Positions 1-64,000 of a DNA stretch of 64,000 bases are shown here, in pieces. The stretch spans positions 64,001 to 128,000 of the forward strand of contig CAVTET010000012.1 of NCBI GenBank assembly GCA_963733675.1. The letters are read 5' to 3'. The notes beneath the pieces are model-generated. The model was given only the letters and a program-made list of their open reading frames with translations, was not told the origin of the DNA and made no database searches. This stretch comes from an uncultured Methanosarcinaceae archaeon (GTDB taxonomy: Archaea; Halobacteriota; Methanosarcinia; Methanosarcinales; Methanosarcinaceae). Each line of letters opens with the position of its first letter. The stretch's first letter is position 1. The position numbers and the translations under genes were made by a program.

Positions 1-2
1 CT

Positions 3-542
3 TCATACTATATTATTGCAATGAGTGAGGCATCCTCAAACCTTGCCCGTTTTGATGGAACACGCTATGGATTTAGAGAGAATTGCGAAAACTGGAATGC
101 TATGGTTTCAAAGACAAGAGCTGAGGGCTTTGGTACAGAGGTGAAGAGAAGGATTCTTCTAGGAACTTATGCTCTTTCTGCGGGTTATCATGATAAATAT
201 TATTTAGAAGCTTTGAAGGTCAGAACCCTTGTAAAACAGGATTTTGATAAAGCTCTTGCAAAATTTGATCTTCTAATGGCCCCGACTATGCCGAATCCTG
301 CTTTCAAGATCGGAGAAAAAATTGAAGATCCTCTAACTCTCTACCTCTCAGATGTGAATACCTGCCCGATAAATCTTGCAGGTGTACCATCCATTTCCAT
401 ATCTTGTGGCTTTACTGACGGTCTTCCAATTGGGCTTCAGATAATAGGGAAGCCCTTTGAAGAGCTAACTGTCCTAAGAGCTGCGTACACGTTTGAGCAG
501 AATACCGATTACCACACAAAGAGACCCTTAGAGGTGGCATAA
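3..542 (+). CDS. gatA: Asp-tRNA(Asn)/Glu-tRNA(Gln) amidotransferase subunit A, 3' part (5' end outside window)
   Basis: [38 protein letters not shown] amidase motifs; abuts gatB. Confidence 0.97.
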
Positions 543-2030
543 ATGGTCTACGAAAACCCTGAAGGTATCAGAATTGGTCTTGAAATTCATGTCCAGCTAA
601 ACAAGCTTAAGACCAAAATGTTCTGTGGTTGTTCTTCTGATTATCATAATGCAGCTCCGAATGCTCATACCTGTTCTATTTGCCTGGGTTTGCCAGGAAC
701 GCTCCCTGTCCTTAATAAAAAAGCAGTCGAGGCCGCAATTAAGGTAGGACTTGCTCTAGAAGGAGAAATTGCTGAAGAGACTCAGTTTCACAGAAAGAAC
801 TATTTCTATCCAGATCTTCCAAAAGGTTTTCAGATCACACAGTACGACTTCCCCATAGTAAGCAAAGGAAAAGTTATGATCGAAGGAGAAGATGGGGAGC
901 ATGTAATTGGGATCACCAGAGCTCACATGGAAGAAGACCCTGGCAAGCTTGTTCACTTGGGAAGCATTGAAAAGTCCAAAGGAGTTCTTATAAACTACAA
1001 TAGGTCAGGAATGTCTTTGATTGAAATCGTCACAGACCCCGATATGCGCACCCCCAAGGAAGCCAGACGGTTCCTTGACAAGTTGAGGAACATCCTTGAA
1101 TATCTGGATATTTTTGATGGAAATCTGGAAGGGGCAATGCGTGTGGATGCAAACGTTTCAGTCTACTGGGGTACTCGTGTTGAAATCAAAAATATATCCT
1201 CCCATAAAGGAGTTGAAAGAGCCCTTCTTTACGAGATAATGCGCCAGAAGAACGTAATCCTCCGAGGGGGGAAAATCATTCAGGAGACTCGCCACTTCGA
1301 TGAGGGGCGAGGCGTGACAATTTCCTTGAGGACAAAAGAAGAAGCAGAAGACTACCGCTACTTCCGCGAGCCTGACCTTATGCCCACGCGTGTAGCTGGC
1401 TGGATTTCTTCTGTCCGGGAAACGCTTCCGGAACTTCCAGACGCCAAACGTGTGCGTTTCATAGAAGAGTACTGTATCACTGATATGCATGCAAGAGCCC
1501 TCACGTCCAAGATAATGCTCGCCGACTTCTATGAAAGCATCTGTGCAAAAGGTGTGGATCCGAAAATTGCAGCTACATGGACTGCAGATGTTTTACTTGG
1601 GGAGTTAAATTATCGTGACCTTGCAATTTCCTCTTACGATGGAAAGAAAATCTTCTTCATCAATACAAAAGGCACGGAAATAGATAATTTCTTTAAGGTC
1701 TCCGATATGGTAGAACTGGTTCCCCTTTTTGCCGAAGGCAAAATCAGTGACAGATCTGCGGTTGAGGTCATCCGTAGCATCCTGGATGGCAAGGGAGAGA
1801 AATCTCCATCCCAGATTATAGAAGAAAAAGGGCTATCCAAAGCTGAAGATGATATCGTAGGTAAGGCTGTTGCCGAAGCGATCGCTGAAAACACAGGTGC
1901 AGTACAGGACTACCTAGGTGGTGCAGAAAAGTCCCTGAACTTTCTGATAGGGCAGGTTATGAAAAAAACAAAAGGTACAGCAGACGCGAAAATGGCACGT
2001 GAATTTCTTTTGAAGGGTTTGAAAGGATAA
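543..2030 (+). CDS. gatB: Amidotransferase subunit B
   Basis: IGLEIHVQL, RKNYFYPDLPKGFQITQ, HMEEDPGK, DYRYFREPDL motifs. Confidence 0.98.
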   Translation: MVYENPEGIRIGLEIHVQLNKLKTKMFCGCSSDYHNAAPNAHTCSICLGLPGTLPVLNKKAVEAAIKVGLALEGEIAEETQFHRKNYFYPDLPKGFQITQYDFPIVSKGKVMIEGEDGEHVIGITRAHMEEDPGKLVHLGSIEKSKGVLINYNRSGMSLIEIVTDPDMRTPKEARRFLDKLRNILEYLDIFDGNLEGAMRVDANVSVYWGTRVEIKNISSHKGVERALLYEIMRQKNVILRGGKIIQETRHFDEGRGVTISLRTKEEAEDYRYFREPDLMPTRVAGWISSVRETLPELPDAKRVRFIEEYCITDMHARALTSKIMLADFYESICAKGVDPKIAATWTADVLLGELNYRDLAISSYDGKKIFFINTKGTEIDNFFKVSDMVELVPLFAEGKISDRSAVEVIRSILDGKGEKSPSQIIEEKGLSKAEDDIVGKAVAEAIAENTGAVQDYLGGAEKSLNFLIGQVMKKTKGTADAKMAREFLLKGLKG

Positions 2031-2301
2031 CTCAAAGAGATTACCTTACAGCCTTTTAATTATTTTTGCTTGACATATTTTCCGGTTCAATTTTCCTAAT
2101 TTCTAGTTCCATTTTCCAGTTCTATTTGCCAGCCATAATTTGACAGTTTAATTTTCATTTTGGAAGGAAATTTTCACATTTTAGAGGAATGAAAAAGTGA
2201 TATTTCTTTTCAACAAATTTTTGACTTATTTTATATGATTTAATTTGATAGATAATTCTCTCTTTAGATCTTCATTTTTTTAAGTTTAGATCAAATTTTT
2301 G

Positions 2302-3159
2302 GGTTATGTTGCAAAAATTCATAATAAGGATTCAATTGAATAACGAGAAAATCAATAGAACGATAATATGCTATCTAATTCCTTTAAGTGGAAACATTAT
2401 GAAGGAGAAATTATCCTATTAAATGTAAGGTGGTATTTAAAATATCCATTAAGCTATCGGAATTTAAAGGAAGTGATGATAGAAAGAGGAGTACAAGTTG
2501 ATCATACTACTCAAATGAGATGGGTGCATCACTGAGATCGAAAAGAAGGTACGTAGGTACTTAAAGCCAACCACCGACTCTTGGAGAATGGACGAAACCT
2601 ACATCAAGGTAAAGGGTGAATGGAAATATCTTTACAGAGCAGTTGATTCAACTGGAAGCACAGTTGATTTTATGCTAAGTGCAAAGCGTGATAGAACTGC
2701 TGCGAAACGTTTTTTTAAGAAAGCTTTGAGTTCTAATCATAATCAAATTCCAAAGGTAATAACTGTAGATAAAAATCTAGCTTATCCATCTGCAATAAGT
2801 GAACTCAAAAATGACAAAGTATTACCTAAAAACGTAAACCTTCGGCAAATCAAGTATTTGAATAATGTTGTTGAACAGGATCATAGATCTATAAAACGGA
2901 TAATTCGTCCAATGTTAGGCTTTCAGTCTTTTTGTACAGCTATCAAGACTTTAAAAGGAATTGAAATCATGCATATTATAAGAAAAGGACAGATTAATGC
3001 TCTAAATCGATGTGTTCTTTCTAAAGTAAATTTTATAAATAAGTTATTTGGAATAACTGCCTAAATTTAAATGTTAGCTGAGAAATATTTTGCATTTTTA
3101 TGTTTTTGCTGTTAAACTAAAGTTTTTACTTCAATAGTAGGATTTTTTGCAACAGAACC
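2302..3159 (+). mobile_element. IS6-family insertion sequence, copy 1 (divergent; transposase 2368-3064 frameshifted)
   Basis: TIRs GGTTATGTTGCAAA / TTTGCAACAGAACC; DETYIKVKG, TVDK, NNVVEQDHR DDE motifs; ~8-nt deletion near 2531 breaks the frame. Confidence 0.95.
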
Positions 3160-3282
3160 AGAAATGGAGAAATGCTAATAAGCAGTAGTGGCAAAAAGGC
3201 TTCCAAATTCAGTATAGATAAATCAAAGTTTAATTTCTGGTCCTTATTTGATAAAGAGTTTATCTTCCTGAAGGATGCCTGA
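3160..3282 (+). pseudogene. 3' end of an unknown gene (putative replication protein), truncated by IS6
   Basis: Reads ...LISSSGKKASKFSIDKSKFNFWSLFDKEFIFLKDA*; paralog at 9340-9454 differs mostly at synonymous positions (AGT/AGC, GAT/GAC, TCC/TCA, TTA/CTC, AAA/AAG, CTG/TTG). Confidence 0.7.
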
Positions 3283-3307
3283 TAAGATCACAAAGGCAAC
3301 TGATTAT

Positions 3308-3610
3308 TTTATTCCCATACTATTCTCATTTATCCCAAAATATTCCCGTTATATTCCCATTGAAACGTAATCCGTTGACATTTTGTTCCCAAAAACCCGA
3401 AAATGAAAGAAAGAAATAGAAAATTACACTTTTTGACATTCTCATATTTTGGATATTACTTTAAAAAATCATATATCATTTTTTTTATTTTGGGAACATA
3501 ATACCCTTTTTTATATGATTTTAAGTTCCTTGTTATTGTTTTTATATTATTTCTAATGGGAATATAATGGGAAAATAGCGGGACTAATCGGGAACTAATG
3601 GGAATATAAA
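3308..3610. repeat. Mirror-symmetric iteron-like array (origin-like), copy 1
   Basis: Five TTCCC-type units at ~9-11 bp spacing (3311-3360), inner inverted pair TGTTCCCAAAA/TTTTGGGAACA, AT-rich core, five inverted GGGA units (GGG at 3558, 3569, 3580, 3590, 3600). Confidence 0.8.
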
Positions 3611-4140
3611 TAACGGAGACATATTTGTAATAAGAAGTATATAGGAACGAACATTATAAAGCCTATGATATCTCATTTTCCATTTAAGATTGTGATTCAA
3701 CTTAATTAAGCCGATTGACAACAGGCCTTTTTTGTCTGTTAAATCTCAGAATGAAGATGTTCATAAATTTAAAATTATATTTCAGAAGAGCCAATTATTC
3801 CACTCGCGAAAAATATGCTTTAATAGTAGCCTTCACTAAGATTGATTGAGCAATTTTCAGTGGGCTGACTTTTATTTTATCAATTCTTTGAACTTATTTA
3901 ATCTCTCGAATGTCTCATCTTCAATCTTCTTCAATTAATTTCGCGATTAAGAGAAATCAAAGCAAATATTCCTATCAAGATACTCCAAAATGCACTGCCA
4001 ACCATGTCTGTACCCAAAAGATGTACCGTTTGCATTACTTTATTTTGTCATCGAGCACATAAATCACAACCAATGCGTCGTCGAAAGCCATCAACTACTT
4101 AGTTTTTTTAATTTAAATTCCCAGGCTGATCTCAAATGCT

Positions 4141-4220
4141 AAAAAATTGATCTTCAGCTGCAGGTGAAGAGAATCCTGTAGCCTGCCGAAAAGTCTACTG
4201 CAAGGTACGAAAGACCTATA
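4141..4220 (-). ncRNA. Candidate ~80-nt sRNA, copy 1
   Basis: Minus-strand BRE/TATA (GCAAAAAATATATA) ~24 nt upstream, hairpins AGGT..ACCT and GCTACAGG..CCTGCAGC, ends in oligo-T; paralog at 4599-4678. Confidence 0.55.
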
Positions 4221-4344
4221 AGAGATAAAAAGATTCAACTAATTATATATTTTTTGCATACATTCTAAATAAAAATATCAGAAACTGAAGAGTATAATAA
4301 TTGAGGTGATATCTCATCCCAAAATCCAAGTAAATACCCCTTCA

Positions 4345-4555
4345 TATTTATTTATATATTGTAAAAGTAATAAAAATATATGAAAAATATCTGAAGGGTA
4401 CTACCGTGCTGCAGGATTAATATAATCGGGATTCCGTTTTGGTCCGAAAAATGACTTATTCTGGAGTCGCTGATGAGACTTTTATTGACCGTCTATTCAT
4501 ATACTTATTGTCATAGTCAAAAAATGCCTAAAATCGCTCCACAATCAATCTTCCT
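4345..4555 (+). repeat. Conserved TATA + small leaderless ORF module, copy A (decayed)
   Basis: Homologous to 8266-8594 and 11726-11979 (AAAGTAATAAAAATATATGAAAAAT...ACCGTGCTGC...GAGACTTTTATTG); its 3' part recurs at ~10065-10105. Confidence 0.75.
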
Positions 4556-4598
4556 TAGTTTATTAGTTCCCACAGGCGGCCAGGTGGATTTAAAATTT

Positions 4599-4678
4599 AA
4601 AAAAAGTTAATCTTATGAGCTGCGGGGGAAATACTTACAGCCCAATGGAAAGTCTACTAGAAGGTGGGGAAACCTATA
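4599..4678 (-). ncRNA. Candidate ~80-nt sRNA, copy 2
   Basis: Same architecture as 4141-4220: TATA (CAAAAAGATATAT) ~25 nt upstream, TATAGGT..ACCT, shared AGTAGACTTT, GCTGT..GCAGC hairpin, T7 run. Confidence 0.55.
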
Positions 4679-4908
4679 AATTATGACTAAGTTTGATCTC
4701 TGATATATCTTTTTGATATAGTTGAAATAGCACCAAATTGAATTTATTAATATTAATTTGTTATTCGATTTTAAAACTTTTAATAGGCAAGTAATTTTTA
4801 TTAAAAAACAAATTTTTGAATTATTAATTTAAAAACTAAGTAAGTAATCTATACACTATAGTGTAAAGTAAATTCATATGGAAGCTAATTTTTATGGAAG
4901 TTGATACA

Positions 4909-5490
4909 ATGATTAAAAGTAATGCTCTAATACAGATAGGTTCACTAGAGCATTCAAAAGCAGCTGATGATTATGTAACAAATTTAATTAATATATTAAA
5001 TACCAGACGCACAAGTCGGAAAATTGATGAAGGCTAAGAGCTGGGAAATGTCAAATGTTAATCTTAAAACAATAACCGGGGAAGTATTTTCAAGTATCAC
5101 AAATAGTAGTTTGATAATAATTATATATTTTGATTCCAGAAATCAGGCTGAGAAAGGATTGATCACTTATATTGCAAATTTTACTTCTAAATGTAATTAT
5201 GAATCATATCATCCAGCTGGAAATAGTGACCTCAATTTTTTGACAACAGAATTATTGGATATCAATGGGCATCCCATCTACTCTGAACAGCTTACTCCAG
5301 ATTGCGTGATATCTTGTGTAGATTATAATAGTCGTAGGGTCTTCAGTGCAGATTATCCACCAAACTTATTTGATAATGCAAATCAGCCGTTGGTAAATTA
5401 TTCTGAAATTGCTCTGCAAAAATGCTAATCCCAAAGGGCTAAACTTTTTGGAGCTAATTTTAAAGGAGCTTATCTTAGGGATGTTTATCA
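4909..5490 (+). pseudogene. Hypothetical protein ending in pentapeptide-repeat remnants, frameshifted
   Basis: Consecutive ORF fragments; 3' end reads AKLFGAN..KGAYL (pentapeptide-repeat pattern). Confidence 0.4.
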
Positions 5491-5610
5491 TTTAACATTT
5501 TACTAACTTTTTCAAGTAAAAACGCTTCGTAATATGCAATTGGATAAGACGCTACGATCACAACATGTTCTGTGAGTACGTATCTCAAAAGCAGTGAGGA
5601 GATATCCAAT

Positions 5611-6006
5611 ATGGCATCAACAACAGATAACGGAATCATCAACAAGCTGAGCAACCATTCGGTTGAGCAGACAGTGGAAAGGCTCAAGAGTATTCTGCAA
5701 TCCAAGGGAGTCACTCTGTTTGCGCTGGTCGACCACAGTGGAGAAGCGAAAAAGGTTGGAATGAGCATGCTTCCGACCAAGCTGTTGATTTTTGGCAGTC
5801 CAAAGGCTGGCACATCTCTTATGCTGGCCGCTCCTAGTATTGCCATCGATCTGCCTTTGAAGATTCTTATTTGGGAAGATAGCAAGGGTAAAGTTTGGGT
5901 TTCATACAACAGCCCTGACTACATTAAGGAGTGACACGGTCTGCCTCAGGAGTTGTTACAAAATATTGCCATCATAGAAACAGTGGCAGTAAAGGCAGGA
6001 GAGTAG
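5611..6006 (+). pseudogene. DUF302 protein with premature TGA
   Basis: FALVDHSGEA, LLIFGSPKAGT, IDLPLKILIWED; in-frame TGA at 5932 (probably CGA>TGA) then HGLPQELLQNIA continues; SD GAGGAG. Confidence 0.85.
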
Positions 6007-6430
6007 TATTAATCCCTTGCTTACTTTGATATCCTTAAATCGAAAACGGATCTAAAGCCCAAATTAGATCCTATCCGAAATTTGTCTCTTACGCGTAGAA
6101 TAGTAAAAACCTAATAAACCTGTGATGTTTAGACAGTTGGGGATTTTCCATATATTTTTATTTCGCTACCTAACTAAAGAATAAAAAATCCTATTTAAAA
6201 ATCTAGGTAACTGTATATAACTTAGTTTATATTATTATCTAACAAATGAAATAAAGATAATATGTAAACCTAACAATTACTTCATTTTTCTTTATTATTT
6301 ATCAGTCCCGTAACATAATATTTTTCCCAGCTATTATAAAATCTGTAAATATGTCCAGATTCCGCAGACTTGACAGAGCCATTTCACGCTTGATCTTTTA
6401 AAGTTTTTCCATAGGTTTTTATTGTTTTGT

Positions 6431-7294
6431 CTAAAACAGTCTAAGCGAAAATTCTCCACCACTTTTGATAGTAAAGGCTGCCGCTCCTCTGTGCCCTCCT
6501 CCACCATATTTCTGCGCTATCTCAGCACAATCTATAGAGTCTGATCTAAGCGACACCTGGACCATATCATTCATCATCTGCCACATAACAGCTATATCAT
6601 ATTCTGGTTTTTGGTAAACATACTCTCCAATGTCGCTAGCATCGGTTGTAGTATTGATAAGTCGCGCTCTCAGTCCGTGAAAGTCGATATCTGTGCCCCT
6701 TTCGAATGCTTTCTCAATTTTAACTTTCCGGACATATGTGAGTGCATGCCCAACTCTCAGATAGAGTTCAACTTTTTCATTTTCATGATTACACGATGCC
6801 AACAAATCTTTCCAGTCTGCATCTTCAGGGGAATGAAGAAGAATTTGGCAAGCTCCAGTAAAAGCTGAAATTTCTTCTTTCTTGTCTCCGAATTGCCATA
6901 CGTCTCGCTTTGAAATGTACTCAACTGTTGTAGGAAGTGGGTGACCGCTTCTAAGATATTCCCATGTAAGTTGGGAAGCAGCTTTTGTGATATCCCGTTT
7001 TCCAAGAATGTTCAAACCCCACAATTCCTTATTTTCTTCCATTGCAGTCTTGTGGTGATCTATCCATATGAGTTTTTGTCCTGTTATTTCTGCAAGAGTT
7101 CCCATATCAGTAAACGTGAAATCAAGAACGTAGACTTCATCAGCTTCTTCTATTTCTTCTTTTTTCCATGTAGTGCCATTGTATTGCACCGCAATGCACC
7201 GTATCGGGTTGGTGGTGATGTCTTCCATCGACTCCCTGACCTGAGCTGCTGAGCACTGACCATCAAGATCATCGTGATAATATAGAACAATCAT
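6431..7294 (-). CDS. DHH/DHHA1 family phosphoesterase (NrnA-like)
   Basis: YHDDLDG, VLDF, WIDHH, SLRS, GGGGHRGAA motifs; ATG at 7294 with SD AAGGAG. Confidence 0.9.
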   Translation of the reverse strand: MIVLYYHDDLDGQCSAAQVRESMEDITTNPIRCIAVQYNGTTWKKEEIEEADEVYVLDFTFTDMGTLAEITGQKLIWIDHHKTAMEENKELWGLNILGKRDITKAASQLTWEYLRSGHPLPTTVEYISKRDVWQFGDKKEEISAFTGACQILLHSPEDADWKDLLASCNHENEKVELYLRVGHALTYVRKVKIEKAFERGTDIDFHGLRARLINTTTDASDIGEYVYQKPEYDIAVMWQMMNDMVQVSLRSDSIDCAEIAQKYGGGGHRGAAAFTIKSGGEFSLRLF

Positions 7295-8265
7295 TCTTTT
7301 ATACTCCTTTAGCGAATACCGCATATTAGACTCGCTGTATCCTAAAAATTCAGCCATTTTTATTAGCAGATTGAAGTTAATGCAAAAATCAATCGAATTT
7401 AAGGCATATTTCACGGCTGATTTTCTAAACGGTATTAGATCATTATCATAAAGCTCTTTGGCTTCTTCTTTTTGTTAGATTAATATTGATTTCTTCATCT
7501 TCTTTGATTACAAGAATATTTCACTTCATAGTACTTTAGTACTTTAAGAGAGAATTCGAATATTTTTCTCTTTTTTGAAGCCTATATATTGCATTTCAGA
7601 ACGTTTCTATGCAATATTTGCCCAAATATATTTAGAGTATCTTTGTGTTCTGACGCTTTTTTTGCAGGATTTATTGTAAAAAGAGTATGAATACTTTCTT
7701 TCAAAATGAAATTCCATCGGCTTTATTTAATTAACTAAGGTGATCTGGATGATATTGAATATCAAAAAGGTGATCTGTGAGCTGCTTGCGAAGGGGATGC
7801 ACACAGTTCGATCGGTTATTTAATTTAATTATATAGGAAAATTTATTAATTATAATTTGATTTAATTGAGTATATAATTTGTGAATATATTATACTAACT
7901 TAAACTCATTATTATTGCCATTACATGATTCTGATCTCACAGATTATAGCTTATCTTATATTATCTTATAAAAATAAAAATTAGTGTAACAATCTTACGA
8001 GTTGACCTACATATGTGAGCTTGACTAAGTGTGGGTGGAACTTCATGCCGTCTTATGCTTTTCAATTAGTATCAACAGCAAACATTTGTAAGTTTCTTGA
8101 TTAAATTAATTACTGATACTTACGTCTTTTATGGCTTTATTTACATAACATTTTTGTGGACCATAGGCAGTCATACTAAATTCATAAATTCCTAGAGTTT
8201 AAATCCAAAAACTTCAAATACATTTCCCGAGTTCTTAAAATCAAAGTAACTATATTCCATAACTT

Positions 8266-8594
8266 AATTTATATTATTCCAAAGTAATAAAAATATATAG
8301 AAAATGTCTTGAAGGCACTTACCGTGCTGCTGAATTTAGATAATGGGGAATTAATTTGGTCTAAAAACGACTTAACATGAGGCCACTAGTGAGAAGACTT
8401 TATTAGAAGTCTAATGTTAGGTTCATTATCATACTCAAACAATCGCATACTGCTCCTGAGAATGGCTTCTGCTTGATTTGATGTATATACCCTCGCTTCG
8501 ATATAGAACAAAAATAACTTAATATTAAATATAAGCTTAGCTAATATCAATCATAAAAAATAAAAACCGGTGTTCACAATTGCACGTCCATCAT
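8266..8594 (+). repeat. Conserved small-ORF module, copy B, ending in the first codons of the terminase-small-subunit-like gene
   Basis: Colinear with 11726-12047, including the AAAAACCGGTG..GCACGTCCATCA (ARPS) start. Confidence 0.8.
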
Positions 8595-8619
8595 TACTTT
8601 TATAAGGGGTGATTTTAAT

Positions 8620-8766
8620 ATGGCAGAGGAAAAAGATCAAAGTGAACAGAAAGAACTTAATAAGGATTCTCTGGAATCATTGCTTAAAGAAAATCAAAGA
8701 AAACAGGTTCGTTCAGATTATCGGCGTAGTCTGGGCAGCGAAGCTGGCAGAAGATACAAGGAATGA
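8620..8766 (+). CDS. Small charged protein (48 aa) MAEEKDQSEQKELNKDSLESLLKENQRKQVRSDYRRSLGSEAGRRYKE
   Basis: Open frame with strong SD GGGGTGA 7 nt upstream; below ORF-track cutoff. Confidence 0.55.
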   Translation: MAEEKDQSEQKELNKDSLESLLKENQRKQVRSDYRRSLGSEAGRRYKE

Positions 8767-8823
8767 ATTAATAAAAAAAGTATTAAAGTATAACGATTAA
8801 TACATTATGCAGAACAGATTACT

Positions 8824-8924
8824 AAGCTTTCAAAAGTAAGTTAGATGCTGTTGGTGTGTGCAACATCAACGGTATTTTTCTACCAATTCATGATGAACTT
8901 TGATTTCCATAATAGTCAATTTTT
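8824..8924. repeat. ~100-bp dispersed hairpin repeat, copy 1
   Basis: GCTGTTGGTGT-GTGCA-ACATCAACGGT hairpin plus TGATGAA tail; paralog at 44769-44873. Confidence 0.75.
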
Positions 8925-9339
8925 GCAACACTCAAACCAATAATCCAAGTTCCGTCATATTGCAATTAAGCATTCTTTGGATGTGCGCTTAATAGGCTTA
9001 CTATTTTTGCCTCAATGTCCTACCTTTAACAATTTCTATATCTGATAGACCAACGAACTATTAAATATCGTTGAGCTATACTCATACTTAAGCCCATTAG
9101 CAATCAAATTCTAATCACTTGGATTTGTAGTTGTTTTTGGTCACCATAATTAAATAGATATAGAGTTACAACTAAATATTCATAACTCGGTAGAGCTGCT
9201 TTTAGGCAATTTATTGATACTCGTTCATCAACTTATACCCCCTACTCCAATGTCAAAGCAAAAAAGATCCAAACAACGTTGCGAAATAATATTTGCTTAG
9301 AACTATTCAGAATATTTATATAGACTGCAAGAAGGAAAG

Positions 9340-9960
9340 AGATCTCTTAATAAGCAGCAGTTGAAAGAAAGCTTCTAAATTCAGCATAGACAAATCAAAG
9401 TTTAATTACTGGTCACTCTTTGATAAGGAGTTTATCTTCTTGAAGGACGCCTGATCTATGCACAAAGGCAATTAATTCTTTTATTCCCCAATTTTCCCTT
9501 TTTTTCCAAAATATTCTCGTTTTTTTCCCATTGAAACGTAATCAGTTGGCATTTTGTTCCCAAAAACCCGAAAATGCAAGAAAGAAATAGAAAATTACAC
9601 TTTTTTGGACATTCTAATATTTCGGATATTACTTTAAAAAATCATATATCATTTTTTTATTTTGGGAACATAATTCCCTTTTTTTATATGATTTTAATTC
9701 CCTTGTTATTGTTTTTATATTATTTTTAATGGGAATATAATGGAAAAATAACTGGAATAATTGGGAACTATTGGGAATATAAATCACAGAAGACATACTT
9801 GTAATAAAAAAGGTACATGAACGAACAATTATGGAGCCGAAGATATCATATTTCATTATTTGTGATTGTGATTTAGCTTAATTAAGCAGATTGACAACAG
9901 GCTTTTTTTGTCTGTTAAATCTCAGAATGAAGATGCTCATAAATTTAAAATTATATTTCA
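9340..9960 (+). repeat. Second copy of the gene-3'-end + iteron-array block (paralog of ~3170-3784)
   Basis: Colinear ~620-bp duplication; FSIDKSKFNYWSLFDKEFIFLKDA* ends 9454; arrays at 9481-9530 and 9729-9782. Confidence 0.9.
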
Positions 9961-10384
9961 TTATTTTGATTTAATAATAAGAAAAATAAATTCTGAATAA
10001 AATACTGTCTATTATTCTTCAATCTTTTCGATCTGTTCGTTTTAGACTACAATATACCCAATGAGACTCAGCAAAATGCCTTAAATCTCTACACAATCGA
10101 TCTTCAAATATTTTATAATATTACTTCTATTTAAGTAAGTATGTAATCATAGAAACTCAAATTAGCTCTTGAAATCCCTCATCTAATTTGATGCTCGTTT
10201 CTTTTAAATATTCATTGCCGAACGATAGCATAGGTACATATCGACTCGTTCGGCAGCCTATTCGCTCACTTTGTCAGCGATCCAGGCAACTTCGTGTAGA
10301 TAAATAACACTGGTTCATTGTTCTGGACGTTGTCTTTTCTCCACTTCTAGCCAAGTTTATACTCCTGCAAAGCTAAATAAAAAC

Positions 10385-10921
10385 TTATTTTTTCTCGATG
10401 ATCCCACAGATAACCCTGTCACCACTGTTTCCAGCAGGGTTTGTCATCTCATCATCAGGATTAGCATGGATAACCAGTGAAGTACCGTTGGCTGTGAATA
10501 GCGTGGTCGGCCCTGGTGACAATGTCACAAGGGTGGTGGTGATATTCATATGTCCCATACCATCCACCCCCACTTCTAAATTCGGCAAATCACCTGCATG
10601 AGGGCCTTTCTGGTTGTTGAGACCATGCTCTTTGCTCAAAGGGTTGTAGTGTTCGCCGGCCGAGATGAACGACGGCCCAGTGCAGTTTCCTTTATTATGA
10701 ATATGGATGCCGTGCAACCCCGGGGTCAAGCCGCTCGTGTTTACGTTGATGCGAACCAGGCCACTAGCGTCCTCGGTAAAGTTGGCTAGCCCCACTGTAT
10801 TGCCCTTCACGTCCTTCAAGGTAGCTATGGCATCATGTGTGGCCCCTTCATAAGCACAGATCGTAGGTGCAGCCATCAGCATCGTCGATATAATCATTAC
10901 TAATAACAATCCAGTTTTCAT
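10385..10921 (-). CDS. sodC: Cu/Zn superoxide dismutase with signal peptide
   Basis: HGIHIH, AGEHYNP, HG, HAGDLPNL, VIH, GNSGDR..CG motifs; SD GGAGG; visibly GC-richer than flanks. Confidence 0.95.
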   Translation of the reverse strand: MKTGLLLVMIISTMLMAAPTICAYEGATHDAIATLKDVKGNTVGLANFTEDASGLVRINVNTSGLTPGLHGIHIHNKGNCTGPSFISAGEHYNPLSKEHGLNNQKGPHAGDLPNLEVGVDGMGHMNITTTLVTLSPGPTTLFTANGTSLVIHANPDDEMTNPAGNSGDRVICGIIEKK

Positions 10922-11725
10922 CAGTCATTCCTCCAAATTTTTATAAATTAGTAATCAGAATTATTTAATGCATCAAAATGGACATCAGACTTCATAGTAG
11001 GCAAGACTCCCACATATCTAATGTAATCAATTACTGGATACATTTTCCCCATCTCCTAGATCCCTCTGAAATAAAATATCTCAAATTCCGTGCTTGTTAG
11101 GTTATTACAATTTAGGTTTGCGTTGAATTTTGATACCCACAATTCCTGTAGATCCCTTATAGGCACCGTCATATACAATAGAATATACACGATTGAACCA
11201 AGAAATCTATAACTTATGCACTTAAGGACCAAAATCAAGCAACTTTTTAAACCAAAAACTGTCTAAATTTGCTCGTTTTAAGTTACAGTACACAATTGCT
11301 TCTTATTTATTTTAAATTAATTATACAAAAAATAATTTCTAAATAAAAATTACTTCCCCATAAAATGTTTTAAAACCAAAAAACAATTTTATATTAATTA
11401 TATTTTTATTCTACTCAGAGATCTTCACAAATTTAACACTGAGCTTTTATACATTGTACCTAAAAATCTGTAAATTCTGAGTGACTCTGTATCGATTTAC
11501 TTAATCACAAAAAAAGATGTAGAGTCAACAGCTTTACTGATAAAAATTCTGTTTCTATTTTGGAATCTTAATATAAATCTCTATATAGGATTTTCTTTCC
11601 AATCATCTTGTGGATAATATTAGCCAAAATCTTAAAGCTCTGGCAATTACCTTAGAACATTTCAATTCCTATAGCCTAAACGATGGCTTCTTATCTAATA
11701 GGATGAAATAAATTTTTATAAAACT

Positions 11726-11979
11726 TAATTTATATACATTTAAAGTAATTAAAATATATGAAAAATTTCTCGAAGACACTTACCGTACAACCACATTTAA
11801 AACATGGGGAATTAAATTGGTCGAAAAACGGCTTAAATGAGCTTACTAGTGAGACTTTTATTGAAAGTTTAATAGATTATTCATTAAAACGGTAAAAAAC
11901 GGCTTGTAGCGCCCGAGAATGGCTCATTGTTGATTTGACGTGTATAAACCCCGCTCCTATGCCGAACAAAACGAACTAA
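11726..11979 (+). pseudogene. Small leaderless ORF module, copy C (73 codons with one internal TAA)
   Basis: TTTATATA box then ATG at 11758: MKNFSKTLTVQPHLKHGELNWSKNGLNELTSETFIESLIDYSLKR*KTACSAREWLIVDLTCINPAPMPNKTN. Confidence 0.55.
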
Positions 11980-12033
11980 ATATTCAAATACAAGACTAGT
12001 TAATATTAATTGTAAAGTAAAAACGGTGATAAT

Positions 12034-12480
12034 GTGGCTCGTCCTTCAAAATTGACTCCGACTATACAAAAAAAGAATAGGTGATAATATTGCACTCGGT
12101 TTGACTTATCGGTTGGCTGACGAATCGGCTGGTGTAACTTACAAAACGCTAAATGATTGGCTTAAAAGGGGGCAGACAGAGAAATCTTGGAAATATTGTC
12201 AGTTTTATAAATATATCTAAAAATGTAATGCTGATGCCGCTAAAGTTCTTTTGGAATGCATAAACGAAGCAGCCAAAGACGGTAACACGCAAATGTGTAC
12301 TTGGATTCTTGAATGTCGTTTCAGCGAAGACTTTGGAAGACGAGTATATAGAAAAACTAATGTTGTATCAGAAAATCTAAATCAGATGTGATTGTTGATA
12401 TAGTAATCAATGATGCAGATGGCATTAGAGCACAGATTCTAGAGAAGTTTGCTTTTGGTAGAGAAAGTCAAGAGCCTTAA
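12034..12480 (+). pseudogene. Terminase small subunit-like HTH protein, disrupted
   Basis: GTG start with SD GGTGA; ARPSKLTP..IGDNIALGLTY..SAGVTYKTLNDWLKRG...WILE.RFSEDFGRR resembles phage TerS proteins; frameshift in A-run ~12068 and TAA ~12218. Confidence 0.65.
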
Positions 12481-12595
12481 AATAGTTAATATTCTTGTTC
12501 TAACCGGCCCTATTTTTAAAAATATTAAAAGAGTTTTAAATCACACATTATCGCCTAATTGTGGAATTGGTTTTGGTTATAGATAGCCATTAAAA

Positions 12596-13930
12596 TTACT
12601 TTTCATTTTTAAGCATGGCTTCCTTTAACTTTGAAATTTCATCAAGCTCCGTTTGTAATTCGTTCTTCATTCCCCATATTCTTTCAAGGTCTGAATATTT
12701 CATATAGTCGGCTTTGATAGATTCGGTGGCTTTCATTTTTTCTATCTCCGCCTTGAGTTCATGCAACTCTACTCTTTCGTCTCTTCTTTCCTGTGTCATA
12801 ATGTCAGTACTTCGCTTGTATGCATCCTTGTCTCCCTTCATTTGAACGAAAGCAGGGTGCTCAGTAGGATCTATTGACTTTTCAATAGTTAGATATGAAA
12901 TATATTTTGTATACTCTTCTTTCAACTTCTCAGGGGACGCTCTGTAATATGCTTCATGTGTCGCATCCAACTACTGGTGCCCGAATAAGAAATCCACAAA
13001 AAATATACTGGCATGTTCATTGAGTAACGTAGTATTAAAGAATCTCCTCATATTATGTGATCTGTTGACATTATATTCCCCACTCTCTGAACTGGTCTGA
13101 GCCTCTTCATTCAGTCTTTGATAAATTGATATTATCGTTTTTTTACCTAGCTTTCTGAGCTCTTCTTGATCTTTCGTTTTCTCAGATGTTAGATATTCGG
13201 AAGGCACAATCCTTGTGACAAACAGATATCCATCTTTAGTAGTCATATGTTGTTTTTCGAGTCGTTGCTCTTTTATTTTGCCATTATAATTAGGTTCCCT
13301 ATTTCGCCAATTAAGATAGTCCTGAATTGCTTTTGAAGCTTCTGGAGACAAAAAAGTATAGAAATTCATAGTTTTTCTTTTTTCTAAGCAGATGTAGCGT
13401 TGTTATGCCTGTTGTTGGGTCACAACCATCTACGAAATCACTAACGTTAAGATTAGAGATGTCCACAGCACTTAATCCACTACTAACGCCCACTAACACA
13501 AGAGCACGTTCAAGGGGATCACAAACATTAAGAATTTTTCTTATATCATCCTTAGTTGGTATTTTCTTTCGTTTTAATTCTGGTCTTGCATTTGTTGTAC
13601 CTTTTGGGAGTACTGGCAACTGAATATTATACAATCTCTAAAACGAGCATACTCCAGTCATTCTGCTTTTAATAGTCAGTGGAGCAAGATCTTTTCTCTC
13701 TAATTGTTCTCTAAACTCTCGGAGATAATGGTTATATTTCTCTCACGCATCAAGAGTCCAGCCCGAATCTCTGTTTCAGCTTCTTCTATAAGCTGTAATG
13801 GCGTTTTATGGGTGAACTCAGTAAATTGCTGCATTGATTGCAGATACATCTTTCTTGTATCATCAGCCGCTTTGATTCCGGATAACCAATCCTTAATTAT
13901 TTTGTCGGTTTTTAACTCTTTAACTTTCAT
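12596..13930 (-). pseudogene. Tyrosine recombinase/integrase, fragmented
   Basis: Four colinear fragments; SSGLSAVDISNL, HNMRRFF, GH and AYY catalytic regions; two frameshifts and in-frame TAG at 12971-12973. Confidence 0.9.
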
Positions 13931-14042
13931 TTAAGATCGCATCCTAAAATAAATACCTTCACAAATTTATAAGTGTATTTGAAAATATCTAATAAAAGGA
14001 AATTTAGATCTGCTCCTTAAATTTGAGACATAATCTAAGATA

Positions 14043-14290
14043 TGTCATTTTTGTGGATACCATAAGTCTGAGCTAACACTAAAAAATAGAAAATGAAAAT
14101 GTCCTGATTGCAAGACAAAGCATGGTAGATATATTAATGCTTCAATTAACATCAAAAAATTTTCTCTCATTGATCAAATTTTGATTGTTATCTGACAACC
14201 GTAGAATGTGGGGGATGGACTTGGGTACTTGTTCTCAGAAAAAGAATGTATTAATCAAGAAGCTACCAATCTTCAGCAGAGTGATAGTGC
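14043..14290 (+). mobile_element. tnpB: IS200/IS605 tnpB 3' remnant plus right-end (reRNA) region
   Basis: CHFCGY..LTLKNRK*KCPDCKTKHGRYINASINIK (Zn ribbon + degenerate RuvC-III), stop at 14196, followed by right-end-like AATCAAGAAGCTAC. Confidence 0.75.
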
Positions 14291-14782
14291 GCGATATTCT
14301 ACTGATTCGTTGAAATTTCGCCGGACATTATATGGTTCAAAGCAGCTGTCCTCAGAATAAAGTTTATTTAGCATTGTATAGTCGACAAACAGGCGATTTT
14401 TTTGAGTAATAAATCTCTTAAAGTGTTTCACAATAATTCTGCATCTGAAGCTTTTTTGAAGAAGATAAGTAAAACTATTTAATAAAAGCTATTAATACAA
14501 GTGAACAATAGCTAGTACCTTCTTCGAATCTCAAAATAGTAGACGATTCAATGAGATCACTAATGTAATCAAAGTCGGTTTATCTTGGAAAGTTTAAAAA
14601 TATAATTCCATTATTTTTAATATCTAATTTAGAAAATTGTATCCTTAATAAATTCAACGGTGCCTCAAGTGCTTAGTCCCATAGGATACCAAAGTTATGA
14701 ATAGATCTTCGTTGAAAAACTTGTAAGCTTGTAAATATGTTTATAGTAGTGAGCTATATATACAAATATCGAGTGTGTGAAA

Positions 14783-14884
14783 ATGATAAACGTAAAAAAG
14801 TATATAAGATATATAATCCTTGGTTGTTTTGTTGGATTATTACTGATTTACCTTCGTTTTAAGAAAGTAAATGTTCAACAATAA
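14783..14884 (+). CDS. Small single-TM peptide (33 aa) MINVKKYIRYIILGCFVGLLLIYLRFKKVNVQQ
   Basis: Open frame, hydrophobic core flanked by basic residues, GTGTGA upstream. Confidence 0.3.
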   Translation: MINVKKYIRYIILGCFVGLLLIYLRFKKVNVQQ

Positions 14885-15501
14885 CTTTCGAGCAGATATA
14901 CTCATTGCAATTTTTTAGAAATTTCATTTATAATGCATCCATATTTTCGAGCAAAAAATTCAAATTTATGAACCAAGATGAACCGAATTGAGGGATAGGT
15001 GTAACTCTCAAGCTGAGAAAAAAATTATCATTCCCCATCTTCACTGTTATTTAATGAGCAAATATATGTGGGCTGATTTTATTTAACTGTTGGATATTTA
15101 TCACTTTTTATTGAGCTTGTAACTTAATTAGATATCTAACCATAGCGATACTCTGCAAAACTGTTTACTTTATTTACCATGATTTAAAAGTACTTTTAAC
15201 TAAGAATTTAAGTATCCAGATTTCCCTAAGCCAGTTATGGGAATACCATGTATGGTACTAACAACCAGAAGCATATGCCTTTTAAGATGGTCATTTGGAA
15301 TTTTAGCAAATACTAAAGCTTGATAATTAAGAAAACTTTTTATTTGCATTCTCCAATATACTCAACGTTTTTAATCATCTTCTAATGGTTTATGAAGCAG
15401 TTGATAATCATTGAATCTTAAAGTTCATTTGATTCTACGTAAAGCCGCTAAAAAGCGAAAGATATCAATTTAGTTGCAAAATTATAAATCGAGGCTTATT
15501 A

Positions 15502-15753
15502 ATGCAGTACCAGGCAAAAGTTATAATTGAACTGAAGGCAGGCATGCTTGACCCTGAAGCCACTACAACAAAAAGGGCTCTTGGACATCTTGGCTATGAT
15601 GTCAGTAGTTTAAAGACCGCAAAGCTATATGAGATCGTAATAGAAGCCGGATCTTTAGACATCGCACAGCATAAGGTTGAAGAAATGTGCCAGAAGCTTA
15701 TTGCGAATCCGATTATTCACAACTACACAATCAAGCTCCAGGAGCTTAATTGA
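15502..15753 (+). CDS. purS: FGAM synthase subunit PurS
   Basis: LKAGMLDPE, MCQKLIANPIIHNY. Confidence 0.96.
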   Translation: MQYQAKVIIELKAGMLDPEATTTKRALGHLGYDVSSLKTAKLYEIVIEAGSLDIAQHKVEEMCQKLIANPIIHNYTIKLQELN

Positions 15754-15826
15754 GAGCTACTCAGCAAGAGGATTGAACATCTAGAAAAGTTAAAAATTTC
15801 AAAATGCTGAAAATTGAGGGAAAAAG

Positions 15827-16525
15827 ATGAAAGTTGCCATTATTCAGTTCGGAGGCACAAACTGTGACCTGGACGTACTACATGTTCTCAAAGATGTCGT
15901 GGGTGTTGACGCCGAGACTGTCTGGTACAAACAGGAAAAACTAACAGGCTTTGATGGAGTCATTATTCCTGGTGGCTTTTCTTATGGGGACTATCTGAGA
16001 GCAGGAGCAATTGCAGCCCGCACTCCAATTATGGATTCTGTAAAAAAACTTGCAGCTGAAGGAAAGCCTGTCATTGGGATTTGTAATGGTTTTCAGGTCC
16101 TCACAGAAGCGAGACTTCTTGAAGGGGCTCTTACTACTAATAAATACCCAAAATTTAGGTGCCAATGGACCAACATCAGAGTAGAGACTGTCAATACTCC
16201 CTTTACCTCTAGGTTCAGAAAAGGTGAGCTTTTAAGGATGCCTATTGCCCATATGGAAGGGAAATTTTACACCGACGAGGAAACTCTATCAAAACTTGAC
16301 GAAAAAGACCAAGTCGTTTTCCGTTATGTAGATGAAAATGGGGACGCAACAGATGCATCTAACCCTAATGGTTCTCTAGAAAATATTGCAGGAATAGTAA
16401 GTACTTCACGAAACATTCTCGGATTAATGCCCCATCCTGAAAGAGCTTCTGAATTAATTCTAGGCTCAGATGAGGGCTTACGTGTTTTTGAGTCAATGGC
16501 AGATTATATTACCGAAAATTTCTAA
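15827..16525 (+). CDS. purQ: FGAM synthase glutaminase subunit PurQ
   Basis: PGGFSYGDYLRAG, GICNGFQ, GLMPHPER. Confidence 0.98.
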   Translation: MKVAIIQFGGTNCDLDVLHVLKDVVGVDAETVWYKQEKLTGFDGVIIPGGFSYGDYLRAGAIAARTPIMDSVKKLAAEGKPVIGICNGFQVLTEARLLEGALTTNKYPKFRCQWTNIRVETVNTPFTSRFRKGELLRMPIAHMEGKFYTDEETLSKLDEKDQVVFRYVDENGDATDASNPNGSLENIAGIVSTSRNILGLMPHPERASELILGSDEGLRVFESMADYITENF

Positions 16526-16599
16526 CCCACATTATTTTTTAATCCATTTTTTTCAAGTTGACATACTAGATGATTGGAGATTTGATACTTTTTTCCAGT

Positions 16600-16900
16600 T
16601 GAATACCCTCTAGCTTGCATAGCGGTTGAGAACTTCTAAGGAAATCTCTATTAACTAGCTATTTATATTTTTAAGCTATTTTAGGAATGTAATATGTAAC
16701 TATTTAACACGAACTATTGAGTCTATGAAATTAGGTATCACATCATTCTTGGTATGAAGTATCGTAAAAAACTTGTTTTATACAATGAGATCATCAACTA
16801 TTTAAAACATATATGCTTTGAAGTGGTAAAAGATGTTGTTTTGAGTTTGATACAATAGAAGCCAGCGGTTGTCGTGTAAATCTTTTCGTTTGGGCTAAAC
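16600..16900 (+). mobile_element. IS200/IS605 left end and tnpA remnant
   Basis: YEIRYHIILGMKYRKKLVL is typical of the TnpA (Y1) N-terminus; left-end-like TACCCTCTAGCTTGC upstream. Confidence 0.55.
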
Positions 16901-17072
16901 TACCATAAATACCTATATTGTTCGAAGGTATACTCAGTATTCCTGTGTTTATTGGAACATTTGAGATTTTGGAACATTTGGTAGTTATGAAGTATAGGAA
17001 ACATCCTATTGAGAATACTTTTATATAATCGTCTTCTCATAACTTTTAGTTCTCAATACAAACATTTATTCG

Positions 17073-17690
17073 TTATTTATGTATGCTATCGAGAATTGCG
17101 GATAAATATGCTGTGATTATTGGGAGTAAAAATGTCTTTATAATGGATGACGATGCTGTGATTATTGAGAGTAAAAATGTCGTTATAAAAGTACTGATCG
17201 TTTTGATATCAAATCTTTTATGCTTCCTTTCTTTTATTTTCCTTTCTTCTCTTTCAAGAAGATCCAGAATCATTTTTATTTCTTCAAGATCGTTTTTATA
17301 GTCACTATCTTTTTTGTTAAAACTAATTTCAATTATTTTGTCATAAGTTTCCTTAGACTTCATGTTTATTTTTTTGAGTTCTGATTTTATACCTTGCTCA
17401 ATTAAGTTCCTAATTATTTGTTGTGTTATTATAAAAAATATCAAACCTAAAAGAAGTATCAGAATTACTATAATCATTGAATATGTAATTTGTATATGTC
17501 GGGTGAACATTTCATAAAATAAACTTGGTGGTAGAGTTTCGATTATAAGCAATGTTGTCAACATGAAATAGCTACTCACAATCAACAGAATAAAAGATCT
17601 CAGGGGTTTAAGTCCTCTGGTTTCATAGCTGAACTTGAAGGAGCTAAAAATTAATCTGTTGACCAATTTTCTAAAGTGAAACCACTTCAT
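17073..17690 (-). CDS. Hypothetical membrane protein (possibly 5'-truncated)
   Basis: 205-aa ORF with three hydrophobic segments and a charged linker. Confidence 0.55.
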   Translation of the reverse strand: MKWFHFRKLVNRLIFSSFKFSYETRGLKPLRSFILLIVSSYFMLTTLLIIETLPPSLFYEMFTRHIQITYSMIIVILILLLGLIFFIITQQIIRNLIEQGIKSELKKINMKSKETYDKIIEISFNKKDSDYKNDLEEIKMILDLLEREERKIKERKHKRFDIKTISTFITTFLLSIITASSSIIKTFLLPIITAYLSAILDSIHK

Positions 17691-18363
17691 GATGCAAAAT
17701 TAGACGAAGAACTTCTCAACTCAGTTAAAAAGGGATATATTAGTTTTTTTAAAAGGAGGTGGCCTCATCTTTTTAGAGAACCATTATTACTCCTTCTAAA
17801 GAACAGAACATAAAATAACTGCTGGATAGCAATGCTGCAAATTAAAATGTTGTTATCGTGGATATTTTTAATGCTTAGAGAAAAAATTAAAAGAAAGAAA
17901 ACTTATGCACTGATAACAGTTTATAAATATTATCTAAACTGATAGTTTATAATTTTTTTATCTTTATACTGTTTTCTAATTCTATCCAAGTCCAAAAGTA
18001 CCTATAGAGTAAAATTAAACATTCAATAATAGTTTAATATATAAACACAGGTTTTATAGTATAAACTATGCATAATCATGGGATTTACATTCAAAGATTG
18101 ATCCAGGAGAACAAATTAATAAGTACTGCGGAAGACTCAAAAAAGAAATAGGGCAATATAGATTACCTTAAGGGATATCATTATTACCCTGGAAAATTAG
18201 GTGAACAACCCTTTTAAATTCTGCATGGGGATTACATCATAAACATGAAATTAACAACAATAAAATGTTGTTTGTGTAGTTAGTGAGATAATCAACCCGA
18301 TGCTTTTAAGCTCATTTTTTTCCTAACTGTTTAACTCTTTCGGTTAACAGACTGAGCTTTGAA

Positions 18364-18771
18364 TCACTCTGTTTTTGCTCCTTCTGTAGTTTCGAGGCCT
18401 AAAAGTGCTTTAATGGATTTGTTTCCATATTCAACAACTTTGGCGTTGATCTGAACGATGTCATGAGCAATTTCTTTACCACGCATCATTTTTCTCCTGC
18501 GTTGTCCAGGGAGTTTAGGGGTATAACCTACACCTACTGCTAGCAAAATTTTCTGCCTTCTGGGACCCGGAAGATCTGGTCTCATAACAAAACCGCTGCC
18601 GTCGCAGCCACCCGTTATCTTGACTTTATATCCGGCCAGGCCGAAGATGTTACCTTCAACAACTTCACCAATTGATTTTCCTATTAATGCATTTGCTTCA
18701 GCGTCTTTTATGTTGAGCTGATAAGCAAGCGCTTCTTTTGGGTCAGAAATTACGACTCTAAAATTTGCCAT
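18364..18771 (-). CDS. rps6e: 30S ribosomal protein S6e
   Basis: [27 protein letters not shown]. Confidence 0.96.
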
Positions 18772-18907
18772 GTAATCAATCCTCAATATCAGTTTTAACT
18801 GCAATAATTACTTTGCCTTACCTTGTTTTCTTTACCAGAATCTCAACCCGAATTTTTATATAAATTCTTAAAGATCCTGAAGTTAGCCTATTTATCTTCA
18901 ATATCCG

Positions 18908-20686
18908 TCATTTTGCCCAAAATGGATTATCTTTTCTTTTGAGTCCAAGTAAAATATCAAGAGTTTCCTTTTCGTCGGTTGAAAGTGACTCATAGATCTC
19001 TTGTTCTAGGACTTTGGCATGCCTCTCAGGCACATTGATGTAGAGCACGTCTTCTTCTTTGATTTGTCTACCCACGGTTGCACCGTCAATTGCCATTGCA
19101 ATTTCCTTGCCTATCCTCGCAGAAGGAATATTTTCCCCTTCCGCCTGGAGGCCCTTGATCTTACCCACAACGGTCCCATTTTCGAGAATAATATCTACGT
19201 TCGTTCGCACAACTCCACCAAGTACTCTTACCCCTACAACTGCGGGTTTGCTCTGACGAAACACGCATCCTGGAAGAATTTTAAATTTTCCCGGTCGAAC
19301 AATAGTTTCGAAAATCTTTTTTTCTGACATTTCTTGCTGTTCTTTTACATACTTATGGTAATCCTCAATCAGACGGTAGATTACATCATTAATAAATACC
19401 TTCACATTACTACTTTCCTGTAGAAAATCTCTGGCATCAGAGTGAATTTTGACATTGAAACCAATAATTATCGAATAGATTGGATCTTCAACTGTAGAAG
19501 CACCAACTGTATCCCTGTGTGAGATGTCTCCGACCTCAGCTTTCCTTATTGGAACTTTATCTTTCTGGAACTCATGGGCAAGGGCTTCAAGAGAGCCTAA
19601 AGTATCGGCTTTGATCATTATTCCAGTAGAACCTGTATCAATTCTGACTTCATCAATTTCAGACTTTACCTGGGCTACAATTTCCTCAAGTGTTTCTTCC
19701 GTAGCGACCCGTATGGGAGCACCAGCAATAGCACCTTCGAGATCTGGAGCCGATATCTTTACGCCAACTGCAGCAGTGACCTTATTCACCTGCTGGAACT
19801 TGTTTTCGTAGCGTATCTCAGAGAGTTCCCTGGGCTTCAAGAGAGCCCTTACTTTTGTATTGATCGGTTCTCCTAGGCTTCCTATAATAATAGTATCGCC
19901 TTTTTTTAGCATCCCATCGTAGAGGATAATATCAAGTGTTGTACCCAGGCCCTTTTCTTCCTTAACTTCAAGAACTGTCCCGACTCCAGGGATCTTGGAG
20001 CTGTACTGCAGGTTCGCTTCAAGGAACTTCTGAGCCAATCCGATGAGTACCATCAGGATATCAGGAATTCCTTCTCCTGTAATAGCACTTGCAGGCACTA
20101 TACTTAGAGTTGTCTGGAAGTTCGTGACTCGATCATAGCGCTCAGATGCAAAACCCTGGTTGTATAGTTCACCAACTAATTCATAAAGTTTTGTTTCCAG
20201 TCTAGACTGGACATCTTCAAGCTGTTTTTTGAATGTAACGTCAAAAGGCATGTCTTTTTGTGAGATCCACCCCCTTATCCTGTCTATCTTGTTGGCGACA
20301 ACGACAAAAGGAGTCTTGAATCGTTTTAGGATTTGCAAGCTTTCGTAGGTTTGGGGCTTGAAACCCTCATTTATATCCACTACAACAATCGCAAGATCGG
20401 CAAGAGCTCCTCCTCGGCTCCTAAGAGTTGTAAAGGCATGATGTCCTGGCGTATCAATAAAAAGCAAACCTGGTACTAGAAAGTGATGTATAAGCTTTGG
20501 ATCCCCAAGTTTATCGGCAATTACACCGATCTTAACTTCAGTTGCACCAATATGTTGTGTGATAGCCCCTGCTTCTCCACTAGCAATTGTACTACCCCTT
20601 ATCTTGTCTAAGAGAGTAGTTTTTCCGTGATCTACGTGCCCCATCACGCAGACTATAGGAGTCCGCAAATTTTTCCTGTCGACCAT
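18908..20686 (-). CDS. infB: Translation initiation factor aIF5B/IF-2
   Basis: GHVDHGKTT, GEAGAITQHIGA, DTPGH, NKID. Confidence 0.98.
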   Translation of the reverse strand: MVDRKNLRTPIVCVMGHVDHGKTTLLDKIRGSTIASGEAGAITQHIGATEVKIGVIADKLGDPKLIHHFLVPGLLFIDTPGHHAFTTLRSRGGALADLAIVVVDINEGFKPQTYESLQILKRFKTPFVVVANKIDRIRGWISQKDMPFDVTFKKQLEDVQSRLETKLYELVGELYNQGFASERYDRVTNFQTTLSIVPASAITGEGIPDILMVLIGLAQKFLEANLQYSSKIPGVGTVLEVKEEKGLGTTLDIILYDGMLKKGDTIIIGSLGEPINTKVRALLKPRELSEIRYENKFQQVNKVTAAVGVKISAPDLEGAIAGAPIRVATEETLEEIVAQVKSEIDEVRIDTGSTGIMIKADTLGSLEALAHEFQKDKVPIRKAEVGDISHRDTVGASTVEDPIYSIIIGFNVKIHSDARDFLQESSNVKVFINDVIYRLIEDYHKYVKEQQEMSEKKIFETIVRPGKFKILPGCVFRQSKPAVVGVRVLGGVVRTNVDIILENGTVVGKIKGLQAEGENIPSARIGKEIAMAIDGATVGRQIKEEDVLYINVPERHAKVLEQEIYESLSTDEKETLDILLGLKRKDNPFWAK

Positions 20687-20841
20687 ATGCAAAACCTCTC
20701 TCATTCCTGCGTCATATCCCCTGCAGGTCCAGATGGATCAGAGTTTCCCACTACGGACCCATATTACAAGTACGAAGAATCTAATCCTGTAAACATACTC
20801 TTAAAATTTCAGAAATATTAAAAATCTTTGATGCACCTGCT

Positions 20842-21291
20842 TTATTCGTAAATACATACCTCATCAATCTTAGAATATTCCAAAATTTCGGAGTCCTTGA
20901 AGTGGATTGCAATTTCCCTTGCTGCAGCATCTGTGGAATCGGATGCATGAATTATGTTTCTGCCTATATCCAGAGAAAAATCCCCACGAATAGTTCCTGG
21001 AGTTGCATCTACAGGATTCGTAGCACCGGCTATAGTTCTCATGACCCGAATTGCGTCTTTCCCGGCAACTACCATTGAAATTGAGGGGCCAGAGATGATA
21101 TATTTAACTAGGGATGTGAAAAAAGACTTTGTCTCATGTTCACTATAGTGTTCCTTGGCATTGGCTTCCTTGATAACATTCATCCTGAGGGAGATTATTT
21201 TCAAACCTCTCCTTTCTATTCTGGAAATAATTTCTCCAACCAGCCCACGCTGAACTCCATCAGGTTTTACCATAACGTAAGTTTGTTCCAT
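20842..21291 (-). CDS. ndk: Nucleoside diphosphate kinase
   Basis: [26 protein letters not shown]. Confidence 0.97.
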
Positions 21292-21339
21292 TCTATACAC
21301 CGTGACGATATCCGAATAATTAATAGATAATTCCATCTA

Positions 21340-21528
<189 letters not shown>

Positions 21529-21544
21529 TTATTTCACCGCTTTT

Positions 21545-21769
<225 letters not shown>

Positions 21770-21784
21770 CTATACTCCTTGTTA

Positions 21785-22193
<409 letters not shown>

Positions 22194-22491
22194 CATAGTT
22201 TTTTAACACATATTTGTCGGCATTGAAAATTCAAATTCCGAAAAAAGAACCTGAAATTCTTCAATGTGTAGATTAATTTAGCTAAAACACATATCGATGC
22301 TGACTAAATGCTCAGATCGGACCTTAGAAGTACATAATCACCTATAAACTTTCTGCTTGAAAACAAGAATCACAAACTAAATGTAAAAGCAAAGCAACAA
22401 AAACAGGTATGTAAAAGAATATTTCCAATATAGGTATCAAGAAATAAATCAATTCGTTATGGTTATAAATGATGTCATAATTTTGATTCTC

Positions 22492-23109
22492 ATGGACACA
22501 ATTTGCTATGAAGCTTATAAAAATTTATACATTAACATTACTAATCGCTGCAGTGGAAACTGTATATTTTGCATCCGCAACTTTGCAGACGGAGTTCATG
22601 GATATGATCTTAGGCTTTCAAAGGAACCATCAATAGATGAAGTCATTGAAGTACTTGAAAAGCAGAATCTTTCTAAATATGAAGAAATAGTATTTGCAGG
22701 TCTTGGGGAGCCTACACTAAGATTCGAAGTCGTGCTCGCAGTAACACAATGGCTTAAAAACAGAAATCTCAAAGTCAGGCTAAATACCAATGGACATGTA
22801 GCCCTCATAAATCCCGAAAAGAATGTTATTCTCGAATTGAAAAACGTAGGAATAGATTCCATATCTGTTAGCCTGAATGCCGAGTCCGAAGTAAAATATA
22901 ATGAACTTTGCAGACCAATTCATAAAAACGCTTACAGAGCAGTACTTAATTTTATTAAGGGAGCAAGAAAGGCAGGAATCGGTATAAGAGTTACAGTAGT
23001 TAATTTGTTCAAAATAGATGTTGATAACTGTAAAAAGCTGGCAGAAAAGCTTGATTCTGAATTTCATGTAAGGGCATTATACGAGTCAGAAAATAACGAA
23101 ATTTATTAG
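22492..23109 (+). CDS. TatD-associated radical SAM protein
   Basis: LYINITNRCSGNCIFCIRN (CxxxCxxC), FAGLGEPTLR, LNTNG. Confidence 0.9.
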   Translation: MDTICYEAYKNLYINITNRCSGNCIFCIRNFADGVHGYDLRLSKEPSIDEVIEVLEKQNLSKYEEIVFAGLGEPTLRFEVVLAVTQWLKNRNLKVRLNTNGHVALINPEKNVILELKNVGIDSISVSLNAESEVKYNELCRPIHKNAYRAVLNFIKGARKAGIGIRVTVVNLFKIDVDNCKKLAEKLDSEFHVRALYESENNEIY

Positions 23110-24318
23110 ATATTTAATACCAGAATTGAAAATTCGTGTATTGTGATAATGTTGGGACTTGGGCAGTTGACTTAAATATCAATGCCATTACACCTTTAAT
23201 TGTCTAATATAACATTTCACTAATTTAGAGGCAATGATTTTCTAAACCAGATCTCTGTATTTCAACATACATCTTTCTTCAGTAAACATATTAGTTTAAA
23301 TACGACTATATCTAATTTCTCTCTAAATTGCTCTTAGAATGTTCAATTTAAATCTCAAAATTAGATCCTGCAAACCAAAATTAATGTATTTTTTATTTCA
23401 GAAATGAAAGGATATACGAAATCATAACTCAATATTTGAGTCATTTTGTTCGACATTTATGCATGAGAATTAAGAAATTTTTTAATAGCTTCTGCGATCA
23501 CAAAAATCTATTACTGTTTCCCACATTCTTGGACTGTAATTAATAAAATATCACGAAATTGGTAAAAGCTCTCCTATTTTTTATAAATAATTTATCAAGC
23601 TTGAGGATACAGTTTTTGCCTGCCTTGACTTCAATTTCAGCTTAAGATTTTTCTTTCATCTCGGTGTTGCTCTGCAAAAAGCGGATTTGAGATATCAAGG
23701 AATGTTGAATGAACTAATTTTTATGTCCATAAATCGTTGAAAATCATAATAAAGACTATTCCTGAGATACTTGTTTTCATTTTTGATCATGAATCAAGGA
23801 ACGACCAGTTTTATTAATTTCCTAACTAAAGAGAAGAAACTTTTGATCTCCTACACATTTCAAATCTCAAAAGCCTGTAATGTTTCAGAAGTATTAGAAA
23901 AAAACACTTCTTTTCCGGTTATTTTCAGAATCCATAGATTTGTTGGCTTCAATTTCCTCCTCTAATTCAGCAGCATATTCAACCAGCCTGTTTATGCGAG
24001 AATTTTCAGAGATTATCCGAAAAGTTTCATTCTTTTTCTGCAATCCTGGTGCCATACCTTTATGCAGTAGGGGGCATCATTTCCCTCAAAATACGGGACT
24101 TTCCATAGCAAGACGGTACCGTTTAACAAAGGAACTTACCTAAAAAAAGCAAGTTCTATTATGAGAGTTCGGATCAGTGGTACAGAGCCTGGCTTGGAGA
24201 CAACTTGCTAAGCAGTCCTTGGCATGTTCAGAAAATTTATCAACTTTCTATCAGCTCAATTATCAAAGACAAAAAGACTAACCAAAAAATGAACTGAATT
24301 ATTTACTAATTTATCTGC

Positions 24319-24810
24319 TTACTTAATAGTATCTTTTGATATATTGCATATCCCACAGCTCGGATCACAGAAATGTCCTATATTTTCTGCCCTTTCGTCT
24401 TCACTTCTTTTTTCTTCACTCGAAAATTCGGATGCAAGGGCTCTAGTACTATCTGCAAGCACTGCAGCATTTGAAAGAGATGCTCCTATCATTATAGCAT
24501 AAAATATACTCACTTTATTAATCCCTCTTCTTCTCGCGACTCTAATATGCATTCTGAGGCAATGATCACAGCGAAGGGCAGAAGCCACGCCTATGGAAAT
24601 AAGTTCAACTACATCCGGATCTAGACTCTGTAATCCTCTCATGATGGAGTTATCATAAATTGTTTTAGGGATAAATATTTCAGGGAAATCTTTCATAAAG
24701 TTTGTAATATAAGGGACTTCTCCATACTGCTTCCGAACATCTTCAAGGAGTTCTGGAACGACTTTTTCAGGAGAATTTTTCAACATTTCCACAATATCCT
24801 CAAGTTTCAT
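24319..24810 (-). CDS. Carboxymuconolactone decarboxylase/AhpD family protein
   Basis: ELISIGVASALRCDHCLRMH motif; Cys-rich tail CDPSCGIC. Confidence 0.9.
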   Translation of the reverse strand: MKLEDIVEMLKNSPEKVVPELLEDVRKQYGEVPYITNFMKDFPEIFIPKTIYDNSIMRGLQSLDPDVVELISIGVASALRCDHCLRMHIRVARRRGINKVSIFYAIMIGASLSNAAVLADSTRALASEFSSEEKRSEDERAENIGHFCDPSCGICNISKDTIK

Positions 24811-24949
24811 AAAAAACCACCAGTATGCACAACGTGGAAACTGTATTCCAACTCCGTTTTTCGGGCAACTTTACCGTATAAAGGATTAGTGAAAAGTCAC
24901 TAAACCAGTAAAAATTTGAAATATAACTTTTAACTTAATGGCAAATGTG

Positions 24950-25882
24950 TTAAATTGCAAAACCAACTTCAGATTTAGATTTGATCTTTATCAATATATA
25001 ATTTTTCATCTTTGACCTTGAAATATTTCCAAGCTCAGAAAGGATAACACCTTCATCAAATTCCAGCTTTTCAATTTTTTCATGAAATTCATCATATGGT
25101 AGTTTGACCCTGATCCCATCGAGCTGAAGGGTAAGCGGAGCAGGAGAAAGCGCACTTTGGATCTCAGGGATCTGATTTTCGATCTCCGTCATGACTTTGA
25201 CAGGAAAAACTGAGAGTGGATCTTTTGACTGTCGTTTTCGAATCTTATCGGCCACCTTTCCAATTTCTTTACTAAGTTTGTCAAGGGCGTTAACTTCGTC
25301 TACTTTCCTTAATCTGTGAGAAGTCCTTCCAATATTTCCAACATAAAGGTCTGCTCCGGGGACTTCCTCAGTTTTCAGATCAGGCCCACCTGTCACAACA
25401 ATGGGTATTTCGATACCTTCAAAGAGTTTTGGCTTCTTATTAATAATGCAGTCACTGAAGGCTCCGAATGTGAATACGGCAATATCATGTTCATTGATAA
25501 GTTTTTTTTCATAGTCCATAGATAGGGATACCCGTCGTCCCATACCTCTGGCGAGACCTATCATGTTTGTGTTAGCTCCAGGACCACGAAGGGATTCTGC
25601 GACATCACAGGCTGAATGCGGAAGGTGGTGAGAGGCAAGAGTCGGCGAAACAACTGCAATTTCCACGCCTGTTAGGGGAGCTTCTGTAATGATTCCAAGA
25701 AGTTCATCAGATTGCTTTTTTACAATCGGAACATCCTTTTTAGGAATAAGCATTATAAGGTTGACTTCAGTCCCAGTAACTACTTTTTGGATTACATAGC
25801 CTCCTAGATCTTCGAGCAGTTCAATTAAAAGGCCATGTTTATGGACACCACCAGTGTACAGATAGGGAGAGAGTATAGCCAT
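24950..25882 (-). CDS. mmp7: Methanogenesis marker protein 7 (McrC-like)
   Basis: YTGGVHKH, HHLPHSACD, IGLARGMG; operon position. Confidence 0.93.
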   Translation of the reverse strand: MAILSPYLYTGGVHKHGLLIELLEDLGGYVIQKVVTGTEVNLIMLIPKKDVPIVKKQSDELLGIITEAPLTGVEIAVVSPTLASHHLPHSACDVAESLRGPGANTNMIGLARGMGRRVSLSMDYEKKLINEHDIAVFTFGAFSDCIINKKPKLFEGIEIPIVVTGGPDLKTEEVPGADLYVGNIGRTSHRLRKVDEVNALDKLSKEIGKVADKIRKRQSKDPLSVFPVKVMTEIENQIPEIQSALSPAPLTLQLDGIRVKLPYDEFHEKIEKLEFDEGVILSELGNISRSKMKNYILIKIKSKSEVGFAI

Positions 25883-25883
25883 C

Positions 25884-26483
25884 TTATTTTTCCCCCGCTC
25901 CCTTCAATACTTCGAGCATTTTTTCTGCCTCTGTGATCCATTCATTTTTTAATGCCTCCTCGGACGCTACAAAAATAAAGCTATTACCTTTATACAGATG
26001 GTAGCGGACTCTAAAACCTTCTGGAGTTACTCGAATTGCAAAATCAACCAGATTTTCGTGGATCCTATGCCTTGGATCTGCAATCATCATTTCTTTAATA
26101 AAAGCCACTTCTTCTTCTGATCTATCCGTACTTATAGCTACGGTCAAGCGGTCCGGCTGGCTGATGTTAGCTTTTCCATAAAGCTTCCAAAGTTTCTCTA
26201 ACAGCTCCGGAATATACTTCTCTTTTTGAATCGAAATTATTATCTTCTTGGCTAATGATTTTGATTCCACTTCGGCAATATCAATTGTCTTAACCTTGCT
26301 GCCGACATCCCTGAGGATTATTACCATCTGAAAAAGGGAATCTTCAGGTCTTAACATAACCTTGATCCTTCCTATTGCCGGAGCAAGCTTGAGACTTGTA
26401 AGGTTATCCTCTATAATTTTTTTGTAAAACTCCTGCTCCGAAGCAATTACTGAATTTACAACAAAGGTCTCAAGGGAATCCAT
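25884..26483 (-). CDS. mmp17: Methanogenesis marker protein 17
   Basis: RVTPEGFRVR, FVASE; lies between mmp15 and mmp7. Confidence 0.9.
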   Translation of the reverse strand: MDSLETFVVNSVIASEQEFYKKIIEDNLTSLKLAPAIGRIKVMLRPEDSLFQMVIILRDVGSKVKTIDIAEVESKSLAKKIIISIQKEKYIPELLEKLWKLYGKANISQPDRLTVAISTDRSEEEVAFIKEMMIADPRHRIHENLVDFAIRVTPEGFRVRYHLYKGNSFIFVASEEALKNEWITEAEKMLEVLKGAGEK

Positions 26484-26490
26484 CTGTCTC

Positions 26491-27738
26491 TCACACATCC
26501 ACAAAGCCAGAAGCAAGCAAAGCTGCTCCTACAGCTCCTATTAAGTGGGAATTTTCCGGCACAATGACATTGAGCTTAAGGAGCTTTGTGAGAGCTTTTG
26601 GAACTCCTTCTATAAGAGAAGATCCACCTACAAGAATCAAAGGCTCTCTAACATCTACTTCCTGCAGTTGCTGTTCGTATATCTGTTCCACAACACTATA
26701 GCAGGCTGCAGCCGCCACATCTTCTGGTGTAGCTCCTTTGGCAAGAGAATTTACGAGAGACTGTATTCCGAAAACTATACAGTAACTATTCATAAATACA
26801 TTTTCTTGCATTCCTTTGACTGCCATAGCTCCAAAATCAGTTATATCTACACCAAGACGCTTTGAGATCATTTCAAAGAAGCGCCCTGAAGCTCCGGCAC
26901 AGATACCTCCCATTGTAAACATTCCAGGAATACCGTCCTCAACTGATATTGCTTTATTGTCCATGCCACCTATATCAATAACTGTTGCAGAACCTTTCTG
27001 CCTATTCGCAAGATAAACAGCTCCCTTAGAGTTTACAGTGATTTCTTCCTGGATAAGTTGTGCTTTGAAGTGGTTTCCTACTAAAAAGCGTCCATACCCA
27101 GTAGTTCCCAAGGCCTGAATTTCTTCTATGGAAACCCCAGCTTCTTTCAGAGCAAGAGAATATGCTTCTTCTGCGCTTTCAATAACTTTTGTTGTAGGCA
27201 CCCAACCTTTGCCTATAATTTTATTATCTTTCATAACCACTGCTTTTGTAGTTGTTGACCCAGAGTCTATTCCTACAGTCAGTCCTGACTGAATCTCTCT
27301 TGTAAGAAGGTGCTTTCGCCTGACAATAGTTGTCAGAGCTTCCAGACGAGTAAGCAAGGTTCCTGCACTGGTGCGTTCGGTAAACGAATAACTAATTACT
27401 GGGATGCTTGAGTTCTTATGGATGTACCTTCGAACCTCATTTCTGACAATAGCCCCTTCAGCACAGCGAAAGCATGTGGTAATAAAAACTCCGTCTACAT
27501 TGGTTGTGCCCTCAACAATAGCTTTTGCACGTGCCATCATGAGCCTCAGGTCTCCGCTTGCAACCTCAAGGCCGAAATCCCTACCTATTGTATCCATGTC
27601 TGCGACGTCAATCTCAGGGTAAACGAACTTTGCATTCACTTTGTCTGCAGCAGATTCAAACTCAGGCTGAACCCCGGAATACTCAGAACCGCAGGATACA
27701 AGAGCAATCTTGACAGGTTTCAGTTCTTCAGAACTCAT
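26491..27738 (-). CDS. mmp15: Methanogenesis marker protein 15 (BadF/BcrAD-type activator ATPase)
   Basis: [45 protein letters not shown]. Confidence 0.95.
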
Positions 27739-28238
27739 TTTCCGGTCTCCTTTTCTGAAGGTTCTTTATCTGCTACTTTTTCATCATCTCCCAACTTTTC
27801 TTTAGGCAATGATTTCAGAAACTTTGCTATTTTACTTACAAAGTCATGCGCTTCCTCGTCTAACTCTGGATACTTTACCTCTAGAACTGGTATCCCTTTC
27901 GAGCGAATCAAATATTTCATCAGTTCATTAGTACGATTGCAACCAACACAACCGAAGCTTGTAGGTGGATTTTCAACTATTATTGAAGCCTCTGCATCTT
28001 CTATAAGGGGCCCTATTAGGGCCATCCTGCCTCTTACTCCAGGAGGAACTTCAATTGCAGCATACCGAAGTCCTAATTTAGGATCTTCAGGAGTGATATT
28101 TAGAGGGGGAGAATCCAAGCTAATATTTGTAACCTTTTCTCTTATTTGGTTCATAATGACAAGAGGCTTGTGCCCAAAGCGCTCAACAAGGTCAGCCAAA
28201 ATAAGACTATTTACAGGATAAATGAAAACCTTTGCCAA
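27735..28238 (-). CDS. mmp5: Methanogenesis marker protein 5
   Basis: TTG start with SD GAGGTGA; [31 protein letters not shown]. Confidence 0.93.
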
Positions 28239-28242
28239 AAAC

Positions 28243-28686
28243 TCACCTCGCAAGCTCCTCTTCAATAATTTTTTCTAAAACAGAAACTTTAATCCTGGAT
28301 TTCTCATTAACTTTTTCTCTTACAGGTACTTTCTTTTCCAGTTCATCAAGTGCAATTCCTATAGCAGGGAGCATCTTGACCTCTTCTCTAAGGAAATGGA
28401 ATCCCGGCCGTGCCCCCCCTCCAAGAGTTGCACGGCAACGCCTTTCGTCTCCTGCCGGAAATCCTCTATCTTTTATAAAAATGTGATTTTTATCCAGCTG
28501 CCTGATTTTTTCGATCACTGTCTGGACATCCTCCTTCGGTCCTGTTACTATAAGTCCAAAACATGTCTCTTTCACCGTAACCGAGAACTCCGATTCATAG
28601 ATTTTCATAGCTGCATCTGATGGCAGCACTTTATCTGAACTGATTACAATGTACTTTGTAACCGTTTCATTTTTTGTTTCCGTCAT
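28243..28686 (-). CDS. mmp6: Methanogenesis marker protein 6
   Basis: KETCFG, KDRGFPAGDERRCRA..GGARPGFH. Confidence 0.93.
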   Translation of the reverse strand: MTETKNETVTKYIVISSDKVLPSDAAMKIYESEFSVTVKETCFGLIVTGPKEDVQTVIEKIRQLDKNHIFIKDRGFPAGDERRCRATLGGGARPGFHFLREEVKMLPAIGIALDELEKKVPVREKVNEKSRIKVSVLEKIIEEELAR

Positions 28687-28976
28687 CTTTTGTCTCTCCT
28701 CAGCAACGGGAAACTTCAAATTCGATGGATTCCTACCGCGATTCTTCTTAAGCACTCACATTATATTTAGCAAGCACATTACAATGAGTTAACTTACTTA
28801 TTAGCAAGCTTTTAACAAAGTAGCAGCCAGCTTATTTGTTAGTTTTTAATTTACTTTTTATTACCACGATAAAGTATGAATAATACTTTTTATATATTAC
28901 AGCTTTATATTTATTAGATTAGCCATTATCACATCGTCTTCCCTTAAATCTCATTTTCTTAGCATTTTATTTCAGT

Positions 28977-30533
28977 TTACTTGCATAATACTTCACTTAC
29001 GTATATCGCATCTCCTTCCTTGAGATCTTTAAGCTTCGAAGGCTCGATAATCCTTCCTATAAGGTTTGTTGAGGAAAATTTTTCTCCAGTGGGACCGAAC
29101 AGATCATCATCTATAAGTTTGACACCTATAGTCCCCATCCTCTTTGCTGCCTGGTTTGTGATCCCTATTTCTCCAGCAAGTATCTTGTTCATTGGCGTAT
29201 TCTCTGGAAGGATTTCTTTATATTTTACGGTTTCTTTTTCAGTTTTGAACAGGTAAGTATTATCATATACCATGTAGACAGGCAATTTTCCGACTGTTTT
29301 TGTCTTAAGTCCAAGAGAATGACGGAAGAAGTCTACAGATTTAGGTGCTTTCTCAGGGTAAAGTTCAATTTCAATAAGTTTCGCCTTGGACACTGCATAA
29401 GCAGTTACTTTTGCTTCTCCAAGAATTTCCAGTGTTGTAGATGGATCATGACTGACAATTACTGCATCCCTCCCAGTATATCCAGCCTTTATTAGTTCAA
29501 TTCCTATGGAGGAAAGTACGGGATTAATCTCTTCAAAACTATGCCCAAGAAGTATTATCTGTGGAGGGATACTTTCAACTGATATTTTCTGGCCCACTTC
29601 TGCAAGCTTTATGAGTTCAATACCCTTAGTTACATGTCCTACAATCGAATGTACAAGACTTGAAGGCCGTTCTTCTTTGTAGATATAAGTTCTGCCTGTT
29701 CCGTATCCTACTGTGCGGATCGAAATAGCACCCTCGCTCCTCGGCTCAAAATTTTCGTATGGAACAGGTTCTCCTTTAAGGCTATCATCCGAGATAAATG
29801 AGCTAGTAAACACATCTACAGTAAGTGTTCCTTCACGGATCAGGGCATAAAATTGTTCTGCTCCTATTGGAGAGTTTCGGGAAAGCTCAGCCTCAAGATA
29901 AGTAAATATCCCATTCCCATTTTCAAGAGGTGTGGAAAGGTCAGTAGTGAAGGCTTTGTTTGAGAGTTGTTCCCATTCTATAATGGGCTTGATATTCAAA
30001 ATGCTATCATCTCTCGAAAGTGTGAACAAAATTTGTCTTCCGGTTACTATTTCTGCAAATACACTGTCCTTAGGAGCCCCATACTCTGCAGTATGTCTTT
30101 TTCGTGAAAATATAAGGTGAGTATTACTGGGGTCAAAACCTCCTGCACCAAAAAGGACATCAAATGTTTCAAAGCTTTTGACTTCGTGCAAAGGCTTAAT
30201 ATCGGCCTCAAAAGGCCCGAAAGCCAGAGCGTCAGGACTAGCCCAGTGTACAGATTTTCCCTCATATTCTTTAAAATGCTCAGTCCATAATTTTCCTGAG
30301 GGAGACTCGTGATTTTTAAGTTCGATCCTGAATTCCCCCTTAGGAGTATCGATAGCATATTCGGTGATTATCTCCATCCTTTTCGCAGCAGTCTCTTTCA
30401 GAATAACAATTGCTGTATCATCTATGTAGGGAGCTCTGGAAATTTTAAGGACATCTCCAAGGGTAGAGCCTGCAGGTAAAGTGTATTTTTGACCGTTCAC
30501 CTCTACGCTGATCTCATTACTCGTAATCAGCAC
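28977..30533 (-). CDS. mmp3: Methanogenesis marker protein 3
   Basis: AFGPF, GEIGITNQA, FGPTGEKF..TN; follows atwA. Confidence 0.93.
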   Translation of the reverse strand: MLITSNEISVEVNGQKYTLPAGSTLGDVLKISRAPYIDDTAIVILKETAAKRMEIITEYAIDTPKGEFRIELKNHESPSGKLWTEHFKEYEGKSVHWASPDALAFGPFEADIKPLHEVKSFETFDVLFGAGGFDPSNTHLIFSRKRHTAEYGAPKDSVFAEIVTGRQILFTLSRDDSILNIKPIIEWEQLSNKAFTTDLSTPLENGNGIFTYLEAELSRNSPIGAEQFYALIREGTLTVDVFTSSFISDDSLKGEPVPYENFEPRSEGAISIRTVGYGTGRTYIYKEERPSSLVHSIVGHVTKGIELIKLAEVGQKISVESIPPQIILLGHSFEEINPVLSSIGIELIKAGYTGRDAVIVSHDPSTTLEILGEAKVTAYAVSKAKLIEIELYPEKAPKSVDFFRHSLGLKTKTVGKLPVYMVYDNTYLFKTEKETVKYKEILPENTPMNKILAGEIGITNQAAKRMGTIGVKLIDDDLFGPTGEKFSSTNLIGRIIEPSKLKDLKEGDAIYVSEVLCK

Positions 30534-30574
30534 CTCATTTTAGCATTTTTTTATACAAAAAGGTGGCAGAATAT

Positions 30575-32188
30575 TTATAATTCTTCTGCAGCTTTGATCC
30601 ATTCTTCTTCAGTGAGCTGTGAAAGCACATTCTTCGGTTTCCCTATATCTACAATCTTCCCTTCCCGCATGAGCGCCACACGGTCACAGATCTCGTTTAC
30701 AAAATCCATGTCATGAGAAACGATAAAAAAGGTTTCTCCGATTTCTTCTCTAGCTTTAAGAATGGAGGTTGCCACAGATATCTTAGTAATTGGGTCCATC
30801 GTTCCTGTAGGTTCATCCATTATTACGATCCTCGGCTCCTTTATAAGTACCTGTGCAAGTGCAATTCTATGTCGCTCTCCTTCACTTGTTTCATCAGTCA
30901 TTTTGGGTAAAATAGCTTTTGCTTTTTCTTCTTCAAAGCCTGCAGCTTTGAGCGTGATTAAAGCTTTTCTGACACCAAGTTCGAAAGGCAAGTCCAAGCT
31001 GATAGATTCAGTGAGGTTATCTATTACAGAGCTTTGAGTGTAGAGACCATATTCTTGGTGTAAGAATCCCATATATTTGGTTGCTCTTCCTTTATTTTCG
31101 ACTCCCAGCTTTGTCATATCAACCCATTCGTCTCCCACACGAACCTGAACTCCCCCAGATGTAGGTTGTAAAATTCCCATCAGAATCTTTGAGGTGGTAG
31201 TCTTGCCTGCTCCGCTAACACCGACTAGCCCAAATATTTCGCCTTCTTTTACATCAAAAGAGATTTTATCCACAGCTCTTACTACACCACGATCTACCGA
31301 TATATAACGTTTAGAGAGGTCCTTTACTCGGATTATAGGCTCTCCTATCATTGTGTTCTTTTCTTGCTTCACCATGCATATGCTCTTCATAAAAATTGTA
31401 GAGACCTCAAGAGAGTTCCCCTCTTGAACGATCTCTCCATTTTCAAGGAGAATCGCCTTATCTGCTAGATTTTCGATGACCTCAGGCCAGTGGGAAGTAA
31501 AGATCATGCTCATATTGTAATTCCTTACTGCTTTAATAATTGCATCATGTACTAACTTTGCAGTCATTGGATCGAGGGTACCGGTTGGCTCATCAGCTAT
31601 CAAGAGCAAGGGATTTCTTACCAGCTGTCTCGCAAGTACAACCCTCTGTTTTTCTCCACCTGAAAGTTCTCTTGCAACATGCATCATGCGGTGGCCCAAG
31701 TTTACTTCTTCCAGTAATTCAACTGCTTTTTTTACGGAATTCTGTCCCTGATACCCAATTTCATGTAGGGAGTTTATAACGTTTACAATAACTCTTTCAT
31801 CACCATAAAGAGCAAAGGAACGCTGCAACATGATTGCAATTCTTTTGCTAATATCTTTCCTTATCGGATCATAAAGGGGAAGTTTTATAAAATCAGCTTC
31901 AAAAGCTTCGAATATCTCTCCACAAACCGGACACTTCTGGTTTTTCATACTTGGGCGTTCTATGTATCCGCATTTCTTGCAACGAGCAAGATGGTAAATT
32001 ACTTCACCTGAGATATTTTTGTAAGATTCAGTCCCGCGCAACACATGCAGCAGGATTGTTTTTCCTGACCCACTTTTCCCCAAAACTCCAACTATTTCCC
32101 CTTCATTGATGCTTAAATTTATATTTTTCAGCGCTTTAAGACCTTCAAAATCTACATTTAAATTTTTAATTTCAATGAACACTGGCAT
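30575..32188 (-). CDS. atwA: Methyl-coenzyme M reductase system component A2
   Basis: Two ABC domains ([16 protein letters not shown]), Zn-binding CKKC..CPVC insert, no permease partner; SD GGAGGAG. Confidence 0.96.
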
Positions 32189-32561
32189 TAATTCTCCTCC
32201 AAATTGTGAGCTGTAAATAACTTTATGGTGGTTCTTTCTTGCCTGCTTGAGCATGTCGTTGAAAGTGAAAAGCTATGACTTCAAGTAAATAATGCATTAT
32301 ATAAATAATAAATTTCACCCATTTGAGCAACAAATACATGAGAGTAAACATTACATAAATATACCGTATTATTTTTCCACTGTTAACATTAAAAATTAGG
32401 ATCATTTAGAAATTTGGCCCATTAATATTAGTTCTATTTATAATAGAGGATTTGATAAAAATCATAAATATCGTCATATGCCAATAAATAATATATAAAT
32501 GACTCATTAAAATCAGAGATTTATCAAAATTCTCTTTATTAATTACATGTCATATAGGCCA

Positions 32562-33362
32562 TTATAGCCTTTTTATTACATCCACAACTTCAATTATATC
32601 ATCAATTATCATATCTGCTGCTGCTCTTAGTTTTTCAGGTCTTTGATCTCCTTGTTGTGTTGTCATTATCCCCACGTCTGCTGCTCTAAGAGCCAATATA
32701 TCATTGATCCCATCACCTACCATAACTACTTTTTCGTACTTCTTTTTCAGTTCAAGCACTAGATTTTCCTTCATGAAAGTGTTTGAAAGGGGGAATACCT
32801 TTTCCGGAGAAATGTTTATAAATTCAGCAAGTTTCGTGAGGGCGAACACTCCATCCCCTGAAGCTATATACGTATCCACTTTCATGGCCTGGAGAGTCTG
32901 AATAGTTTGGAGGGTAGTGCTGAATACATGCCCACCTGTACTAAGGACATAGGGCACGCTTTTGACCTCTGAGTCAATTATCAAGCCAGAAGCACGATAA
33001 AAAATGTCCGGGCAGCGGTATGTGACCATTTCCAATACATCATGCAAGTCGCTCATAAAAAGTGCGGTCCCTTCTATAATCTCGTAGGCAATAGCTGGGG
33101 AAAATTTTCCTTTTGAACAGCTTATACCAAGTGAAATTCTGTGTTCTTTTATAAACTCAAACAAAGGCATATCTTTCCTTGAACTCAGGATTATATCGCT
33201 TTCGGTATTGAAAACAACAAGCCCACATCCATTTTTTTGAGCGACAATAGCAGTGCTCTCGATATTTTCAAGAATATTCCCGGTGCTGGCTTCCTTTGCA
33301 ACCCTGTACATATGTAGGAGGGTTCCAGCACTGTCAAAAATCACTGCAATTTTTTTAGCCAT
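32562..33362 (-). CDS. HAD-superfamily hydrolase (soluble P-type-ATPase-like)
   Basis: FDSAGTL, IASGD, MVGDGIND motifs. Confidence 0.9.
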   Translation of the reverse strand: MAKKIAVIFDSAGTLLHMYRVAKEASTGNILENIESTAIVAQKNGCGLVVFNTESDIILSSRKDMPLFEFIKEHRISLGISCSKGKFSPAIAYEIIEGTALFMSDLHDVLEMVTYRCPDIFYRASGLIIDSEVKSVPYVLSTGGHVFSTTLQTIQTLQAMKVDTYIASGDGVFALTKLAEFINISPEKVFPLSNTFMKENLVLELKKKYEKVVMVGDGINDILALRAADVGIMTTQQGDQRPEKLRAAADMIIDDIIEVVDVIKRL

Positions 33363-33474
33363 ATTAAGTAATAAGCTGTAAAATAAAAAAAATCTATGTA
33401 AAAACCAAAAGAACTGCAAGGAATTGGAATTTTATAAAAAAAATGAAAACTTGGATTAAGTCAAATTTATCCTT

Positions 33475-34371
33475 TCAAGTAATTGATGACCCTGATAGTA
33501 GAACACCGATAAAAAATCCAAGGATTACTCCTGAATTCAGAAAAGGAAGTCCTGCCTGTGGTTTTCCTTTCATTACGAGAACAAAAAGCACTACAAACCC
33601 TGCAAGGGTACCCAACATTGCTCCTAGTACTGGATAGGTGTTTCCTCCAGTGTTATTTATAAAAATGCTTGCTGAGACCACAAGAAGCGTGGGCATTATG
33701 GCATCTCCAAGGCCCATGAAAAAAGCTTCTCGTTCCTCTCCCTTTTCAACTTTTTCTTGTAGGAAGGAATACTTTGAGTGCTTTGGGATCACGAATAGAA
33801 TGGGGAGTTTGAGATCCATAATACCCTCGGCCATGGTTATCATATGCTTTGTCCTGTACACTGATATGGCATCATAGATTGCAAGGAGCATTAGGAGAAA
33901 AATAACCGGGATAACTGAAAGGGAGATCCCTATCAAAGCACTGACCCCACCTGCAGTGCAAATTCCCACAAGGTCAATTAAGTACCATTCAGGATACTTG
34001 TAAAGCAGCACTGTCACTCCTACAGATACCAGAATTGAGACAATAGCTTCAAATCCGGAGAGAGGTGGCAGGAGGGTGAAAAGAGCATAGAATACATAAT
34101 AGAGAGTGCTTATTATGGCGAAATATATGAGGAAACTGATAATAAATTTCATATTTTTCTTTATTGCGATCAAGACAAACAAAGTGAAAACCAATATTAA
34201 TCCCATATAATAGATAACGTTGGACAGTTGAGTTGGGTCCTCAAAAGTTTTCATCCCGCTAACTTCCATGGGTGTGGATAAAAACAGTGCAAGAACCTGT
34301 ACCGTAATGATAAGTCCTCCCATAGGAAGAATAGGTAAATAATCTTTAAGTGATCGTTCGCTGGAATTCAA
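33475..34371 (-). CDS. Presenilin-family GxGD intramembrane aspartyl protease (PSH)
   Basis: Multi-TM; YD, GLGD and AGLP motifs. Confidence 0.93.
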   Translation of the reverse strand: MNSSERSLKDYLPILPMGGLIITVQVLALFLSTPMEVSGMKTFEDPTQLSNVIYYMGLILVFTLFVLIAIKKNMKFIISFLIYFAIISTLYYVFYALFTLLPPLSGFEAIVSILVSVGVTVLLYKYPEWYLIDLVGICTAGGVSALIGISLSVIPVIFLLMLLAIYDAISVYRTKHMITMAEGIMDLKLPILFVIPKHSKYSFLQEKVEKGEEREAFFMGLGDAIMPTLLVVSASIFINNTGGNTYPVLGAMLGTLAGFVVLFVLVMKGKPQAGLPFLNSGVILGFFIGVLLSGSSIT

Positions 34372-35107
34372 GTGTTAAACTCCTTAATTCTTAGAATATG
34401 CCTTTTCATACTTTTTTAGATTTAACTGCCTTCTGTCTTCGTGCATTATATGTAATATTCCCTTTACCGGCAATTTTTTATTTTCAACCTTTTTTCTTAG
34501 GCAAGGAATATTTTTCTACCAAAGGCTGAAATAGAGCGTAATTTTATGCTCCTTTTCAACATCATCTATATAAAGGACTCGGCTTTCTTTCGAAAGCCAG
34601 GCTTAGTAGCAGAGAAGCTTATCTTGTATCAACTGCTAGGAGTTAATTAGATCAAGAAAGTATCTCCGTAATGTGGGCTGCTAGTTAATTATTAGAGTTG
34701 TATGAATAGAGTTGCATGAAGGTAAAATTTTTATCAAGGTGACTATTTTGTGCTCCTTGTTACCTAAAAACTATCCGGAAATTGTTGTGACGTATGAAAA
34801 CATTTACTATGACTAAATGTACAACATAAAGAATACTTGAATTATAGACCTATAGCAATTTCTAAAACATGGCATTATTGACTCTTCGAATAGGTTTTTA
34901 GACACAAATATTTAAATCCAAATTCTATTACAAAAACTTGATAATTAGAATTATTTGTTGTTAAGTTGTTGACATGTGAAATTTTTAGATTTTTTAATAT
35001 TGTAAGGTTATTATTCGAATGATGTCAATTGTTTGTGAAATTATAGTAAATTTTGACTACTCCAGAAGATATTAAAAAGTCTCCCCACTCTCTTTTCCAA
35101 AGTATCT

Positions 35108-35223
35108 AGGACTTACGCAATTGAAGTGGAAAATCAATAGCATTAAACTCAAAACATTCTAAAAAATAGTTTTTTAACTATACTTTTATCATACTTATTT
35201 TGCATCATAAGTGCGTAAGTTCT
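35108..35223. mobile_element. MITE (~116 bp) with AGGACTTACGCA termini
   Basis: TIRs AGGACTTACGCA / TGCGTAAGTTCT; non-coding interior. Confidence 0.75.
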
Positions 35224-35715
35224 AACATTAATAATATCATTTTACTTATTGGAGATTTCTATTTTTCCTTCTGCTTCATTTAGCTTTTCTCTTTCTTGAA
35301 AAGAACTTGCTGATCTTCTCTGCATCAGCTAAGCCTATTTTGTGGGGCTTTGACAAGGTGTTCTAAACCTTTAAAAGTGTACCTTTTTTCCCGCGTTCCT
35401 TCAATTCCATATGCTCTATGAGTCACATGAGCTCCATGAGTCAAGGTTATAAATTTTTTCTGATTTGGTGTGAAATTGATGAAATTCAAAGATTTTAACA
35501 CGTAACTTTTCCAACAGTATTATTTATATAGTTGTGTTCTACCTTATAATGTAGCTTTAAACTTGTAATGGTATTCAGTTTAAATTTTTGGCTTAAAATA
35601 ACTATTTTGGAATTTAAATGTTGTTGTTCAGATGATGATATTAAAAATTATATAAATTTGACAACTAAATATAATGTAACACAAATTTTAATAGATCCAA
35701 AAATATAATTTTTAC

Positions 35716-36569
35716 GGTTCCGTTGCAAAAAATCCTTTCTAATGATGCAATAGAATAAAACGAAAACCAAAGATAGTAATATGCTATCTAATTCCTTTAA
35801 ATGGAAGCCTTATGAAGGAGAAATTATCCTATTGAATGTAAGATGGTACTTAAAATACCCATTGAGCTATATAAATTTAAAGGAAATGATGATAGAAAGA
35901 GGAATTCAAGTTGATCACAGTACTATAATGAGATGGGTACATCAATATTCCCCTGAAATAGAAAAGAAAATAAGAAAATATTTAAGACCAACAAACGATT
36001 CGTAGAGAGTTGATGAAACCTATATCAAAATAAAAGGTAAATGGAAATATTTTTACCGAGCAGTTGACTCAAATGGAGATACAATTGATTTCATGTTAAG
36101 TTCAAAACGAGATAGAAAGGCAGCGAAGAGATTCCTTAAGAAAGCTTTGAGTTCTAATCATAATCAAATTCCAAGAGTAATAACAGTTGATAAGAATCAA
36201 GTTTATCCACCTGCTATAGATGAACTAAAAATTGATAAAATACTACCTAAAAACGTAGGCATTCGACAAATCAAGTGTTTGAATAACATTATAGAACAAG
36301 ATCATAGATCTATAAAGCGAATCGTTAATCCAATGTTAGGATTTCAGTTTTTTCGATCTGCTAATAAAACTTTAAAAAGAATTGAAGCTATGAATATGAT
36401 CAAAAAAGGACAAGTAATCGATTTAAATTACTCGATTCTTAATGAAGTCAAATACATTAATCAGTTGTTTGGTATTATTTTATAATGTTAGTACATTTTC
36501 CTTAAATATTTTGATTTTATTCATTACTTATAAATTTACATATTTTGTTGAAGTTTTTGCAACGGAACC
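35716..36569 (+). mobile_element. IS6 copy 2 (transposase 35781-36485 with in-frame TAG)
   Basis: TIRs GGTTCCGTTGCAAAA / TTTTGCAACGGAACC; TGG>TAG at 36003. Confidence 0.97.
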
Positions 36570-36664
36570 GTATTTGTTCATATTTTGTCTTTGGCACTGT
36601 TTTTTAGCTTTTTACTCTCAAAATAGATCTTGGGCCTTCAAAATTATGGAAGTCAAAATAAATT

Positions 36665-37027
36665 TTAGCAGGTTACGTGGAACATTGCAATTACTTTTCC
36701 TTTACTTCTGTTCCATAGCTTAATTGCTTTTGTGGTGGGAAGAAGTTTTGTTTTGCAGTCTTTCTCTACGAAAAACTTTTTAGCTTTTCTTGAAAGTTCA
36801 ACGTATCCAGTCTGGCCTGTACCAATAATTAGCTCCCCGGCTCCCTTGTCATAAATGTATTTGGCCTCAGCAAGCGAGATTTTGTGGGAGGTTCCGTAGA
36901 TTTTTTTCGAAAGCTTTTTCCTGCGCTTTTCTATCAGCCCATCCTTACGGATAATGATATCATGCTCATAGGTCTTACTTTTAATCATGATAGAGCCAAA
37001 ATTGGTTGAATTTATCTTCGGTTTCAT
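36665..37027 (-). CDS. Mth938/DUF498-like protein
   Basis: FGSI, YEHDIII, LIIGTGQ, PTTKAI..WN, FHVTC. Confidence 0.88.
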   Translation of the reverse strand: MKPKINSTNFGSIMIKSKTYEHDIIIRKDGLIEKRRKKLSKKIYGTSHKISLAEAKYIYDKGAGELIIGTGQTGYVELSRKAKKFFVEKDCKTKLLPTTKAIKLWNRSKGKVIAMFHVTC

Positions 37028-37149
37028 AGCTTTCTCCATTCATAATTATCTATTTCATTGCCATTTTTCATATTTTTCTTCTAGTTTCTACTCTTAGTAT
37101 ATATAATTTAGATAAATTTCTGATTTGATTGATAATCTATATATTTATT

Positions 37150-37265
37150 AGGTTTTACGCACTTGATATCTAAAATCAAATATTTTGGACATTGCAGTTA
37201 AATCTATGCTTTAAACAGTTTGAAGTCAAAACTTATTGATATCTTTATTAAACTGCGTAAGTCCT
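37150..37265. mobile_element. MITE (~116 bp) with the same termini as 35108-35223
   Basis: TIRs AGGTTTTACGCA / TGCGTAAGTCCT; same length, different interior. Confidence 0.7.
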
Positions 37266-37509
37266 ATTCATTAAAAATAATTAATGGTTTTATTTTACTA
37301 AATATAGACTATTAAATTTTTGTTTCGTAGAATTGGATGATATTAACAATTGGTTAAAATTTTCAGAAAATGATAAGTCATAATATCATTGCGTCAAATT
37401 TGTAGTATCCAAAAAAATTTATATTTCCTTTAATCTAAAGCACAATGTCCAAATGGTTACCAGAAACCATTTCATTGAATTACTTATGGGATATACCTTT
37501 AATAAATTC

Positions 37510-38364
37510 GGTTCCGTTGCAAAAACTTCAACAAAATATGTAAATCTATAAGTGATTAATAAAAATCAAAACATTCAAGGAAAATGTACTAACATTATAA
37601 AACTATACCAAATAATTGATTAATGTATTTGACTTCATTAAGAACAGAGTAATTTAGATCGATTACTTGTCCTTTTTTGATCATATTTATAGCTTCAATT
37701 CCTTTTAAAGTCTTATTAGCAGATCGAAAAGACTGAAATCCTAACATTGGATTAACGATTCGCTTTATAGATCTGTGATCTTGTTCTATAATGTTATTCA
37801 AATACTTGATTTGTCGAATGCCTACGTTTTTAGGTAGTATTTTATCAATTTTTAGTTTATCTATAGCAGGTGGATAAGCTGGATTCTTATCAACGGTTAT
37901 TAATCTTGGAATTTGATTATGATTAGAACTTAAAGCTTTCTTAAGGAATCTCTTCGCTGCCTTTCTATCTCGTTTTGAACTTAACATGAAATCAATTGTA
38001 TCTCCATTTGAGTCAACTGCTCGGTAAAAATATTTCCATTTACCTTTTATTTTGATATAGGTTTCATCAACTCTCCACGAATAGTTTGTTAGTCTTAAAT
38101 GTCTTCTTATCTTCTTTTCTATTTCAGGGGAATATTGATGTACCCATCTCATGATTGTTGTATGGTCGACTTTTACTCCCCTTTCTGCCATCATTTCCTT
38201 TAAATTTCTATAACTTAATGCATATTTTAAGTACCATCTTACATTCAATAAGATAATTTCCCCTTCATAATGCTTCCATTTAAAGGAATTAGATAGCATG
38301 TTACTATCTTTGGTTTTCTTTTTATTCTATTGTATCATTAGAAAGGATTTTTTGCAACGGAACC
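37510..38364 (-). mobile_element. IS6 copy 3 with intact 234-aa transposase (37595-38299)
   Basis: Perfect TIRs GGTTCCGTTGCAAAA; uninterrupted DDE ORF. Confidence 0.98.
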
Positions 38365-38519
38365 ACAAATACTATTAAGAGGATTTAAGAGGATTTTGGA
38401 AACCTCCGATTTAAACAAATTGCTAATGTAGGAATTATAAATAAACAGCAAAAAAAGAGTAATTATCGAAATCCTCTTATAAAAATAGGTTGAATTCGAA
38501 TGAGAAAATTTAAAAATTG

Positions 38520-39150
38520 GTGATTCGTACCTTTCTCAAACCCGATCAAACTTCTCAATAACTTGTTCCCTAATCCAATTTAGATCATGAAGGAATGACT
38601 CTATATTCGTTTTTATTCTCTAAAACAATATCTTTTTCAATATTCACTTCTGCCGTAGTCTTCCTGAAAACATCGCTTCAAATTTTATTTGCGTTTTAAT
38701 CCACTTGACACTCCTACAAGCAAGACACCTTTTCTAAAGGATCATATAATTTAAAAACATCCTGTAGATACTCTTTTGTGGTATATCTGTATTAGCCTCA
38801 AATGACATTGTTTGGTTCCTACACTGGGTCAAGTAGGTATCTCAATATAGAAATTCTGGTAAAAGCTTGTGACTCCCATTAAGTGGTTTAAACTGTTCTA
38901 TCGGCATTCTCCCTCACTTCTTGCAAGTGCTTTCTGAATCCAATTAGATACTTTTTTATACTGCGTTGGCGCATCAATTTAAGAGATTTAACTCCTGCTC
39001 AGCCTTGGTTAAAAGTTCATCGGAGTTTTTCCGATTCATTCAGTAAAATGTTTCATGGCTAGCAGTAATTCCTTTCCGTATTCGATCGCTGGTTTAGAGT
39101 TTCAATCTACTCAATGATTTCCGGATCGTTTAGTAAGTCATAAATTATCA
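38520..39150 (-). pseudogene. Second, heavily decayed tyrosine integrase (N-terminal half)
   Basis: Fragments LLNDPEII, LMRQRSIKKYLIGFRKHLQ, DPLE, LLVGVSSGL parallel the 12596-13930 integrase. Confidence 0.75.
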
Positions 39151-39289
39151 CAAATCCTCCGTAATATGGATATACTTCCTTTTGGACTAATACTTTAATG
39201 AAGTATCTCCACATAAGAATTTTTAATATTTATGACATGGAAATTTTGATAATTAAGGAAATTTTTACAGATACACTAGAGGTATAACT

Positions 39290-39613
39290 ATGGAAACTAG
39301 AGATACAGTATTTTTTGTTGTGATGGTTCTGTCATCCTTCCTTTTATCCTTTGAATGGCTTAGAAGATTTGAATATGCATCCACAAATCCACTAATTATT
39401 TTATCGGTTATGATCTTAGTCGGAACACTAGCTGTTATGCTCATCTCTATCAACAACAAACTTCAGGAATTTGAAGATAAGATAGAAGCAAAAGATCGTA
39501 CACTCAAAGTAAATATTGAGAGTACGGAAACGAAAATTGACGAAAGAATGAATGAACTCTCAAGCAAAGTTGATAATGCAATTTGCGAATTCAACCGTAG
39601 GAAATACCATTAA
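39290..39613 (+). CDS. Hypothetical membrane protein with coiled-coil tail
   Basis: 107 aa, 2 TM segments, SD GAGGT. Confidence 0.75.
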   Translation: METRDTVFFVVMVLSSFLLSFEWLRRFEYASTNPLIILSVMILVGTLAVMLISINNKLQEFEDKIEAKDRTLKVNIESTETKIDERMNELSSKVDNAICEFNRRKYH

Positions 39614-40128
39614 ATTCTACTAATTACCCTTAAGCATGCTCATAACTTCACTTTTTTGGTAGAAATGAAATTTTGAATTTATTATTAAAGAAGGTTATTT
39701 TTTGATTCGAAATTTTTCTGATAAATAAATATAATTGTGTATTTTAAAATATGTAAAAGTCTAACATTCATCCTTTATGGCATAGGATATGCTACTTAAC
39801 GTAGAAAAGTACGTACATTATTAAATAATTTATTAGTTTAACTTTAATTTTACTCAATTTTAATAAATTAAGTTCTATTCATCACCATTTTAATGGAAAA
39901 ACATGTTATTTTTTTTATTTTAAATCATATACATTCAGGCATTTTCAAAGTCAGGCCCAGCTTTTTGGTAAAGTATATATATCTGTTATTATGTACAATT
40001 GAGGAATATTCAAAACCAAAGTCATTTTAAATATAATGGATCCGATATCACACATCTTGAATTGTTATTACTCTGAGTTAGTATTATTTGATGATACTTG
40101 TGTTAACAGGTAAAGAAGGAAAGCTAAT

Positions 40129-40431
40129 ATGCACCTCAATCTGGAACCTATTGGCATCATTAAGAATGTTGCAAATAAGTCGGAGATTTTAATTTATTCT
40201 GATTTTGAACAGGTCATACAAAATATTTTTTTGACAATTGGAGAAAGAGCTGAAGTGGGCCAGAAAATCCTGGTTATTCACAAAAACAATAGTAAGAAAC
40301 TGGAAGATGGTCATCAGGTTCAAGTAACAAAAGCGACATTATTAGGAAGAAAAGGTAATTTGCTGACAATATCTAAAATTGAGGCAAACGAGGATTCTGT
40401 GATCGATGTTCGACTTGATCTTATTGCCTAA
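40129..40431 (+). CDS. Hypothetical protein (TsaA-like N-terminus)
   Basis: 100-aa ORF; LEPIGII..SEILIY pattern. Confidence 0.7.
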   Translation: MHLNLEPIGIIKNVANKSEILIYSDFEQVIQNIFLTIGERAEVGQKILVIHKNNSKKLEDGHQVQVTKATLLGRKGNLLTISKIEANEDSVIDVRLDLIA

Positions 40432-40793
40432 TTCTTCAAGTTATCATTAAACTCAAAAGCTGATAAGGCTCACTTGTTATTGAAATCCTCTTATTTCCTT
40501 GTTAGAAAGCTGATAATTTTCAGGAAAGTTTAGGCCATCCAAAAACTATTGAACAGGAACTCTGAACATTTATATTTATTTTAAACTCAACATGTGATAG
40601 TCATTCTTTCAGCCATAACTGAAGTTCTGGCAATGTCTTTGAGTTTAGTACTTCACTAACTCTTAATCGATAACTCAAAAAATCAAATCTACTTTTTGTA
40701 GCTATTATAAAAGATTATTGATAGCGTAGAAGTATCTTTTTTGCTTAGTAAAAGAGTTATTGGAAACCTATTTAGAAAATTTATCTGAAAGAG

Positions 40794-41666
40794 TTATACT
40801 CCAGCGATGAAAGCTAGCAGAGCAAAGAACATTGCGATCTTGAACATTTTCGAAGATTTCGCTGGATTTTTGAGGGCGAGGATCTGGTGGATAGCCTCAA
40901 AGAAACCCAAATCTGCCAGGAGGACGAAGTAAAGATAACGTAAGCCAAGAACTGACATAAAGTAAGGAAGAGGACTTAAAAATATGGCAAGAAAACCTAT
41001 TAGCACTGCAATATAGCTTGCTTTTTTTGCTCCTATCCTAATAGGTAGGGTATCTATTCCTTCCATCTTATCTCCCTCCATATCTTCGATATCCTTAACA
41101 ATTTCTCTGGCAGTAATAGCAAGAGATGAAAGCACAAAAAGCACAAAAAGAGCTTTAAGTCCGTCAAATCCTAAAACAGAAGCTCCGAACAAGAATGTTG
41201 AACCAGTAAGATAGCCTATACTTAGGTTTCCTAAAAAAGGAGTACTTTTAAGAGTTTTTGCATACAGGATAAGCATTAAAGAATTGAAAAAAGCAATAAA
41301 CCCACAAATCTGTTGAATCGAAAAAGCCAGAAAAGTTCCGAAAGCAAAAAGGAGAAAAGAAAAATATAAGGCGTTCTTTAATTTCACCCTTCCGGAGGGG
41401 ATAGGTCTTTCAGGGCGGTTGATTGAATCTATCTTAAAGTCATAGTAGTCATTAATGGCATTTCCTGCACCTGAAATCAGAAATACTACCAAAAACACAA
41501 GCCCCATATCAAGAAAAGGATAATTTTTCAAATGAAACAAGTCAAAGGCATCTGATGTCATAATATTTTCAGCTATAAATGTTCCTGTTGTAGCCGCAAA
41601 ACCTGCCATAAGGCAGTTTTTGTATCTAATCAGTTCCATATATTTGCGTATCCCTACAGACATCAA
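40794..41666 (-). CDS. Digeranylgeranylglyceryl phosphate synthase (UbiA family)
   Basis: [21 protein letters not shown] and [13 protein letters not shown] Asp-rich motifs; multi-TM. Confidence 0.92.
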
Positions 41667-42063
41667 AAGATAGCAGCTTTATGAAGTATTAAAAGTATCG
41701 GATCTTTCCAGCCTAATTTTTGCCAGTCTAGTTTCTCTTCTACGATTCCTTAATATAGTACGTTATTGTGTGGCTGTCACATTTCCAACTGTACTATAAA
41801 TATATTTAGATAGCTCTAGAAAATACCATTTTTCAATAGATTGTTCACACATATGTTAATTTTAAAAAATAGATGCCTTCCTAAATTAATGGTTGATGTT
41901 TTTATGATTCAATTCTCAGTTAAGGACCGATGTATTTTTACGCATTGAAGTTTTATCTGCCTTTGTCTAACAGAAAGCAAAATAAAAAAGCTGTATAATG
42001 AAAAATTTTGCTATGAATATTCCAATTTATATTTATTTTATTTGATTCCTGTTACACTTTCCT

Positions 42064-42699
42064 TCATGCTGTAAACACTACATTTATCCTTTTCACATCC
42101 CATAAAGACCTCAACTTTTCTATAATATCCTCTTTGATTGCCGAAGCAAATTGGTGATCTGCAGGCAAGTCTACAACCACCCTCACCACTCCATCTTCAA
42201 TACTTGTTTTAAGTATAAGGTTCGTGCGTATAATATCAAGGCCTGTTAGTGGGTTCATAACGTGCTTGAGCCTGCCACGGACAACTTCTTCGGTTGTGGT
42301 TTCCTTTTCGATAACAAGTCCGTGTTTTTCTTCATAGTCCCGAATCGCAGCACGCAGGCCCTCAACTGCAAGCACTGAGCAGTGGGCTTTGATCGGAGGA
42401 AGCCCTCCAAGCTCTTCAGAAGCCAGTTTCCATGTTATCTTCTTTGCCTCATCGAGAGTCTTTCCACGTGCAAGGTCTGTAATGACAGAAGCTGTGGCAA
42501 TATTTGAGGCACAGCCGTAAGATTCGAATTTAATATCTTCAATAACCTTTGTTTCTGGATTTACCTTAATATAAACTGCAACCATATCTCCACATGCCTG
42601 GCTCCCTTCAAGGCCTTTTCCATCAGGATTCTCTATATTTCCCACATTGTGTGGGTTCCTGAAATGCTCCAATACCTTTTCACTGTAAGGAAACTTCAT
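42064..42699 (-). CDS. iscU: IscU/NifU scaffold fused to C-terminal DUF59-like domain
   Basis: HFRNPHNVG, ACGD, YGCAS, KAHCSVLA; ~75-aa extension. Confidence 0.92.
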   Translation of the reverse strand: MKFPYSEKVLEHFRNPHNVGNIENPDGKGLEGSQACGDMVAVYIKVNPETKVIEDIKFESYGCASNIATASVITDLARGKTLDEAKKITWKLASEELGGLPPIKAHCSVLAVEGLRAAIRDYEEKHGLVIEKETTTEEVVRGRLKHVMNPLTGLDIIRTNLILKTSIEDGVVRVVVDLPADHQFASAIKEDIIEKLRSLWDVKRINVVFTA

Positions 42700-42787
42700 T
42701 GTCTCACCGATCTCTCCGTCTTTAAAATTATATTCTGCTTTTCATCTATTCTACTTTTCCTGTGCTATGTTTCCCAGTTATTAGATT

Positions 42788-43954
42788 TTATTTTCTTGCA
42801 AGGGGGCTTATTTCCCTGAGCCTTGCCACAATTTCTCTCATGGCATCAATTGCCGCATCAGCATCTCCCATATGATTGTAGCGCCCGAAGGTAAAGCGTA
42901 CCGAACCATGGGCTCTCTCATGGTCTCCTCCTATACCTCTGATTACATGGCTTGATTCAAGAGAACGGCTAAAACAAGCTGAACCTGTGCTCACTGCAAA
43001 ACCCTTCATATCCATATGCAAAGTTATGGATTCTCCCTCTACATAATGAAAAGTTAGGTTTGCGTTCTGTGGTAGACGTTTATTTCTGTTTCCGTTGAGG
43101 GTAACATCCGGGATTTCGGAAAGAGATTTATCAATTACCCGATCTCTCATCGCCTTAAGATGTCTTATTTCTTCTTCGTTTACGAGTTCTACAGCCTTTC
43201 CAAAGCCTATAGCTCCGGGAATGTTTTCTACCCCTGCCCTCAAGTTGAATTCTTGAAAACCTCCGTCCATGAATTTATTTATCTGGGTGTCTTTCCGGAT
43301 AAAGAGAGCGCCTATTCCCCGTGGGCCATGAATGGTATGTGCGGACATTGTTATTAGGTCTATGGGCAATTCTTTCACACTGAGGGGAAGCCGCGTAAAG
43401 CTATGGGTAGCATCGGTATGCAGGAACACATCTTTTTCTTCACAGATTTCTGAGATAACCTTCAGGTCCTGCACTGTCCCTATTTCCTGGTTTCCGTGCT
43501 GAATCGAAACAAGAACGGTCTCTTTTGTGATTGCTTTTCTTAATCCTTCGATATCTGCAAACCCCTCTGCATCCACATCCAGAAAAGTCACATCAAAACC
43601 CTGTTTTTGGAGTGCTTTTGCCGTGTTCAGCACAGAAAAATCCTCTATCTTCGAGACAATAATATGCTTGCCTTTCTTTTCCTTAAGGGCCCAAGATACT
43701 CCTTTAAGCGCTGTATTATTCGACTCCGTGTCACCAGAAGTGAAAATTACCTCGCCGGAGCTTGCTTCGAGTTTTGAAATTATGCTTTCGCGGGCTTTTT
43801 CAAGTCCTTCTTTTGATTCTATTCCCATAGAATAGCCAAATTCAGATGTAGCTACTGCATATTTATCAAAAAAGTAAGGCGTCATTGCCTCAAGTACCCG
43901 TTCATCCAATCGGGTGCTTGCAGCATTGTCAAGATAAATTATACTCTCAAATAT
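42788..43954 (-). CDS. iscS: IscS/NifS-like protein lacking the PLP lysine; apparent ATA start
   Basis: IYLDNAAST, FTSGDTESNN, SAHT(not K)IHGPRG, STGSAC; SD GAGGAGGGG upstream of ATA at 43954. Confidence 0.85.
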   Translation of the reverse strand: MFESIIYLDNAASTRLDERVLEAMTPYFFDKYAVATSEFGYSMGIESKEGLEKARESIISKLEASSGEVIFTSGDTESNNTALKGVSWALKEKKGKHIIVSKIEDFSVLNTAKALQKQGFDVTFLDVDAEGFADIEGLRKAITKETVLVSIQHGNQEIGTVQDLKVISEICEEKDVFLHTDATHSFTRLPLSVKELPIDLITMSAHTIHGPRGIGALFIRKDTQINKFMDGGFQEFNLRAGVENIPGAIGFGKAVELVNEEEIRHLKAMRDRVIDKSLSEIPDVTLNGNRNKRLPQNANLTFHYVEGESITLHMDMKGFAVSTGSACFSRSLESSHVIRGIGGDHERAHGSVRFTFGRYNHMGDADAAIDAMREIVARLREISPLARK

Positions 43955-44768
43955 TTTGTCCCCTCCTCAGCCTGGATAATAAATTCTTAATTTTAAATTT
44001 AAAATTTTAGAGTTTCCAGCAAATTGCTGGAATTTTAGGATTAGAACTCTATGTATAATAACTTAGTTTATTATACAGATTTGAGTCGAAATCAAAAATA
44101 GTTTCACATCTTTAAATATAAAAGAATTTATTCCAATTGAAATAAGAATGATTTCAATAACACAATCTCTCAAACATTATGAAGTGTTAGAAATTACCAT
44201 CAAACATTTGTTCCTAGAATTATTTTACTGAAGAAGAACCATTTGGATCTATAGAAGATCCTGTTCAACGAAAATAATCCAGCTATATTTATAAATATAT
44301 AAGAGTTAGTTTGATCGTGCTCAAATATTCTGTTGTTATGATTATTAACTCTCCTACAATTGAAGGCGATAAGAATTGCAATGATAGTAAATATTACAAA
44401 TGCTAAATATGAGAATATTATTATTGATATATGATACAAGCTCATTACCAATAATAGCGTTTCACAATTTTTAATAATATTTTACCAACAATTACACCGG
44501 CTATGAATCTAAATATAAATTCAATGATATTTTGTAATAATGGGTATTGATTTTCGATATCTTTAACATATATCCTATCAAATTTTAAAATGTCCAACAT
44601 AGTAATATATAAAAAAATTATAACCGTCTTTATGGCTTTAATTATGAATATTACTAAACCTATAATAATAGCTATTCAACACAAAAGATAAGATTTTAAA
44701 TATATATAGTACCGAAAAGAAAACTTATAAAGTAATAGAACTAATATCCCTTTGCACAAAAGATACGC

Positions 44769-44873
44769 AAGTTTTTTGAAGTAAATTAAATACTGTTAAT
44801 GTGTGCAACATCAACAGTATTGTCTCAAACCAGTCCGTGATGAATTATGATTTTCATAATGGTGAATTCTTTT
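44769..44873. repeat. ~100-bp dispersed hairpin repeat, copy 2
   Basis: TACTGTTAATGT-GTGCA-ACATCAACAGTA hairpin; paralog of 8824-8924. Confidence 0.75.
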
Positions 44874-44934
44874 AAGGCTCGGAATATATTTATGTCTCTA
44901 TGGCGCTTTCACATCTTTTATCTGAGATGTCGTC

Positions 44935-45290
44935 TCATGCCATTTCCAATCCCAATAACAAATTGTCATCATGAGTTGTGTTATGAGATCCTGAAGAAGT
45001 ATGAGCATAAATAATTGCCGAAGATGAATGATTAGGTTCTACAGCAAACGATCCTGCTAAAATGATTATTACCAACAAAAATCTTACCACTCCAGATAAT
45101 AAAATATTAAACTCTGATTCGATCAAGTTGAAATCGGCGAAAACGATATAAAAACTGCCATAAACATGAATACAGCTGGAAAATATTCATGTTCGATAAT
45201 CATTCCTAAAGCAATTACTATACAGAACAATCCAAATATCCAACGGAGTATGCCGGTTAACGTTATTTTTATGGGTTCTTTTTGATCCAT
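44935..45290 (-). pseudogene. Small membrane protein, frameshifted
   Basis: Two overlapping hydrophobic ORF fragments joined at ~45125. Confidence 0.5.
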
Positions 45291-45399
45291 CTCTATACTC
45301 CAAATCAATTTTTTGTTTAATATGCAAAAAATGATCTTTATATTAATGTATGTTACTTAATCCCGGTTTTTGCAAAGTTAAAGACTTGATGTAGTTTCT

Positions 45400-45890
45400 T
45401 CTGACCACATATCTCCGGAAATAGGTAGGATCAGAGGAACTCGGCATATCTTGGCAACTAGAACTCAAAAACCCTCCAAAACTCCAATAAAGAGATTTGC
45501 ATTAGAATTTCTTGCTTTTTGGGTATAAGAGCCCAAAACTCACCAATAACTTCTATTCCATTGTAAGATCTTCTTTCATTATGCTCATGATTTCCATGGT
45601 CATTTTGATGGATATTATCCTTCCTCCGATTTCCTTGAAATCATTCATCTGTCTTTCGTGTGAAATAACTTTAGCCTCATATATCGTATTTTTACCATCT
45701 TCCTGCTGAATCCCAGCATATCATCTTGGGAAATAGTTTTTTCAAGCTCTCCTTTTTCCAACAGCATTAGTCTCCAGAAAGTGAAATAACATGGAGATTC
45801 CCATGCCCATTTCCAAGGTTCAGTTTTAAATTATCAGTAGACAATCTAATTTATCTATATCACCAGTATAATTACCGTCTTTTCTACTAT
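45400..45890 (-). pseudogene. DsrE/DsrF-like sulfur-relay protein, heavily decayed
   Basis: GDIDK, MGMG, YFTFW..LEKGELEK fragments directly downstream of tusA. Confidence 0.55.
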
Positions 45891-45901
45891 TTCGATTCCT
45901 T

Positions 45902-46129
45902 TTACCTTCGTATCTTTATCTCCCACTCTTTTCCTCCTTCTTTATCCTCAATTTTCAGCACTTCGAGCCCCATTGCTTTGCAGGCCATAGGAATCTCTTC
46001 CTTAGATGCTGGATGCGTGCCCTTTACAATTAAAATGTCCCCTGGAGACGCTCTCTTGAATGCTCTTCTGCATACTACCAGCGGAACCGGGCATGTTTGC
46101 TCCCGAACGTCGATTTCCATTTCTGCCAT
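45902..46129 (-). CDS. tusA: TusA/SirA sulfur carrier
   Basis: IDVREQTCPVPLV motif; 75 aa; SD AAGGAG. Confidence 0.9.
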   Translation of the reverse strand: MAEMEIDVREQTCPVPLVVCRRAFKRASPGDILIVKGTHPASKEEIPMACKAMGLEVLKIEDKEGGKEWEIKIRR

Positions 46130-46818
46130 TAATCTTACTCCTTTATTCGAGAAAGAGAAGGTTCTTGACAGCAGTTCCTGCTGCCTTACCCAAAATTCAT
46201 GTATTTAAAAAATATATAATTTGATCGTGTTGTAAATATTATTTAGAAATCACCCTGATTTTCTTATTTGGAACTCTCATTCTCTTCAGAAGCTCTCCTG
46301 ATTTACTAAAGGCAATTCTCTCTTAAAATGATTCGCTAGCCAGATTTATTTAAGTGAATGTTAACACATTCCCATGACCTTAGGAATCTTCTCTAAATCA
46401 GCCTCGGATCTCTAGCAAAAAAACTCATTTAACGATAGATTGCACTCACTTCTACTCATACACTAAACCCCTTTATTTTTTATTATTTTCTGGAATTGCA
46501 AAATTATCATTGTTTCCTAGCAATTAACAAACATCAATCAAAAACCCATAAAGCAACTATAAGTCTCATGTTTCTCTTAGACATAACTTTAGTTCTTGTT
46601 CTGGAGTTATTATCAAATATGGAAAAAAAGAGGACATCACTCTTTTTGGGAAAATACAAGATATTATTGTGCTTACTATTTTCAGTAACTATGGGCATGA
46701 TTAAACAGATGAAGGAATTACTCGAAGGAAGCTTCTCCCTCGGAGGGCCAGTTCACTGGACAAAAATTCATTCACCTGAAAGCTTAAAACCTAATGCCAC
46801 CTTTACTACTAATTACGC

Positions 46819-48129
46819 ATGACAGGTAAATCCAATGATGGCGAAATGAAAATTGAACATGATGTTCATACTCAGAGAAAAAGCAGAAGAATACAAAAGA
46901 AATATGCTGAAAATATATCTAGATATTTTTCTGGTCCCTATCATTCATCGGCTGAAGTTCCGACAGATGTGGTTATAATCCGTTACGGAGAACTTGCTCT
47001 CAAAAGTCCTGGAATTAGGAACTGGTATGAGAAAATTCTTATAAAAAACATTGTGGCAATGTTGAATTCGAGAGGAATTACATATTCTCGAATTCGTCGG
47101 GAATGGGGACGGATATTCATCGAGACTATCGATTCTCATGCAGCTGAGGCGGCTGCCGATGTTTTTGGGGTTGTCTCAACTTCCGCTGCGTTGACAACAA
47201 AACCCAGCCTTGAGGATGCAGCTAGTGTGTGTGTGGCTCTTGCTCAAAATTTTATTCGTGATGGTGAATTTTTTGCAATCAGAGCAAGGAAAAGTGGAAA
47301 CCACCCTTTTTCCTCAGTAGATATTGGTAGAGCCTGTGGAGATGCTGTCTGGAATTTCATGGAGAATGAAGGAAAAAAACCTAGAGTTGACCTGACATCT
47401 CCTGATAAGGAGATCTTCGTCGAAATGCGGCAAAGCTTAGCGTATATTTATCTAAAAACATTTATTGGGGTTGGAGGGCTTCCACTTGGCACACAGGGCA
47501 GCATGGTAGTTCTAATATCAGGAGGATTTGATTCACCGGTTGCTGCCTGGATTATGATGAAACGTGGAGTTATGATCATTCCGGTCTATTGTAACAATAC
47601 TCCTTATGCCCAAAACGAAGCAAAAGAACGTGCTTTTGAATGCATTCGCCAACTTAATAAGTGGGCTCCAGGGCATCAGTTTACAACTTATGAGATTCCT
47701 CATGGTTCTAATCTGCAATCCTTTATTGCAAAATGCAATCGGAAAAATACCTGTCTTCTCTGTAAACGAATGATGTACAGAGAAGCCTATGAGATTATGA
47801 AAAAGGAAAAAGCAAGTGGAATTATCACCGGCTCTTCCCTCGGACAGGTAGCATCTCAAACTGCTGCCAACATGTACGCTGAGATTTATCAACTTCCAGT
47901 TCCAGTCTACCACCCTTTGATTGCCTTTGATAAAACAGAGATTATGGATATGGCCCGCAAAATTGAAACCTATGATATCTCCAGTCGATCGGCAGGAAGC
48001 TGTACTGCCGTTCCAGAACGTCCAGAAATCGGGGCAAATTACGATATGATTGCGCTTGAAGAAAAAAAAATGGATATCGAAACTATGGTTTCCAGTGCTT
48101 TAAAAGCCGCAAAGATTCTTAAACTATGA
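46819..48129 (+). CDS. thiI: tRNA 4-thiouridine synthase (archaeal Fe-S type); start uncertain
   Basis: RYGELALKS, THUMP domain, SGGFDSPVA PP-loop, CLLC, GQVASQT, third Cys. Confidence 0.95.
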   Translation: MTGKSNDGEMKIEHDVHTQRKSRRIQKKYAENISRYFSGPYHSSAEVPTDVVIIRYGELALKSPGIRNWYEKILIKNIVAMLNSRGITYSRIRREWGRIFIETIDSHAAEAAADVFGVVSTSAALTTKPSLEDAASVCVALAQNFIRDGEFFAIRARKSGNHPFSSVDIGRACGDAVWNFMENEGKKPRVDLTSPDKEIFVEMRQSLAYIYLKTFIGVGGLPLGTQGSMVVLISGGFDSPVAAWIMMKRGVMIIPVYCNNTPYAQNEAKERAFECIRQLNKWAPGHQFTTYEIPHGSNLQSFIAKCNRKNTCLLCKRMMYREAYEIMKKEKASGIITGSSLGQVASQTAANMYAEIYQLPVPVYHPLIAFDKTEIMDMARKIETYDISSRSAGSCTAVPERPEIGANYDMIALEEKKMDIETMVSSALKAAKILKL

Positions 48130-48214
48130 TATGGATAAAATCATTTTTCAGATTTAATTTATAATTCTCAGTAACCAAGAATTCCTAAGATTTTAGAGGA
48201 ATGTCCATTCCCAC

Positions 48215-49555
48215 AACAAGCTGCGTGAATCATCATCTTTGGCTCCTACCAAACTAGGGAAGATTTGATAGACTTACTTGTTCCATATTTCAAAAAGGAC
48301 TGGAAAATAATGAATTTTGCATGTGGGTCACATCACAACCTTTGGAAGTAGAAGAGGCAAAAGAAGCCCTTAGGAAGGTGGTTCCTGATAGTGATGTTTA
48401 TTTTGAGAAAGGACAACTTGAAATTATTCCTTACTTCCAGTGGTATGTAAAAGAGGGTACTTTCGATTCAGATAGAGTCTTGAATGGGTAGGTTGAAAAA
48501 CTCAATCCGGCTCTGGCTAATGGCTATGATGGTTTGAGGTTAACTGGAAATACTTTTTGGTTGGAAAAAGAAGATTGGGACGATTTTTTTGATTATGAGA
48601 AAGAGGTTGATAGAGTGATCGGTAACTACCAGATGATAGCTTTCTGCGCCTATCAGTTCGACAGGTGCAACGCAACCGGAATCATCGATGTAATCGTCAA
48701 CCACCAATTTGCTTTGATCAAAAAGAAAGGAAAATGGGAACAGACAGAAAGTTCCAAGCGTAGAGAAGCAGAAAAAAAGTAATTCTACAATCTTTGCATA
48801 GGAAAAAGGCAGAAGATACCCTACTCCAGGCTTATGAGAATCTCCAGATGAAATCCGAGGAGCTACAGCTTCAGTCTGAATAGGTCCAGGCGCAGAATGA
48901 GGAGTTGCGTACTCATCAGAAGAACTTCATGAAGCATATGAAACTATGAGGGAGAGCGAGGAACGTTTCCATACTCTGGCTAATGCGATACCACAATTGG
49001 CTTGGATTGCTCATCCAGATAGTTATATTTACTGGTATAACGAACGCTGGTACTCTTATACCGGTACCACACAGGAACAAATGAAGGGCTGGAGCTGGCA
49101 GAGTGTTCACGATCCAGACATGGCTACCAAAAGTACTTGAAAATTGGGAGGCTTCGCTTGCTACGGGGCAGATGTTTGATATGGAGTTTCTCCTGCGCGG
49201 CGCGGATGATATTTTCCGCCCGTTCCTTACTCGTGTTTTGCCGTTGAAAGACGCTGCAAGAAACGTTCTCCAATGGTTTGGGACAAATACCGATGTCACA
49301 GAGCGCAAACAAATGGAAGATCTTCTGCGTGAAAGTGAAGCACATCGTAGGGTTATTAAAGCTATCGAAGTTGAACGGCGGCGGTTATTTGACGTGCTAG
49401 ATACGCTTCCAGCAATGATATGTCTGTTGACATCTGACTATCGTGTCGCCTTTGCCAACCGCAGCTACCGCAAACATTTTGGTGCTTCAGGTGGGCGGCG
49501 CTGTTATGGATATCGCTTTGGATTCACAAAGCCGTGTGAGTTCTGCGAATCATAA
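48215..49555 (+). pseudogene. MEDS-PAS sensor protein (probably histidine kinase), fragmented and 3'-truncated
   Basis: EFCMWV, GLRLTGNTFWLEK (MEDS); ANAIPQLAWIA..WFGTNTD (PAS/PAC); multiple stops and frameshifts. Confidence 0.88.
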
Positions 49556-50251
49556 ATTGATCATGGAACAGATATCATTGTGAATTCGGCAACCAAATTT
49601 ATCGGTGGGCATGGGAGTTCAATCGGTGGTTCCATAGTAGATTCCGGAAAATTCTCATGGAACAATGGAAAGTTCCCGGAATTGACAGATCCTGATCCCA
49701 GTTATCACGGTTTGAAATATTGGGATACGTTTTCAAAATTCCCTGGTCTTGGTAATGTAGCATTTATCTTTAAAGTACGGCTGCAACTTCTTAGGGATAC
49801 CGGTGCTACTCTTTCATCCTTCAATCCTTTTCTATTACTTCTAGGAATTGAAACACTGCATCTGAGGATACAGCGACACTCAGAAAACGCCCTCACGGTA
49901 GCAAAATACCTTTCAAGCCATCCAAAAGTCTCATGGATAAATTATCCCGGTTTACCGGATCATCCAAGCCATGAGCTTGCATCTAGACACCTCAGAGATG
50001 GTTATGGTGCATTGATAGGTTTTGGTGTGAGTGGTGCAGATAAAACTTTTATAAATAATCTGAAGCTGTTTTCACATGTTACCAACATAGGAGACTCCAA
50101 AAGTTTTGTCATCCATCCTGCAACTACCACACATCAGCAGCTAACCCCAACTGAGCAAGAGGCAGCAGGCGTTAAGCCAGATTTCATACGCCTTCCCATT
50201 GGTATTGAGGATGTCGAAGATATAGTCTCGGATCTGAAACTAGCTCTTTAA
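49556..50251 (+). pseudogene. O-acetylhomoserine sulfhydrylase (MetY-like), C-terminal half only
   Basis: [38 protein letters not shown]; N-terminal half missing. Confidence 0.88.
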
Positions 50252-51171
50252 AAAGTGTGACAATAAGTTCTATTTCACATAATATTAGAGTTTCACTTTG
50301 AAACGCATTCAATAGGAACTCAAGAAAACCAGATTAGTTCATATAATAAGGACACTAACTGATTTTATCATTTTGTTTTTACCATGTTATAAGCGTCTGC
50401 TACTGCAAATATCCATATACCAAAAAATGTGAACAATCCAATGATAAGAGCCATCAAACAGAAGCTAAACCCCAATTCAGCAAGTATTGCAATTCCTCAA
50501 AATAAATCACCTGCATAGATCTGACAGGTCCTGGAATTATGAAAGATAATAACGCGGCAATCAGTGGACTTTTCTTTTTACTTTCGTTTTTTTTTCTATG
50601 TCACATTCATAGCTCAAAGACAATATCAATTCACCACTAAAACTATTTTTGTTTTACTTATTAAATATAATTTCGGCGTCTCCTTGAACCTTCATCACTC
50701 GAAACCTATACTTGCAGTCTTCAGGATTCAAAAATTTGAGTCATCTTTTTGAGTGTTTCAGTCATTTGTATTTATGCTTGCTTATTTGTTACTAGTGTTG
50801 ACGGATTCGAATTGTTAACTTGATTTTAAGATATTACATTTTTTTCTTCATTGTAAATAATAAAAACAATTCAAGGATCAGTATCGTAGAAAAAGACATC
50901 TGGATAATGTTTTCAATTTTGCTTATGTTTGATATTACTTTGTAAATACTGGGACAAACAAGTCAGACAAATATATTCTTATATTATTTGGAATGATCAG
51001 GTTTAAAAACACTTAAGCAAAAATTTTGATTTTTTATTTTTGCCGTGTAACTACAAAAAATTTGGAGAAAAATAGGAAAATTTCACAAATATAATAGAAT
51101 TTTTCAAAGCTCGGAGAATTAAACTTTAGGAAATATAATGTGATCTACCAGCATCTTCCATTTTTTTTAAT

Positions 51172-51453
51172 TTACTGTTTGTTTTGTATATCTTTTTCTA
51201 CCTCTTTGATCATCGATTCTACAATGTTTGCTTTTTCGCAGTGAGAAGCTTCTTTTGGCTTGCAATTTATGAGAATACTCATCAATCTGTCGGCTGTCTG
51301 GTAAAACTTCATATCTTCCAGCCTGACAAGCAATTCTGACAAAATCTCGCTAAATCCCCTGCATTTATCGTGGTTACAGACTGCCTGCTGATGAAGCTGA
51401 CATAAGTGCTGTAAATCTTTTAATATTTCGTTTGGGATATTATTCTCAATCAT
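51172..51453 (-). CDS. Hypothetical Cys/His-rich protein
   Basis: 93-aa ORF with SD GGAG. Confidence 0.65.
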   Translation of the reverse strand: MIENNIPNEILKDLQHLCQLHQQAVCNHDKCRGFSEILSELLVRLEDMKFYQTADRLMSILINCKPKEASHCEKANIVESMIKEVEKDIQNKQ

Positions 51454-51829
51454 AAGAAATGCTCCAATTTAATAATTTGATCGTGTCAGTAGGTTCTTGA
51501 TTAATTATGAAAAATGAGTACTACCCAATAATTTAACAAAAATACAGAGATATCCTTATGCTCACTATTTTCAGTAACTTGCGGCCATTAGCTAAAAATT
51601 AGATTTTTAGACAAAACTATGGGCGCGAAAAAATTTACGTGGTTAGCATTTTCGAACGCTGTAGGCAAATCTTGGACATATTCTTTTGCAATTAAAGTAA
51701 TAAGGATAATTCAATATGACACAAATGGATATTGTAATATTTTTCCTTGAGATCTCTGTGATGCTTTTCATGGCACTTTTGCGTTGTCATATAATGGGTA
51801 TCTTCGTTTTCATGTGTATTAGTTAAGTT

Positions 51830-52298
51830 TTTTGGGGGCATCATTCTCGAGCCGACGGTTTTTAGATGGCTTAGTCCAGTTACTTATCGAGTGCTATTTC
51901 CAGCATTTGGTGCTATTTTTCAGGGTAAGAATGCACCACTCATATTTGCATCCTTTTCTTTTTATTCATTGCAGGTCTGCAAATAACCTGAGGCTCGTTA
52001 GAAACAGAGGCATTCACATAGAATGAGCCACCTTAATTGGCATATTGTTACCATTTACAATTGGTTTTGGTATGGTCGTCACGTTCCCGAATATGTGGGG
52101 AGTATTTCAAGAGCGGAACATTTTTTTGTGATGTTCATGGGAACAGCATTGCAATATCAGCCCTTCCAGTCATTTCTAGAACTCTCATGGACCTAGTTTG
52201 CTGAATACAGATATAGGGGGTGATAATTATTGGGCCGCAACAGTCAATGATCTGATCGGGTGGTCGTTATTTGCTTTTATTCCGAGCAATTTCGTACT
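51830..52298 (+). pseudogene. Cation:proton antiporter (CPA2/KefB-like) fragment
   Basis: AISALPVISRTLMDL and AATVNDLIGW motifs; fused to truncated IS6. Confidence 0.7.
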
Positions 52299-52803
52299 AC
52301 CTATAGTAGGTGGATAAGCTGGATTTTTATCAACGGTTATTACTCTTGGAATTTGATTATGATTAGAACTCGAAGCTTTCTTAAAGAATCTCTTCGCTGC
52401 TTTTCTATTTCGTTTTGCACTTAACATGAAATCGATTATGTCCCCATCTGAGTCACCTGCTCGGTAAAAAAATTTCCATTTACCTTTTACTTTGATATAG
52501 GTTTCATCAACTCTCCACGAATCATTTGTTGTTCTTAAATGTCTTCTTATCTTCTTTTCTATTTCAAGGGAATATTGATGTACCCATCCCATTATAGTAC
52601 TGTGATCAACTTGAATTCCTCTTTCTATCATCATTTCCTTTAAATTTCTATAGCTCAATTGATATTTTAAGTACCATCTTACATTCAATAAGATAATTTC
52701 TCCTTCATAATGCTTCCATTTAAAGGAATTAGATAGCATATTACTATCTTTGGTTTTCTTTTTATTCTATTGTATAATTAGAAAGAATTTTTGCAACGGA
52801 ACC
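52299..52803 (-). mobile_element. IS6 copy 4, 3'-truncated
   Basis: Left TIR ending 52803; transposase homology stops at NPAYPPTIG. Confidence 0.93.
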
Positions 52804-53456
52804 AGTCCTTTTCAGTATACTTTCAATATTAGGTTAAAATCGGATTTAATGCGATAGCTGCAATTTGACTTAGAGATATACAGCTATTATAATAAAATTT
52901 ATGCATTCTTCTCAAATTTCAGTATAAAAATCTCCGAAAATTTCAGCCTAAATTGGTAAAATGCAGAGATTTTACTACAAAAAAACGATGTATGAATCCC
53001 GATAAAAATTTGATAAAACAATAAATGCACATTATTGAATAAAACCGAGAAAAGAGTCTAGAAGTTTCGTGAATTTGTTGTAAATGTAATGTAATTAACA
53101 TTTATTCAGATTTTATATATAATTTAAAATTTCTTTGGTTAATTAAGAAATTTTTTAATATGTTCTTAACAAAATAAGCTGATATAATACATTTGTATTT
53201 CTCCAGTTAATGAAATAACTGGGAAACAATTATGAAAACTTGAAAATATTTAAATTGCAATTTTACATAGATTCTCTGTGTTCATTTCGATTCTCAGGTA
53301 CTAAATTCTATAAAATCAAATTGTGTACATAGATGATGAGCATATTTTTTTTCAGTCAGTTGTATAAATTTTTATTCCCCCAAATGAAAAGGCTTTTATT
53401 TTCTAATTATAACATATTAATGGATATTTTTTTCATAAATATTATTTGGGGATAAA

Positions 53457-53783
53457 ATGAATACGAGTGAAAATTCAAAAGTTCCGTATATTGTAGAAAA
53501 TATCAAGAAATGTATGTGTCCAAAGTGTCCAGTTCAAACAAACAGCAAATGTGCAACGGATAAACTCGAAAACTTAGTAAAGGGGTTAGAAAATGCACGA
53601 GAAGGTGAGGTTCCTGAACCTCAAAACGTTCCTGGAATATATTGTTCGACGGGCAAATCTACCTGTCAGGATCTTAATCTAAAAGAACAGTGTATATGCT
53701 ATACCTGCGCTGTCTGGAAGGAGTACGATCTGCAAAATGTAAAGCTTGGGATGTATTTCTGTCAGAAAGGTAAAGCTGTTTGA
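53457..53783 (+). CDS. DUF2769-like Cys-rich protein
   Basis: CMCPKCP, YCSTGKS.C, CICYTCAV, YFC. Confidence 0.8.
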   Translation: MNTSENSKVPYIVENIKKCMCPKCPVQTNSKCATDKLENLVKGLENAREGEVPEPQNVPGIYCSTGKSTCQDLNLKEQCICYTCAVWKEYDLQNVKLGMYFCQKGKAV

Positions 53784-53925
53784 AATAAATAAAAGAATTA
53801 GGGACTTTTTAAGTCCCAGGAATTCCTTTTTAAATAGTTCGTTTTAGTATCCTATTCTCTTTCTATCTGTTGAAGAGGCCCAGGAACTTTGAATAATATT
53901 TGGAAATTTGCTGGTAGGAAGTAAA

Positions 53926-54316
53926 ATGTCCCTAGGCTCAAGACCTTTTATGCTATCTGATCTCTCACTGCTTATTTAGATCTTAGCTTTTTCCTGTCTT
54001 TTGTACGCAGTTTACAGGAGAAGAGAAAGCATAGTCAGCCATGGGAAAATAGCTTCAATAGCTTTTTATCTTGCATTGCCTGCCGTTTTCTATATGCTGT
54101 ATAATAGATTAAGAAACACTACCCTATTACAATTTGCTTCTGAACCTGCACATGCTTCTCGGCATACTAACTATCACAACTGGAACTCTATTTGTTACCA
54201 ATCAGTGGAAGTGGAAAATAAAAAAATATATGGACCTCGAGATTCTCCTGTGGATAGGTACTTTACTCTTAGGTATCACAGTTTATATGCTACTTTACGG
54301 TCCAGGTTTATTCTAA
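53926..54316 (+). pseudogene. Small multi-TM protein (DUF420-like), disrupted
   Basis: In-frame TAG at 53977 and frameshift near 54130; His-containing TM helices. Confidence 0.5.
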
Positions 54317-54437
54317 TCTATTAAGTTGCTGAAATCTTAAAAATTCTCTAATGAATATGGATTGTTCTTACCACCTGAGAGCAAAACCAAAAACTTACGA
54401 TTTGTCTCAGCACTCTATTATCAGTCTTGTGAAGCTT

Positions 54438-54821
54438 TCACTTTTTCTCAGTCACTGTTATAGTCCCTTTCATAGAAGGATGGATTGAACAAATATAATC
54501 ATATGTTCCGGATTTTGTAAACGTGAATTCATAAGCATCTTTTTGTGCTAATGATCCGGACTCGAAATTAGATCCTTTTACTATATGAGTGACAGAGTCC
54601 TGATTTGTCCACCTGACGGTATCACCTACTGATATTGTTACTAATGTATGATTAAAGGCAAAATTCTTAATCGATATATCGACAATCTTACCTTGACCAG
54701 TAACTTGAAGTGTAGCAGTTGTTTCGTTTGGAGCTGCTGGCTTCTGAGTATTATTTCCGACACACCCTGTTGCCAAAAATACAATAAACATGACTAGTAA
54801 AATAATAAGATGTTTTCTCAT
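54438..54821 (-). CDS. Plastocyanin/cupredoxin-family lipoprotein
   Basis: Lipobox ATGC; WTNQDSVTH; YICSIHPSM type-1 Cu site. Confidence 0.92.
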   Translation of the reverse strand: MRKHLIILLVMFIVFLATGCVGNNTQKPAAPNETTATLQVTGQGKIVDISIKNFAFNHTLVTISVGDTVRWTNQDSVTHIVKGSNFESGSLAQKDAYEFTFTKSGTYDYICSIHPSMKGTITVTEKK

Positions 54822-55539
54822 TGGCTCTCACTTGGAAAAATTATATATAATTGATATTTTGATTTTAAAAATTGCTTTTAAGCTCTAGATATAGCAAGTA
54901 TTGATAAAGCTTAACTCTTGCTGGTCATTAAATTCAAACTTTTGAAGATGCTGCTTTTTGATGCTTGGCGAATTCTTTTATTCATCTATTTTTATCAAAT
55001 AGTTAGTATTATGTATAAATAAAGACAGTTATATTTTTGGAAACTAAGTTTCTGAACAAAATATATTAAAATCAGTTTTGAGTCTCTGCCTATCTGAAGA
55101 GCAATCGAGAAGTGGCGTGAAGAACAGATAGAAAAATGGAAAATGAAGGTCTGAGCTCCATAATTCAAGATACTTTAATATATTTTTCTAAAACTATGTC
55201 ATGCTAAGATTCTGGAAGTTGCGTAACTAATAACTTCTTAAGTGAGCTATAAAAATTTGTTAAAATTTCAACTTATATTTAGCAGCTATACATTTTCATA
55301 TTTAGTGATTGGCTGCATGTCTTTTTATAGGCACGCATGCAAGCTTCTATAGTGAAGTATTGCTAAATTGTCCTCTTCATATGATATCATTTTTTATAGC
55401 TCATTCAATAATCTCGCCAAATAATCATTATACCTAAAATGAAATGATCTGCTAATACTCTCCAAGCTTGAACTGACCCTGTAGCTTTATATCTTTATGC
55501 AGCGAATTATTAGGCATAGATTATTTTTAAGAGCTGAAT

Positions 55540-57532
55540 ATGCCAAGAGGGACTATAATAGGTAATGGTAGGCTGGCTATCGCTTTTGATAGGGAATCGA
55601 GGGTCAGAGATCTATATTATCCCCAAATAGGCCTAGAGAATCATGTAGGAGGCCATATTTTTAGGAATGGCGTTTGGGTAGATGGAAAATTCAGATGGGT
55701 CGATGGCAGCTGGGGTATTAAGATGGAATACATGCCTGAGACGCTAGTCAGCAGGACCAGAGCTAGTCATTCTGAGTTGGGCATCACTATAGAAACCAAT
55801 GAAGGAGTCCATAATTATTTGGATGTTTACCTTAAGAAATTGATTATCCATAACAACGAGGATTCACTTAGGAAAGCTAGGCTCTTTTTCAGTCATGATT
55901 TTCATATCTACGGCGATGCATTTGGCGATACTGTAATGTACGACTCTGCTCTAAACTCTATAATCCATTATAAACGTATGCGCTACTTCCTTATTGATGG
56001 CATAACTAGTCAAGGCAAAGGAATCCACCAGTTTGCTACCGGAAGCAAGGAGATACCCGGCATGACAGGCACCTGGGTGGATGCAGAGGACGGACTACTT
56101 AGTGGATTCCCCATTTCCCAAGGATCTGTAGATTAGACAGTTTCCTTTGAGCTTGATCTGGCTCCTAAATCATATGAAATACTCTATTACTGGATAGCCT
56201 GTGGCCAAGATTTGAATGATGTCCAAAATATGGATTCTAGGGTTAAAAAGACTGGCGTAGAACAACTACTCCTAGAGACTGAAAACTATTTTGCCGCTTG
56301 GGTGGACAAGAAGGGATCGAACCTTAGCATTTTGCCTAACGAGATAACAAAAATGTTCAAGCAATCATTGCTGATAATGAGAGCAGGCATGGATAACGGT
56401 GGTGGCATAATTGCCTCATGTGATTCAGATAACCTTCAATTCAATAGAGATACCTATGCATATATATGGATGAGGGATGGAGCTTTTATAGCCAATCCTT
56501 GGGACCTAGCAGCCGTTCAGGATGTCTCTAGACTTTTCTTTCAGTTTTGCAATAAGACGATAACTACTAAAGGGTATTTCCATCATAAGTATGCTCCAGA
56601 TGGCTCTGTAGGCAGCAGCTGGCTCGCATCCATCGGCCAAAACGGCAGAATTCAGCTTCCAATTCAGGAAGATGAGACTGCTATTGTTCTCTATGCCCTT
56701 TGGAAACACTTTGAGAACCACAATGATATCGAGTTCATAGCGAAAGTTTACGATAAGCTGGTGGTAAAGGCTTCAGAGTTTCTTCTGGATTATATTGATC
56801 CCAAAACAGGGCTTCTCAGGCCATCCTTTGATCTCTGGGAGGAAAAAGCAGGGACATTTACCTGGACCGTCTCTGCAGTCTATGCTGCCCTAATAGCAGC
56901 TGCTAATTTTGCAAAGGTATTCTTTGATAGATATCATTATGATGTCTTGTGCAGTGCTGCAAAAAGTATCAGAAAAGCAATGATTACCTATCTATATAAT
57001 GGCAATATGCACAGATTTGCTAAAGCGATCAATGAAGACGGGTCTCAGGATATGACCATAAACAGCAGCCTGTCAGGAGTCTTTTTATTCGAAGTTTTTG
57101 ATGCATCTGACGAAGTCGTCGAGGGCACAATGAGGGCAGTTGCGGATAAACTCTGGGTAAAAACGGATATAGGGGGCGTTTCACGCTATGAGAATGATGG
57201 ATACTTCCGTGTCTCAAAAAATGTTGCAGGAAACCCATGGTTCATCTGCACCCTCTGGCTAGCTAGGTGGTACATTGGCCAGGGCTTCTAGACTAGATCA
57301 GCTCAAAAAAGGCTTAGATTTGCTTTTCTGGGCTACAAAACACGCTCAACCTTCAGGGGTAATGGGGGAGCAGATAGATCCCAATACTGGAGTACCTTTG
57401 AGTGTTTCTCCACTATTCTGGAGCCATGCGAAATTTGTAATCGCTGTGTGCGAATATTTGAAAAGGTATAACGAGATATCATCTTTTGTCGCCAGCCAGA
57501 GCAGGGATCCATATGTACCTAAAACTATGTAA
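55540..57532 (+). pseudogene. Glycoside hydrolase family 15 (glucoamylase-like), disrupted
   Basis: YAYIWMRDG, QEDET, DLWEE, RYENDGY, GEQ..SPLFWSHA; in-frame TAG at 56134 and frameshift near 57276. Confidence 0.92.
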
Positions 57533-57902
57533 TACGAATAATGTTCCCGTTGGAAGTATGAAGAAATTCTATCTGAGGGAGCAGGAGTTTTTAGTTGTCA
57601 ATTTAAATAGCCAGTTCCACTGCCTTGATGGTAGGTGCACCCATGCAGGGGCACCCCTAGCAGAAGGGACTCTGGAAGGGGAAGTCCTTACCTGCCCATG
57701 GCATTATTCACGATTCAAAATTACAGATGGATCAGTGATTAATGGACCTGCGATGAAGCCCCTGAATGTTTACCGATATGAGATAAAGGATGGTCAGTTG
57801 TTGTTGGAGCTTAAGACGAAGACACTGTTTTTATACTTTATGAGATTCCGTTGCAAAAAATCTGGCTTTCATGCAAAATCAGAAAAAACCCTTAACAATT
57901 AG
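57513..57902 (+). CDS. Rieske [2Fe-2S] ferredoxin; frame runs into a MITE
   Basis: CTHAG..L and CPWH motifs. Confidence 0.88.
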   Translation: MYLKLCNTNNVPVGSMKKFYLREQEFLVVNLNSQFHCLDGRCTHAGAPLAEGTLEGEVLTCPWHYSRFKITDGSVINGPAMKPLNVYRYEIKDGQLLLELKTKTLFLYFMRFRCKKSGFHAKSEKTLNN

Positions 57903-57994
57903 GAAAGGTAATCATTTTCATTAGAAAGAAAATGACATATAAAGGTGAAAATTATAGTGTCAAATTGCAGAAATATTATTTTTACAACGGAACC
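57844..57994. mobile_element. IS6-type MITE (151 bp)
   Basis: Termini GATTCCGTTGCAAAAA / TTTTTACAACGGAACC match the resident IS6 TIR; no transposase inside. Confidence 0.85.
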
Positions 57995-58118
57995 ATATCT
58001 AATATAGGAATATGCTTGTTTCCTTCTGTAAGTAGTCGATTAAATGCAAAAAAGATAATAAGAACCACATCTATACTAAAGAATCATCATTCTTTGGATT
58101 AATTTTGTGGCTACATGT

Positions 58119-58973
58119 GGTTCCGTTGCAAAAAAAGATGAGACCGATACTATGAAATAAATAGGAATTTAAGAATATATAATATGCCAGTAAATGCCTT
58201 TAGATGGAAACACTTTGTAGGATAAATCATTCTGCAAACGGTAAGATGGTACTTAAAATATCCATTGAGCTATATAAATTTAAAGGAAATGATGATAGAA
58301 AGAAGAATTCAAGTTGATCACAGTACTATAATGAGATGGGTACATCAATATTCCCTTGAAATAGAAAAGAAGATAAGAAGACATTTAAGAACAACAAATG
58401 ATTCGTGGAGAGTTGATGAAACCTATATCAAAGTAAAAGGTAAATGGAAATTTTTTTACCGAGCAGGTGACTCAGATGGGGACATAATCGATTTCATGTT
58501 AAGTGCAAAACGAAATAGAAAAGCAGCGAAGAGATTCTTTAAGAAAGCTTCGAGTTCTAATCATAATCAAATTCCAAGAGTAATAACCGTTGATAAAAAT
58601 CCTGCTCATCCACCTGCTATAGGTAAACTGAAAAATGATAAAATACTACCTAAAAACGTAGGTATTCGACAAATCAAGTATTTGAATAACATTATAGAAC
58701 AAGATCATAGATCTATAAAGCGAATCGTTAATCCAATGTTAGGATTTCAGTCTTTTCGGTCTGCTAATAAGACTTTAAAAGGAATTGAAGCTATAAATAT
58801 GATCAAAAAAGGACAAGTAAATGATCTAAATTACTCTGTTCTTAATGAAGTCAAATACATTAATCAATTATTTGGTATAGTTTTATAATGTTAGTACATT
58901 TTCCTTGAATATTTTGATTTTTATTCATTACTTATAGATTTACATATTTTGTTGAATTTTTTGCAACGGAACC
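58119..58973 (+). mobile_element. IS6 copy 5, chimeric; transposase 58184-58888 has TAA at 58223
   Basis: Both TIRs present; 5' end MPVNAFRWKHFVG* differs from the other copies; middle nearly identical to copy 4. Confidence 0.95.
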
Positions 58974-59393
58974 TTTTCGTTCATTCTCTTTAAAGATTAA
59001 CATGCATTTTTGTTTTAAATTTTTTTTGGAATTTATGAAGTTATTACCTTTAAGAGTGTAAAAAGCATTAGTTTTTTCTTCATTTACTGACTACTTTTGA
59101 ATATTTCAGATTTTTAACAAAAGACCAGACTACCTATATCTGTTGCTATTAGTAAAAAAATTCGTCAAATAAGCCGATGGAATAGTATCACTTAGTGATA
59201 TATTTCCCATTATATCTATTACTAAGTTTTTTATAATTTTTACGCATTTTCAGATATTCTATAATCCAAAAAATAAAAGATATTAGGTTTCATATCAATT
59301 TTGCGTAATAAATTCCTTATAGAATTTAAGCAATCATCGATATCAAACTCATCTTTTGTATAATATTTATTTTTTCCAGTGCTCTAAAAATCT

Positions 59394-60278
59394 TTATTCT
59401 CCGTTATGGTCTTCAGTACCAACCTTTGATTTTTTCGAGTTAATTTCATTCGCTTTGTTTTGTGCATTTACTGCTTCATCATATCTCTTTAATTCATTTA
59501 GAGGATCTACTTTGTTGTTCCAAGCATCTGAATTCTGTGGGTTAATTTCAAGTGCTTTGTCATATGCTCTTAATGCTTCATCGTATTTATTTTGTTGAGA
59601 TAGAGCATCTCCTACATTGTTCCAAGCATTTTCATCTTTCGGGTTAATTTTAATTGCTTTATCATATGCTCTTAATGCTTCATCGAATTTATTTTGTTTA
59701 GATAGAGCATCTCCTTTATTATTCCAAGCATCCGAATTTTGAGGGTTAATTTCAGTTGCTTTGTCATAGGCTTTTATTGCTTCATCGTATCTATTTTGTT
59801 TAGCTAAAGCATCTCCTTTAATGTTCCAAGCATCTTCGTCTTGTGGGTCAATTTCAATTTCCGTGTCATTTGGCTTTAATGCTTCATTATTTTTATTTTG
59901 CTGAGATAGAGTATCTCCTCCATTGTTCCAAGCATTCTTGCTCTGCGAGTTAATTCCAATTACTTTGTCATATATTTCAATCGCTTTTTGATATGGTTTT
60001 AATGCTTTATCGTATTTATTTTGTTGTGAGAAAGCAGCTCCGTTAGTGTTCCAAATCATTGGATCCTGAGGGTTAATTGCAATTTCTGTTTCATATGGTT
60101 GAAATGCTTCATCGTATCTATTTTGTTGTGATAAAGCATCTCCGTTAGTGTTCCAAATCATTGGATCCTGCGCCGCGCCTGCGATTCTTACTAAAATCAA
60201 AAACACCAGCACAGCCATTCCTATAAATATTGTAAATGTGTGCTCTCTACTTGTTTCATGATATGTAGCTTTTCCCAT
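59394..60278 (-). CDS. Secreted/membrane-anchored TPR-repeat protein
   Basis: N-terminal hydrophobic segment, ~7 34-aa repeats (AWNNKGDAL..YDEA..AYDKA.EINP). Confidence 0.92.
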   Translation of the reverse strand: MGKATYHETSREHTFTIFIGMAVLVFLILVRIAGAAQDPMIWNTNGDALSQQNRYDEAFQPYETEIAINPQDPMIWNTNGAAFSQQNKYDKALKPYQKAIEIYDKVIGINSQSKNAWNNGGDTLSQQNKNNEALKPNDTEIEIDPQDEDAWNIKGDALAKQNRYDEAIKAYDKATEINPQNSDAWNNKGDALSKQNKFDEALRAYDKAIKINPKDENAWNNVGDALSQQNKYDEALRAYDKALEINPQNSDAWNNKVDPLNELKRYDEAVNAQNKANEINSKKSKVGTEDHNGE

Positions 60279-60976
60279 TTTTAGCCTCTAATGTTTGTTC
60301 AGATATTACAGCTGAAAAATAACTACAACTTGCTATATACTATAGAAGTTTTCAATAAACCACTAATTTTCACGAGTCAATTATAGACCCTTATAAATAT
60401 ATGATGAAAGTTAGGGGTTTATCAAAGTCTCTTACATTTATATATATATAATTATAAGACCTTTTGCATATTAATTTCTTAAACTCTGTATAACAGTTGC
60501 AACGAGCTCAGTACCTGGAGCCTATATTTATCTTCATCAAAAAGAACTATACTGAGGTGATCCACAAAAATTTAAACTATTATTCATACAAGCCGATCTT
60601 GTCGGCTATAATATCAAAGCAGCAACCGTTTCAATCAATGTAACGAAGATTTTAATCCTGATAGCAGAACCTGTGGATGTAGAATAACCTTGAAACCGAT
60701 CCGCAAGTTCAATCACTGAATTTATTAAAATTCCCAGTTGGAAATTTTGATATGTATATTTTGAAACCAATTTATTAAGCATTTTAGTCCCTTTTGTCGA
60801 GCGTAATTGGCTTTAAAATTTGAAACCATTATAAAATAAAAAAGCTTAAAATAAGAAAATTGGCGAGGAATTATCCGACATAAGTGATGTGATCGTGAAC
60901 ATGATTTTCATATGAGATTATAAGATATCATAAGAGTTTACACGCGATCAGATGAAAATTCACGATCAATAAGCTT

Positions 60977-62110
60977 TAGAGGATTCGAATTTACCTATAT
61001 TTTTTTTTCGTGAAATTCCTGTTTCAAATCTTTCCCACTAATTTATGTATTTAACCCCATTTTTCCTTATCCTGTTCATTATTATTTGATTTTAAAGATA
61101 GCTCCTGCTATCGTTAAAACACTCCTTTTATTTCCAATGTACTAAATTGATAGAGATTATAACAAAAAGTTGTACACAACATCATTAGATTCACCCTTTG
61201 AATAGTAGTGACAAAAATTTTCCTGCTTTAAATATTTTTAGAGTCACTGCATAAACTCTTTCTCTTATAACTCTTTTTGAACTTATCCTTTTGTTTCTTA
61301 ATATATTTCTTATTGCTAGAGGAGATCCTTTTACTGCTCTTTTCGTTGTTGCAGTATAACCTTTTGATTTTGCTCCAAAATATCCTCTGTACCTGTAAAC
61401 CACTTACTCTTTTTCTGATAAATTTACATACGGATCATGAAGTGATACAGTTGTCGTTTTGAATCTTCTGTCCAGCTCATAATTTCTGTCTGTTATGCTA
61501 TGATGCTTATAGCCAGAGTGGGAATTTCCACTATTTTTTAACCGTGTTCCATCTCTGCTTCTCCTTGTTCTTGCTTCACTTTCTCGAGGTTTATCCGTTT
61601 TTGCATGTTCAGAACCTGAATAGATAAAAATAGCCTATTAATTAGTCCCTTTTTAATCTCAAAACAAGGCAATCAAATTGCCTTTGCAACTGTCCCCATA
61701 TTTCTTCCTATAAAGTCTTAACAAATCTTTTTCTGAATGAACAAACTATAGTGCTTCTTTTATATATTCAAGAAAAAAATTCTCCAAAGAAAGTCAACCA
61801 ATTTATTGCTTTCCATGTTCAAAGCCGGAAAGATCATGCATTATTATAAAAAAATATTCTAAACATAACGATTTCATAGGCTTTAGGTCTACATAGTACT
61901 GTTTTGTTGAAATATATGACTCAAAATTTATAAGAAAAGATTTCTAATCAATTACTTAATAAATCTCTTCAATTTGGTCTCCAAAGACCGAAGACTTTTG
62001 TATTCTTCTTTAAGTGCAAAATCAGTAAAATTACCTATGAACAAAAATTAATATTGAGAAATTTGAACTAACAAATACTCATATGCATAGGGATTTATCG
62101 AAATTCTCTA
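60977..62110 (-). mobile_element. IS5-family element, heavily decayed
   Basis: GNFTDFALKEEY N-terminus, SHSGYKHH, HDPYV, YRYRGYFG, RISSKR..ERV fragments; degenerate TIRs. Confidence 0.8.
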
Positions 62111-62912
62111 TGGTATTTGCTGATAACGTCGTGATATAATCCAGAAATGACAATAGGATATAATTACTATTTAATTATAAATATTTTTTAGAATATTTTC
62201 TAAAAATGAGTCATGAAAAAGTAAATATCATTCGGGGAAAATGGTAATACTTAATTTATATATAATTTTTATTCCATGTTAAAAGATTCTATAGAAAAGA
62301 ATTTATTTTTGGGAACTATTTTTTTAGAAACAATTTTGAATGATAATTTTAAGATATATAGACCCAGCTAAGAAATATAATCTACAGAGATGCTCTAAAA
62401 TAAAAAAGTGTTAAATGTATATCATATGTATGATATTTCAAATATAAATTTTAGGAAGATATTAAAATTGAGGAATCAGGAATAAATTTGTACCAAGGAT
62501 TTTGGTAACATTAATCGTTATGATAATTATTCTCAATGATAATAACTTCAACGACATTTGCTGCTAATTCTAACGCAAATGGATAAGCAAAGATCAATCG
62601 AAGTATGGAATGCTTAAATTTATAATTGAATCCGAAACATTTAAATTTTAAATAAACTGTTTCTCCATTTCTCGTGACTGAATAATCCTAGCATGATCTT
62701 CAAAAAGTCAACCAGTTTTTGGTATCTACTGTTGGAATGACACTCTCTCAGCAAACACTGAAGAAATCACAATTTTGAATTAGTTGATTCGTGCTATTTA
62801 CATTGTTTGTTAATCGAATAAGGATATTTGCCATTAGATTATTTCCTTTAGAGGATAATTTTTGCCTATTTTAGGAAATCTTTATAAAATCCAGATATAG
62901 ATAATTGAATAC

Positions 62913-63740
62913 ATGACACAACAATTTGGGACACAGCAATTCACTCTTACCATCATATCAGGAAAAAATAGATTTAGGGAGCAGGAAGGATTTGACAGAA
63001 TAGAGATAAGACCAGGGGATACCTTATCAATAGTGGGTCCTACAGGCTCAGGAAAATCAGCACTTATTAATGATATTGAAACCCTTGCACAAGGAGATAC
63101 AGTAACAGGGAGATTTATTCTCATCAACGGGGAAGTTCCTCCAGAGTCCTTTGTACGGGAGCCGGCTTTCAAACCGATTGCCATGATAACCCAAAACACA
63201 CGTTGTTTGGCTGATCTCACAGTCGAAGCATTCCTATTAATGCATATAAGAGCGCGGAGACCTGGTAAGGAAGATTTGCTTGGTGAGACAATAAATCTTG
63301 CAAATACGTTCACTGGAGAAAAAATAGGTCTTAAGAGTCGAATGAGTGCTTTATCCGGAGGCCAAACTAGGTCTCTTATGATCGCAGATGCACTTATAAT
63401 CGGCGATACTCCAATACTTCTTCTCGATGAGATCGAAAATGCAGGCATCTTCAAAAACCGTGTTATGCAAGCTATTCAGGGAGGAAGTAAGGCCGTAGTT
63501 CTTGTAACACACGATCCATATCTCGCTCTTACAGCAGATAGGCGCATAGTGATGAGAAATGGAGGAGTTCACTCTGTGATCAAACCTACAGGACAGGAGC
63601 AAGATATTATAGAAGATCTTGCATTAATTGAAAGCAAGCTCAATCAAATAAGAGAAAAAATCAGACTGGGAACTGCTTTTTCTTCCAGTTCTTCGGAAGC
63701 TTTGATGATTGCAGTTGGACAGGGTGTGACTTCTAAATGA
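62913..63740 (+). CDS. ABC-type ATPase (stand-alone)
   Basis: GPTGSGKS, LSGGQ, LLLDE, VTHD. Confidence 0.92.
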   Translation: MTQQFGTQQFTLTIISGKNRFREQEGFDRIEIRPGDTLSIVGPTGSGKSALINDIETLAQGDTVTGRFILINGEVPPESFVREPAFKPIAMITQNTRCLADLTVEAFLLMHIRARRPGKEDLLGETINLANTFTGEKIGLKSRMSALSGGQTRSLMIADALIIGDTPILLLDEIENAGIFKNRVMQAIQGGSKAVVLVTHDPYLALTADRRIVMRNGGVHSVIKPTGQEQDIIEDLALIESKLNQIREKIRLGTAFSSSSSEALMIAVGQGVTSK

Positions 63741-64000
63741 AGCTCCTCATAATTGCAGGTCCTCCAAGTGGCGGAAAAACTGCTGTGATTCGCCAGATTA
63801 TAAAAAATCTTCCTGAAGATATACTTCCCTCCTTTCTGAAAATTGATGTTGTACATGCAACTGAAGATCAGGAACTTGCAGAAGAATTTTGTATTCCTGT
63901 TAAAAAGGTATATTCCGGAGATGTTTGTCCTGATCACATGGGAATTTTGGTTCTTGATGACGCATTGAACTGGGCTAAAAGCCTATCCAGAAATATTTTG
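63737..64000 (+). CDS. HypB/UreG-like GTPase, 5' part (runs off window)
   Basis: ATGA overlap with the ABC gene; AGPPSGGKT, FLKIDV, SGDVCPDH. Confidence 0.85.
   Translation, partial: MKLLIIAGPPSGGKTAVIRQIIKNLPEDILPSFLKIDVVHATEDQELAEEFCIPVKKVYSGDVCPDHMGILVLDDALNWAKSLSRNIL

Follow-up and report, generated by a model that had tools for sequence, protein, structure and literature searches.

What is the function of a DNA element in which short TTCCC-like units recur about once per helical turn and are mirrored around an AT-rich centre? Two such arrays are found in the window, by which we mean the whole 64,000-nucleotide stretch of Methanosarcinaceae DNA analysed here (position 1 is its first letter), and a preliminary description had read them as a candidate replication origin. 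Most replication origins in plasmids and viruses of archaea have yet to be mapped. Our analysis leads us to regard the array as the probable replication origin of Methanosarcina mobile elements of one family, made up of small islands with an integrase gene and of tailed viruses. This origin would act in a manner similar to those of the bacterial SaPIs (Staphylococcus aureus pathogenicity islands).

Anatomy of the phased arrays and of their copies

The array of copy 1 (3307–3609) consists of five TTCCC-like units opposite five inverted units with an AT-rich core between them. The layout of copy 1 is found again in copy 2 (9480–9782), as had been described, including the preceding stop codon, both arms and the inner inverted pair. 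The features of the region are as follows.

2302–3160, + strand: IS6-family insertion sequence (transposase ORF 2588–3064), which adjoins the rep gene of copy 1 and cuts it short
3163–3282, + strand: 3′ remnant of the rep pseudogene, copy 1; stop codon at 3280–3282, open frame, translation ...LISSSGKKASKFSIDKSKFNFWSLFDKEFIFLKDA
3307–3361, + strand: left iteron array, copy 1; cores at 3314, 3325, 3334, 3345 and 3356
3361–3373, + strand: conserved box TTGAAACGTAATC between left array and inner unit, nearly invariant in alignment A3 of 11 arrays
3384–3394, + strand: inner left unit TGTTCCCAAAA, 32 bp past the last left unit
3395–3487, no strand: AT-rich core, candidate unwinding element, with low GC and 40-mers of low stability
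3488–3498, − strand: inner right unit (TTTTGGGAACA on the + strand), the exact inverse of TGTTCCCAAAA
3499–3554, no strand: second AT-rich spacer with two degenerate direct units (TACCC, GTTCC) and the invariant GTTATTGTTTTTATATTATTT (alignment A3)
3555–3609, − strand: right arm of copy 1 with its five inverted iterons (GGG cores at 3558, 3569, 3580, 3590 and 3600)
3615–3626, + strand: right boundary box, ACGGAGACATAT in copy 1, conserved columns in alignment A3
3627–3784, + strand: tail of the repeated unit of copy 1, common to copy 2 and to loci of genomes G019 and G067
9339–9454, + strand: 3′ remnant of the rep pseudogene, copy 2; stop codon at 9452–9454
9480–9531, + strand: left iteron array, copy 2; first unit at 9484
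9555–9670, no strand: inner inverted pair (9555–9565 and 9660–9670) and AT-rich core, copy 2
9728–9782, − strand: right iteron array, copy 2
9783–9960, + strand: boundary box and tail of the repeated unit of copy 2, shared with copy 1
12596–13634, − strand: possible tyrosine integrase fragments, weak (Phage_integrase 3.3e-4, XerA 1.7e-3, both short of the cut-offs)

The units within the arms of both arrays are spaced by 9–11 bp, close to the 10–11 bp given before. The left-arm cores of copy 1 read CCC, CTC, CCC, CCC, CCC with steps of 11, 9, 11 and 11, the GGG cores of the right arm follow each other with steps of 11, 11, 10 and 10, and the mean spacing per unit is 10.5 bp in either arm. The description of five units against five inverted ones, with core and inner pair, is thus upheld, but the left arm of copy 1 contains, among its five, two units of degenerate sequence, TTCTC and ATCCC. 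The whole layout comprises six units on the + strand (5+1) and six on the − strand (1+5), with a core GC content of 0.12–0.28. The two direct units of the second spacer of copy 1 are TTCCC in most other copies (alignment A3). Counterparts of both boxes occur in relatives: TTGAAACGTAATC corresponds to AAACG.TATC in other clades and is present in divergent loci too, and the right boundary box reads GAAGACA or GGTAGACA (present in L028, L030, L031, L033 and L058).

Such an arrangement is not due to chance, because the pattern TTCCCN{5,6}TTCCC has five matches in the 64-kb window, every one of them within the two arrays, where 0.19 are expected, and none of 100 shuffles had five or more. An inverted-repeat search finds 55-nt arms at 3307–3361 and 3555–3609, which are 73% complementary, and inner arms at 3380–3406 and 3476–3502. 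The 40-mers of the core region at 3430–3569 have a GC content of 0.12–0.28 and a nearest-neighbour ΔG of −39 to −45 kcal/mol, and those at 3430–3499 have values of 0.12–0.17 and −39.3 to −41.9, to be compared with a window mean of −48.5 and a 95th percentile of −41.6 kcal/mol. For intergenic DNA of this genome the AT-rich core is unexceptional, the surrounding 2-kb windows having about 30% GC. In the close family (alignment A3, 11 arrays) the core sequence is strongly conserved and contains TATA-like TTTATAT stretches; between clades the core sequence is not conserved, whereas the array layout is.

The array had been described as present twice. In fact, the genome holds five full and two partial copies, and what is repeated reaches beyond the array on both sides (3160/3176 to 3680/3784), with a left end at 3160–3178 and a right end at 3680–3784 depending on the copy. 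The first unit lies 28–29 bp past the stop codon of the same gene in all five full copies and in the partial copy that retains a left arm. This agrees with the distance of about 30 bp reported earlier, but the gene preceding the arrays in the window is a mere 3′ remnant. In the two window copies the last 30–50 codons are left; copy 1 has about 40 homologous codons (tblastn with the intact protein P0004 aligns residues 521–570 at 68% identity, with internal stops) and copy 2 has 29 open codons. As the upstream rep gene is broken in every copy of this genome and no intact rep is found in the assembly, which is 92% complete, both window arrays are probably relics that are inert here.

The arrays have gatA/gatB, the IS6 transposase, a DHH protein and SodC as neighbours in the window. 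The transposase is well recognised (Pfam DDE_Tnp_IS240, 6.6e-45; NCBIfam transpos_IS6, 1.4e-50), and the element has 114 full-length matches in the genome, counting that of the window, and 30 partial ones; five of the copies reach as far as 3158–3164. The units, too, appear to decay: beside long rep frames 8–11 of 12 unit cores are perfect (mean 9.9, n = 7) and beside rep frames shorter than 300 aa 6–11 of 12 (mean 8.4, n = 12), in a small comparison, uncorrected for relatedness and with a few alignment shifts, for which the frame of L022 (intact, 756 aa) was set by hand. We also considered, as a very unlikely case, that the orphan arrays are selected decoys which titrate Rep. This was set aside, as the lower number of perfect units beside broken rep genes argues for decay and against decoys.

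The linked replication protein and the elements that carry it

Intact orthologues of the broken gene are present in the same genus and code for proteins of 730–776 aa. Judged from domain matches and a predicted structure, Rep is composed of an N-terminal PrimPol domain, an MCM-like AAA+ ATPase, and a C-terminal winged helix. The PrimPol domain (PF09250) is matched at the N-terminus of four of the five full-length orthologues scanned, with E values of 1.2e-23 to 7e-13, the fifth protein, that of L053, having no such match. In a Foldseek search with the AlphaFold model of P0004 (pLDDT 74.6) all top matches were MCM proteins (E 3e-8), and VIA-align superimposed residues 139–457 of the model on MCM 6mii_A with a Z score of 22.0 over 290 residues (rmsd 4.9 Å). 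The Walker A (GxSGSGKS) and Walker B (FSDD) motifs are invariant among the aligned Rep proteins. As to the C-terminal part, HTH_24 is matched at 1.4e-4 by residues 567–605 of the L052 protein, PF13412 is precomputed for P0030 and P0031, there is a MarR-type PHROG match with an E value of 2.6e-4, and the model of P0004 has, at 459–542, a helix–turn–helix with three helices and a long β-hairpin.

The family is recognisable in this genome only via its homologues: searches of Pfam, PHROGs and NCBIfam with the rep fragments gave nothing meaningful, and it is homologues of these fragments that carry the precomputed accession PF27228. The AAA+ part matched no Pfam family in the local library. A sequence-profile search of the PDB with alignment A1 returned just matches at the level of the Walker A motif and the helix–turn–helix (E 0.009 or worse), and tblastn with P0004 found no match in the phage collection.

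Of 40 non-redundant relatives whose identity is 42% or more, 36 have the layout downstream of rep; three are ambiguous and one is without it. In L106, one of the 36, the array begins about 350 bp past the stop codon. Reading by eye, we find the layout directly after the stop codon at 15 of 24 distinct rep loci. Nine relatives are without the array after the stop codon: L032 (50% identity) and eight with at most 34% identity, which are mostly long forms of 1036–1182 aa. A detector of phased, opposed arrays, which builds chains with one mismatch allowed, was applied with a threshold of at least 8 to non-redundant 460-bp downstream regions and was positive in 25 of 50, that is, in 18/18 at identities of at least 79%, 7/22 at 42–60%, and 0/10 at 34% or less. 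The controls, 170 segments drawn at random from low-GC parts of this genome and 150 shuffles, gave two positives and none, respectively. An exact 5-mer version had missed degenerate arrays including copy 1, and the one-mismatch chain used in its place is blind to AT-only units such as TTTTTAC. By eye, 11 of the 15 regions missed at 42–60% do have an array, three are ambiguous, and one (L032) has none.

Across loci the phasing is 11, 9–10, 10–11, and 11 in the left arm, then 31–32 to the inner unit, and 11, 11, 10, and 10 in the right arm; it is the same in L028, where Rep is only 57% identical. The unit sequence differs from locus to locus (TTCCC, TTCCCC, T(A/C)CCC/CGCCC, TTCTCAC, TTTACC, TTTTTAC, TATTCC, TCCTGA, TTGCC, and ATCAC), and the helix–turn–helix region varies in parallel with it. 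The unit thus appears to co-vary with the Rep protein while the phasing stays, in a purely descriptive sense that holds for relatives not independent of each other. Dispersal of the array to unrelated loci in the way of a MITE and loss of phasing in homologues had been named as observations that would speak against an origin; we find a rep remnant in every full copy and conserved phasing in the homologues.

The intact orthologues are located in integrase-bearing islands and in tailed-virus contigs. In four intact islands the gene order is integrase, rep, array, the tyrosine integrase genes of the islands lying 1–3 kb from rep, and several small ORFs of no assigned function are found near rep. 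The best bounded integrase island without a detected terminase is L056, of about 11 kb, in which the array lies about 5 kb from the end at a tRNA-Leu gene and about 5 kb from the integrase end. In a tRNA scan of five loci this tRNA-Leu is the only hint at an attachment site, and in the intact island L053 no convincing pair of direct repeats was found. None of 20 whole metagenome or viral contigs has the terminal overlap of a free circular form. In two viral contigs the rep–array module lies 2.4–3.8 kb upstream of the genes for the small and large terminase subunits with several ORFs between array and terminase genes. The genes beyond the array differ between islands and viruses.

Comparison with known replication origins

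The array architecture is already known from the bacterial SaPIs and is thus less new than the preliminary description assumed. Their ori has been characterised experimentally; it lies directly downstream of the rep ORF and consists of 6–12 penta- or hexanucleotide iterons, half of them on each side of an AT-rich centre and in opposed orientation (PMC9371898). Rep is there a self-loading hexameric helicase of SF3, or SF6/MCM-like in Rep2, which contacts the iterons through a winged helix at its C-terminus; the primase gene is located upstream of rep or fused to it (SaPI5), and two Rep hexamers, one on each side, are proposed (PMC9371898). The Methanosarcina Rep likewise appears to have an AAA+ core of the hexameric-helicase type (MCM-like in the model), a predicted C-terminal winged-helix domain and a fused primase (PF09250, four of five), and the array lies directly downstream of rep (28–29 bp past the stop codon in both window copies) with 12 pentanucleotide units, 5+1 and 1+5, about an AT-rich centre. 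It differs from SaPI origins in that the host is archaeal, the module is also found in tailed-virus contigs, the array is strictly 10.5-bp phased, and there are the extra conserved boxes AAACG.TATC and GGTAGACA. The likeness to the SaPI Reps that we can describe is one of architecture; in the searches with the local Pfam library, which gave no family for the AAA+ part, no sequence similarity to them came up.

Cch2 of SCCmec likewise has short iterons just downstream of the helicase gene that are bound by the C-terminal domain of the helicase (PMC7581432). The position in the intergenic region right after the helicase gene is the same as here, but that origin has only three direct AAGTG iterons, the helicase is of the SF3/D5 type, and the polymerase–primase is separate. 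The core origins of SV40 and papillomaviruses contain inverted penta- or hexanucleotide sites beside an AT-rich tract, on which the double hexamer of an initiator–helicase is assembled. In these eukaryotic viruses, however, the DNA-binding domain is N-terminal to the SF3 helicase and the sites are far fewer.

Archaeal ORB and mini-ORB origins of the Orc1/Cdc6 type also have inverted repeats that flank an AT-rich unwinding element and an adjacent gene for a winged-helix initiator, whereas the initiator of the Methanosarcina array would in addition be helicase and primase. The earlier statement that the array does not resemble such origins probably holds: no orc1/cdc6 gene is on the contig of the window, the five of this genome being located on contigs C4, C7, and C13, and the repeats beside the best orc1/cdc6 gene, which are gene-adjacent repeats and not a mapped host origin, are of the GRAAATCAAATTT type and not TTCCC. 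At 3354–3366 the sequence TTCCCATTGAAAC has what we take to be a loose resemblance to the ORB core.

The Sulfolobus plasmid pRN1 resembles our case in its replication protein ORF904, which also combines PrimPol, helicase, and winged helix, although its helicase is of SF3. The non-coding region 3′ of this gene is reported to be essential, and the authors saw no iterons in it (PMC2777425). In the pME2001-type plasmid (NC_014409.1) of Methanothermobacter, the large ORF has a match to the AAA+ part of Rep (24.7% identity over residues 165–424, E 2e-6), and its non-coding region has 10-bp phased A-rich repeats; these differ from the Methanosarcina array in being A-tracts, mostly direct, and not right after the stop codon. 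This plasmid as a whole serves as replicon in a shuttle vector (PMC8609365), and rolling-circle replication is proposed for the pC2A-derived Methanosarcina shuttle vector (PMC9569500). Full-text searches of the open-access literature turned up no account of such an array, nor of any origin belonging to the Rep family.

The putative mechanism and alternative functions

Iterons that load Rep and its helicase from both sides of an unwinding element are the best-supported reading, and the support is comparative: it comes from the predicted domains of Rep, the linkage to rep in 36 of 40 relatives, the phasing, and the covariation. We infer the following course of initiation. The winged helix of Rep would read the pentanucleotide units, which should all lie on one face of the DNA because the average repeat is 10.5 bp, with the arms pointing toward each other. 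Given such one-face units and opposed arms, Rep subunits would gather on either arm and form two rings that flank the AT-rich core. The core would then melt, and the fused primase could begin synthesis in both directions.

What else could such an array be? A partition site is unlikely. At such a site a small protein would bind all along the phased repeats and link the element to a segregation motor, in the manner of ParR at the phased 11-bp repeats of parC of plasmid R1. About 12 units phased by one turn, in two sets of five about a centre, do resemble some plasmid centromeres, and several small ORFs lie near rep in the intact islands; yet the two sets are inverted and not direct, no gene of the ParA, ParM, or TubZ type is found among the 35 + 25 + 25 proteins of islands and viral contigs, mostly without annotation, the units covary with Rep, and the array goes with rep in islands and tailed viruses that otherwise have different genes. 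Equally unlikely is an operator array, that is, sites of a repressor or activator, possibly of Rep itself, that govern transcription from the AT-rich core and have no role in origin firing. The core is strongly conserved in the close family and has TATA-like boxes, so that its conservation could point to a promoter, or to some other specific site, in place of a mere melting region, and in L025–L027 the next gene starts about 470 bp past the rep stop codon. On the other hand, 12 sites at 10.5-bp spacing in two opposed sets are unusual for operators, it is the layout of the array and not the core sequence that is conserved between clades, and the downstream content differs between islands and viruses; operator and origin function would also be compatible.

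The location 2.4–3.8 kb upstream of the terminase genes in the two viral contigs might suggest a packaging (pac/cos) site for the terminase. This is very improbable, as islands without a detected terminase such as L056 have the same module, several ORFs intervene between array and terminase genes, and the array keeps within some 30 bp of the rep stop codon. We regard as still somewhat less probable a MITE-like non-autonomous transposon or a structured RNA or cruciform, in which the arms would be terminal inverted repeats or form a long hairpin. The 73% complementarity of the 55-nt arms, the several copies in the genome, and the IS6-family element beside copy 1 and near the partial copy p7 could be explained in this way, but the arms are internal to a repeated unit which always includes the 3′ end of rep, the copies end differently and share no flanks, and a hairpin would have no need of the same unit iterated in each arm. 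Pairing is confined to the unit cores, RNAalifold with the 11 arrays lent a fold no covariation support, with a covariation term of +0.98 and a compensatory change in one of 80 pairs, a test of low power among close relatives, and a gathering-threshold scan of the whole window against Rfam found no match. Least probable of all is the arm-site region of an integrase (attP). Such regions have several arm sites about a core, and tyrosine integrase genes lie 1–3 kb from rep; an attP used in integration would, however, be split into attL and attR, and the array is unbroken in integrated copies and about 5 kb from either end of L056.

We therefore keep to the reading as a replication origin. It is also quite possible, although we propose this more tentatively, that these modules form a hitherto undescribed class of archaeal bidirectional (theta-type) origins, in which a single protein with PrimPol, MCM-like, and winged-helix parts would bind to phased pentanucleotide iterons of its own and load itself there in the form of two opposed rings. 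This class would be common to small integrative elements and tailed viruses of Methanosarcina and would comprise at least eight mutually distinct specificities of unit and winged helix. If so, these specificities are a natural set of orthogonal replicons, and the presence of the same architecture in bacterial SaPIs is either very old or a striking convergence. A single polypeptide with an MCM-like motor may be enough to recognise the origin, load the helicase and prime synthesis, a point of interest for the question of how double hexamers of MCM come to be positioned on DNA.

The candidate replicon is small, about 2.7 kb for one gene and a 330-bp array. Genetic tools exist for the genus, and complete genomes from it carry intact rep–array copies, which could yield a second, compatible vector backbone for methanogens; intact modules lie, for example, at 8,221–11,300 of contig C15 of genome G067 and, as its orthologue in genome G041, at 9,700–12,450 of locus L053. 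The many unit variants make swaps of iterons between clades feasible as a specificity experiment. For genome annotation, orphan arrays of the rep-linked type could serve as markers of decayed mobile elements.

Anatomy of the array and its remnant gene

Direct reading of the sequence at 3308–3610 of the window gives the layout of the preliminary description, a phased mirror arrangement with an inner inverted pair and an AT-rich core.

Features of array copy 1 and its surroundings
2302–3055, longer variant to 3160: IS6-family insertion sequence, adjoining the rep remnant
3280–3282: rep stop codon (9452–9454 in copy 2)
Cores starting at 3314, 3325, 3334, 3345 and 3356, + strand: five TTCCC-like left-arm units
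Directly after the left arm, + strand: conserved box TTGAAACGTAATC
3384–3394: inner left unit TGTTCCCAAAA
Between the inner units: very-low-GC stretch
3488–3498: inner right unit TTTTGGGAACA, the exact inverse of TGTTCCCAAAA
Between inner right unit and right arm: second AT-rich spacer
GGG cores at 3558, 3569, 3580, 3590 and 3600: five inverted right-arm units

The mean spacing is 10.5 bp per unit in each arm, and a repeat search finds the arms (55 nt each) to be 73% complementary. The pattern TTCCCN{5,6}TTCCC has five matches in the window versus 0.19 expected, all within the two arrays, and the inner-unit 11-mer has exactly four matches, one in each orientation in each of the two arrays. In the core, 40-mers fall to a GC content of 0.12 and a dG of −39.3 kcal/mol (window mean −48.5). 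Copy 2 (9480–9782) preserves the layout. Both copies in the window are real, but the array is not simply present twice as had been claimed: the assembly (archaeal, 3.92 Mb, 15 contigs, 92% complete) holds five near-full copies, two in the window, one elsewhere on the same contig (C12) and two on contig C3, and two partial ones, one left-arm-only and one right-arm-only. The repeated unit exceeds the array and extends in copy 1 from 3160/3176 to 3680/3784.

All full copies open with one common reading frame, the end of rep (...KFSIDKSKFNFWSLFDKEFIFLKDA*), and the first unit follows its stop after 28–29 bp, close to the ∼30 bp first estimated. This gene, whose product Rep is a putative initiator-helicase, is broken in every copy of this genome. 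About 40 homologous codons remain at copy 1, next to the IS6-family element (2302–3160); open codons number 29 at copy 2 and 54 and 157 at two further copies (c5 and c4), and at the remaining copy (c3) the gene is frameshifted (338 + 167 aa). No intact rep was found in the assembly, where a protein search yields only six pieces. Both window copies are relics. Perfect unit cores number 9 of 12 in copy 1 and 8 in copy 2. Beside long rep frames there are 8–11 of 12 (mean 9.9, n = 7 arrays) and beside frames shorter than 300 aa 6–11 (mean 8.4, n = 12), in a small sample of related arrays with some alignment shifts and one frame (L022) set by hand; the direction fits relaxed constraint after loss of Rep.

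Full-length matches to the IS6-family element number 114 genome-wide (own copy included; 75–94% identity), beside 30 partial ones; the transposase frame of the window copy spans only profile positions 72–202 of 202. Coding density is low throughout the first 14 kb of the window, and 3065–5023 (∼2 kb) is without an ORF of at least 60 aa on either strand. A further non-coding repeat family, dispersed over the genome with many matches, is found three times in the first 12 kb (4121–4546, 8261–8375, 11722–11836); one of its other matches lies 1.2 kb after c5. A fragment that, judged by eye, looks like the C-terminal end of a DNA polymerase of family A (...SVHDKLVFEC...; L002:285–665, − strand) lies 1.3 kb after the c3 array, and a similar one, likewise judged by eye, directly follows the array at locus L045.

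Linkage and phasing in relatives

By eye, the layout follows the rep stop at 15 of 24 distinct rep loci (11 of 14 genus loci, 2 of 4 viral contigs and 2 of 6 further distant loci). For a blinder count all fetched loci with a tblastn match were taken; in 72 of 92 the C-terminus was matched and at least 400 bp lay downstream. The resulting 50 non-redundant regions were scored by a detector for opposed chains of phased units (threshold 8). Half of them (25/50) reached the threshold: 18 of 18 at Rep identities of at least 79%, 7 of 22 at 42–60% and none of the 10 at 34% or below. Among random segments of low GC from the own genome 2 of 170 reached it, and among shuffles 0 of 150. One of these 170 segments scored 13, above every rep-linked array. 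The detector is conservative: by eye, 11 of its 15 misses at 42–60% identity carry an array, three are ambiguous and one is without. Its composition filter drops units such as TTTTTAC, and one array positive by eye begins ∼350 bp past the rep stop. In the long Rep forms (1036–1182 aa, at most 34% identity) other genes follow the stop in place of the array. On these comparisons the array is tied to rep in other genomes too.

Spacing is likewise conserved. The close family has 10–11, about 10 + 10 and 11 bp in the left arm, 32 to the inner unit, 66–67 from there to the right arm, and then 11, 11, 10 and 10; at locus L028, with a Rep only 57% identical, the phasing is kept (11, 10, 11, 11, 31, then 79, 11, 10, 10). 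The unit sequence changes with the Rep protein (TTCCC, TTCCCC, T(A/C)CCC/CGCCC, TTCTCAC, TTTACC, TTTTTAC, TATTCC, TCCTGA, TTGCC, ATCAC); the recognition-helix region of its winged helix also varies, and for this part the observation is descriptive only. Two boxes remain similar between clades: past the left arm AAACG.TATC, and past the right arm GGTAGACA / GAAGACA.

A genome-wide scan also found a second mirror-like phased array with the unit GAAGACA, which resembles the right-hand boundary box of the rep-linked arrays (C2:8478–8827, C13:4219–4568 and C13:46994–47343; loci L124 and L125). It overlaps a 140-aa ORF matching no named family and may be a coding repeat; its neighbours at these loci are UvrD-like, beta-propeller and PAP2 proteins, with no rep-like gene adjacent.

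The Rep protein and known origins

With the c3 fragment as query 49 homologues were found, carrying precomputed Pfam PF27228 and in two cases also PF09250 (Prim-Pol). A rep match at E ≤1e-10 is present in 23 of 59 congeneric genomes, with intact frames of 730–776 aa. An AlphaFold model of a 570-aa form (31 aligned sequences, pLDDT 74.6) has only MCM proteins among its listed Foldseek matches (best E 3e-8), and its residues 139–457 align with 6mii_A in VIA-align (Z 22.0, 290 residues, rmsd 4.9 Å); behind them, residues 459–542 form a helix-turn-helix and a long beta-hairpin. Little or no variation is seen in the Walker A and Walker B residues and in an SNSR motif. By PF09250, the MCM matches and the helix-turn-helix with its hairpin, Rep thus unites a PrimPol, an AAA+ ATPase of MCM-like type and a winged helix. 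Such a combination is known in mobile-element primases, whose C-terminal winged helix is predicted to recognize the origin (PMC5862659).

The SaPI replicon, as described in PMC9371898, has a self-loading Rep helicase (SF3, or SF6/MCM-like for Rep2; in SaPI5 with a fused primase) whose C-terminal winged helix reads penta- or hexanucleotide iterons. Directly after the rep ORF comes its origin, with 6–12 iterons split equally between the two flanks of an AT-rich region; at least two on each flank point in opposite directions, and one hexamer is proposed to load per flank. SCCmec Cch2 is described as following the same logic (PMC7581432). The Methanosarcina rep–array module shows every architectural feature of its SaPI counterpart that can be checked in sequence. 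We therefore say that the array would work like a SaPI origin, claiming a likeness of architecture and not family membership by descent. As a kind this architecture is known from bacteria; the archaeal form, which comes with a PrimPol and MCM-like Rep, appears to be new, and full-text literature searches, within the text they reach, returned no earlier description of it. In pRN1 the stretch 3′ of the PrimPol–helicase gene is essential, but its authors report no iterons there (PMC2777425). The large ORF of the Methanothermobacter plasmid NC_014409.1 distantly matches the AAA+ part of Rep; the plasmid's non-coding 10-bp phased A-rich repeats (3265–3586) are a candidate origin worth testing.

A probable origin and rival readings

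The array is probably a replication origin, and the earlier proposal of iterons loading Rep or a helicase is supported by comparative evidence, namely the rep linkage, the phasing and the Rep architecture. An origin of the ORB/Orc1 type is unlikely, in line with the lack of resemblance first noted, since no orc1/cdc6 gene lies nearby and the repeats beside the best orc1/cdc6 gene of the host are of a different type; the genome has five orc1/cdc6 homologues above the NCBIfam cut-off, on contigs C4, C7 and C13, one of them on the 50-kb C13. Dispersal as a MITE is also excluded, because the rep remnant is constant across full copies while the copy ends differ. A hairpin or RNA has no covariation support in 11 closely related arrays (term +0.98; compensatory change in 1 of 80 pairs).

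A packaging site would suit two viral contigs with terminase genes near the module, but it is unlikely, since islands without a detected terminase carry the module as well. A partition site and an operator array each have a slight chance. Among the island and viral proteins scanned no partition gene was detected, though most neighbouring ORFs match nothing.

In four intact islands, integrase-bearing elements with intact rep, rep is preceded at 1–3 kb by a tyrosine integrase gene of the same strand and followed by the array. In one of these elements (L056), with a tRNA-Leu at one end and the integrase at the other, the array lies ∼5 kb from each end, so that it is not a split attP. In two contigs from IMG/VR, of 37.7 and 57.4 kb, a thymidylate synthase gene precedes the module, and genes for the small and the large terminase follow 2.4–3.8 kb further on, so that the module appears to serve tailed viruses as well. 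The DHH gene region of the window (6236–7698) is 94% identical to a region adjoining an intact island in genome G067, which suggests a common integration neighbourhood. About 4.4 kb past the array of another intact island, a Pycsar-type pair (L053:16402–17948, − strand; PycTM effector, 1.7e-12, beside a nucleotide cyclase, 5.8e-8) may be defence cargo.
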